36,154 nucleotides of DNA from Candidatus Omnitrophota bacterium (GTDB lineage: Bacteria; Omnitrophota; Gorgyraeia; Duberdicusellales; 4484-171): contig JAQUOR010000001.1 in assembly GCA_028717025.1 (NCBI GenBank), positions 1 to 36,154 on the forward strand. Reading direction: 5' to 3'. The stretch's first letter is position 1, and each line of letters starts with the position of its first letter. Below the pieces are notes generated by a model. It saw only the letters and a program-made list of their open reading frames with translations. It was not told the DNA's origin and searched no databases. This document shows, piece by piece, positions 1-36,154 of the stretch. A program made the position numbers and the translations under genes.

Positions 1-10
1 TTCATCTGTG

Positions 11-1003
11 TTATTTCTTCATCCACGGCATCATATCCCGCAGCTGTTTGCCGACTTTTTCGATCTGGTGTTCGTCGCCGGCTTTAAGTAGCTGGTTAAA
101 ATTCACTCTGCCGGTTTCATTTTCTTTGATCCACTCTTTGGCAAATCTTCCTTTCTGTATTTCTTTCAAAATTTTTGCCATTTCTTTTCTGGTGCGCTCG
201 GTAATCACACGTTTTCCCCGGGAAAGATCTCCGTAACATGCAGTATTGGAGACAGAACGACGCATTCCGGAAATTCCTTTTTCCTGGATCAAATCGGTGA
301 TAAGTTTCAATTCGTGCAATACTTCAAAATATGCGATCTCGGGCTGGTATCCTGCTGCAATCAAGGTGTCGAAACCTGCGGTAATGAGCTCTGAAACTCC
401 GCCGCACAGGACTGCCTGTTCGCCGAAAAGATCGGTCTCAGTCTCCTCCTTAAACGTAGTTTCGATGACTCCTGCTCTGGTGGCACCTAACCCTTTCGCG
501 TACGCTAATGCCAATTGTTTTGCCTGTCCTGTGGCATCCTGATACACCGCAACCAGACACGGAACGCCTTTTCCTTCCTCGTACATCCTGCGCACGAGCG
601 CCCCGGGCCCTTTGGGTGCGACCATAAAAACATCAACGGTCTTTGAGGGCTTTATCTGTTTAAAGTGGATATTAAAGCCGTGCGAAAAACAAAGGGCTTT
701 GCCTTTTTTTAAATTTTCTTTTATCGATTCCTGATACACTTTTGCCTGTACGTGATCCTGCGTTAGGATCTGGATAATATCTGCTTGCTTGGCCGCTTCT
801 GCTGCAGAGACAGGATTAAATCCGTCTGCTTTTGCTAAATCGAAATTGGGCGTGCCTTGCATTTCAGACACAACCACGTTCACCCCTGAATCACGCAAGC
901 ATAACGCTTGTCCGCGACCCTGGATTCCGTAGCCGATAATGGCAACGGTCTTACCCTTCAGCAGATTTAAATCCGCGTCCTTATCGTAATAAATATTTAC
1001 CAT
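11..1003 (-). CDS. ilvC: ketol-acid reductoisomerase (class I KARI)
   Basis: The sequence is KARI-like over its full length, with the NADPH-binding motif [22 protein letters not shown] 1003 is preceded by AAGGAGGG. The ORF-track start at 1024 is a GTG without an RBS. Confidence 0.95.
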
Positions 1004-1093
1004 GACACCCTCCTTAATGAGCACATTGTTTTTTAAGCCTTCAGGCTGAAAAAACGATAGTGCGAGTTAATCCCGCCGTCAATATAGTACAAA

Positions 1094-1564
1094 CTACACG
1101 ATCGCAATTCTTCCTGTTCGCACCAACTCTTTAATGCCGAAACGCTCCATGGTCGTCAAAAAATGGTTAATCTGCTCCTGGTTGCCTACCGCTTCGACAA
1201 TGGCAACCTCAGCCTTACATTGGATCACCTTGGCAACGAATTTGTTTAAGGCAGCTTCTAACTTTGCTTTCTCTTTTGCCGGACAGACAACTTTGGCCAG
1301 AACCAATTCCCGGTCAATATATTCTTTTTTCGTAAAATCGGTCACCGTGATAACATCGATTAATTTGTTAAGCTGCTTTTTTATCTGTTCCAGGATCGTT
1401 GCATCTTTAGCGTCCACTACCATAGTCATATAGGAAATTGTGGGATCGAGCGTTTCACTCACTGCAAGCGATGCAATATTATAGCCGCGTGCGCTGAAAA
1501 GTCCGGCGACACGCGCCAATACGCCGAATTTGTTCTCAACCAATACTGATATAATATGTTTCAT
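1094..1564 (-). CDS. ilvN: acetolactate synthase small (regulatory) subunit
   Basis: 156 aa. The N-terminal ACT domain (HIISVLVENKFGVLARVAGLFSARGYNI) is typical of AHAS small subunits. The gene lies between ilvB and ilvC and has a GAGG RBS. Confidence 0.9.
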   Translation of the reverse strand: MKHIISVLVENKFGVLARVAGLFSARGYNIASLAVSETLDPTISYMTMVVDAKDATILEQIKKQLNKLIDVITVTDFTKKEYIDRELVLAKVVCPAKEKAKLEAALNKFVAKVIQCKAEVAIVEAVGNQEQINHFLTTMERFGIKELVRTGRIAIV

Positions 1565-1601
1565 TGACTAGCCTCAAACGCTAATGACCGCGAATTGAAT
1601 G

Positions 1602-1627
1602 CGCGAATTGCCGCTAATACATTCGCG
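1602..1627. repeat. hairpin CGCGAAT-TGCCGCTAATAC-ATTCGCG (copy of the 25215-25244 element)
   Basis: It matches 25217-25242 at 24 of 26 positions. Further CGCGAAT/ATTCGCG words lie at 1589-1595 and 1657-1663. Confidence 0.85.
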
Positions 1628-1665
1628 TAAATGAGCGTTTTCTCAAATTAGCGAAAATTCGCGTT

Positions 1666-3333
1666 TTACGCAAGGCCTCCGGAAAGCATCTTGTTGATGG
1701 CTTCTCCTGCCGGCACCATGGGAAAAACGTTCTCCTCAGGCTCGACATGGATATCAACAAATACCACATTGTCTATCGAAATTGCTTTCTCAAGGGCACG
1801 GCGTACGTCATCTTTTTTAGTGACGCGTAAACCAACAGCTCCATAACTTTCCGCCAGCTTTACAAAATCCGGGGCAGTAATACAGGTATGAGAATACCGG
1901 CGCTTATAGAACAGCTCCTGCCATTGGCGCACCATTCCCAAATATCCATTATTGAATATTATCACTTTTACATTTATCTTATTGCACACACAGGTTGCCA
2001 GTTCTTGAATATTCATCTGGATAGAACCGTCACCGGCGATATCGAACACCTGTTTCTTTGGATATGCGATTTTTGCGCCCATCGAAGCGGGAAAACCAAA
2101 ACCCATCGTGCCTAAGCCCCCGCTTGAGATAAATGTACGCGGGGTAAGATATTTATACCATTGCGCCGCCCACATCTGATGCTGACCGACTTCGGTCGTA
2201 ATTATTGCGTCTCCTTTGGTGATCTCGTAGAGTTGCTCCATGATATACTGAGGTTTTATTTTATTGCCATCCTTATAGCTTAAAGGATGCTTCTTCCTCC
2301 AGGATTCGATAGTCTTGAGCCACTCGCGGGTTTCGGGAACCTTTTTTATTTCCTCTAAGAGTTGGCCTAAAACATTTTTGGCGTCGCCCACAATGGGGAT
2401 ATCCACTTTTATATTTTTACTTATTGAAGCAGGATCGATATCGATATGGATCACCTTAGCTCCCGGAGCAAAGGTATCTACTCTGCCCGTTACTCTATCA
2501 TCAAAGCGCGCACCTATGGCAATAATTAAATCGGACTCCATAGTAGCATGATTCGCGTATCCGGTACCATGCATACCCAGCATACCCAAGAAAAGTTCGT
2601 GGGTTGCAGGGAAAGCCCCTAGCCCCATCAAGGTAACCGTCACCGGCGCGTTAAGTTTCTCAGCCAGCTCTTTTAATTGGTGATGTGCGCCGGAAGTGAT
2701 AACTCCTCCACCAACATAGAGGAGCGGCCGCCTGGCAGCTGCTATCAATTTTGCTGCTTTCTTGATCTGTCCGGGATGACCAAAACATGTCGGTTTGTAA
2801 CTGCGGATATTAGCCTCTTGCGGCCAAACAAATTCTGTATCTTGCTGCTGCACATCAACCGGCACATCAATGAGTACCGGCCCGGGTCGCCCCGTTGAGG
2901 CAATATAAAACGCTTCGTTAATAGTTTTGGCTAATTCCTTAATGTCTTTTACGAGGAAATTATGCTTGGTAATCGGCCGCGTGATACCGGTCACATCTGC
3001 CTCTTGAAACGCATCATTACCGATGAGAGAAGTCTTTACCTGGCCGGTAATTGCTATCATCGGGATTGAATCCATATAGGCAGTAGCTATGCCTGTCACC
3101 AGATTAGTGGCTCCCGGACCCGAAGTAGCAATACAAACCCCTACTTTTCCGGTAGCGCGGGAATAGCCGTCCGCAGCATGAGCCGCAGCCTGTTCGTGAC
3201 GGGTCAGGATAAATCTGATGGGTGCGTCATAAAGAGCGTCAAAGAGAGGCAAAACCTGGCCTCCCGGATAGCCAAAAATGACCTCCACTTTCTCCTTAAG
3301 CAAGCTTTCTATAAGTATTTGGGCACCTTTCAT
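1666..3333 (-). CDS. ilvB: acetolactate synthase large (catalytic) subunit, ThDP-dependent
   Basis: 555 aa with AHAS-like N-terminus (VIFGYPGG), FAD region and ThDP-binding motif [24 protein letters not shown]. Confidence 0.93.
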
Positions 3334-3382
3334 ACGAATAAGTGTTTAATGCATTGGATTAAAGCGTAATGACACCACGAAA

Positions 3383-3505
3383 CTGCAAAAGGCCGCAAAG
3401 ACTAATCGCAAAAGCGCAAAAGGTTTTTGCGATCTTTGCGGGGTAATACCGCTAAAACACAAAGTTTTATTTTGCGGTTTTGCGTTTGTGCTTTTGCGGT
3501 GCAAA
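3383..3505. repeat. GCAAAA/TTTTGC word-built hairpin cluster in the ilvB leader
   Basis: On the plus strand CTGCAAAAGG, CCGCAAAG, CGCAAAAG and CGCAAAAGG are followed by TTTTTGCG, CTTTGCGG, TTTTGCGG, TTTTGCG and CTTTTGCGG. The core stem pairs CGCAAAA 3415-3421 with TTTTGCG 3425-3431. Confidence 0.8.
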
Positions 3506-3548
3506 ATAACACGCTCTTCAAAAAGCTAAGTAAATATTATGAGTGTAA

Positions 3549-3576
3549 ATTATACCACTGAAGATTAAAAAAACAA
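3549..3576 (-). promoter_or_regulatory. candidate ilvBNC promoter TTGTTT-N16-(TGG)TATAAT
   Basis: On the minus strand the extended -10 TGGTATAAT is at 3557-3549 and the -35 at 3576-3571. This gives a leader of about 210 nt before ATG 3333. Confidence 0.45.
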
Positions 3577-3662
3577 CAAGTTACTTATAGCAAATAGGCC
3601 TAAATAAAAGCTGTTTTTCCCGCATAAAAACCAAATTTCAAGCTCCAAATATTTTTGCTCCG

Positions 3663-3718
3663 TTCATTGGGATCTATTTATTGGAATTTATTGGTGATTT
3701 GAGATTTGGAATCTGAGG
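3663..3718. repeat. copy of the 23545-23605 element
   Basis: Shared blocks are TTCATTG, TTGGAATTTATT, GTGATTTGA and GAATCT. Both copies begin directly after the stop codon of a minus-strand gene (3722 and 23606). Confidence 0.7.
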
Positions 3719-3721
3719 ATA

Positions 3722-5311
3722 TTAAGGCATTTCCTTCAAGAGAGCGTCTATTTTCTTGACTTCTTCTTCGTAACCTTTTTCCTTAAATAATTCCCTTGCT
3801 TTCTGAAGGCTGCTCTTTGCTTCGTCATATTGTCCCGAAAAGGCATAGGCATAGCCTATGCCTGCGTATGCTTCGCCGTAATTCGGAAAACGCGCTATGA
3901 CTTTTTTAAAAGCTTCGATTGCCTCTTCGTATCTCCCAAGTGCATTGTATACAAAACCCATGCCCCGCTCTGCCTCCATATTGTCGGGATTTAATTTTAG
4001 TGCCTCGGTATATTGCAAAAGCGCATCTTCTGATTTTCCTATGCTGACGTACATATCGCCCAGTCCCACATACGCGTCGACATATTGTGGAGCGATCTGC
4101 AGCGCTTTCTTAAAAGATGTGATTGCTTCATGGGGATTATCCTGCGCTGCGTAGAGATAGCCGAAAATCCGATACGCTTCGGCAAGATTAGGGTCTATCG
4201 CGAGAGCTTTTTTTAATTCTCCTGTTGCTTCCGTAAATTTCTTATTCTCAACAAAAGTAACCGCCCGTTGCAGACAATCCTGTATGTCTTTCATTTTCCC
4301 AAGAGAAAGTCCCTTCGATGAAACAGTGCCCGGGCTCAAAGAAACTGACGGGCCCTTTTGGGTGGACGGCGGCAGGATGTAACTGAAAGACTGGATAATT
4401 TCTTTGGCCTGGGTTACCAGTGTTTCAATCTCCTGGTTAAAACGCTGGACGAGCTCGTTTTGCTTACGGATAATATCCGCGCCTACTCCTTGATTATCTT
4501 TTTCCAATATCGGCTCATACTTTGTGTATCGTAAGCGCACAGTGAAAAAACGCGGATCTTTGCCTTTAGATAGATAGGCAGGAGAAAAATAGTAATAATC
4601 CTGGTAACTTGTAGTTGCCCCCTGTACGTTTTTACCGCTTCCTGCAACATTAGTAAGAACAAAGGGAAGCTTACCGGTATAACGTACAAGATACCCGGGT
4701 TCTTTTGCGTTTTTAAGGGCTCCTTCGGACTCTTTCTTCAACTCCGGGGGAACAGAAAACATTTTCTGCAACTCGCTTATATCTTTCGTTTTCTCTATTT
4801 CCTCATTGCGCAAGGTTCTACGGTAAAGCTCAATGGTAACCAGCTCGCGTTTTTTACCTTTCGGCCGAAACCCCATGGAAGAATCCTTCCTTTCGGTTAC
4901 CGGTATCGTTTCCCAATCTTTTGGGTATTGAAAAAGATATCCCCACTCCCAGTTTCTAAATGTCGGTTTTTCTTCCTGCGCAGAAAGCGCGACCGTACTG
5001 CTTTGTTCGGCGGCGACAGGCACTATCTCTTTACCATCGATGGCTTTGATCTGATCAAAATAATAGGTAATCGCTATACCGCCGATATCCAGCTTAATGA
5101 AAGAATCGCTCTTCTCGATGATTTTCCCTTCAACGGTTTTTCCGCTTTTTAAGCTGATGATTTCCGCATATACAGGAAGATTGTATGCGACGGCGGCAAG
5201 AAGGATCAATATTATTTTTTTCACGAGAAAAGTCTGATGCATCGTTGCTCTGATTATTTTTTTCGGTCCCATTGCTGTATAGGTATGAGATTTAACTTCG
5301 GGACGCTCCAT
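3722..5311 (-). CDS. secreted/membrane-anchored TPR-repeat protein
   Basis: It has a hydrophobic signal-like segment (KKIILILLAAVAYNLPVYAE) and about 5 C-terminal TPR repeats (AEAYRIFGYLY.., YVDAYVGLGDMY.., GEAYAGIGYAY..). The start is uncertain (ATG at 5311, 5272 or 5242) and none has a clear RBS. Confidence 0.7.
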   Translation of the reverse strand: MERPEVKSHTYTAMGPKKIIRATMHQTFLVKKIILILLAAVAYNLPVYAEIISLKSGKTVEGKIIEKSDSFIKLDIGGIAITYYFDQIKAIDGKEIVPVAAEQSSTVALSAQEEKPTFRNWEWGYLFQYPKDWETIPVTERKDSSMGFRPKGKKRELVTIELYRRTLRNEEIEKTKDISELQKMFSVPPELKKESEGALKNAKEPGYLVRYTGKLPFVLTNVAGSGKNVQGATTSYQDYYYFSPAYLSKGKDPRFFTVRLRYTKYEPILEKDNQGVGADIIRKQNELVQRFNQEIETLVTQAKEIIQSFSYILPPSTQKGPSVSLSPGTVSSKGLSLGKMKDIQDCLQRAVTFVENKKFTEATGELKKALAIDPNLAEAYRIFGYLYAAQDNPHEAITSFKKALQIAPQYVDAYVGLGDMYVSIGKSEDALLQYTEALKLNPDNMEAERGMGFVYNALGRYEEAIEAFKKVIARFPNYGEAYAGIGYAYAFSGQYDEAKSSLQKARELFKEKGYEEEVKKIDALLKEMP

Positions 5312-5424
5312 GCTTACTGTTGTTATTTTTTGGGATACCAGAATGGTCGCTTACCTTTTCTGATGCTCAATGCGGGCTTACTCTACGTGAACAATACTAC
5401 CGGCAAGCAGGCTCCAACGTCGTT

Positions 5425-7002
5425 CTATGCGTTTGCTTTGACGTCTTTAAGAAGTTTGTACTCGATGGAATCGGCAAGCGCGTTATACGAAGCTTCAATA
5501 ACATTGCCTGAAACACCTATGGTGGTCCAGCTTTCTTTTTCATCCTGTGATTCGATAAGCACGCGCACTTTTGCGGCGGTCCCCTCTTTCGCATCGAGAA
5601 CGCGCACTTTAAAGTCGCTTAAATGCATCTTTGAAAGTGCGGGATAGAAATCGCGTAACGCGTGTCGCAATGCACTATCCAGAGCGTTGACCGGCCCGTC
5701 ACCTTCCGAAGCGCTGTGCCGCAGCACCCCTTTGACTTTGATTTTTATCGTTGCTTCAGAAATAAGCCTGCCGTCGTCGCGTTTTTCGACAATGACCCTA
5801 AACCCGAGAAGTTCAAAAAATTTTTTGTATTTTCGAAATTCACGCTCGAGCAAAAGCTTAAAAGAAGCTTCGGCTGCTTCAAATTGATACCCTTGGGCTT
5901 CCAAGTCTTGAATCAATTTATGGATTTTCTTTGCGCGAGGTGATTTTTTATCCAAGTCAAAAGCCAGTTCTTTCGCTTTTAAAACAAGCGACGATTTCCC
6001 CGCCAGTTCTGAAACCACAAATCTGCGATGGTTACCGACCAGCAGCGGATCGATGTGTTCATAAGCAAGCGGATTTTTAAGCATCGCGTCGATATGGATA
6101 CCGCCTTTATGGGCAAATGCACTCCTTCCAACGAACGGAGTCGCATCATGATGTATCATATTGCTGACTTCGCTGACGAAATAGGAAAGTTCCGTCAACT
6201 GCCCCATATTCTTTTCGCATGAGACGTGACAGCCCATTTTTAATACAAGCGCCCCTAAAACAGTAACGAGATCGGTGTTCCCGCAACGCTCGCCATAACC
6301 GTTCATCGTACCCTGGATATGCACGCACCCTTCTTCGATACACGCCAGGGAATTCGCTACTGCCATACCCGTATCGTTATGACAATGCATACCGAAATTG
6401 CCTAACGATATCACCTCTCTGACCTCCTGAGCTATCCGCGTTATTTCCCAGGGTAATGTGCCGCCGTTAGTATCGCAAAAAATAACAAGATGTGCCCCGG
6501 CGTCCAGAGCCGCTAAAATTGTTTTTATGGCATATTCCGGGTTGGCTTTGTAGCCGGTGAAAAAATGTTCTGCGTCATAGAATACTTTTTTGCCATGTTT
6601 TTTTAGAAACGCAACACTCTCCCTGATGATTCTTAAATTATCATCGAGACCGATACGGAGCACTTCTTTTACCTGTAAATCCCAGGTTTTTCCGAAAATC
6701 GTCACATATTCGGTACCGCTTTTAAGTAAACTGGTAAGGTTTTTATCGGTATGCGCCGGACGAGCCGGATGCGCAGTTGAACCAAAAGGAACCAGATGCG
6801 CATTGCGTAAGGGATGTTTTCTAAAGTACGCGAAGAACTCCGTGTCTTTGGGGTTAGAATAGGGCCAGCCGCCTTCAATAAAATCAACACCGAAGCTATC
6901 CAGGCGTTTTGCGATACTGATTTTATCCTGTAGTGAGTATGAGATACCTTCAGTCTGTGCGCCGTCACGTAATGTCGTATCGTAAATAAATATCTTTTCC
7001 AT
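5425..7002 (-). CDS. cimA: citramalate synthase-type LeuA homologue (2-isopropylmalate/citramalate synthase family)
   Basis: Motifs seen: IYDTTLRDGAQTEG, HCHNDTGMAVANSL and a C-terminal LeuA-dimerisation-like domain. This resembles the LeuA-related (Geobacter-type citramalate synthase) clade. ATG 7002 has an AAGGAAG RBS. An alternative ATG at 7071 forms an ATGA overlap with the upstream stop. Confidence 0.75.
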   Translation of the reverse strand: MEKIFIYDTTLRDGAQTEGISYSLQDKISIAKRLDSFGVDFIEGGWPYSNPKDTEFFAYFRKHPLRNAHLVPFGSTAHPARPAHTDKNLTSLLKSGTEYVTIFGKTWDLQVKEVLRIGLDDNLRIIRESVAFLKKHGKKVFYDAEHFFTGYKANPEYAIKTILAALDAGAHLVIFCDTNGGTLPWEITRIAQEVREVISLGNFGMHCHNDTGMAVANSLACIEEGCVHIQGTMNGYGERCGNTDLVTVLGALVLKMGCHVSCEKNMGQLTELSYFVSEVSNMIHHDATPFVGRSAFAHKGGIHIDAMLKNPLAYEHIDPLLVGNHRRFVVSELAGKSSLVLKAKELAFDLDKKSPRAKKIHKLIQDLEAQGYQFEAAEASFKLLLEREFRKYKKFFELLGFRVIVEKRDDGRLISEATIKIKVKGVLRHSASEGDGPVNALDSALRHALRDFYPALSKMHLSDFKVRVLDAKEGTAAKVRVLIESQDEKESWTTIGVSGNVIEASYNALADSIEYKLLKDVKANA

Positions 7003-7067
7003 ACTATTTCTTCCTTTAAATGATAATAGAAGCGGATCACCGCGCCTGGTTACGCTTCTAATTTTCA

Positions 7068-8354
7068 TCATTCTTTTATTTTATCCAATCCAAATTCTTT
7101 ATGGAGCACTTTCAACGCTTCTTTGCCTGCAGCTTTTGCTACCAGACAGGAAATGCTTATCTCGGACGTAGAAATCATCTCGATGTTAATCTTATTTTTA
7201 GCCAGCGCCGAAAAACAGCGGGCAGCGACTCCTGATTGTGATTTCATACCAACGCCCACTACGGAAACCTTGGCAACGTTTTCATCGGAAACGATATTTC
7301 CCGCGCCGATGTTTGTTGAAATTTTATTGGAAATCTTAATGGCTTTTGCAAGATTATCTTTAGTGACGGTAAACGAAATGTCGGTCATTTTTTTGTGGCT
7401 GACATTTTGCACAATCATATCAATGTTAATGTTCTGCGATGCGAGCTGATTAAAGATCTGCGCGGCAATACCGGGTTTATCGGGCACATCGCATACGGTT
7501 ACCTTGGCCTCGTTTTCCGTAAGCGCAACGCCGCGGACGACCGACTGCTCAATGATGGGTGTCTTGTCCATGATTACTGTTCCCTCCTTCTGGCTAAAAC
7601 TTGAACGTACGTATATCGGCATGTTAAACTTTTTTCCAACCTCAACGGCGCGGGTCTGCATTACCTGTGCGCCGCGTGCGGCGAGTTCCAGCATTTCATC
7701 AAAGGTGATGTGTTTTAGTTTTTTCGCATTACCGACAATGCGCGGATCGGCGGTGTAAATTCCGTCAACATCCGTATAGATCTCACACATATCCGCGTGC
7801 AGCGATACCGCCAGTGCTACCGCGCTTAAGTCTGAACCGCCGCGGCCAAGTGTCGTGATCTCCGATTTCGTGCTGATACCCTGGAAACCGGCAACGATGA
7901 CGATCTTGCCGCCTTCAAGCTCCCGCTTTATGCGCTGCGTCTCGATTTTTAAGATTTTTGCCTTCGTATGATAGGTGTCGGTAATGATGCCTACCTGTCC
8001 ACCGGTAAAAGAAATTGCCTCAAACCCGTTTTTGTGGATTGCCATAGCGAGGAGCGCACAGGTAATCTGCTCTCCTGTCGAAATAAGCATATCCATTTCC
8101 CGCTCTTCCGGGTGCGGGTTGATTTTCCTTGAAAGTTCAATCAGATCGTCCGTTGTATCTCCCATGGCAGAGACAACTACGGCTACCCTGTTGCCGCGTT
8201 TCGCATAAGAAATAATTCTTTGAGCAACGGCTTCTATCCTCTCGACGTTGCCCACTGATGTCCCGCCATATTTTTGCACAATCAACCCATTCGACACGCT
8301 TCGCTTGCTCAGGGTTGATATTGAGCCTGGTCGAAGTATCAATTTTTTCTGCAT
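7068..8354 (-). CDS. lysC: aspartate kinase with C-terminal ACT domains
   Basis: Motifs seen: IVQKYGGTSVG, GRGGSDLSAVALA and two C-terminal ACT-like repeats. ATG 8354 is preceded by AGGAGG. The ORF-track start at 8393 is a TTG. Confidence 0.9.
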   Translation of the reverse strand: MQKKLILRPGSISTLSKRSVSNGLIVQKYGGTSVGNVERIEAVAQRIISYAKRGNRVAVVVSAMGDTTDDLIELSRKINPHPEEREMDMLISTGEQITCALLAMAIHKNGFEAISFTGGQVGIITDTYHTKAKILKIETQRIKRELEGGKIVIVAGFQGISTKSEITTLGRGGSDLSAVALAVSLHADMCEIYTDVDGIYTADPRIVGNAKKLKHITFDEMLELAARGAQVMQTRAVEVGKKFNMPIYVRSSFSQKEGTVIMDKTPIIEQSVVRGVALTENEAKVTVCDVPDKPGIAAQIFNQLASQNINIDMIVQNVSHKKMTDISFTVTKDNLAKAIKISNKISTNIGAGNIVSDENVAKVSVVGVGMKSQSGVAARCFSALAKNKINIEMISTSEISISCLVAKAAGKEALKVLHKEFGLDKIKE

Positions 8355-8394
8355 GAGAAGCCTCCTGATACCTTTGTCTGCGTTGGCGATCAAA

Positions 8395-9984
8395 TTATTG
8401 TGTATTTTTGTTTCCTTTTATGCTCTTGTAAAAAATGCTCCCCACTTCAAAGGCCATAAAACCCGCCAAGCCCAGTAAGAGAACGGTTACCGTCAAAAGC
8501 ACCGTGTTTTTCTCTGAAAAATATTTTGGTACCTGTAAAATAAGCGCAATCACAGTAGTAACGAACATAAAAAACGCGGGTACCAGGGTAACCGTAGCGT
8601 TTTTTTTCTTCGCCAGGAGCCAGCAGCTGAGCACAAACAGCGCGAGTGCTGCGACCAGTTGGTTGGATGCGCCAAATGCCGGCCAGATTTTTGTCCACTG
8701 ACCGCTATAGGCTAACGCTGCGCCAAGCACAACGATCAGGAATGTGGAAACAAAACGATTTTTTATCTTAAAGAGCTCTTCGGTTAAATAACGCAGGATC
8801 CTGGTCGCCGTATCTAAGGTGGTAAGAATAAACGCATTCAGTATCGCAAGCGCTATCAATGTCCCATATCCGCCTAAAAGAGGCCGCGTGATAAACCCAT
8901 ATCCCTGGCCAAAAACGTTGATGGGGCCTTTCTGCTTTAAGATGAGCACAAAGTTATCTCCCGGAGCAAAAATAATGGCTACGGTAATTATCGCAAGTAC
9001 TGCTAGAAGCCCTTCCGTAACCATAGCGCCGTAACCGATTCTGCGCGCGTGTGCTTCACTGGCGAGCTGTTTCGAAGTGGTACCTGAAGCGATCAATGAA
9101 TGAAAACCTGAAATTGCTCCGCAGGCTACGGTTACAAAGAGTGCCGGCCAAAGATTGCCTTCGGAAGTCTTCCAGGCAGAATAATACGGCATGGTAATAG
9201 GAGGGTTTGAAATGATTAAGCCGAGAAAACCCACGCCCACGCCAAAAAATAAAAGGAAACTTGACAGATAATCGCGTGGCTGCAGCAGCGCGTTCACCGG
9301 TAACACGGAAGCAAAATAACAATAGACAAACAGAATCAGCAGCCAAAACCGGGTGCTCGCGTAAAACGCGAAGCTATTACCCAGGACCATTAAAGCCACC
9401 AGGCACGTCAAACCTAAAAGAGTCGTAATAATACTATTGGCCCGTACGTTGTATAAAAGATGCCCGACGATCATCGCTATCGGGATAAGCCCCAAGGAAG
9501 GTAAAACTATTTTTGGTTCTTTCACAAAGGTATCGGCGCACAGATAGGCAAACACTGCAATTACCAGGATCAGAGCGAGCCACACAAATAATGAAAATAA
9601 GAACTTTGCTCTTTTCGATATCGCGCGTTCTGCGATATCCGCCACTGAAGAGCCGCCTTCTTTGACCGAGACCAAAAGCGAACCTAAGTCGTGCACGCTG
9701 CCAAAAAAGACCGAGCCAAATACCACCCAGAGCAATGCCGGCAGCCATCCCCAGAGCATAGCCGCAATTACCGGTCCGATAATCGGCCCTGCACCGGCAA
9801 TCGAAGCAAAGTGATGCCCAAAGAGCACTAACCAGTTTTTAGCGGGTACGTAATCGACGCCATCATGGTTGGTAAACGCCGGCGTATCCCGTTTTTTATC
9901 GATGTTGAAAAGCCGGCCGATATATTTCCCGTACGAAAAATACGCTATTGCAAAAATCGCTGCGCTGATAAAAAATATAATCAT
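8395..9984 (-). CDS. cstA: CstA-family (carbon starvation protein A) peptide/pyruvate transporter
   Basis: A polytopic membrane protein with the CstA signature GHHFASIAGAGPIIGPVIAAMLWGWLPALLWV. Its start overlaps the upstream stop (ATGA, 9981-9984). Confidence 0.9.
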   Translation of the reverse strand: MIIFFISAAIFAIAYFSYGKYIGRLFNIDKKRDTPAFTNHDGVDYVPAKNWLVLFGHHFASIAGAGPIIGPVIAAMLWGWLPALLWVVFGSVFFGSVHDLGSLLVSVKEGGSSVADIAERAISKRAKFLFSLFVWLALILVIAVFAYLCADTFVKEPKIVLPSLGLIPIAMIVGHLLYNVRANSIITTLLGLTCLVALMVLGNSFAFYASTRFWLLILFVYCYFASVLPVNALLQPRDYLSSFLLFFGVGVGFLGLIISNPPITMPYYSAWKTSEGNLWPALFVTVACGAISGFHSLIASGTTSKQLASEAHARRIGYGAMVTEGLLAVLAIITVAIIFAPGDNFVLILKQKGPINVFGQGYGFITRPLLGGYGTLIALAILNAFILTTLDTATRILRYLTEELFKIKNRFVSTFLIVVLGAALAYSGQWTKIWPAFGASNQLVAALALFVLSCWLLAKKKNATVTLVPAFFMFVTTVIALILQVPKYFSEKNTVLLTVTVLLLGLAGFMAFEVGSIFYKSIKGNKNTQ

Positions 9985-11174
9985 CTGCCTAAAAAGTATT
10001 TCAACAATGCCGTACCGCTATCAAAATAAAGGTTGGACCTGGCTGCGTCATTTTCGCAGTACCCGGAAAACCCGCCTTCCGCAATGCCCGTACCCGCGAT
10101 AAGAAACGGCACCGGCTCATCGGTATGGGTACGCTTTGCCACCGGTGTGGGGTGATCGGGAGAAATCAAAATCCTGTATTCCTGGTCGCCAAGCGCTTCG
10201 ACAATCGTTCCTACGACAAGTTTATCGATACGTTCAAGACAGGTAATCTTCATGCGTAGATCCTGGTTATGCCCCGCTTCGTCGGTCGCTTCGATATGAA
10301 TAAAAACAAAATCCACTTCTTCTAATGCCCTAAGGCCTGCCTGTGCTTTACCCAGATAGTTTGTATCGTAATAGCCGGTAGCGCCTTCGACTTCTATTAC
10401 TTTCATGCCGACGATCCTGCCGATACCTTCGATTAAGTCAACCGCGGAAATCACTGCTCCGCGTATACCAAATTTTTCTTTAAACGCGGGCATGTGCGGC
10501 TTAGCGCCCGCTCCCCAGAGCCAGATCATATTGGCGGGATTTTCTTTCAAATCGAGACGCACTTTGTTTATCTCATGCTCTCTTAAAAAGCCTTGCGAAC
10601 GTTTTATTAAATCAGTGATAATTTCGCTGTTTTTTCCGCGCGGAAAATTTTCTTCGATAGCCTGACCCATAATGTCGTGCGGAGCAACGTATTTAAGTTT
10701 GTGTAACTCTAGGACTTCCGCGCCGCGGTACACCATTAAGTTACGGTAGCTTGTGCCGTGATAAAATTCGATATCGCTGGTGCCTAAATTTTTGTTGACG
10801 GCGGTCATCAGGATTTTTGCTTCTCTGTCGCTGATGTGCCCGGCGCTATAATCCGATATTTTATTCTCTGCTTCGGTAATAAGGTTACAACGAAATGCCA
10901 GATCCCCTGCTTTTAATTCTATGCCTAAGTTGGCTGCTTCAAGCGGACCCCGGCCGCAATAATACTGTTCGGGCTCATACCCTAGCAGCGAAAGGTTAGC
11001 CACGTCACTTGAAGGAGTAAATCCTTTAGGGATGGTTTTTACCCTCCCCAACATTCCTCTTTTTGCTAACCCCTGGGTAAAAGGCATGTCGGCAGCTTCA
11101 AGAGGGGTTTTACCTCCCAACATCTCAATAGGATAATCCGCTGCGCCGTCAGGAATAATAACGATGTATTTCAT
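9981..11174 (-). CDS. cofactor-independent phosphoglycerate mutase-like metalloenzyme (ApgM family / proposed alternative homoserine kinase)
   Basis: Motifs seen: MKYIVIIPDGAADYP..GGKTPLEAA..PSSDVANLSLLGYEP..YYCGRGPLEA and C-terminal ISPDHPTP. These fit the alkaline-phosphatase-superfamily ApgM/TIGR02535-like architecture. Confidence 0.8.
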   Translation of the reverse strand: MKYIVIIPDGAADYPIEMLGGKTPLEAADMPFTQGLAKRGMLGRVKTIPKGFTPSSDVANLSLLGYEPEQYYCGRGPLEAANLGIELKAGDLAFRCNLITEAENKISDYSAGHISDREAKILMTAVNKNLGTSDIEFYHGTSYRNLMVYRGAEVLELHKLKYVAPHDIMGQAIEENFPRGKNSEIITDLIKRSQGFLREHEINKVRLDLKENPANMIWLWGAGAKPHMPAFKEKFGIRGAVISAVDLIEGIGRIVGMKVIEVEGATGYYDTNYLGKAQAGLRALEEVDFVFIHIEATDEAGHNQDLRMKITCLERIDKLVVGTIVEALGDQEYRILISPDHPTPVAKRTHTDEPVPFLIAGTGIAEGGFSGYCENDAARSNLYFDSGTALLKYFLGR

Positions 11175-11205
11175 AATAATTATTAATTTAACGACTATAA
11201 GATTT

Positions 11206-11285
11206 AGCTTTCAGCTTCCAGCTAACAGTCTTCAGCTTTTTTAAAACTGACAGCCTACCGTAAGGCGGGTTGATGGCTGAAAGCT
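11206..11285. repeat. 80-nt hairpin closed by a perfect 10-bp stem AGCTTTCAGC / GCTGAAAGCT
   Basis: Arms at 11206-11215 and 11276-11285. The interior is rich in CAGCT/AGCTG words. Confidence 0.75.
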
Positions 11286-11562
11286 GTAACGGTTTCTAAG
11301 AGAGTTTAATACAAAGGCCCTGTTTTTGCAAGGGTTTTTCCAAACGCAGATTTCCGCCTGGACGGATCAGCTTCAAGCTGAAACATCAATGGAGAAACAG
11401 ATATACGCAAATACGCTACGGTTATACACGCCTTGCTCTTTAATGCTTTTCTTGAGCGGGATGGCACGGCAGGAGATAAAAGAATGAATTCACAGGGAAG
11501 GATAAAGTAAGGGCTTAGCGGATAGACGCAATACGAGCGTCTGTAGAAAAAAGATTATTTTA

Positions 11563-11590
11563 TTGCAAAATTGTCTTAAAATTGTATCAT
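11563..11590 (+). promoter_or_regulatory. sigma70-like promoter TTGCAA-N16-TATCAT abutting the trmI start
   Basis: The -35 is at 11563-11568 and the -10 at 11585-11590. Only 10 nt separate the -10 from ATG 11601 and there is no Shine-Dalgarno sequence. Confidence 0.5.
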
Positions 11591-11600
11591 TGTAGATACT

Positions 11601-12428
11601 ATGATTCAGGAAGGCGACCTCGTATTCTTATACAAAGACGAACGCAGAAACTACCTTTTAAAAATCCAGGGAGGTCAGCTGCATACTGATTTGGGTTACT
11701 TTGACTTAAAACGCTTAATCGGCAAAGAGTTTGGTCAGGCCATCGAAACCAATTTAGGGCATGCGTTTTATGTTTTAAAACCTTATCTTTATGAAATGGT
11801 GATGAAAATAAAGCGTAAAACCCAGATTTTGTACCCGAAGGATATCGGCACCATCATAACGCGCGCCAACATCTTTCCGGGAGCCCGCGTTATCGAGTGC
11901 GGCTCAGGCTCGGGATCTCTTACTACTGCATTGGCTAATTTTGTAAGGCCTGGCGGAAAAGTATACAGCTACGATAGAAATCAGGAATTCTCGGACAACG
12001 CGAAAAAAAATGTAGAAAGATACGGTCTTGGCGAATGGGTAGAATTCAAACTACGCGAGGTAATTGAAGAATTTGACGAAAAAGAAGTTGATTTCGTCAT
12101 GATCGATATCGGCAGCCAATGGGACTTAATCGACGCTGCCTATAAATCTTTGAAAGGCGGGTGCAGGCTGGCCTCTATTTGCCCTACCTTCGAACAACTT
12201 ACCAGATTCGTTTTTACCCTGGAAGAAAAAGGTTTTACCAATATCGAAAGCATGGAAGTACTGTTGCGCAAGATCCTCGTACGCAAAGGAAAAACCCGGC
12301 CCGAACAACAAATGCCCTCACATACCGGGTGGCTGGTCTTTGCCTCTAAGATCTTCCCCAAGCAAACCCCCGGCCCGCAGGAACCAACTATAGCGATAGA
12401 AGAACCTCCCGTCACAAACGAAGAATAA
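11601..12428 (+). CDS. trmI: tRNA (adenine-N1)-methyltransferase, GCD14/TrmI family
   Basis: It has the SAM-binding motif VIECGSGSGSLTTALA and the TrmI-like N-terminal beta domain (GDLVFLY.. YFDL..LIG). Confidence 0.85.
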   Translation: MIQEGDLVFLYKDERRNYLLKIQGGQLHTDLGYFDLKRLIGKEFGQAIETNLGHAFYVLKPYLYEMVMKIKRKTQILYPKDIGTIITRANIFPGARVIECGSGSGSLTTALANFVRPGGKVYSYDRNQEFSDNAKKNVERYGLGEWVEFKLREVIEEFDEKEVDFVMIDIGSQWDLIDAAYKSLKGGCRLASICPTFEQLTRFVFTLEEKGFTNIESMEVLLRKILVRKGKTRPEQQMPSHTGWLVFASKIFPKQTPGPQEPTIAIEEPPVTNEE

Positions 12429-12462
12429 AAATATTATATTTTTCAGCGGCTACGGTTACGAT

Positions 12463-12501
12463 GCCTCCCGCCTATACTAAGATTCGGCGGGAGGCTTCGT
12501 T
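12463..12501 (+). terminator. intrinsic-terminator-like hairpin between convergent trmI and lpxA
   Basis: A perfect 10-bp GC-rich stem, GCCTCCCGCC (12463-12472) with GGCGGGAGGC (12486-12495), is followed by TTCGTT. Confidence 0.55.
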
Positions 12502-12530
12502 GCCCTTACCGTCACCGATACATCGAAAAA

Positions 12531-13403
12531 TTACACTTTTTGATTACGCTCCATGATTCTTAAGAATATATCGTACGTAGGGATCCTGGTGCGGATAAAA
12601 TAAGGGTAGTCTAAAAATATCTTCTCTAAAAATGAGCTTTTATGCGGGCCGCTGATGCCGCGTTTTGACAGAGAAAGAAAATCAACTATCTCTTTTACCT
12701 TCTCGCACGGCATGCGTTTTAATTCGATAAGCGCATTCGTTAATGACAGGTTTTTACGATAAAGTATGTTGAATGCTTTTTTAATTTCCCCGATTTCGGC
12801 AATGCTGAATTTTTTTCGCTTAAGTCCTACTACGTTAAGCCCCCACACCCGCGAATCACCCACGACCATCATAAAAGGCGGAATGTCCTGGTTAACGCGA
12901 GAAAGCCCTCCTACCATAGCAAGCCTGCCGATACGCACGAACTGATGCACCACGACATTGCCGGAGATAAAAGCATTGTCCTGTATCTCGACGTGACCGG
13001 CGATAAGCGCGCCGTTACACAGCACCACGCCGTTGTTGAGATGACAATCGTGTGCGACATGGGAAAACCCCATTAAATAATTATTATCCCCAAGTAAGGT
13101 GACCTTATCGGGGCTGCTTGAGGCATGAATGGTCACGTATTCACGAATCACATTATTTTTACCGATACGCACGCAGCCGTCGTTGCTTGTACAACCTAAA
13201 ATCTGGGGCGTCTCACCGATCAACGCGCCGGTACCTATCACGGTATTATCGCCTATGCCGGTATTCCCCTTGATGTGCGCAAAGGGTGAGACAATAACAT
13301 TATTACCGAGGCGCACTCCTTTTTCTATGACTGCGTAGGCTGCGATACGGCAGCCTACGCCCATTATCGCTTCCTTATCTATTACTGCTTTTTCATGGAT
13401 CAT
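12531..13403 (-). CDS. lpxA: acyl-ACP--UDP-N-acetylglucosamine O-acyltransferase
   Basis: Left-handed beta-helix hexapeptide repeats are present. Motifs: HVAHDC, AGHVEIQD, VHQFVRIG, DIPPF, GLNVVGLKR. ATG 13403 has an AAGGAG RBS and overlaps the amrS stop (ATGA). There is a C-terminal extension of about 35 aa. Confidence 0.9.
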   Translation of the reverse strand: MIHEKAVIDKEAIMGVGCRIAAYAVIEKGVRLGNNVIVSPFAHIKGNTGIGDNTVIGTGALIGETPQILGCTSNDGCVRIGKNNVIREYVTIHASSSPDKVTLLGDNNYLMGFSHVAHDCHLNNGVVLCNGALIAGHVEIQDNAFISGNVVVHQFVRIGRLAMVGGLSRVNQDIPPFMMVVGDSRVWGLNVVGLKRKKFSIAEIGEIKKAFNILYRKNLSLTNALIELKRMPCEKVKEIVDFLSLSKRGISGPHKSSFLEKIFLDYPYFIRTRIPTYDIFLRIMERNQKV

Positions 13404-14413
13404 TGCCATACTCCTTTGATTGGTTGTTGACAGTAAACGCAAGCGCCGTTTTTAATCTTCCGGTTCTTTATAAAAAACCCTGCTCTTTCTATAAGCAGCT
13501 GTGTACACTTCGGGCAATAGGTATTTTCTCCTTGGGCACTTTCGACGTTGCCCATATACACAAAGTTAAGCCCTTGCTCTTTACCTATTGCATGCGCCCG
13601 TTCTAAAGAAACAAAAGAAGTACGTTTGATATCGGTAAGCTGGTAATCCGGATGGAATGCGGAAATGTGCCAGGGAATATCCTTGTCCACTGAAACAAGA
13701 AAAGAAGCGATGTCGGATAACTCCTGATCGCTATCGTTTACACCCGGGATAAGCAACGTCGTTACTTCTACCCAAATATTAAGTTCCCTCATCAAGGCGA
13801 TGTTCGCAAGCACAGGGCTTAAGTCTCCTTTACACGTTTTTCTGTAAAAATCCTGCCGGAACGATTTTAAATCGACGTTCGCGGCGTCCAGATACGGGGC
13901 TATCACCCTAAGCGCTTCTTGCCCCATAAAACCATTAGTAACAAAAACATTAGAAAGCCCGTTTTCTTGGGCCTTTATGCTGCATTCATACGCGAATTCA
14001 AAGTAAATAGTAGGCTCAGTATAGGTATATGAGATGCTCGGCGCATTGTTTTTTAATGCTTTCTCTACTACCTCTTTGGGCGCCATATCGACGGATCTGA
14101 CCCCCATTCTTTGCGCTTCTTGTACTTGCGAAATTTCCCAATTTTGGCAGAAATCGCATTTAAAATTACATCCGGTTGCGGCAATCGAGAAAGACTGAGA
14201 ACCGGGAAGGAAATGAAATAAGGGCTTTTTCTCGATAGGGTCAACATTGGCCGCAACCACTTTGCCGTAGTTTAAAGAATACAGGATACCTTGCCGGTTT
14301 TCCCGGACCTGGCAAATACCTTTTTTACCTTCGGCAATGTTACAGCGGTGATTGCACAGAAAACAATCTACTCTCTGGTCTTCTTTTTTATGATAAAATG
14401 ATGCTTCTTTCAT
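13400..14413 (-). CDS. amrS: AmmeMemoRadiSam system radical SAM enzyme
   Basis: N-terminal Cys cluster CFLCNHRC..GICQVR, radical SAM motif CNFKCDFCQNWEIS and C-terminal CPKC..CVYC. The overall sequence is PflA-like and typical of TIGR04337. Confidence 0.85.
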   Translation of the reverse strand: MKEASFYHKKEDQRVDCFLCNHRCNIAEGKKGICQVRENRQGILYSLNYGKVVAANVDPIEKKPLFHFLPGSQSFSIAATGCNFKCDFCQNWEISQVQEAQRMGVRSVDMAPKEVVEKALKNNAPSISYTYTEPTIYFEFAYECSIKAQENGLSNVFVTNGFMGQEALRVIAPYLDAANVDLKSFRQDFYRKTCKGDLSPVLANIALMRELNIWVEVTTLLIPGVNDSDQELSDIASFLVSVDKDIPWHISAFHPDYQLTDIKRTSFVSLERAHAIGKEQGLNFVYMGNVESAQGENTYCPKCTQLLIERAGFFIKNRKIKNGACVYCQQPIKGVWQ

Positions 14414-14419
14414 TGCAAC

Positions 14420-14452
14420 GCGGATTCCCGCAAATCTAACACAGATTTACGC
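14420..14452 (+). repeat. dispersed element GCGGATTCCCGC-N12-GATTTACGC
   Basis: The same 12-mer and 9-mer flanks occur in inverse orientation at 20887-20925 with an N13 core. A collapsed copy, GCGGATTTACGC, lies at 29822-29838. Confidence 0.8.
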
Positions 14453-14646
14453 AGATAATGTTTCTACGGCCATCTGCGCTTTCAATCAACACTCATTATC
14501 CCTCGCGCCTATAATACCGGGTAGATTTCTGCGAAATTTACCTGGAGCGCTTCGGGATTGATCCGGCTACACGCTTTTTCTTTCGCTTCGCTCCGAAAAA
14601 GATGCTGCCTCATTAAATTATATAGTTGATTTTTATAAATTCAACC

Positions 14647-14682
14647 CAGATTTTGCGCTCCCCTGCGCACAGACAAAATCTG
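14647..14682. repeat. hairpin CAGATTTTG(CGC)...(GCG..)CAAAATCTG
   Basis: A perfect 9-bp outer stem (14647-14655 with 14674-14682) plus an inner GCGC/GCGC pair, located in the amrS/ParA-module divergent region. Confidence 0.75.
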
Positions 14683-14781
14683 CCCGAAAGGCAAAATTTG
14701 CAGTATTTTTTGGCACCGACATTATAGTACCTAAAATTTATACTGAGAAATAATTAAATGTTATATTTATTGTAATTTCTA

Positions 14782-14809
14782 TTGCAAATTTTGGGTTCAA
14801 TGGTAATAT
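14782..14809 (+). promoter_or_regulatory. sigma70-like promoter TTGCAA-N16-TAATAT just upstream of the 14818 start
   Basis: The -35 is at 14782-14787 and the -10 at 14804-14809 (an alternative TATAAT lies at 14807-14812). The GTG start is 8 nt downstream and has no SD. Confidence 0.4.
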
Positions 14810-14817
14810 AATTAGCT

Positions 14818-15516
14818 GTGAACAAGAAAAACGACTCTCTTTTCCCTTATGCGTATATAGATTCGCAACGATTACGGGAAACATTTTTCTCACCGCAAAA
14901 GAAACGAACGCTTGCCAAAAAGAAAAAAAATTTCTCCTCTAATAAAATCATTCTCTCTTGCGGTATTGCGCTGGCGGCACTCCTTGTATCCGGCGCTTTT
15001 GTATTCGTTTTCAAATATGATTTCCTCGTTGTTCCCCACGTGACCATAGAAACAGAAGCCTCCCTCCTGCGCAATCCCAACCGCTCTTCTGCGTTTATAA
15101 TAAAGAACGGGGTCGCATCAAAGGTGAAAAAAACTCCTCTCTATCTGGAGATTCCCTCACAGGAAAACGTAAGACTGCGTATCGATCTTAAGAAATCCGC
15201 CAACATAAGCAAAACTCCTATTGTATTTTATCTAAAGAAAGTCAATACCCCTCTAAAAATCGGCGTGGTAGTACGTGACACCCAGTTTTTTTCTAATTCG
15301 CTTAATCCTTTTATCCTTGAATTAAAAAACACGGGAGATACCGAATATTTGCAGGTTCCCCTGGCGCTTACCGCAACGCAGTTACAAAATACAAACCTTT
15401 CTAATATCAACCAGATCAGTTTATATTTTTATCCGCCGGATAAAAACGAAACTACGGCGATTAAAAATTGGGTAGTAATCAAAGATATGGTGTTAGCGGA
15501 AAAGGAGGGCAAATGA
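14818..15516 (+). CDS. hypothetical single-pass membrane protein with Lys/Arg-rich N-terminal tail and beta-rich C-terminal domain
   Basis: The start is a GTG and is uncertain. It has a basic tail (SPQKKRTLAKKKKNFSS), a TM segment (IILSCGIALAALLVSGAFVFVF) and a roughly 165-aa beta-strand-like domain. Its stop overlaps the start of the next gene (ATGA, 15513-15516). Confidence 0.6.
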   Translation: MNKKNDSLFPYAYIDSQRLRETFFSPQKKRTLAKKKKNFSSNKIILSCGIALAALLVSGAFVFVFKYDFLVVPHVTIETEASLLRNPNRSSAFIIKNGVASKVKKTPLYLEIPSQENVRLRIDLKKSANISKTPIVFYLKKVNTPLKIGVVVRDTQFFSNSLNPFILELKNTGDTEYLQVPLALTATQLQNTNLSNINQISLYFYPPDKNETTAIKNWVVIKDMVLAEKEGK

Positions 15517-16535
15517 AAATCATATCAATCGTCAATCAAAAAGGCGGCTGTGGAAAAACAATCACCGCGGTTAATTGCGCCGCTGCCTTACATAAAAAAG
15601 GATATAAAGTTCTGCTCGTCGATTGTGACCCCCAGGCCCATGCAACTTTCTCCTTACGTAAAGAATCGCGCGTCTATATCACGGACATCCTGGAAGCAAT
15701 TGCCGGGAACCAAGAGCTACCCAGCGAAGGCCTTCTTACTCAGGTTGCTGATAATTTTTATCTCGTTCCTTCCCGTATTGGTTTAGCTTCCTTAGAGCAT
15801 AAGCTCAGCGTGCGCGACGATAAGCTGCAAATACTTTCCTCGTTCCTCAGCAAGGTTTCCGCAAATTTCGATTACTGCCTCCTTGACTGTCCTCCTAATT
15901 TAGGCGTATTAACGCTTAACGCTCTGGAAGCAAGCCGTTATTCGCTGGTCCCTCTTATGGCCTGCGATTTTAGTCTGCGCGGCATAGAAATATTAAAGGA
16001 TATCCTCATCATGCTGAAAGAATATAAAGGAAGCCACCCTATACCCTTCTATCTGTTGACACAAGTAGACAAACGATATAACTTTTCCAAGGAATTCAGC
16101 GAAAAAGTCAAAAAACAGCTGGGCAATCTTCTCTTAAAATCCACGATACGCATCAATATATCGTTACGAGAGGCGGCGAGTGCGGGAAAAACGATTTTTG
16201 AGTATAAAGCAGATTCGCGCGGCGCTGAAGATTTTCTGGCACTTGCAACGGAACTGGAAAAAATCACTTCCCAGAGTAAATGGACCTCTCTGTTTTTACG
16301 CGGAGATAAATTTTCCGAAGTATACCTGGTAGGCGACTTTAATAATTGGAAACGTGATGAACGCTACCGGCTCAATAAAGTCGGGGAAGATATCTGGAGT
16401 ATCAACGTTCCTTTAGAAACAGGTAAATACCGCTATAAGTTTGTCGCCGGGGACAGCTGGTTTAATGATCCTCATAACGCGTTGGCGGAAGACGATGCTT
16501 TTGGCGGGAAAAATTCGCTTCTGGTAATTGAATAA
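15513..16535 (+). CDS. ParA/MinD-family ATPase fused to a C-terminal CBM48 / AMPK-beta-type glycogen-binding module
   Basis: AAGGAGGG lies directly upstream of ATG 15513. ParA/Soj-like motifs: deviant Walker A NQKGGCGKT, VLLVDCDPQ and Walker B DYCLLDCPP. The last roughly 85 aa (EVYLVGDFNNW..GKYRYKFVAGDSWFNDP..GGKNSLLVIE) closely follow the AMPK-beta GBD pattern (EVYLSGSFNNW..GEHQYKFFVDGQWTHDP..). Confidence 0.85.
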   Translation: MKIISIVNQKGGCGKTITAVNCAAALHKKGYKVLLVDCDPQAHATFSLRKESRVYITDILEAIAGNQELPSEGLLTQVADNFYLVPSRIGLASLEHKLSVRDDKLQILSSFLSKVSANFDYCLLDCPPNLGVLTLNALEASRYSLVPLMACDFSLRGIEILKDILIMLKEYKGSHPIPFYLLTQVDKRYNFSKEFSEKVKKQLGNLLLKSTIRINISLREAASAGKTIFEYKADSRGAEDFLALATELEKITSQSKWTSLFLRGDKFSEVYLVGDFNNWKRDERYRLNKVGEDIWSINVPLETGKYRYKFVAGDSWFNDPHNALAEDDAFGGKNSLLVIE

Positions 16536-16561
16536 ACGCACTACGCGTGGCGGACTTTAAA

Positions 16562-17266
16562 TTACCGCGCCTCTTCGCTGATAATCGTAATCTTACCTAC
16601 CATACCGATAAATTCTAAACGCAGAGGAATTTTATTTTCTTTATCAAGCCACAAGTTAAACCGCCGCGCACCGCTGCCTACTAAAAAAATGGTTTCTTTT
16701 TTTGTCCCGGGCAACACTCGATACGATTCAAATTTTATTTTGATTTTATTGGTAGGGAGATTAAAAGTGAGGGACTTTCCTAACTGCAAGCCTGCATCCT
16801 GAGGGAAAAAATAAAGAAGCGACAAAATGTTTTGGATGGGTATGTCCTGGTACAAAAAATTCTCTTTTTTATCGGCATTAGTCTTTGTGATCTTTACGAA
16901 ACCTTTTTTCTGGTTATAAATCTCTTCAATGAGTTCTTTTTTCCCGAAAAAGACGATATCACGCACAACTTTAATGGGTAAATGCGTTGACGCATCAAGA
17001 AAAACTTTTTCCTGACTTTCCAGGTTAAGCAAACGCAGGATCTTGGTATCGGAAGTTACCTCAAGAACATCAACGAGGCTTCCTTCAATTGTTTCCTGAC
17101 CCAGATACCGCCACTCTATTTTTCCGGAAGGAATACCGTTAAAAAAAACCGCGTATGCAAGTTTTTCCTTGCCCCCAAACCTGGTCTTAAGCGAATTCTC
17201 GGCATAGCAGGATGTGACGTATATGCTTAAAAGCAGCGTTAAAATAATTTGCTGTAAACCACGCAT
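16562..17266 (-). CDS. secreted hypothetical protein (possibly DUF3108-like)
   Basis: It has a signal peptide (LLLSIYVTSCYAE) and a GGGAG RBS, and lies 27 nt downstream of the patatin gene. The family assignment is tentative. Confidence 0.6.
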   Translation of the reverse strand: MRGLQQIILTLLLSIYVTSCYAENSLKTRFGGKEKLAYAVFFNGIPSGKIEWRYLGQETIEGSLVDVLEVTSDTKILRLLNLESQEKVFLDASTHLPIKVVRDIVFFGKKELIEEIYNQKKGFVKITKTNADKKENFLYQDIPIQNILSLLYFFPQDAGLQLGKSLTFNLPTNKIKIKFESYRVLPGTKKETIFLVGSGARRFNLWLDKENKIPLRLEFIGMVGKITIISEEAR

Positions 17267-17293
17267 GTTCTCCCTTTTTCATTGTGCACGCAT

Positions 17294-19147
17294 CTACGTC
17301 AGCCGCTTTATTTCATCTATTTTTTCTTTTGCCGCTGCTTCCCCGCGCGCCATAAACTCTTTGATTTTTTCAAACTCCATCCACCCTAAACCTTCGAAGT
17401 TAGGGTGCACGACGACGTCAGCAATACCTAATGCCTGCTGGACAAATTCACGCTGCATCGTTTCGATACTGCCGAAAATAAAATCAAATACATGTAACTT
17501 ATTATGTCTTTGGTATTCTTTATGAATTTCTTCCCGGGAGGGAGTGATATTAACCGCGATGATCCTGTCAACCCCGTAGTTTAAGAGTATTTTTGTGGGC
17601 AGCGGATTTAGAATGCCTCCGTCTAAAAGAATATCTTCTTTAAAGGTTACCGGCTCAAAAATTCCCGGCATCGCGCAGCTTGCCGCGACCGCTTTGTAGA
17701 GTGGTCCCTCCTCGAGCACGATAATTTCTTTTTTAGCAAAGTCAAAGGCTACGATTTTAAGCATCCGCTTTAAATCGTAGAACGTTTTATTACCGAAAAT
17801 CTTCTTGCAGATGCTCTCAAGTCGCTTGGAACGTATTACCCCCTTAAAGGGGAAAGAGATTCCGGAGAAAGAACTTGTTTTTCTCCCAAACTCCTGCGCC
17901 AGCGGCGCAATATCTTTTGGCTCATAACCCAGCGCCCAGAGCGTTGCGATAACAGAGCCCATGCTTGAACCGCAAATGATATCAATGGTAATGTTATGCT
18001 CCGCAAACGCCTTAAGCACTCCTATGTGTGCATATCCAAAGGCAGCGCCGCTGCCTAAGGCTAAACCCGTAATCACATCGCCGATGTCGCGGCTGATTCT
18101 GCGTAATACTTTTGCGTACGCATCGGTGCTGGCCGAGGGAAGTGTTGCATACACGGGGTGATTGAGCAGGCTTCGTTTTTGAGTATACGTTATGTTATCA
18201 CGGCTGCCAAACTCGTTAATCACCACTTTTATTTTTTCCCGAATCAGAGAGTTTTTACTTTCCAAATCACTTATCAGGATACCGGCCCTACGTAACTCTT
18301 CTATTTGCGGGAAAAGAACAAAATGGATAGAGTCTGCAAGCGAAATAAAATCGTCAAAATAACTATCCCAAAAATAGTAAGGGATCTCATAAAGAATAAA
18401 GTGATGACTCTCGCAAAGACAATTAAGAAGAGCGGAAAAATTTCCCGGCGAGGTAACTTTAAGAAGCAGATAATCCACTGCGTCATTAACAATTGCCCCC
18501 GAGACCGTCGCTTCGGAAAATTCATTTAATGACATGGACTGCATATCCCGCTTTGCCAGATACGGCAGTATAAAATTGTTGCTGGAAGATACCTCGATAC
18601 AGATAACTTTTTTCCCGGTTTCTTCTTTAATTTTTAATGCAAGATTATGGAGGTAGGTCGTCTTCCCTGCTGAAGGGAACCCTATAACGCCGATACGCTT
18701 GACTCGAAATATTTTCTTAGGCTTTTCTTGCGTTTTTGCCCTTACGCGCTGTGTAAGCATACGCGAAAAGTCCAAAGAGATTGTCGGGTGCTTGTTTATA
18801 AAACCCTTAAATTCTTCTTTCCCCACTCGCAGAACAAAGGAGTTTTCGATTGCTTTGGTAGTTACTGAATGCGGCTCATCGGTAAAAATCGAAATAATGC
18901 CAAACGACGTACCCCGCTTTAAGAGATCTATTTCCGATTCGTACACCCCCTGGCGGGTCAGTGCCACGATTCTTCCTTTAAGCAGGAAATAGAAATAGTC
19001 GGGTGCATCACCTTGTGTATAGATAATTTCGCCGTTTTTGTATTCTTTGACTTCGCAGAGTACCAAAAATGCATCGATTTCTTCCGGGGTAAGTTTATTG
19101 AACGTCGGGGTATTATTGAGGATGAGCTTGATTTCGTTTTTATCCAT
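17294..19147 (-). CDS. three-domain protein: cNMP-binding-like domain + SIMIBI-type P-loop domain + patatin-like phospholipase
   Basis: N-terminal CAP_ED-like fold (EYKNGEIIYTQGDAPDYFYFLLKGRI..FGIISIF). Central Walker A GFPSAGKTT. C-terminal patatin motifs GLALGSGAAFG (oxyanion), GSSMG (GxSxG) and DGGILNPLP (catalytic Asp). Confidence 0.85.
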   Translation of the reverse strand: MDKNEIKLILNNTPTFNKLTPEEIDAFLVLCEVKEYKNGEIIYTQGDAPDYFYFLLKGRIVALTRQGVYESEIDLLKRGTSFGIISIFTDEPHSVTTKAIENSFVLRVGKEEFKGFINKHPTISLDFSRMLTQRVRAKTQEKPKKIFRVKRIGVIGFPSAGKTTYLHNLALKIKEETGKKVICIEVSSSNNFILPYLAKRDMQSMSLNEFSEATVSGAIVNDAVDYLLLKVTSPGNFSALLNCLCESHHFILYEIPYYFWDSYFDDFISLADSIHFVLFPQIEELRRAGILISDLESKNSLIREKIKVVINEFGSRDNITYTQKRSLLNHPVYATLPSASTDAYAKVLRRISRDIGDVITGLALGSGAAFGYAHIGVLKAFAEHNITIDIICGSSMGSVIATLWALGYEPKDIAPLAQEFGRKTSSFSGISFPFKGVIRSKRLESICKKIFGNKTFYDLKRMLKIVAFDFAKKEIIVLEEGPLYKAVAASCAMPGIFEPVTFKEDILLDGGILNPLPTKILLNYGVDRIIAVNITPSREEIHKEYQRHNKLHVFDFIFGSIETMQREFVQQALGIADVVVHPNFEGLGWMEFEKIKEFMARGEAAAKEKIDEIKRLT

Positions 19148-19164
19148 ATTTGTACTTTCTTACC

Positions 19165-20370
19165 TTAAATTTCTACTTTATTGTGCGCAGCGATTTTTGC
19201 ATATTCGAGCGCAAAAGGACGCACTGAACGCTCAAATGTGCCGTAGTCAATGTTGGCCAAGCCAAAGCGCTCCTTAAATCCTTTATCCCACTCGAAATTA
19301 TCCATAAGCGCCCACCAGAAATACCCTCGTATATCAACGCCATCCTTCAGTGCCCGCGCAACGGCCTGTACATGCGTCATCATATACTCGCGATAGTCGG
19401 TATTTTTTTCTTCAGTAGAGCCATTTTCGGTAACGATAACGGGCAGGTTGAATTTCTTAAGACGCATCAATAATTCATAGAGCCCTTGCGGATACACGTA
19501 CCAACCCACATGATTCCTTCTTTCACGATGATCAGTATGTGCACACTCCCTTCCGGCAAACCCATCGAACTGGACATATTCCCTACAATAATAATTGATT
19601 CCGACAAAATCCATGCAGTGCTTATTGTGCAAGCGTTCAAGCAATTGCATGTTAAAGAGCTTATCACGTACAAATGCGGCAACGTCATTTAAACCGAAAC
19701 TAAAATGCGGGCAGCCAGAGAACACCCTTAGATGTTTGCTTATCGACACCTGGCAGGGCGTTTGAGCGTATATCCGCTTTATTTCCTGATAGGCGGTAAT
19801 GTACGCGCTGGTCATATTGGCTAATACTTTCTGGGCAACAGTCAAAGAGTGCGTACCCGGAGGCCAATTCCCTCTTACAAAACCGTTATAAATATAGACT
19901 AACGGTTCGTTGAATATTATCCAGTATTCTACCTTGTTTTTGAAGGCGGATGCTATGGTCCTGACATACTCAAGAAAAAAATCGATATTCGATGCAGTAA
20001 GCCATCCGCCTTTTTGGATAAACCAAAGTGGATTGGTAAAATGGTGCAGGCTCACCAGGGGCTTAAGTCCTAATGCAGCCAATGTATTGATAACCTCAAT
20101 ATAGTGGTTAAGCTCATGGTGTGCTATTGTGCCGGGCGCAGGATATATACGGGCCCATTCGAAAGAGATACGCAAGGAATTAAGATTAAGCTGACGAGCC
20201 AGACGGAAGTCTTCTTTAAATAGGGAGTAGTGATCGCACGCTTTGCCTGCGGTCTGCAATTTTTTTTCTTTTTCCCACGCTGCCCAGTCAGAATCAAAAT
20301 TTCCGCCTTCTGCCTGATAGCTGGAAAGGGCTGCTCCCCATAAGAAAAGCTGAGGAAAATGTATTACCAT
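19165..20370 (-). CDS. glycoside hydrolase family 1 (beta-glucosidase-like)
   Basis: Motifs seen: FLWGAALSSYQAEGG, acid/base motif IIFNEP and nucleophile motif VTENG. ATG 20370 is taken as the start because the track start at 20373 is a TTG. At 401 aa it is shorter than typical GH1 enzymes. Confidence 0.85.
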   Translation of the reverse strand: MVIHFPQLFLWGAALSSYQAEGGNFDSDWAAWEKEKKLQTAGKACDHYSLFKEDFRLARQLNLNSLRISFEWARIYPAPGTIAHHELNHYIEVINTLAALGLKPLVSLHHFTNPLWFIQKGGWLTASNIDFFLEYVRTIASAFKNKVEYWIIFNEPLVYIYNGFVRGNWPPGTHSLTVAQKVLANMTSAYITAYQEIKRIYAQTPCQVSISKHLRVFSGCPHFSFGLNDVAAFVRDKLFNMQLLERLHNKHCMDFVGINYYCREYVQFDGFAGRECAHTDHRERRNHVGWYVYPQGLYELLMRLKKFNLPVIVTENGSTEEKNTDYREYMMTHVQAVARALKDGVDIRGYFWWALMDNFEWDKGFKERFGLANIDYGTFERSVRPFALEYAKIAAHNKVEI

Positions 20371-20401
20371 CAATTAAATCAACTAAAGGTGAAGCTGTAT
20401 C

Positions 20402-20803
20402 TTAAGAAACATTGGAAAGAATGTCCAGTACCTTATTGTTATTGCTTGAAGAAAGAATAAGGATAGCTGAGCCATTCACCTGAGCTGCAGTCCCGTACAT
20501 ACGCATAAGGTCGATACCAGCCTCTTTTAAGCGGGAGACAAGCTGCGCTAACTGCCCAACCCGATCCGGCATTTCTACAATAATTACTTCTTTGCTTTCC
20601 GCGGTGCCTAAGTTGCGCAACACTTCTTTGGTGCCGATATTATCTGAAGTAACCAGATGAAAATAAGCTTTAGAACCAACTACGTAGGCACTGATTGCCC
20701 GTATATTGATGCTTTTTTCGGTAATTACCGTGGCAATTGCGGCGAGCAGCCCCTCCTTGTTCTCTGTGGATAGAAGAATCTCTTCGCCTTTTACAGCCTT
20801 CAT
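20402..20803 (-). CDS. tandem ACT-domain protein
   Basis: 133 aa with two ACT-like beta-alpha-beta-beta-alpha-beta units (ENKEGLLAAIATVITEKSINI.. and MPDRVGQLAQLVSRLKEAGIDL..). AAGGAGG RBS. Confidence 0.75.
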   Translation of the reverse strand: MKAVKGEEILLSTENKEGLLAAIATVITEKSINIRAISAYVVGSKAYFHLVTSDNIGTKEVLRNLGTAESKEVIIVEMPDRVGQLAQLVSRLKEAGIDLMRMYGTAAQVNGSAILILSSSNNNKVLDILSNVS

Positions 20804-21088
20804 ATGTGCCTCCTTTTATATAGATACGGATATATGCGCCTGCCGGCAAGGCAGGGAGTTGAACGCGGATAGACACAGAACCTTAAGCGTAAATCCACGC
20901 ATGTTACCGCGGGAATCCGCTTCTAAAGTCTCATTTCACATCCGAGACAACGTTGCTGATGATATCTGATGATAAGCGCTCGTTATATATAGGAACAATG
21001 CGCTCTTTTTTGACTCGGTTAAAAGGCAAGAAACTTTTCGCAGGTATGCTTTTAGACGCAACAATAACGTGTAACGTACCTATTAATT

Positions 21089-21127
21089 ATTTACCCTGCC
21101 GGAAAAAATCCGGCAGGGTAAATTTTT
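21089..21127. terminator. strong hairpin with T-run on the plus strand, downstream of the DUF2934 gene
   Basis: The arms TACCCTGCCGG (21092-21102) and CCGGCAGGGTA (21110-21120) are extendable to 14 bp. TTTTT follows on the plus strand, and only ATAATTAAT follows on the minus strand. Confidence 0.5.
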
Positions 21128-21164
21128 GATCGCTACTTTTTTTAAAAAGCTAAAAAATGATTAG

Positions 21165-21350
21165 CTATTTGCACTTCGAGCGAATTTCTTTTTCAGCCTG
21201 GAGCCAAATTGTCAGATCCTGGCCCTTAGGCTTACCTTTGCTTTCCCACAGGTAATACGCTCTGTCTCTGATCATTTGGGCTAATTTTGCATTGTCACAG
21301 CATGCAGAACTTTTCGAACTTGTGCTTTTTGAATTTCTTACGAATCCCAT
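21165..21350 (-). CDS. DUF2934-family small protein
   Basis: 61 aa. The motif IRDRAYYLWESKGKPKGQDLTIWLQAEKEI matches the DUF2934 signature. GGAGG RBS. Confidence 0.75.
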   Translation of the reverse strand: MGFVRNSKSTSSKSSACCDNAKLAQMIRDRAYYLWESKGKPKGQDLTIWLQAEKEIRSKCK

Positions 21351-21416
21351 GACCCACCTCCTCTTCTTATCACTGCAGCCTTTCGGCCGTTTCTTTAAAA
21401 AAACACACCTCTTACG

Positions 21417-23453
21417 CTACTCAATAGGCTCTACGAATAACGATAGCCCGAATGTATTTCTACTTTTTGCAATAAAAAGAACGGATATTTCCTGGTATAC
21501 CCGCTCAAACCCCGACTCGGAAGATGAGACTGAATATACCGGCATCGTAAAAATCTGTGTTTTATCGCAGTGAAACGTAAGTAATATTTTCTTATGGTAG
21601 TCAATGATGCTGAACTCTTCAGTTTCAGCCCAGGCACGCGCCGTAGCAAGCGTAACGTCACCCTTCTTCTCTTTCCGGTAAATATCATTGAACGATGGTA
21701 GAGACAAATTAAATTCTACACCAAATTGATGATTATTCAAGGCATTTTTTTTATTGAACGTATAGAGCGTTTTAAAACCCGGGAGGTTTGAAAACTCTAT
21801 AACCTTCGAAAAATCAAGGTCTTTTCCCGCGTAATGGCAGGAAAGCTTAACCCCTCCCTTACCCTTACTGGCTTTAACATCGTAAAGATCGTTTCCCAAA
21901 GACAACATCCCCCGCTGGTAGTTAAAACCATCGAGGCTAAAATTACGGTCCAAAAGGTGGTCAACGAGCCCGTGGCGTTCATAGCTGTCATAGATAAGGA
22001 ATTTATCCAGATCATTTTCTTTTTGCTTGACTACGTCATGAATGGTGGCATGTTCGTTAGCCTCCTGCGTAACGTGCGCTCTTATTTTTGCATGATAAGA
22101 TTCCTCTTGCCTGGTAATAGTATTAAGGAGATTGAACGCCGGGTCGCGCAAGCTTAATTCCAGAAAACTTGCCCCCCGGCGGCTTAAAGAACAGATCATT
22201 TTTGAATTTTTAACGATTATCTCGTTATTACCGTCTAAATCGATATCTTCTTCTTCGAATGCTACCGCGCCTTTGTGTTTGCTATCGAGCAGGTTTTCTG
22301 CGGCAATAAGGTTTCTATACACCGCCTCGCGAATATGGTTTAAATAAAAACCGCCAAAAATACCGTGCCAATAGCCGCAATTGGTCTGCGCTTTCCATAA
22401 ACTTTTAAGCGCTTCTTTGGGCGCAGCTTGTTGCGCAGCATGCACCTTTCTGCTTAAAGAAAGCATCCGTTTATGCATGTAGTTAAGACGACTGTATTTG
22501 CGGTAGAAATTCCTGAAATAGCCGCCGCGTAAATATGCACTTGCCTCGACGTCACGGCCGTTGTTTTTTAAAAATTCTTTTAAGTCATCGAACGCTGCGG
22601 CGGCTTGGGGCTCAAGGACCCATTCGCCCATTTCTTCGTAAGAGGCAGTCGGTAAATAAACCAGGCCTTGCGAGGAAAATTTTAAAAGTGCCTGGCCAGG
22701 CGTAATGGTTTCAATAGTGTCGGAATCCTGCAGCATCGTAAAGAATTTCTTAAGCCACTCTTTCTCGTATACCCATTCGTAGGTATTGGGCCAGAGACCG
22801 AATTTTTCCCCATCATCAAACAACGTTACCAGCACGTCTTCTTCGCCGGCAAAGCCGTTTAAAAGCTCAATTGCTTCATGGGCCTGCGAAAAAGGAACCT
22901 TATAGCGCAAAGTCTTGCATATTGGAAACACTAAGATAGGCTTAGCGTCATCTTCCGTAGTGTAGTAGCCGAAAAATTCTTTTTGTTTTAAGCCGGCGTA
23001 GCGGAAATGAGTATCATCGAGAAAAGTATATTTAAGACCGGCGTTATGGAGAACCTGCGCCAAATACTGCTCCCAGACTCTCTCGGCAATCCAGATGCCT
23101 TGAGGTTTCTGGGAAAATTCTTTTTTGATGAATTCATTCATCAAGTTTATTTGACCGTATTTATCCTTATCGCAGATCAAAGGCAGTATCGGCTCGTAGT
23201 ACCCTCCGCTGATGATCTCAACCTGGCCGCGTTTAGCCAACTGTTTTAGAACATCAAGATATTCCTTGGCATTTTTAAGCATCCAATCATACAGGGGCCC
23301 TGAATTGTGGACGCTGCATTTTATTTTAGGGAATTGCGAAAGAAGAGAAAGGAAAGGATGATAGCAGTGGTCGTATGCATCTTTGAAAACGTGGTCAAAA
23401 TTTCCTACCGGCTGATGGTTATGAACACCGAAAACTAAATATACTTTACCCAT
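21417..23453 (-). CDS. GH57 alpha-amylase / 4-alpha-glucanotransferase-type enzyme
   Basis: Motifs seen: FGVHNHQPVGNF, nucleophile region GIWIAERVW, acid/base region FDDGEKFG, and a long C-terminal beta domain as in Thermococcus-type 4-alpha-glucanotransferases. Confidence 0.85.
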   Translation of the reverse strand: MGKVYLVFGVHNHQPVGNFDHVFKDAYDHCYHPFLSLLSQFPKIKCSVHNSGPLYDWMLKNAKEYLDVLKQLAKRGQVEIISGGYYEPILPLICDKDKYGQINLMNEFIKKEFSQKPQGIWIAERVWEQYLAQVLHNAGLKYTFLDDTHFRYAGLKQKEFFGYYTTEDDAKPILVFPICKTLRYKVPFSQAHEAIELLNGFAGEEDVLVTLFDDGEKFGLWPNTYEWVYEKEWLKKFFTMLQDSDTIETITPGQALLKFSSQGLVYLPTASYEEMGEWVLEPQAAAAFDDLKEFLKNNGRDVEASAYLRGGYFRNFYRKYSRLNYMHKRMLSLSRKVHAAQQAAPKEALKSLWKAQTNCGYWHGIFGGFYLNHIREAVYRNLIAAENLLDSKHKGAVAFEEEDIDLDGNNEIIVKNSKMICSLSRRGASFLELSLRDPAFNLLNTITRQEESYHAKIRAHVTQEANEHATIHDVVKQKENDLDKFLIYDSYERHGLVDHLLDRNFSLDGFNYQRGMLSLGNDLYDVKASKGKGGVKLSCHYAGKDLDFSKVIEFSNLPGFKTLYTFNKKNALNNHQFGVEFNLSLPSFNDIYRKEKKGDVTLATARAWAETEEFSIIDYHKKILLTFHCDKTQIFTMPVYSVSSSESGFERVYQEISVLFIAKSRNTFGLSLFVEPIE

Positions 23454-23469
23454 CGTATTTTTGCTTTAC

Positions 23470-23596
23470 AAATCACAATTTCCAAAAACCGAATTCCAAA
23501 TAATATTCAATAGTCAAACTCCAATCATCAAAACAGAAAAATTTTTCATTGAAATTTTGTATTTGGAATTTATTTGGGGCTTGGTATTTGTGATTT
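23470..23596. repeat. 127-nt imperfect inverted repeat built from CCAAAT/ATTTGG and AATCACAA/TTGTGATT words
   Basis: AAATCACAA (23470-23478) pairs with TTGTGATTT (23588-23596). AATTCCAAATA (23492-23502) pairs with TATTTGGAATT (23560-23570). Confidence 0.8.
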
Positions 23597-23605
23597 TGAA
23601 TCTCA

Positions 23606-25171
23606 TCATTTGGTTTGCCCCGGTGAATTCTTACCTAAGAGATGGCATATCTTTTCAACATATAAAAAGAATATGCGCTTAAATTCTCCGCTGAAATCTT
23701 CAAAGGTATTCCACCAGAACCAATCGCTGCCTTCAATCAAATAAAAGTACTGCCGGGCTTCTACTGTTTTCGGGTCGGCTACATTGGCTTTTGCGATCAA
23801 ATCACGGATCCTGCGCAACAAAACCCAATAGGCGTTATTCTTTTTATTGCCGACCCACACGCCGAAATCATTATTGATCCAGGAACCGGGGGCAAGACGT
23901 TCGAGCCGTTTGCTCTCAAATTTATCCAAAAATTCGCTTGGAGTGGTTGTCGTAAGGACGTCGCTTTTTTCAAGCGATGAATACAACGTTTCTAAAAAAT
24001 CGATACCGTTATTCTTGTAATATTCCCAGGCATTTTCGCCATCCATAATGATGGTGATAATTCTCTGGGGATATATGTTTTTAACAAACGCGTGCGTGCG
24101 CTTGAAATGCTCCATAAGATCTCCTGCGGCAAATTTGGAATCTTCCCACCCTTGATAGTTAAAACTGATGATATCGGAAAGATTTCTGTCTCGAAAGAAA
24201 ATATTGACGTCTTTAAACCGGTAAGGCCGATGAATGATGTGCCGTTGATTTCTGATCATATCATAAGAAACATGCTCGGTGGTGAGGCTCTTGAAAAGAA
24301 TACCTTCGTCGGTACCGACCCATTTAAAGCCTGCCCTGTGGTAGAGCGCAATAACGTCTTCGGAAACACTGCCTTCTGACGGCCAGCTCCCGCGAGGCAA
24401 CTCTCCAAAGGCGCGTTTAAAAACATCTTTTGCTTTTTCCAAATGCCAGAAACAATCCGGCGGTGCGGAAAAACGCGAAAGAGGTTTTTTCAAATACGGG
24501 AATTCGTTTAAAATATCGGTGTCGTAGATAAGCGGCATTATCGGATGATGGTAGGGCGTTACGGTTATCTCGATGCGCCGGGCCCCAAGCAATTTATTGT
24601 AAAGAGGCATGATACGCGACAAGAGTTCGTAGTGTTTCTTTATGATCAATGCCCTGTCGGCCTGTGTGTAATTTTTTTCTTTCGCGATGAGCGCTCGTAC
24701 CTCTCTATCTTCTTTGATGGTGTAAGGATGAAACCAGGCAAGGTTAAAGAGCGCCTGCAAATCGCCATAGTCCTGCGTATTGAAACGACTATGAGACATT
24801 TTTTTATTATAAAGTTGCGAGTATCTGCGGTGAGGACGTATGAAACGATCGTGATTTATCGAGAAAAAACGTTCGATGATGAACTTCTTCTCGTCCGGCT
24901 TTAGATACGCCGGATTCTTAAGGGTAAGTATTGAAAAATAATCCTGGGCATGGTTATTCACATAATCAAGTAATTGTTCAAGGAGTATACCGCTGAAGTT
25001 AAAGCTCACCTTTACCTTATTGAATTTCTCAACGGTACGCGCCATGCCGTAGTAATCTTTGATGCCGTGAAGCCGCACCCATGGTAAGACGTAGTAATCC
25101 TTATCGGGGGATTTATAGCAGGGTTGGTGCATGTGCCATAAGAAAATTACGTTTGTAGGTGATTTTTTCAT
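23606..25171 (-). CDS. GH57 family glycoside hydrolase (amylopullulanase/alpha-amylase-like clade, specificity unknown)
   Basis: Motifs seen: FLWHMHQPCY, LPWVRLHGIKDYY, nucleophile region GSWPSEGSVS and acid/base region IMDGENAWEY. Confidence 0.8.
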   Translation of the reverse strand: MKKSPTNVIFLWHMHQPCYKSPDKDYYVLPWVRLHGIKDYYGMARTVEKFNKVKVSFNFSGILLEQLLDYVNNHAQDYFSILTLKNPAYLKPDEKKFIIERFFSINHDRFIRPHRRYSQLYNKKMSHSRFNTQDYGDLQALFNLAWFHPYTIKEDREVRALIAKEKNYTQADRALIIKKHYELLSRIMPLYNKLLGARRIEITVTPYHHPIMPLIYDTDILNEFPYLKKPLSRFSAPPDCFWHLEKAKDVFKRAFGELPRGSWPSEGSVSEDVIALYHRAGFKWVGTDEGILFKSLTTEHVSYDMIRNQRHIIHRPYRFKDVNIFFRDRNLSDIISFNYQGWEDSKFAAGDLMEHFKRTHAFVKNIYPQRIITIIMDGENAWEYYKNNGIDFLETLYSSLEKSDVLTTTTPSEFLDKFESKRLERLAPGSWINNDFGVWVGNKKNNAYWVLLRRIRDLIAKANVADPKTVEARQYFYLIEGSDWFWWNTFEDFSGEFKRIFFLYVEKICHLLGKNSPGQTK

Positions 25172-25205
25172 CTGTGAATTATAAATTTATAAGCGTTGAT
25201 TTCCA

Positions 25206-25244
25206 CTAATTAAAAACGCGAATTACCGCTAATATATTCGCGTT
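25206..25244 (-). terminator. intrinsic terminator after the GH57 branching-enzyme gene
   Basis: On the minus strand AACGCGAAT-ATATTAGCGGTA-ATTCGCGTT forms a 9-bp stem (plus-strand 25215-25244) and is followed by TTTAATT. Confidence 0.6.
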
Positions 25245-25280
25245 CATTCGCGCTCTTTAAAATTCGCGGCGATTCGCGTT

Positions 25281-26864
25281 TCAGGGTTGGCATACGGAAT
25301 AGTTAGCTTCGGGGAAAATGTTGTCTTTCCGCTCAATATCTTCAATAACTTCGTTGTTCACGTAACCCCGTTCTAGAAAACTTTTCAAAAGGTAAAAACG
25401 CTCAAGGTGCGAGACGGTGCGTTTTTTTGCATATTCCACAAAAGAGCCGGTTTTCATCATAAAAGCCCAGTCGCTGCTCTGTGCAAGGAGAAGTTCCCGC
25501 ACCATCTGGTTTAAGATCCTTTCCTTAATGCCTCCCTGGCCTCCATATTTATTGGCTGCTTCGGTCATTTTCTCTTGCGCCCGATGCAGATGCGGATAAA
25601 TCCAGTCATTAGAGCCGTTAAGCCAGACTTCGTAGTAACCCTTCCAACCCCAGCTTGAAGGAGAGGGGCTAATGACCTGGTTCTTAGGATACAACCCTAA
25701 ATATTGGCTCGGCGTAATAAGTTTTACCGTTTTCTGGTCATAACGAGTTTTACGTATCAAGAAGTTAAGCCATTGCACTCCTTCAAACCACCAGTGGCCG
25801 AAGAGTTCCGCGTCGTAGGGCGCGACAACAATCGGCTTCCTGTCAAAGATAGAAGATAAATACTCTATTTGCTTTTCGCGATTAAAAAGAAAATTTCCCG
25901 CATGATATGCCGCTTTATCCGTGGCCCACTCAGGCACGTACGGTTCTTTATGAGTACTCTCACCGGTAATACGGTAATATTTTACTCCGGTAAAAATCCT
26001 GGCACCGCAATTTGAAATATACGGTTTTATGTAGTCGTGGTCGAGATCAAATCCTATATCGCGATAATACTCACGGTAATTATAATCACCAGGGTAGCCC
26101 TGGATCGCTGACCAGACGCTTTTCGAAGACTCATGGTCTCTGCCGAAAACTGCGACCCTATTCTTTGTGTAGTATGAGGAATAAACGCCGAATTTCGGCC
26201 GGGGTCGGGCAAAGAGAATACCGTGCGATTCAAGAAGAAAATATTTTATCCCTTCCTCTTTTAAAAATTTATCCACGTCTTCCGTATAACCGCACTCAGG
26301 CAGCCATATCCCCTTTGGATTTGTACCAAAATATTTGCGATAGGAATTAACTCCGGTGCGCACCTGCATGCGTATGGCGTCTTTATTAATGCCGATAAGA
26401 GGCAGAAACCCGTGCGTGGCGCCACAGGTGATTATTTCCAGTACTCCTTTATCCTGATACTTTTTAAATTCTCTTAATAAATCTCTCTGGTAGGCGTGGA
26501 CGAATCTTTCGCGGGTTTTATTGAAACGATGGTAATACATCAACGCAAGTTTATAAAAATCGGGATTGAAACGATTCCTGTCAATCTCCTTCTCGCACAG
26601 CTCCACCATCTTATTTAAGTGCCCCACATAGCGGTTGCGCAGTAACTCATCCGCAAGCATGTTGCACAGGGACGGAGAAAGGTTAAGCGTAAAGGCAAAA
26701 TCAACGCCATCGCGCACCAGGCCTTCGAACATGTCTAAAAGCGGCATGTAGGTTTCAGTAAGTGCTTCAAAAAACCAGCGCTCTTCCAGAAACTCCGCAT
26801 GCTCCGGATGCCTCACGAAGGGAAGATGAGCGTGCAAAACGAGTGCGAGATATCCTTTTTCCAT
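25281..26864 (-). CDS. GH57 1,4-alpha-glucan branching enzyme
   Basis: Motifs seen: LVLHAHLPFVRHPE, nucleophile region GIWLPECGY, acid/base region APYDAELFGHWWFEG and a C-terminal helical (DUF1957-like) domain. This matches the Thermus/Thermococcus GH57 GBE pattern. Confidence 0.88.
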   Translation of the reverse strand: MEKGYLALVLHAHLPFVRHPEHAEFLEERWFFEALTETYMPLLDMFEGLVRDGVDFAFTLNLSPSLCNMLADELLRNRYVGHLNKMVELCEKEIDRNRFNPDFYKLALMYYHRFNKTRERFVHAYQRDLLREFKKYQDKGVLEIITCGATHGFLPLIGINKDAIRMQVRTGVNSYRKYFGTNPKGIWLPECGYTEDVDKFLKEEGIKYFLLESHGILFARPRPKFGVYSSYYTKNRVAVFGRDHESSKSVWSAIQGYPGDYNYREYYRDIGFDLDHDYIKPYISNCGARIFTGVKYYRITGESTHKEPYVPEWATDKAAYHAGNFLFNREKQIEYLSSIFDRKPIVVAPYDAELFGHWWFEGVQWLNFLIRKTRYDQKTVKLITPSQYLGLYPKNQVISPSPSSWGWKGYYEVWLNGSNDWIYPHLHRAQEKMTEAANKYGGQGGIKERILNQMVRELLLAQSSDWAFMMKTGSFVEYAKKRTVSHLERFYLLKSFLERGYVNNEVIEDIERKDNIFPEANYSVCQP

Positions 26865-26893
26865 ATTGAATTATTCCTTACTTAAACGCGAAT

Positions 26894-26917
26894 ATTCGCA
26901 GATAATCATCTGCGAAT
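26894..26917. repeat. perfect 10-bp hairpin ATTCGCAGAT-AATC-ATCTGCGAAT in the DUF4912/GBE intercistronic gap
   Basis: Read directly from the sequence. It overlaps the 12-nt palindrome GCGAATATTCGC (26888-26899). Confidence 0.8.
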
Positions 26918-26949
26918 AGCTGTGTGAGATCAGTGCAAATCTGCGTTTT

Positions 26950-27963
26950 TTATTTATCGAACCGTTTGACTGCGGGGGTTTTCTTCAACCTATGTTTCTT
27001 ATTTTTTGAGACAGCAGCAACCTCGAATTGATAGTCCCCTACCGGCAAAGCATAACGCAGGGTAAATGTGCCATCGGACCGCAAGGTTACGGGTTTACCC
27101 TCAACAGTGACGTGAGCGTCGTGTTCGGTTCTTCCGTAAAGAATAAGCTCAGTCCACACTTCTAAGAAAAACTTATCCTGGACCTTAACGCGTTCAGAGA
27201 AAAGGCTGCTTATGCCCCAGGAAGCAAGCGGTGATGAAATCTGGTGCCGTAATATTTCTTCAAAACGTTTCTTGCGCTCCATAGAGCTTTTGCCTAAATC
27301 ATATACGCCTAACACTTTATAGTACTCTTCATCCGGCAAAGCCCATTCTTCATCGATAATCGAAGAAATTCCGAAATAAGGCGTCTTGATAATGTTGGAG
27401 CGGATTATGGGGAAAAATTTTCCTGCCGGGTTTTTAAAGCCTATCTCTACGCACCAGGAACATTCCGGTTTGCTGACATTAATGTACCAGTTATTCGCTT
27501 CGTAATGAATGTCGATATCAAAGAATGAATTTGCGTTGGTACCGTTAAAACTTTTTACTTCCGTTACGTCATACACGCGTAAAACCCAGCGCAAACTTTG
27601 CCGTTCTCCTTCCGGTATCGAAGAAACAATTTCGTTGATCTTACCTTCGGAAATATCCCAATACGTATGCAGCCACCAAGGATCCCTGGCCATAAGAATA
27701 ATGCGGTTGTCAGCATAGCGCACCGGAAGATTATACGTCTCTTGTGGACGTACAATTTCGGTTGCGGTAAATTTTGACTGCTCCACTTCCTCTGCTTCTT
27801 TCTGCAAAATATGATTAATTACGGGAGAAACAACTTCCGGGAGGGTCCTTTTCGCTGTTATTTTTCGTCTGATAATCCGTGGGGTAATAGGCTTTAAGAT
27901 AGGTTTCTTGCTGGAAATCTTGGTGCTTTTTGACGTGTTTTTTTTGGAGGTTCTTTTCCTCAT
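26950..27963 (-). CDS. DUF4912-like protein with Lys/Ser/Thr-rich N-terminal tail
   Basis: The motif DNRIILMARDPWWLHTYWDI resembles the DUF4912 signature. The N-terminal 45 aa are basic and low-complexity. The C-terminal segment is Ig/CBM-like (VTVEGKPVTLRSDGTFTLRYALPVGDYQFEV). GAGG RBS. Confidence 0.65.
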   Translation of the reverse strand: MRKRTSKKNTSKSTKISSKKPILKPITPRIIRRKITAKRTLPEVVSPVINHILQKEAEEVEQSKFTATEIVRPQETYNLPVRYADNRIILMARDPWWLHTYWDISEGKINEIVSSIPEGERQSLRWVLRVYDVTEVKSFNGTNANSFFDIDIHYEANNWYINVSKPECSWCVEIGFKNPAGKFFPIIRSNIIKTPYFGISSIIDEEWALPDEEYYKVLGVYDLGKSSMERKKRFEEILRHQISSPLASWGISSLFSERVKVQDKFFLEVWTELILYGRTEHDAHVTVEGKPVTLRSDGTFTLRYALPVGDYQFEVAAVSKNKKHRLKKTPAVKRFDK

Positions 27964-28094
27964 TTTTGCCTCATATAAGGTAAAGGAATTCTACCACTCA
28001 TCTTTATGAGTGTCAATAAATTAGTAACAAAGAAATCCTTCACTCGCTTTTGCTCGTTCGGAATGTCTCCTCGCTCATTGAAAAACCCGAGGGG

Positions 28095-28613
28095 TCAATT
28101 ATTTATCTTGGTTTTTATCTCGTCAATCTTCTGCAGCAGGCGGCCAAGTTCAACCGGGAATGAAGAAGCACTCAATAGAATTTTTTTAGTTTTTCCGTTA
28201 ACGGTAACTTTTAGCTGATCACCCCGATACCCTAAAGGGCTCGCACTTCCAATATACTCGTCGTTAAAACGAAAAATATTCATCTCTAGAATCATGTCCT
28301 TAAACGCTTTGAGTTCCTGGGCAGAAAGTTGTCCGCTTTTTACGATCGTCTTTGGTTTATTAGAAGAAAACATGGAGTAGCGCTCTTTAGAGTAACGATC
28401 TTTATTGAAAACGGTAACGTTACCTGTTGAAGCGATAAAAATATCGTAATCCTGAGTAAGTGCCTGCTTTTTTGTGGAATAAAAAACATCGATATTGTAA
28501 TCTTGGGCCGTCACCAAGCGTTCACGCACGTATGCGCTCTGTGCCGTGGGTAGGTAAAACGAGAAGGATGAGGCAAGAAAAAGATAGATTATAAGATATT
28601 TTTTCGACATCAT
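28095..28613 (-). CDS. secreted hypothetical protein
   Basis: It has a signal peptide (MMSKKYLIIYLFLASSFSFYLPTAQSA). The start is placed at ATG 28613/28610 because promoter P1 (-10 at 28659-28664) lies inside the longer ORF-track version. Confidence 0.6.
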   Translation of the reverse strand: MMSKKYLIIYLFLASSFSFYLPTAQSAYVRERLVTAQDYNIDVFYSTKKQALTQDYDIFIASTGNVTVFNKDRYSKERYSMFSSNKPKTIVKSGQLSAQELKAFKDMILEMNIFRFNDEYIGSASPLGYRGDQLKVTVNGKTKKILLSASSFPVELGRLLQKIDEIKTKINN

Positions 28614-28658
28614 CGTGTGTATCTTTGAAGGGTAAAGCATCGACAAAATTTCATAATC

Positions 28659-28686
28659 ATTGTAACCCACAGGGAATAACTGTCAA
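28659..28686 (-). promoter_or_regulatory. promoter P1: TTGACA-N16-TACAAT
   Basis: On the minus strand the -35 TTGACA is at 28686-28681 and the -10 TACAAT at 28664-28659. This is near-consensus. Confidence 0.65.
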
Positions 28687-28716
28687 GATTACTTTTAACA
28701 AAGAGGCTTAAAATTA

Positions 28717-28744
28717 ATTGTATCCGCGCAGGGAATACTGTAAA
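28717..28744 (-). promoter_or_regulatory. promoter P2: TTTACA-N16-TACAAT, a duplicate of P1
   Basis: On the minus strand the -35 TTTACA is at 28744-28739 and the -10 TACAAT at 28722-28717. It shares the spacer core GT(T)ATTCCCTG with P1. Confidence 0.55.
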
Positions 28745-28775
28745 GTACTTTATTCTTCTTTCTTCTGACTTTTTT

Positions 28776-29160
28776 CGCCTCAGAAAGAGGCGCACTGACG
28801 CAATTTATCCAGAGGGATAATACCGACGCAATACCTTTAAGCGTCGGGTATATAATCCCAGAAGGCGGACACTGCCGCAATCCCTTGTCCAGAAGGACAA
28901 TACCCGCACAATTCCGCTAAGTGCGGGGTATTCTAAGCGTCAGGTGCTTTAAGCGCCGGATACTGCTTAAGGAGATAACGCCTGCCGCTAAAGGATATGG
29001 CAGTGTGCACTTTCTGTGACAAGCGCACAGGCCGCTCTGCCGAGAAGACGGCGTATACCTTGCCACATTGGAATGGCAAGTACGCGCTTTCCGCGCTGCC
29101 CGCCAATCCGTTTTGGCGAGGTGCCGATTCGGCCGGGTGTCCTTTAGCGCTATAACGCAT
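28776..29160. ncRNA. candidate structured non-coding RNA / hairpin island (strand and ends unknown)
   Basis: At least 10 short perfect stems lie in 385 nt. Examples: CGCCTC/GAGGCG 28776-28792, CTTGCCA/TGGCAAG 29059-29080, CGCCAA/TTGGCG 29101-29118. The region is visibly more G+C-rich than its flanks and shows covariation between the tandem units. Confidence 0.35.
28793..28930. repeat. two tandem copies (period 77 nt) of a two-hairpin module
   Basis: Unit 1 (28793-28850): CACTGACGCAAT, TTATCC-AGAG-GGATAA, TACCGACGC-AATACCTTTAA-GCGTCGGGTA. Unit 2 (28870-28930): CACTGCCGCAAT, TTGTCC-AGAA-GGACAA, TACCCGCAC-AATTCCGCTAA-GTGCGGGGTA. Confidence 0.85.
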
Positions 29161-29188
29161 TATACTGGCTGAAACCTAAGCCCCTGCG

Positions 29189-29752
29189 TTAAAACTTAAT
29201 CTCCACGTCTTTTTTATCATCTTCCGCGACCTTAAAAAGCTCCTCTTGTCTAAAACCCATCATATTTGCGATAATAACATCGGGAAAAGACTGGATCTTT
29301 ATGTTGTAATTATTCACGCTCTCGTTGTAAAATTCACGCCTGTCTGCAATCTCGTTTTCAAGCGAAGAAATCCTGGTCTGTAAATGCATAAAATCCTGAT
29401 TTGCCTTTAAGTCGGGGTAATTCTCCGCTACTGCAAAAAGCGTCTTTAACGCTCCGCTTATCATGGTATCTGCCTGTGCTTTATCCTGAATGTTTTGGGC
29501 ATTCTGGTAGACGCTGCGCGCTTTTGTAATCGTCTCAAGCAGCTCCTTTTCGTATTTCATGTACCCTTTGCAGACCTCGATAAGCTTAGGCAGCTCATCA
29601 TGACGCTGCTTAAGTAACACCTCAATGTTTGCCCAGGCTTTCTTTAAATTGTTTTTAAGCCTGATTAAACCGTTGTAGATTCCGACAAAATATCCAAAGA
29701 AAATAAGCAATAAAAATATTACTACGCCTAAAATCAAAAACCCTGCTACCAT
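29189..29752 (-). CDS. lemA: LemA family protein
   Basis: It has an N-terminal TM helix followed by the LemA core (YNGLIRLKNNLKKAWANIEVLLKQRHDELPKL..NYPDLKAN..RREFYNESVNNYN). ATG 29752 is preceded by AAGGAGG. Confidence 0.88.
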   Translation of the reverse strand: MVAGFLILGVVIFLLLIFFGYFVGIYNGLIRLKNNLKKAWANIEVLLKQRHDELPKLIEVCKGYMKYEKELLETITKARSVYQNAQNIQDKAQADTMISGALKTLFAVAENYPDLKANQDFMHLQTRISSLENEIADRREFYNESVNNYNIKIQSFPDVIIANMMGFRQEELFKVAEDDKKDVEIKF

Positions 29753-29842
29753 AAACACCTCCTTTAATAATAGAAGCGAAGCACCGCAGATTGAAACGCG
29801 GAACAACGCGGAAAATTTTCAGCGTAAATCCGCTTCTATGGC

Positions 29843-30598
29843 TCATTTGATCCCAAAATACCACAGTATATAGGCGCAACACGCTAAAAATAAAATCGGA
29901 CCACCCCAAATAGATAAATATGTTCTTAACGAAAGCTGCTGCAGGAGTTCTTTTTCCGAGTAATCCGATATCACATAGTAAGGCGCTTCTTCCGAGATAC
30001 CCATCATAATGTTATCCTGGTTCTTTAAAAACTCTTTTACATGCGGGTTATCTTTTGCGGTACCTAGAACATACACTACATCCTGCGGTTCGAGTACATA
30101 TTCGGTAAAGCGCAAAGGTCTCCTTCCCCAGAAGCCGTTTAAAGCCACGCCGTATTCCGAACAGAAAGTAGCGACATGTTCGGGGCAGGAAGAAAATGAA
30201 CCGGTCTGGTACTTTAAATCTATGTGCACCCTGACATCCGCATCGCTGTTTTCTACCAGAACCTTGCCCGTTTCATCTTCCACATAAAAAGGGAAAAAGG
30301 TCTTTAGGTCTTTTATGACAACCCAGTGCCCTGATTTTCCGCTTCTCCGGTATTCTTCAACTTTGCAGTGATAAAAAACGCAGGTTTTTTTTAAAATGGG
30401 GCTTTGGATCACTTGAAGGGGTGCGATTGTGCCGGAAACCTCGGCAAGCCCAAGCGCAAGAGAACGGACCTTGGATGTCGGTATTTCCTGAATGACCCGC
30501 GTTAAACGCAAGGTTTTCCAGCCCCTCACGAATGCCCATACGCCGAATCCTGCGCCGATAAAAGAATAGAAGAGCAGCTTATCCCTGCTATCGCTCAT
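29843..30598 (-). CDS. GIDE-domain-like membrane protein (MUL1-type topology: TM - central domain - TM)
   Basis: The N-terminal TM is LLFYSFIGAGFGVWAFV and the C-terminal TM is IWGGPILFLACCAYILWYF. The central region (IPTSKVRSLALGLAEVSGTI..SPILKKTCVFYHCKVEEY) resembles PF12483 proteins, which are commonly paired with LemA. Confidence 0.65.
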   Translation of the reverse strand: MSDSRDKLLFYSFIGAGFGVWAFVRGWKTLRLTRVIQEIPTSKVRSLALGLAEVSGTIAPLQVIQSPILKKTCVFYHCKVEEYRRSGKSGHWVVIKDLKTFFPFYVEDETGKVLVENSDADVRVHIDLKYQTGSFSSCPEHVATFCSEYGVALNGFWGRRPLRFTEYVLEPQDVVYVLGTAKDNPHVKEFLKNQDNIMMGISEEAPYYVISDYSEKELLQQLSLRTYLSIWGGPILFLACCAYILWYFGIK

Positions 30599-30606
30599 TT
30601 AGAAAA

Positions 30607-30634
30607 ATTGTAACACGAAAATACCGTCTCGCAA
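30607..30634 (-). promoter_or_regulatory. promoter TTGCGA-N16-(TGT)TACAAT abutting the GIDE start codon
   Basis: On the minus strand the -35 is at 30634-30629 and the extended -10 at 30615-30607. Eight nt separate the -10 from ATG 30598 and there is no SD. Confidence 0.55.
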
Positions 30635-30732
30635 ATTATTTTCCGTAAAATTAGCCGGCTGACAAAGATACTGTATCGGGAGGATTTAAATGAAGTATCA
30701 CAAAAATCGTTACGCGGTTAACGACATTCTCT

Positions 30733-31251
30733 CTACTGTCCGATTTTCGATATGACTTTGGGGATACAATAGTTACCTATGCAATCTAATTGCTCTTTGT
30801 CCTGTTTCTCCTGAATAAATTTCTGTTCTTTTTTAAGGAAACTGTTTTGCCCGGTTTTCTCCTTCAGCAACTTCTTGAATAATTTCTTGTCTGAGGAAAC
30901 TTGCGGAAGCGCGGCTAAATCCTTATAGCAACGCATTGCTGTCCCCGTTATTTCCAGGCCCAGATTAAGAGCCCCCACGAGGGAAAAACTTCCCGGATCA
31001 AGTTTACAAAATTTACAGTGCTCTTCTATTGCCTCAAGCGTTATTCCCAATTGACCGAGATAGCTATAGAGCAGCCTTTCATTTTCCCTGGCTATTTTTG
31101 ACATCTCAGAAAATTTGTTTCTGATTTGGCCGTTTTTAATTATTTGCGCCAGATGCTCGCAGCAACGAGCCATCGTTCGTTCTACGTCTATGGTGCATTC
31201 AAAAACCTCGATAAGCCGCTTACTATTTTTTGTATTCTGCATGTCTGCCAT
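30733..31251 (-). CDS. hypothetical Cys-rich helical protein
   Basis: 172 aa, predicted helical, with Cys motifs (CC at residues 30-31, HCKFCK, C..C near the C-terminus). It lies 8 nt downstream of the NifU-like gene. I recognise no family. Confidence 0.55.
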   Translation of the reverse strand: MADMQNTKNSKRLIEVFECTIDVERTMARCCEHLAQIIKNGQIRNKFSEMSKIARENERLLYSYLGQLGITLEAIEEHCKFCKLDPGSFSLVGALNLGLEITGTAMRCYKDLAALPQVSSDKKLFKKLLKEKTGQNSFLKKEQKFIQEKQDKEQLDCIGNYCIPKVISKIGQ

Positions 31252-31259
31252 GGTGCCCC

Positions 31260-31484
31260 CTAGACTTGTTTTACTTCTTTGATCTCGGGTATCGCTTCTT
31301 TGATTTTTTGTTCAATTCCCATCTTTAACGTATAGGTACTCATCGGGCAGCAGCCGCATGCTCCGGTAAGGCGCACTTTTACGATACCGTTTTCGCTGAC
31401 ATCTACCAGCTCTACGTTGCCTCCTTCTGACTGTAAAAAGGGACGTAACTCGTTTAAAACTTTCTCAACTTTTTCTTTTAACAT
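31260..31484 (-). CDS. NifU C-terminal-domain (Nfu-type) Fe-S cluster scaffold/carrier protein
   Basis: 74 aa with the motif GGNVELVDV..VKVRLTGACGCCPMSTYTLK. TAAGGAGG RBS. Confidence 0.88.
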   Translation of the reverse strand: MLKEKVEKVLNELRPFLQSEGGNVELVDVSENGIVKVRLTGACGCCPMSTYTLKMGIEQKIKEAIPEIKEVKQV

Positions 31485-31530
31485 GATAAACCTCCTTAAT
31501 GAATCCCGCGTTTATAGCGGGACGAATTAA

Positions 31531-31601
31531 CTTCCGCGGCGCTTTGGGAAAATTTTCTGCCTTAAAACAGGAAATTTTCCCGATATACGGGCGCCCGGAA
31601 G
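31531..31601. repeat. 71-nt extended hairpin in the gap upstream of the NifU-like gene
   Basis: The outer stem pairs CTTCCG(C)GGCGC with GCGCCCGGAAG. The inner 14-bp stem pairs GGGAAAATTTTCTG with CAGGAAATTTTCCC and has one T-G pair on the plus strand. A second hairpin, TCCCGC/GCGGGA, lies at 31504-31522. Confidence 0.8.
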
Positions 31602-31715
31602 CAGATTGTCTATAACCCCTTATTGGGAAGAATTAAATTTTACACTAAAAAAACCCATTAGCAAGTCTCTTTTTTACCTGCATTTCTGTTGGGTGTATAT
31701 CAAAGATCCCGATAA

Positions 31716-32423
31716 CTAATATCCGATAAAGCTTTCGGTCTTTATGCGCGAAGGCTCTAACCCCAACTCGAGAGATATATTTTTCATCGCGGTGACCATT
31801 GCCGGGGGACCAAAAATAAAGAACATCCTCTCGGCAGCATCATCCATATTGGCCGCTATCAAGTCTTTATCGATTGTTCCAAAAAGACAGCTGGTATCTT
31901 TGGGTTGACAGGAAGTAACCGTATAGATTACTTTTATATTGCAATGATTCTTGCGCCAGGAATCGAGTTCTTTTTTAAACGCAATTTCTTCCGTACGATT
32001 CGAATAAAAAAGCAGCACGTCGGTACCCAACGATTTCTCAATAATGTATTCAAGGATGGAAATTACCGGCGTAATACCTATGCCGCCGATTAAAAAACAA
32101 ATCTTCTTGTATTCGTCTTTGAACACACAGGAACCCATCGGTGCATTGACTAAGACCTCATCTCCTGCCTTAAGAGCCCGTAATTGTTTCGAAAAATCAC
32201 TTTCGCTTAACCGCTTAGTCACCTCGATGTACTCTTTCGTGGGCGAGCTGGAAAAAGAAAGATATTTATTTAAACCTTTATTTCCCCTGACGCCTCTGTC
32301 AAATATAACCTGCATAAATTGACCGGCGATAAAGTCTATTTTTACTGGGGACGAAAAACGAAAGCTCTCTGTTGCGGACGTCCGCGGTACCCTTTCTACA
32401 AACTTTACATACACTTCTTTCAT
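31716..32423 (-). CDS. ferredoxin-NADP reductase-like FAD/NAD(P)-binding oxidoreductase
   Basis: It has an FAD-binding beta-barrel (RFSSPVKIDFIAGQFMQV, KYLSFSSSP) and an NAD(P) motif (LIGGIGITP). Its start overlaps the ldh stop (ATGA, 32420-32423). Confidence 0.8.
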   Translation of the reverse strand: MKEVYVKFVERVPRTSATESFRFSSPVKIDFIAGQFMQVIFDRGVRGNKGLNKYLSFSSSPTKEYIEVTKRLSESDFSKQLRALKAGDEVLVNAPMGSCVFKDEYKKICFLIGGIGITPVISILEYIIEKSLGTDVLLFYSNRTEEIAFKKELDSWRKNHCNIKVIYTVTSCQPKDTSCLFGTIDKDLIAANMDDAAERMFFIFGPPAMVTAMKNISLELGLEPSRIKTESFIGY

Positions 32424-33361
32424 AAACCCACCTTTTGTATAATTTTCTTAATCACTGCTGCGGATTGGTGTAAATTCTCAACCTCTTCAGGATTGAGAGC
32501 GAGTTTTAACGTTTCCCTTACTCCTTTTTTATTAACCACCGCGGGCAAACTCATGTAGACATCGTTTACCCGATAATAATCGTGTACGAGGCACGAAACA
32601 GGCAAAATAGAATTTTCATTTTTTAAAATTGCCTCGGTAATACGGGTCAATGCCAGACCGATTCCATAAGAAGTTTCGCCTTTACGCTCAATGATCTTAT
32701 ACGCGAAATCCCGCACCGCTTCAAAAATGTGCTTAAGGCGGTCTTTGTGATCGCAGCGTTCGCACTGGACACAATAATCACTCAAAAGGGTTCCTCCTAT
32801 TAATGCGCTGCTAAAGACAGGGAATTCGCTGTCGCCGTGTTCTCCTAAAATATACGCATGAATATTACGCGCATCGATGTTGCAATGCCTGGATAAAAGA
32901 AAACGCAGCCGCGCACTGTCCAAAACGGTCCCGGAACCGATAACCTCCTGGTATTTTTTACCTGAAATCTTATACGCAGCATAGGAAAGCACATCAACCG
33001 GATTGGTGACGATGAGCAAAAGCGCTTCGCCCGCATATTTGACTATTCGGGGGATGATGTTTTTAAAAATCGCCACATTATCCTTTACCAGCTCCATCCT
33101 TCCCTGGCCGGGCGTTTGTTTCTTCCCCGCCGTGATAACTACTAAATCTGAATCTTTCATGTCCGGATAATCTCCGGCGAATATTTCAACCGGCGAAAGG
33201 TACGGCATGCCGGAAGCCAGGTCCATCACCTCTCCTTCGGCGCGTTTCATATCCGAATCTATCATGACAATAGACCTGCTTGCGCCGCTTTGCATCAGGC
33301 TATAGGCGTACCTCACTCCTACATTGCCTGCGCCGATGATGGAAACTTTTGGTTTAAGCAT
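32420..33361 (-). CDS. ldh: L-lactate dehydrogenase
   Basis: Motifs seen: KVSIIGAGNVG, ITAGKKQTPGQGRMEL (Gln at the LDH/MDH discriminator position), GTVLDSARLR and GEHGDSEFP. Confidence 0.85.
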   Translation of the reverse strand: MLKPKVSIIGAGNVGVRYAYSLMQSGASRSIVMIDSDMKRAEGEVMDLASGMPYLSPVEIFAGDYPDMKDSDLVVITAGKKQTPGQGRMELVKDNVAIFKNIIPRIVKYAGEALLLIVTNPVDVLSYAAYKISGKKYQEVIGSGTVLDSARLRFLLSRHCNIDARNIHAYILGEHGDSEFPVFSSALIGGTLLSDYCVQCERCDHKDRLKHIFEAVRDFAYKIIERKGETSYGIGLALTRITEAILKNENSILPVSCLVHDYYRVNDVYMSLPAVVNKKGVRETLKLALNPEEVENLHQSAAVIKKIIQKVGL

Positions 33362-33767
33362 TTTTTTTCCTGCATTGTTTACATACGCCGTAAAAATATC
33401 CGTGACACTCTTCTATGATATTGCCCTCTATTTCTCTTCTCTCTATCGTCTGACAAAACGGCATGGCAATATCGCTGACCCTTTCACATTTCGTGCAATA
33501 GAAATGGTGATGCACGTCTGTCCGCGCCTCAAAAGATGCTTTGTCGGGGACGATCCTTACTTCGCTCACCAGGCCTTTGTGCCGCAATACAAAGAGCACC
33601 GCATAAATGGTACCCAATGAGACTGCGGGGAATTTCCTTTTAACTTCCTCAAAAATCCTTTCCACGGTAAGATGTTCTCTGTTTTTCCTTAAAAGCTCAA
33701 ATACCGCTATCCTTTGCGCAGTGATCTTTACCCCTTTTTCTTTTAAGAGCCGGATGCATTCCTTCAT
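33354..33767 (-). CDS. Fur-family metalloregulator (Fur/PerR/Zur type)
   Basis: Winged-helix motif ITAQRIAVFELL, metal site HHHFYCTKC and a second CxxC (CKQC). It overlaps the ldh start by 8 nt. Confidence 0.88.
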   Translation of the reverse strand: MKECIRLLKEKGVKITAQRIAVFELLRKNREHLTVERIFEEVKRKFPAVSLGTIYAVLFVLRHKGLVSEVRIVPDKASFEARTDVHHHFYCTKCERVSDIAMPFCQTIERREIEGNIIEECHGYFYGVCKQCRKKNA

Positions 33768-33776
33768 GGTATCTAA

Positions 33777-33805
33777 AGGATACCACAGGTATTACATTTT
33801 GTCAA
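33777..33805 (-). promoter_or_regulatory. promoter TTGACA-N17-TATCCT abutting the fur-family start
   Basis: On the minus strand the -35 is at 33805-33800 and the -10 at 33782-33777. Nine nt separate the -10 from ATG 33767 and there is no SD. Confidence 0.55.
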
Positions 33806-33819
33806 GAATTATTCCTAAG

Positions 33820-33834
33820 TAGTAATCATTATTG
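33820..33834. promoter_or_regulatory. Fur/PerR-box-like 7-1-7 inverted repeat TAGTAAT-C-ATTATTG
   Basis: It matches 10 of 14 positions of the TGATAAT-N-ATTATCA consensus. It lies in the divergent fur/pncC control region, just upstream of the fur -35. Confidence 0.5.
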
Positions 33835-33855
33835 CCTTTTATCTGGGTAATTTTT

Positions 33856-33864
33856 TGCTACAAT
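33856..33864 (+). promoter_or_regulatory. extended -10 element TGCTACAAT for pncC operon
   Basis: It lies 20 nt upstream of ATG 33884, which has a GAGG RBS. No good -35 is seen. Confidence 0.4.
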
Positions 33865-33883
33865 AGAGTTACTGAGGTTTATA

Positions 33884-34360
33884 ATGAAAACACCCGAAAA
33901 TGTTATACAATTGCTAAAAAGGAAAAAAATCACCATTTCCCTGGTAGAATCCTGCACTGCCGGATACGCCTCTTACCTGTTAACTAAAGTTCCCGGTTCT
34001 TCCAAGGTTTTTAAGGGGGGCATTATACCGTACACTCTTGAAGTAAAGAATAAATTCTTCAAAATACCCCTTCCTCTTTTAAAGAAAACTCAAGGGGTAT
34101 CCTCTTCCATCGCGCTGGTCCTTGCTCGAGATATTCTAAAATTATGCAAAAGCGATGTCGGAGCATCCGTAGTTGGTTTTGCCGGTCCCGGTGCAAGGAT
34201 GGGAATAAAAGCAGGAACAATTTTTATCGCCGTATGCAGCAAGGCTAAAGCACGTGTAAAAAAAATAATCATTAAAGGGAACCGCGATATGGTCCGGAAA
34301 AGAGCAAGTATGCTGCTTTTGGCTTTTGTTTACGAAAGCATCAAAAAGGAGAGCATATGA
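33884..34360 (+). CDS. pncC: nicotinamide-nucleotide amidohydrolase (CinA C-terminal domain, PncC)
   Basis: The motif ITISLVESCTAGYASYLLTKVPGSSKVFKGGIIPY is typical of CinA-C. 158 aa. Confidence 0.88.
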   Translation: MKTPENVIQLLKRKKITISLVESCTAGYASYLLTKVPGSSKVFKGGIIPYTLEVKNKFFKIPLPLLKKTQGVSSSIALVLARDILKLCKSDVGASVVGFAGPGARMGIKAGTIFIAVCSKAKARVKKIIIKGNRDMVRKRASMLLLAFVYESIKKESI

Positions 34361-35127
34361 ATGCACTGTTAAAAAAAATTATTCTTATAGGCATAAGCAT
34401 AGTCCTTTCTGGTACATGCGTGCCGGGCTATTCCAAAGAACCGCAGAATCAAAAAAATGAATTTAAAGAAAATTTTGCTTTTAAAGCTCGCGAGCTCATT
34501 AAAGAAGGAAAAACAACAGAAGCAGAAAAAATACTTAAAGATGCTATTGCGGGTATGCCGCAAGGTTGGCGGCCGATACATGACTTGCCTGGTCGGATAA
34601 CAATTGTATGTTGGAACGAAGAAGAATTCCTGGCTTACGCACGCTACAATGAAAAACTGCGACAGCCAAAAAAGATCATTTGGATGGAAGGGCCTTCCTA
34701 TTCTCAAACCCTGTATCTGCTTGGATTCATCGCGGTCGAGAAGAAAAATTTTAAGGACGCAATTATCTATTTTGATAACGCAATAGCGCTGGAACCGGAC
34801 CACCCCACGCTTCTATGCGAAAAAGCATTTACGCTGCGCACAATGGGACACAACGAAGAAGCATATAATCTTTATATGAAAGCGCTCGACATCCGCCCCT
34901 GGGCACTCCCTCATCAGCGCGCGGTTGCGTTACGGGGCGCGGGATTTGCTCTTACCGAACTTAACCGGCTTGCTGAAGCAGAAACACTCTATAAAAAATC
35001 TCTTGAGCTAGAACCGGGTAACGATATCGCCCTTCATGAGCTTGAGTATATTAAACACTTAAAATCCGGCGGTTCAGCGTACGGTACAAAAACCGTGGTA
35101 ACCGAACCCGCTATAAACAATAAATAG
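34357..35127 (+). CDS. secreted TPR-repeat protein
   Basis: It has a signal peptide (ILIGISIVLSGTC) and TPR-like repeats (YLLGFIAVEKKNFKDAIIYFDNAIALEPD, EEAYNLYMKALDIRP, AEAETLYKKSLELEPGN). ATGA overlap with pncC. Confidence 0.75.
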   Translation: MNALLKKIILIGISIVLSGTCVPGYSKEPQNQKNEFKENFAFKARELIKEGKTTEAEKILKDAIAGMPQGWRPIHDLPGRITIVCWNEEEFLAYARYNEKLRQPKKIIWMEGPSYSQTLYLLGFIAVEKKNFKDAIIYFDNAIALEPDHPTLLCEKAFTLRTMGHNEEAYNLYMKALDIRPWALPHQRAVALRGAGFALTELNRLAEAETLYKKSLELEPGNDIALHELEYIKHLKSGGSAYGTKTVVTEPAINNK

Positions 35128-35128
35128 T

Positions 35129-35677
35129 ATGCGCCTCTTTATTGCCTTAAGCATCCCACAAGAGATCAAAGAATCAGTGGTAGAAACGCTCACGCCCCTT
35201 AAACACCTTATCCTTGATGCAAAATGGGTGGAGCTTAAAAACATTCATGTCACGTTGAAATTTTTAGGCGAGACTCCGGAAGAACTGCTTGAGAAGATTA
35301 AAACCATTATGCAGCAAATTGCAGATGGTTTTCACCCTGTTAATGCGCAACTGACAGAATTTGGTTTTTTCCCTGATGCCAGAAGACCGCGGGTTTTCTT
35401 TATCGCCATGGATAATGAGGCGATTTTAAAACGCCTGGCCGATACATTGGAAGAAAATTTAAAAAAATTGGGATTTGAAAAAGAAGATCGCTTCCAGGCA
35501 CACGCGACGCTCGCGCGTTTTAAAACATTCCGGAACAATGATGTGTTTGCGCAAACACTTAAAAGCATCCATGTTGCGGGAGGCTTTCCCATATCTTCAA
35601 TGACCCTTTTTAAAAGCACCCTGGGCCCTGCAGGCCCTGCCTACCAAGAATTATTCACGGCGCATTTTAAAAGGTAA
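35129..35677 (+). CDS. thpR: RNA 2',3'-cyclic phosphodiesterase (2H phosphoesterase, LigT/ThpR)
   Basis: It has the two HxT motifs, HVTLKF and HATLAR. It starts 1 nt after the preceding stop. Confidence 0.88.
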   Translation: MRLFIALSIPQEIKESVVETLTPLKHLILDAKWVELKNIHVTLKFLGETPEELLEKIKTIMQQIADGFHPVNAQLTEFGFFPDARRPRVFFIAMDNEAILKRLADTLEENLKKLGFEKEDRFQAHATLARFKTFRNNDVFAQTLKSIHVAGGFPISSMTLFKSTLGPAGPAYQELFTAHFKR

Positions 35678-36146
35678 AACCGGAAATTTTGAGGATGACC
35701 CTGACTGCCTGGAGAATGCAATTGGCGTAGATACCTGCCACCACATCGTCGCCGACAATGCCCTTTGCACCGGGAAATTTTTCCAGTTTGTTGGCGGGAG
35801 GAATTTTTACCAGATCAAGCGCCCGGAAAAGAAAAAAGGCGACAATAATGAATTGTGCATTGCGAGGCGTAAATAACAACGTAATCATCATTCCTGAAAA
35901 ATCATCGATGACTATTTTTTTACTGTCTTTTTCGCCGTATATGCGCTCCGCACGGCTGCTACAAGCATAGGAAAGGACAACGGCACCAGCGGCAGCAATT
36001 AAAAAATAAAATTGGCTTTTTATAAGCACAAAGACAAGGACTGCGACAACGCAGGCCCACGTACCGGAAGCGAAAGGCAGGTAACCTACCCCGCATACGC
36101 TGGTAATCGTCAAACAAATCTTATCGCTAAGCGTTAATTGCTTCAT
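35667..36146 (-). CDS. pgpA: phosphatidylglycerophosphatase A
   Basis: Motifs seen: GVGYLPFASGTWACVVAV and IDDFSGMM, in a 159-aa membrane protein. Its 3' end overlaps thpR by 11 nt (convergent). Confidence 0.85.
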   Translation of the reverse strand: MKQLTLSDKICLTITSVCGVGYLPFASGTWACVVAVLVFVLIKSQFYFLIAAAGAVVLSYACSSRAERIYGEKDSKKIVIDDFSGMMITLLFTPRNAQFIIVAFFLFRALDLVKIPPANKLEKFPGAKGIVGDDVVAGIYANCILQAVRVILKISGFTF

Positions 36147-36154
36147 TGTTATCC

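Follow-up and report, generated by a model that had tools for sequence, protein, structure and literature searches.

A probable array of modular hairpin repeats between lemA and a DUF6438-like gene in an Omnitrophota genome

Introduction

Does the hairpin-dense, G+C-rich stretch between lemA and the gene of a DUF6438-like secreted protein in this Candidatus Omnitrophota bacterium encode a structured small RNA, or does it consist of repeats? The locus lies in the window, by which we mean the whole 36,154-nt stretch of DNA that was analysed. A sequence-only reading had proposed a structured sRNA and kept a structured DNA repeat as its alternative, and it is this alternative that the evidence favours. 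In our assessment the island is probably a composite array built from a short modular hairpin repeat (about 42-54 nt), with no fewer than eight copies or fragments that occur in tandem, nested and on both strands. Judged by its sequences, the repeat is a previously undescribed dispersed family that is confined to a narrow Omnitrophota clade. In the following paragraphs we describe the island, the family and its turnover, and weigh the other explanations.

Position, composition and folding of the island

The island is bounded by the lemA stop codon (29189) on one side and by a UP-like, A/G-rich tract and the promoters of the DUF6438 gene on the other (Table 1), and the array starts 28 nt past the stop codon. 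The promoters are kept in the related loci L001, L002, L004 and L041. On the plus strand the folding energy is -173.8 kcal/mol vs -130.1 +/- 6.0 in shuffled sequences (z = -7.2), and the minus strand gives z = -5.7. Among the 17 intergenic spacers of the window, the one that holds the island has the strongest z and the highest G+C content (0.49), with a peak of 0.55 in the island vs about 0.40 in its flanks; many of the other spacers are structured as well, with z of -2 to -5.

Direct reading confirmed the hairpin-dense character of the island, and every hairpin lies where the sequence-only reading had placed it. In two neighbouring units, each small hairpin (TTATCC-AGAG-GGATAA at 28805-28820 and TTGTCC-AGAA-GGACAA at 28885-28900) is followed by a large one (TACCGACGC-AATACCTTTAA-GCGTCGGGTA at 28821-28850 and TACCCGCAC-AATTCCGCTAA-GTGCGGGGTA at 28901-28930), and the units differ in one pair of the small stem and three pairs of the large stem, all of them compensated. 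The long-range pairing of GCGTCAGGTG (28937-28946) with CACTGACGC (28793-28801), which has the same extra G, is likewise present, as are all the further stems that had been noted downstream. Of the proposed 77-nt tandem duplication, the direct repeat itself stands (47 nt, 74% identity, spacing 80), whereas the single offset does not: the supposed leaders are 77 nt apart and the hairpins 80 nt, a difference that implies an indel of 3 nt, and TRF did not call the two units as a tandem repeat. The conserved sequence CACTG(A/C)CGCAAT does occur in both units (CACTGACGCAAT at 28793-28804, CACTGCCGCAAT at 28870-28881), but the term leader does not apply: on the minus strand it reads AUUGCG(U/G)CAGUG and forms the 3' arm of an outer hairpin that belongs to the same family.

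Table 1. Features of the lemA-DUF6438 locus, with window coordinates
Feature	Position	Strand	Sequence elements and basis
lemA	29189-29752	minus	Context; Pfam LemA, E 1.2e-54
DUF6438-like secreted-protein gene	28095-28613	minus	Context
Two tandem sigma70-like promoters of the DUF6438 gene	28659-28744	minus	TTTACA-16-TACAAT and TTGACA-16-TACAAT; downstream of the array
Probable composite array of hairpin-repeat units	28776-29160	both	Direct reading, folding, covariance-model scan
Unit M8 (unit 1 of the sequence-only reading)	28800-28853	minus	UACCCGACGC-UUAAAGGUAUU-GCGUCGGUA and UUAUCC-CUCU-GGAUAA; CM R1 63.7 bits
Unit M7 (unit 2 of the sequence-only reading)	28880-28933	minus	UACCCCGCAC-UUAGCGGAAUU-GUGCGGGUA and UUGUCC-UUCU-GGACAA; CM R1 58.9 bits
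Outer unit M6, 5' arm CACCUGACGC	28937-28946	minus	Pairs with 28793-28801, with the family's bulged C
M6 3' arm GCGUCAGUG (28793-28801) and small hairpin CGCCUC-UUUCU-GAGGCG (28776-28792), then A6GUC	28776-28801	minus	
Orphan 3' arm AUUGCGGCAGUG and small-hairpin-like UCCGCC-UUCU-GGGA	28856-28881	minus	CM partial match 28856-28867
Orphan 5' arm and loop start UAUCCGGCGC-UUAAAG	28947-28962	minus	Repeat family D3
Core unit M4, opposite orientation	28976-29026	plus	CCUGCC-GCUAAAGGAUAU-GGCAG(UG) and UUUCU small hairpin
87-nt block in the loop (GAAUCG^G) of outer unit M1	29038-29124	-	Alignment A2, columns 92-178; L002/L046 sequence
Unit M3	29053-29098	plus	UACCUUGCCA-CAUUGGAA-UGGCAAGUA and GCGC-UUUCC-GCGC; CM R1 21.4 bits, local E 2e-5; regex match
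Partial unit M2	29099-29121	minus	CCUCGCCAA-AACGGA-UUGGCGGG; CM R1 8.2 bits
Outer unit M1	29026-29139	minus	ACACCCGGCC-GAAUCGG (29139-29124) and 3' arm GGCCUGUG (29033-29026), split by the 87-nt block

A covarying family of hairpin units

In each unit a 9-bp hairpin comes first and one of 5-6 bp after it. The larger one, 29-30 nt long and with one bulged C, is conserved at its base (YACC...GGUR) and in its 11-nt loop (YUUAANGGWAUUG); the smaller one carries a CU-rich YUCU tetraloop and usually ends in ...CAA. A regular expression for the hairpin signature matches 23 times in the collected loci vs 2-10 times in block shuffles. A covariance model built from 16 copies, CM R1, recovers two strong copies in the window, M7 and M8, and several weaker pieces on both strands. 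It further finds ten copies in the 13.5 kb of L044 and three in L067, a second contig of the same related MAG (together 27.7 kb), all of them in gene sense; three more copies were seen in L067 by eye, and others occur in L041, L043 and L046. About 390 kb of other DNA yielded no copies, and nothing above 21 bits was found in 177 kb of unrelated viral contigs, in 41 kb of a more distant Omnitrophota relative or in loci of other phyla. Within the 36 kb of the window the model places hairpin units at the lemA/DUF6438 locus only, which suggests that the family may be rare in this genome.

Across 22 distinct copies the helix of the large hairpin is 98.9% paired, and eight of its nine pairs show double changes. 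The covariation score is 0.38 vs 0.18 in shuffles, none of which (of 500) attains 0.38; slid controls stay at or below 0.14. The stems covary, and the base and the loop stay fixed, so that the earlier proposal that structure rather than sequence is conserved is borne out at the level of the whole family. Wobble counts over both helices (G-U 11 vs A-C 8) carry no strand information, nor do the mismatches in the large helix (G-U 3 and A-C 2 of about 190 cells). No complementarity between the large and the small loops that would be consistent across copies, as in a kissing or pseudoknot interaction, was seen by eye.

The family matches none of the known elements that were searched. Rfam gave no match to curated models, including those of cis-regulatory RNAs, in L044 (250-9200, E <= 1), ARAGORN reported neither a tRNA nor a tmRNA, and BLAST of the island against plasmid and phage collections returned no match. 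Two pattern searches produced candidates that were set aside as chance: the conserved 3' hairpin pattern GAGGCGAAAAAAGTCNNANGAAAG matched one metagenomic locus, L040, which has neither the hairpin nor the synteny, and a loop-plus-arm pattern matched viral contigs 20 times, none of them a unit by the covariance model (best 17 bits).

Within the array, the units are stacked in a particular manner. The loop of the outer unit M6 holds M7 and M8, and the same nested topology recurs at L044 313-389 and L067 5027-5108. The small hairpin of M6 is kept in L002/L046; its core, GCCUC-UUUCU-GAGGC, was considered as a terminator and rejected, as the T-run precedes it on the plus strand and the A-run follows it on the minus strand. 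The segment 28856-28881 can pair over a long range with 28999-29019 (inverted repeat I1, 21 nt, 81% complementary), and the unit of which only 28947-28962 is left in the window is complete in L041 (UACCCAGCGC-UUAAAGGAAUU-GCGCCGGUG). M4 is the part that the window, L041 and L002/L046 have in common (alignments A1 and A2), with model scores of 5.6 bits in the window, 15.6 in L041 and 20 for the L046 orthologue, all on the antisense strand. M1, split in the window, is intact in L041 (1278-1327; 40.3 bits).

Turnover and dispersal among relatives

The spacer between lemA and the DUF6438 gene measures 575 nt in the window, 395 in L041, 349 in L002, 340 in L004 and 215 in L001. Between the window and L041 the flanks are about 97% identical, while the array is rearranged and differs in unit content; in the close relative L001 the array is absent, and in L004 unrelated repeats take its place. 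A single position in the M1 loop is found in three states: empty in L041, filled with the 87-nt insert in the window and filled with a 57-nt unit in L046. Close relatives differ in how many units they have and in how these are ordered.

The same units recur at non-orthologous sites. A 28-nt stretch of the large hairpin of M8 is identical to L044 4940-4985, and in the related MAG units lie upstream of the genes for NifU, desulfoferrodoxin, ferritin, LemA and an ACT protein, in arrays of one, two, three or six. A more distant relative has spacers of 19-40 nt at the same gene junctions. Judging from these alignments, the units behave as discrete insertion/deletion modules.

The insertion point and the nesting of units

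The units occupy one of two places: the exact junction of TCATTAAA and GGAGG, or the loop of another unit. On the leader side an array is bordered by TCATT(A/G)AA and on the other side by the Shine-Dalgarno sequence GGAGG, and the site of nesting is the A-rich-GG loop. Two pairs of empty and filled leaders are informative at TTRAA^GGAGG. The lemA leader of L046 reads ...GCTCATTAAA|GGAGG without a unit, and that of L044 has a 42-nt unit exactly there; the ACT leader of L067 is empty, and the paralogous desulfoferrodoxin (Dfx) leader of L044 carries three units at the same point. Both pairs fit insertion or precise deletion alike. Four loop events, which may be insertions or deletions, lie near A^GG or G^G. 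The exact point shifts by 1-2 nt from case to case; it is not base-exact, being A^GG in leaders and G^G in some loops. No target-site duplication was seen at the compared leader and loop sites, and the window ORFs above 100 aa, all of them housekeeping, include no transposase or HUH gene.

Alternative explanations

The position of the units also invites a functional reading, in which selection would have kept them as cis-regulatory RNA modules that control translation, such as a thermosensor or an element responsive to a protein, with the loop as candidate binding site and the CU-rich hairpin competing with the Shine-Dalgarno sequence; the window array would then represent duplicated or decayed modules, either within the lemA 3' UTR or within a long read-through leader of the DUF6438 gene. 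All six arrays in L044, L067 and L043 are in gene sense, five of the six end directly at GGAGG-N6-ATG, and the genes behind these five (NifU, desulfoferrodoxin, ferritin and LemA) neighbour a FUR gene and have to do with iron and oxidative stress. The fixity of loop and hairpin base amid covarying stems would suit a binding site, but nesting destroys precisely this loop in the outer unit, which would be odd for one. Predicted pairing of UUUCU or UCUCU with the Shine-Dalgarno sequence gives a mixed picture, GGAGG being mostly paired in three of five leaders and free in two, and neither proves nor excludes a regulatory role. Against a regulatory function, units are also found ahead of genes without a link to iron (CDP-alcohol phosphatidyltransferase and ACT/beta-glucosidase operons), the orthologous leaders in the window, L046, L001 and L068 do without them, and copy number changes between near-identical strains. 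The window array, moreover, has no adjacent Shine-Dalgarno sequence, lies upstream of the promoters of the next gene and has units on both strands. We regard selected cis-regulatory modules as an unlikely explanation.

Considerably less probable is a stand-alone, trans-acting sRNA, which had been proposed as either a CsrA/RsmA-type sponge acting through GGA motifs on the plus strand or an anti-Shine-Dalgarno RNA acting through CU-rich loops on the minus strand. The great stability of the island and its many hairpins are in line with an sRNA, and so are the A(R)GGA strings on the plus strand and, on the minus strand, the loops with GG (UUAGCGGAAUU and AACGGA) and the CU-rich tetraloops CUCU and UUCU. 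The number of hairpin units varies between relatives, and in CsrB/RsmZ-type sponges, too, hairpin number varies between relatives. However, the GGA motifs of the plus strand sit in stems rather than in loops, and this is the wrong strand for the sponge, the two tandem units scoring 64 and 59 bits on the minus strand and 6 and 5 on the plus strand. On the family's own strand the loops do carry GG, but about half of them have GGU, which is as frequent as GGA, and CsrA needs GGA. Rfam/Infernal scans, suggested at the outset as a check, found no family in the whole window at the gathering score and none in 28550-29250 even at E <= 10, CsrB and RsmX/Y/Z included, with only chance snoRNA or intron matches or none. 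In a consensus scan neither strand had a promoter upstream of the island, and no terminator turned up; the promoter-like sites near it are the two of the DUF6438 gene and a weaker third inside lemA, on the plus strand. A conserved TATAAT just past the lemA stop codon (29158-29163, minus strand) was rejected as a promoter, as it lacks an acceptable -35 element and was not called by the scan. An sRNA would also have to be reconciled with the absence of the element in L001, its heavy rearrangement in L041 and the presence of the same units in mRNA leaders, at non-orthologous sites in a related genome. No csrA or rsmA gene lies within the 36-kb window.

That a small protein explains the conservation, encoded by a 52-aa ORF (28997-29155, plus strand) or a 75-aa ORF (28933-29160, minus strand), is very hard to credit: the plus-strand frame does stay open in L041 over an in-frame 87-nt indel, and the window and L046 translations have a C..FC.KRT.RS-like string in common, but L041 has ACG in place of its ATG and an in-frame stop shortly before it, the frame has a different end in L046, the common residues fall in the nucleotide-conserved hairpin core, and an exhaustive phmmer search of the 52-aa ORF against 1.84 billion representatives gave nine weak multi-stretch matches to long unrelated proteins (best E 2.7e-8), with no small-protein family among them. 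With a start that is not conserved and no homologous small proteins, the coding reading of 28997-29155 was rejected.

A repeat array and its possible mode of spread

We consider a modular repeat array of the REP, BOX or MITE kind, rather than a dedicated sRNA gene, to be the likely nature of the island. The sequence-only reading had named a known repeat or a mobile-element relic as the finding that would speak against its sRNA; a repeat is what the evidence favours, though of a family that has not itself been described.

The units would spread at the DNA level in the manner of REP/BIME, BOX or MITE elements, inserting beside a TTAAA|GG-like site, and each unit would carry such a target again in its own loop. 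A copy of the target in the unit's own loop would account for nesting, tandem stacking, gene-sense orientation and the position next to the Shine-Dalgarno sequence. The driver would most likely be a trans-acting, hairpin-recognising enzyme such as an HUH/Y1 transposase. Transcription of the array, if any, may come from lemA by read-through and would yield a very stable 3' UTR, which could slow 3' exonucleases or stall RNA polymerase.

A bolder version, which we put forward tentatively and hold to be improbable as a whole, would see in the units a new miniature mobile hairpin element that has its homing site where leader and Shine-Dalgarno sequence meet (TTAAA^GG), carries its own target in the loop and therefore stacks and nests, and brings an anti-Shine-Dalgarno-like CU-rich hairpin next to the ribosome-binding site. 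Such an element might rewire the translation of stress genes in this Omnitrophota clade, either as a domesticated control module or as a parasite of ribosome-binding sites, with a putative ssDNA enzyme behind it.

If the repeat reading is true, this would be the first interspersed hairpin-repeat family described in the Omnitrophota, a phylum known almost only from MAGs, and it would explain the long, G+C-rich and strain-unstable intergenic spacers of the clade. The apparent preference for the leader/Shine-Dalgarno junction and for the units' own loops offers a testable model of nesting and altered translation, and the covariance model can serve to annotate and mask units in related MAGs. As a caution, a dense set of hairpins and compensatory changes from one tandem copy to the next do not suffice to call an sRNA gene.

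Comparison with known repeat and RNA families

One comparison is with the REP, BIME and REPIN elements of gamma- and alpha-proteobacteria and other groups. REPs are palindromes of 20-40 bp, many of which are transcribed as RNA elements, and one of their ends bears GTAG or CGTC as an unpaired tag (PMC3733652). The units described here resemble them as short imperfect palindromes (30 nt) with an extrahelical base, which are intergenic, form mosaic arrays, often lie within mRNAs and have stems that covary within the family. They differ in that the GTAG/CGTC tag is lacking, the aligned copies being flanked by ..A|YACC and GGUR|UU.. (alignment A5), and in that each unit has a second, small hairpin. 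Unlike REPIN/BIME inverted dimers, the units are mostly direct tandems: the 13 model-derived and three by-eye copies in L044/L067 are all direct and on the same strand, and mixed orientation occurs only in the spacer of the window, L041 and L046. REPs are mainly found downstream of genes, whereas the units in the related MAG lie upstream, against the Shine-Dalgarno sequence. REPs also go with a high copy number per genome and an associated RAYT gene; for the units no RAYT gene has been identified.

Miniature elements derived from IS200/IS605 (PATE-like) or otherwise mobilised by HUH enzymes bear hairpins and insert beside a short specific sequence with no target-site duplication to be seen, a behaviour that the units may share. 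In such systems orientation to the target is fixed and hairpins and loops in ssDNA are natural substrates (PMC6006769; PMC3333891), as would suit the units. In contrast to these elements, the units are only about 45 nt long, their point of insertion shifts slightly from one case to another, and no TnpA gene was found among the window ORFs.

BOX elements of Streptococcus pneumoniae (boxA-boxB(n)-boxC) are modular as well, with a boxB number that varies between strains, more so in larger arrays, and with independent stem-loops predicted to fold when transcribed; they have been judged parasitic, yet able to affect neighbouring genes (PMC3049150). The likeness lies in interspersed, lineage-restricted elements with variable tandem internal modules. 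However, the units have no sequence relationship to BOX, no boxA- or boxC-like terminal modules and no terminal inverted repeats, their ends being TCATTRAA and GGAGG, and they nest in loops and prefer a site adjacent to the Shine-Dalgarno sequence.

CsrB/RsmZ RNAs recall the island in their many short hairpins, some with GGA loops. The island differs from them in matching no Rfam family, in lacking its own promoter and terminator, in loops where GGU is as frequent as GGA, and in units that lie within mRNA leaders at many loci and are absent from one close relative.

Mycobacterial MIRUs are tandem units of 40-100 bp between cistrons, oriented with transcription and variable in copy number between strains; their short ORFs overlap the stop and start codons on either side, and hairpins do not define them. 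The units described here have the tandem, intercistronic and transcription-oriented arrangement and the strain-variable copies in common with MIRUs, and they differ from these in being self-folding hairpins just 5' of the Shine-Dalgarno sequence.

Architecture of the lemA-DUF6438 island

In this member of Candidatus Omnitrophota, the hairpin-dense island is flanked by lemA (stop at 29189) and a DUF6438-like secreted-protein gene (start at about 28613), both on the minus strand within the conserved row GIDE-LemA-DUF6438-DUF4912-GH57. Direct reading of 28400-29500 confirmed all strings and coordinates of the sequence-only reading, namely two units at 28793-28850 and 28870-28930, each with a 6-bp and a 9-bp hairpin and both large hairpins with an identical extra G and an 11-nt loop, as well as the outer pairing of 28793-28801 with 28937-28946 and the further stems downstream, up to 29133. 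The units differ in one small-stem pair and three large-stem pairs, each change being compensated. The string CACTG(A/C)CGCAAT, described earlier as a leader of each unit, is present; it is, however, the complement of the 3' arms of outer units. A repeat search returned the units as a 47-nt direct repeat (74% identity, spacing 80), for which TRF made no tandem-repeat call.

The folding energy of the 401-nt region is -173.8 kcal/mol (z -7.2) for the plus strand and -166.5 kcal/mol (z -5.7) for the minus strand. Among the 17 spacers of the window, the island spacer ranks first in G+C (0.49) and in z strength, and most of the others are likewise more structured than shuffles.

Features of the island and of related spacers (island components in minus-strand order, 5' to 3'; window coordinates unless a locus is named)
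Feature	Position	Strand	Remarks
Outer unit M1	29139-29124 and 29033-29026		Split by 87-nt block
Partial unit M2	29121-29099		Inside 87-nt block
Unit M3	29053-29098	+	21 bits; inside 87-nt block
Small hairpin GCCG-UCUUCU-CGGC			Inside 87-nt block
Core unit M4	28976-29026	+	After M1; conserved in L041 and L046
Orphan 5' arm M5	28962-28947		After M4
Outer unit M6	5' arm 28946-28937, 3' arm 28801-28793		Last in order
M6 small hairpin	28792-28776		Conserved end hairpin
Unit M7	28933-28880		Enclosed by M6
Orphan 3' arm with small hairpin	28881-28856		Enclosed by M6
Unit M8	28853-28800		Enclosed by M6
DUF6438 promoter, sigma70-like	28744-28717	-	First of a tandem, mutually similar pair (TTTACA-16-TACAAT and TTGACA-16-TACAAT)
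DUF6438 promoter, sigma70-like	28686-28659	-	Second of the pair
(C/T)AATTCG...GGAGG leader	29750-29790	-	
(C/T)AATTCG...GGAGG leader	31485-31530	-	
(C/T)AATTCG...GGAGG leader	L046 7205-7262		
(C/T)AATTCG...GGAGG leader	L067 5375-5452		
(C/T)AATTCG...GGAGG leader	L041 600-670		
GCGGATTYMCGC copy	14420-14431	+	
GCGGATTYMCGC copy	20909-20920	-	
GCGGATTYMCGC copy	29822-29833	-	

A dispersed family of hairpin units

The island is built up from an interspersed hairpin-repeat family, hitherto undescribed, of a narrow Omnitrophota clade. Dispersal first became apparent in a short BLAST of the island against fetched loci, which matched other spacers of the related locus L004, where the unit architecture lies on the gene-sense strand, corresponding to the minus strand of the window. 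Each unit comprises a big hairpin (Y-A-C(bulged)-C-stem, YUUAANGGWAUUG loop, stem-G-U-R) and a second hairpin of 5-6 bp with a YUCU-type loop, ending in ..CAA. A signature regex gave 23 matches, compared with 2-10 in shuffles, and longer stretches of these contigs yielded many more.

A covariance model built from 16 unit copies scored the two tandem units of the island at 63.7 and 58.9 bits on the minus strand, against 5.9 and 4.6 bits on the plus strand. In L044 (13.5 kb of the related MAG GCA_043823745.1), it found 10 copies, all gene-sense, in arrays of one to three units upstream of NifU, desulfoferrodoxin, ferritin and LemA, with one further copy after a MiaB-like gene. L067, a second contig of this MAG, carries a six-unit array before an ACT-domain/beta-glucosidase/patatin operon (three scored by the model, three seen by eye), and the locus L043 has one unit, in the lemA leader. 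Within the 36-kb window, units occur at this locus only; the model found none in 177 kb of unrelated viral contigs, and there were none in loci from other phyla.

Pairing in the big helix reaches 98.9% across 22 distinct copies, with both-side changes at 8 of 9 pairs and a covariation score of 0.38, compared with 0.18 in shuffles (none of 500 reached 0.38) and at most 0.14 in slid controls; wobble-pair asymmetry gave no strand information. Family-wide covariation thus bears out the earlier claim of conserved structure rather than sequence, but this feature belongs to a repeat family, not to a single gene. Over a 28-nt stretch, the big hairpin of M8 is identical to a copy at a non-orthologous position in L044.

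Insertion-like behavior and spacer turnover

Several sites were found both empty and filled. The lemA leader of the relative L046 reads ...CACGCGCTCATTAAA joined to GGAGGTAGAATATG, and L044 carries a 42-nt unit exactly at this junction; another type of leader contains no unit before the ACT gene of L067 but three units, at the corresponding point, before the Dfx gene of L044. The leader site recurs in the big-hairpin loop YUUAAAGGUAUUG, and some units lie within such loops, between GCGCUUAUA and GGUAUCGCGC in L044 (313-389) and between GCGCUUAAAG and UAUUGCGCC in L067 (5027-5108). In the window, the outer pair 28946/28793 encloses the two tandem units. The loop GAAUCG^G exists in three states: empty in the close relative L041, with an 87-nt insert in the window (29038-29124) and with a different 57-nt unit in L046. 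Insertion at a preferred site that is repeated in the unit's own loop would explain the tandem stacking, the nesting, the gene-sense orientation and the position against the SD. The events would be insertions rather than precise deletions, presumably driven by a trans-acting enzyme.

The lemA-to-DUF6438 spacer measures 575 nt in the window, 395 nt in L041 (LemA 98% identical to that of the window), 349 nt in L002/L046 (92%), 340 nt in L004/L044 (80%) and 215 nt in L001 (92%), which lacks the island entirely. L041 has flanks nearly identical to those of the window, lacks the 87-nt block and both tandem units, and carries other pieces instead. L002 shares with the window a common core, ...GUGCGCUU..CAGAAAG.GC..ACAC.GC..AUCCUUUA.GC.GC.GGCGUU..CUCCUUAAGCA..., and the end hairpin, but nothing else. 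At the orthologous position in L004 (3650-3820; L044 9650-9820), unrelated CACGAAT / ATTCGTG and GACGT repeats replace the hairpin units. Such instability between relatives is not expected of a dedicated sRNA gene.

The more distant Omnitrophota relative L068 (JGI 3300045144) has at 1365-5562 the same row FUR-NAD_binding-(rubrerythrin)-NifU-Dfx-ferritin-VIT1, with spacers of only 19-40 nt; it has no GIDE-LemA-DUF6438 genes, and 41 kb of it gave no hairpin units. The long, structured spacers seen in the window's clade are thus a derived trait. Many genes in this clade have leaders laid out as (C/T)AATTCG - variable hairpin - (T/C)TCATTRAA - GGAGG - N6 - ATG; related genomes differ in the hairpin part at orthologous leaders, so these leaders, too, turn over quickly.

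Other repeats in the spacers

GCGGATTYMCGC occurs three times in the window, against 0.01 expected, always in intergenic leaders and with GGATTTACGC- or CCGCGTT-like pieces within about 25 nt after it; it may be another dispersed leader element. A further family, in L044 (5267-5370) and L067 (5126-5280), consists of TAATGAGACTTACRCTTTTTCAAGCTTYAAGCGCGAAAAAGTGTG followed by the tandem 25-mer TAGCCCAACAGGGCATCCTGGTGGA (two copies in L044, four in L067), and the L067 copy holds the apparent last NifU codons, which suggests segmental duplication of a spacer. Upstream of the acetolactate synthase gene, 3334-3721 (minus strand) contains short CGCAAAAG / TTTTGCGG direct and inverted repeats, with TRF rows at 3407-3500 and z values of -3.2 and -2.4, and may be an ilv operon leader/attenuator or another repeat. 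The apparent 613-nt spacer 20804-21416 contains a 61-aa DUF2934-type ORF (21165-21350, minus strand) that is annotated in L046, L067 and L068, which leaves a true spacer of about 360 nt up to the ACT gene.

Functional interpretation

The dispersed unit family and its discrete, insertion-like units favor the structured DNA repeat that the sequence-only reading had named as its alternative, and the island is probably a REP/BIME-, BOX- or MITE-like modular array; as DNA it would most likely be selfish or neutral. The two DUF6438 promoters are conserved in all relatives. On the gene-sense strand they come after the island, which is therefore not this gene's leader. Just upstream of the promoters, an A/G-rich, UP-element-like tract (28745-28775) is kept even in the relative without the island. 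Transcription of the island, if any, would come solely from lemA read-through; the resulting 3' UTR would be very stable and could impede 3' exonucleases or RNA polymerase.

It is unlikely, though worth weighing, that the units are selected cis-regulatory modules. In the related MAG, every array is gene-sense and five directly adjoin an SD, the genes concerned lying next to FUR and having mostly iron and oxidative-stress functions; the CU-rich small hairpin can, in predicted folds, pair with the SD, whose predicted accessibility is low in three of five leaders. However, units also precede unrelated genes, orthologous leaders of other genomes lack them, nesting destroys the loop of the outer unit, and the window's array, which mixes strands, does not lie next to an SD. 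At L044 9073-9100, 6125-6150 and 5020-5045, the CU-rich segment (UUUCU, UCUCU) of the last small hairpin has the adjacent SD as an alternative pairing partner, and in the lemA leader this pairing covers the AUG as well; it and the small hairpin make two mutually exclusive predicted folds, resembling a translational switch.

A trans-acting CsrA sponge or anti-SD sRNA, as first proposed, is highly improbable. Rfam 15 gave no match at gathering score in the whole window, only chance matches (E 3-7) in 28550-29250 and none in L044, and ARAGORN found nothing. The consensus scan called neither a promoter upstream of the island, on either strand, nor an intrinsic terminator for it; the end hairpin GCCUC-UUUCU-GAGGC was rejected as a terminator on both strands, being followed by an A-run (minus) or preceded by a T-run (plus). 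The GGA strings on the plus strand, formerly taken as displayed motifs, lie in stems, GGU is about as common as GGA in unit loops, and a close relative lacks the element. That a small protein accounts for the conservation can practically be dismissed, the ATG of ORF 28997-29155 being ACG in L041 and exhaustive phmmer against 1.84 billion proteins returning only weak multi-stretch matches to long proteins.

Comparison with known repeat systems

Plasmid and phage collections showed no similarity to the island. The sole metagenome match to the 3'-hairpin pattern, L040 4340-4363 (ERZ1090865 contig), carries a AAAAAAGTC..GAAAG tract but has no hairpin and different neighbors, and is probably a chance match. 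Membership in the REP family fails because the units have neither the defining GTAG or CGTC tag nor the inverted-dimer organization of REP (PMC3733652). The apparent preference of the units for the leader/SD junction and for their own loop is unusual. Close parallels exist with BOX elements, which are modular, vary between strains in the number of internal modules, are predicted to fold independently when transcribed, and are lineage-restricted and regarded as parasitic, yet able to affect neighboring genes (PMC3049150).
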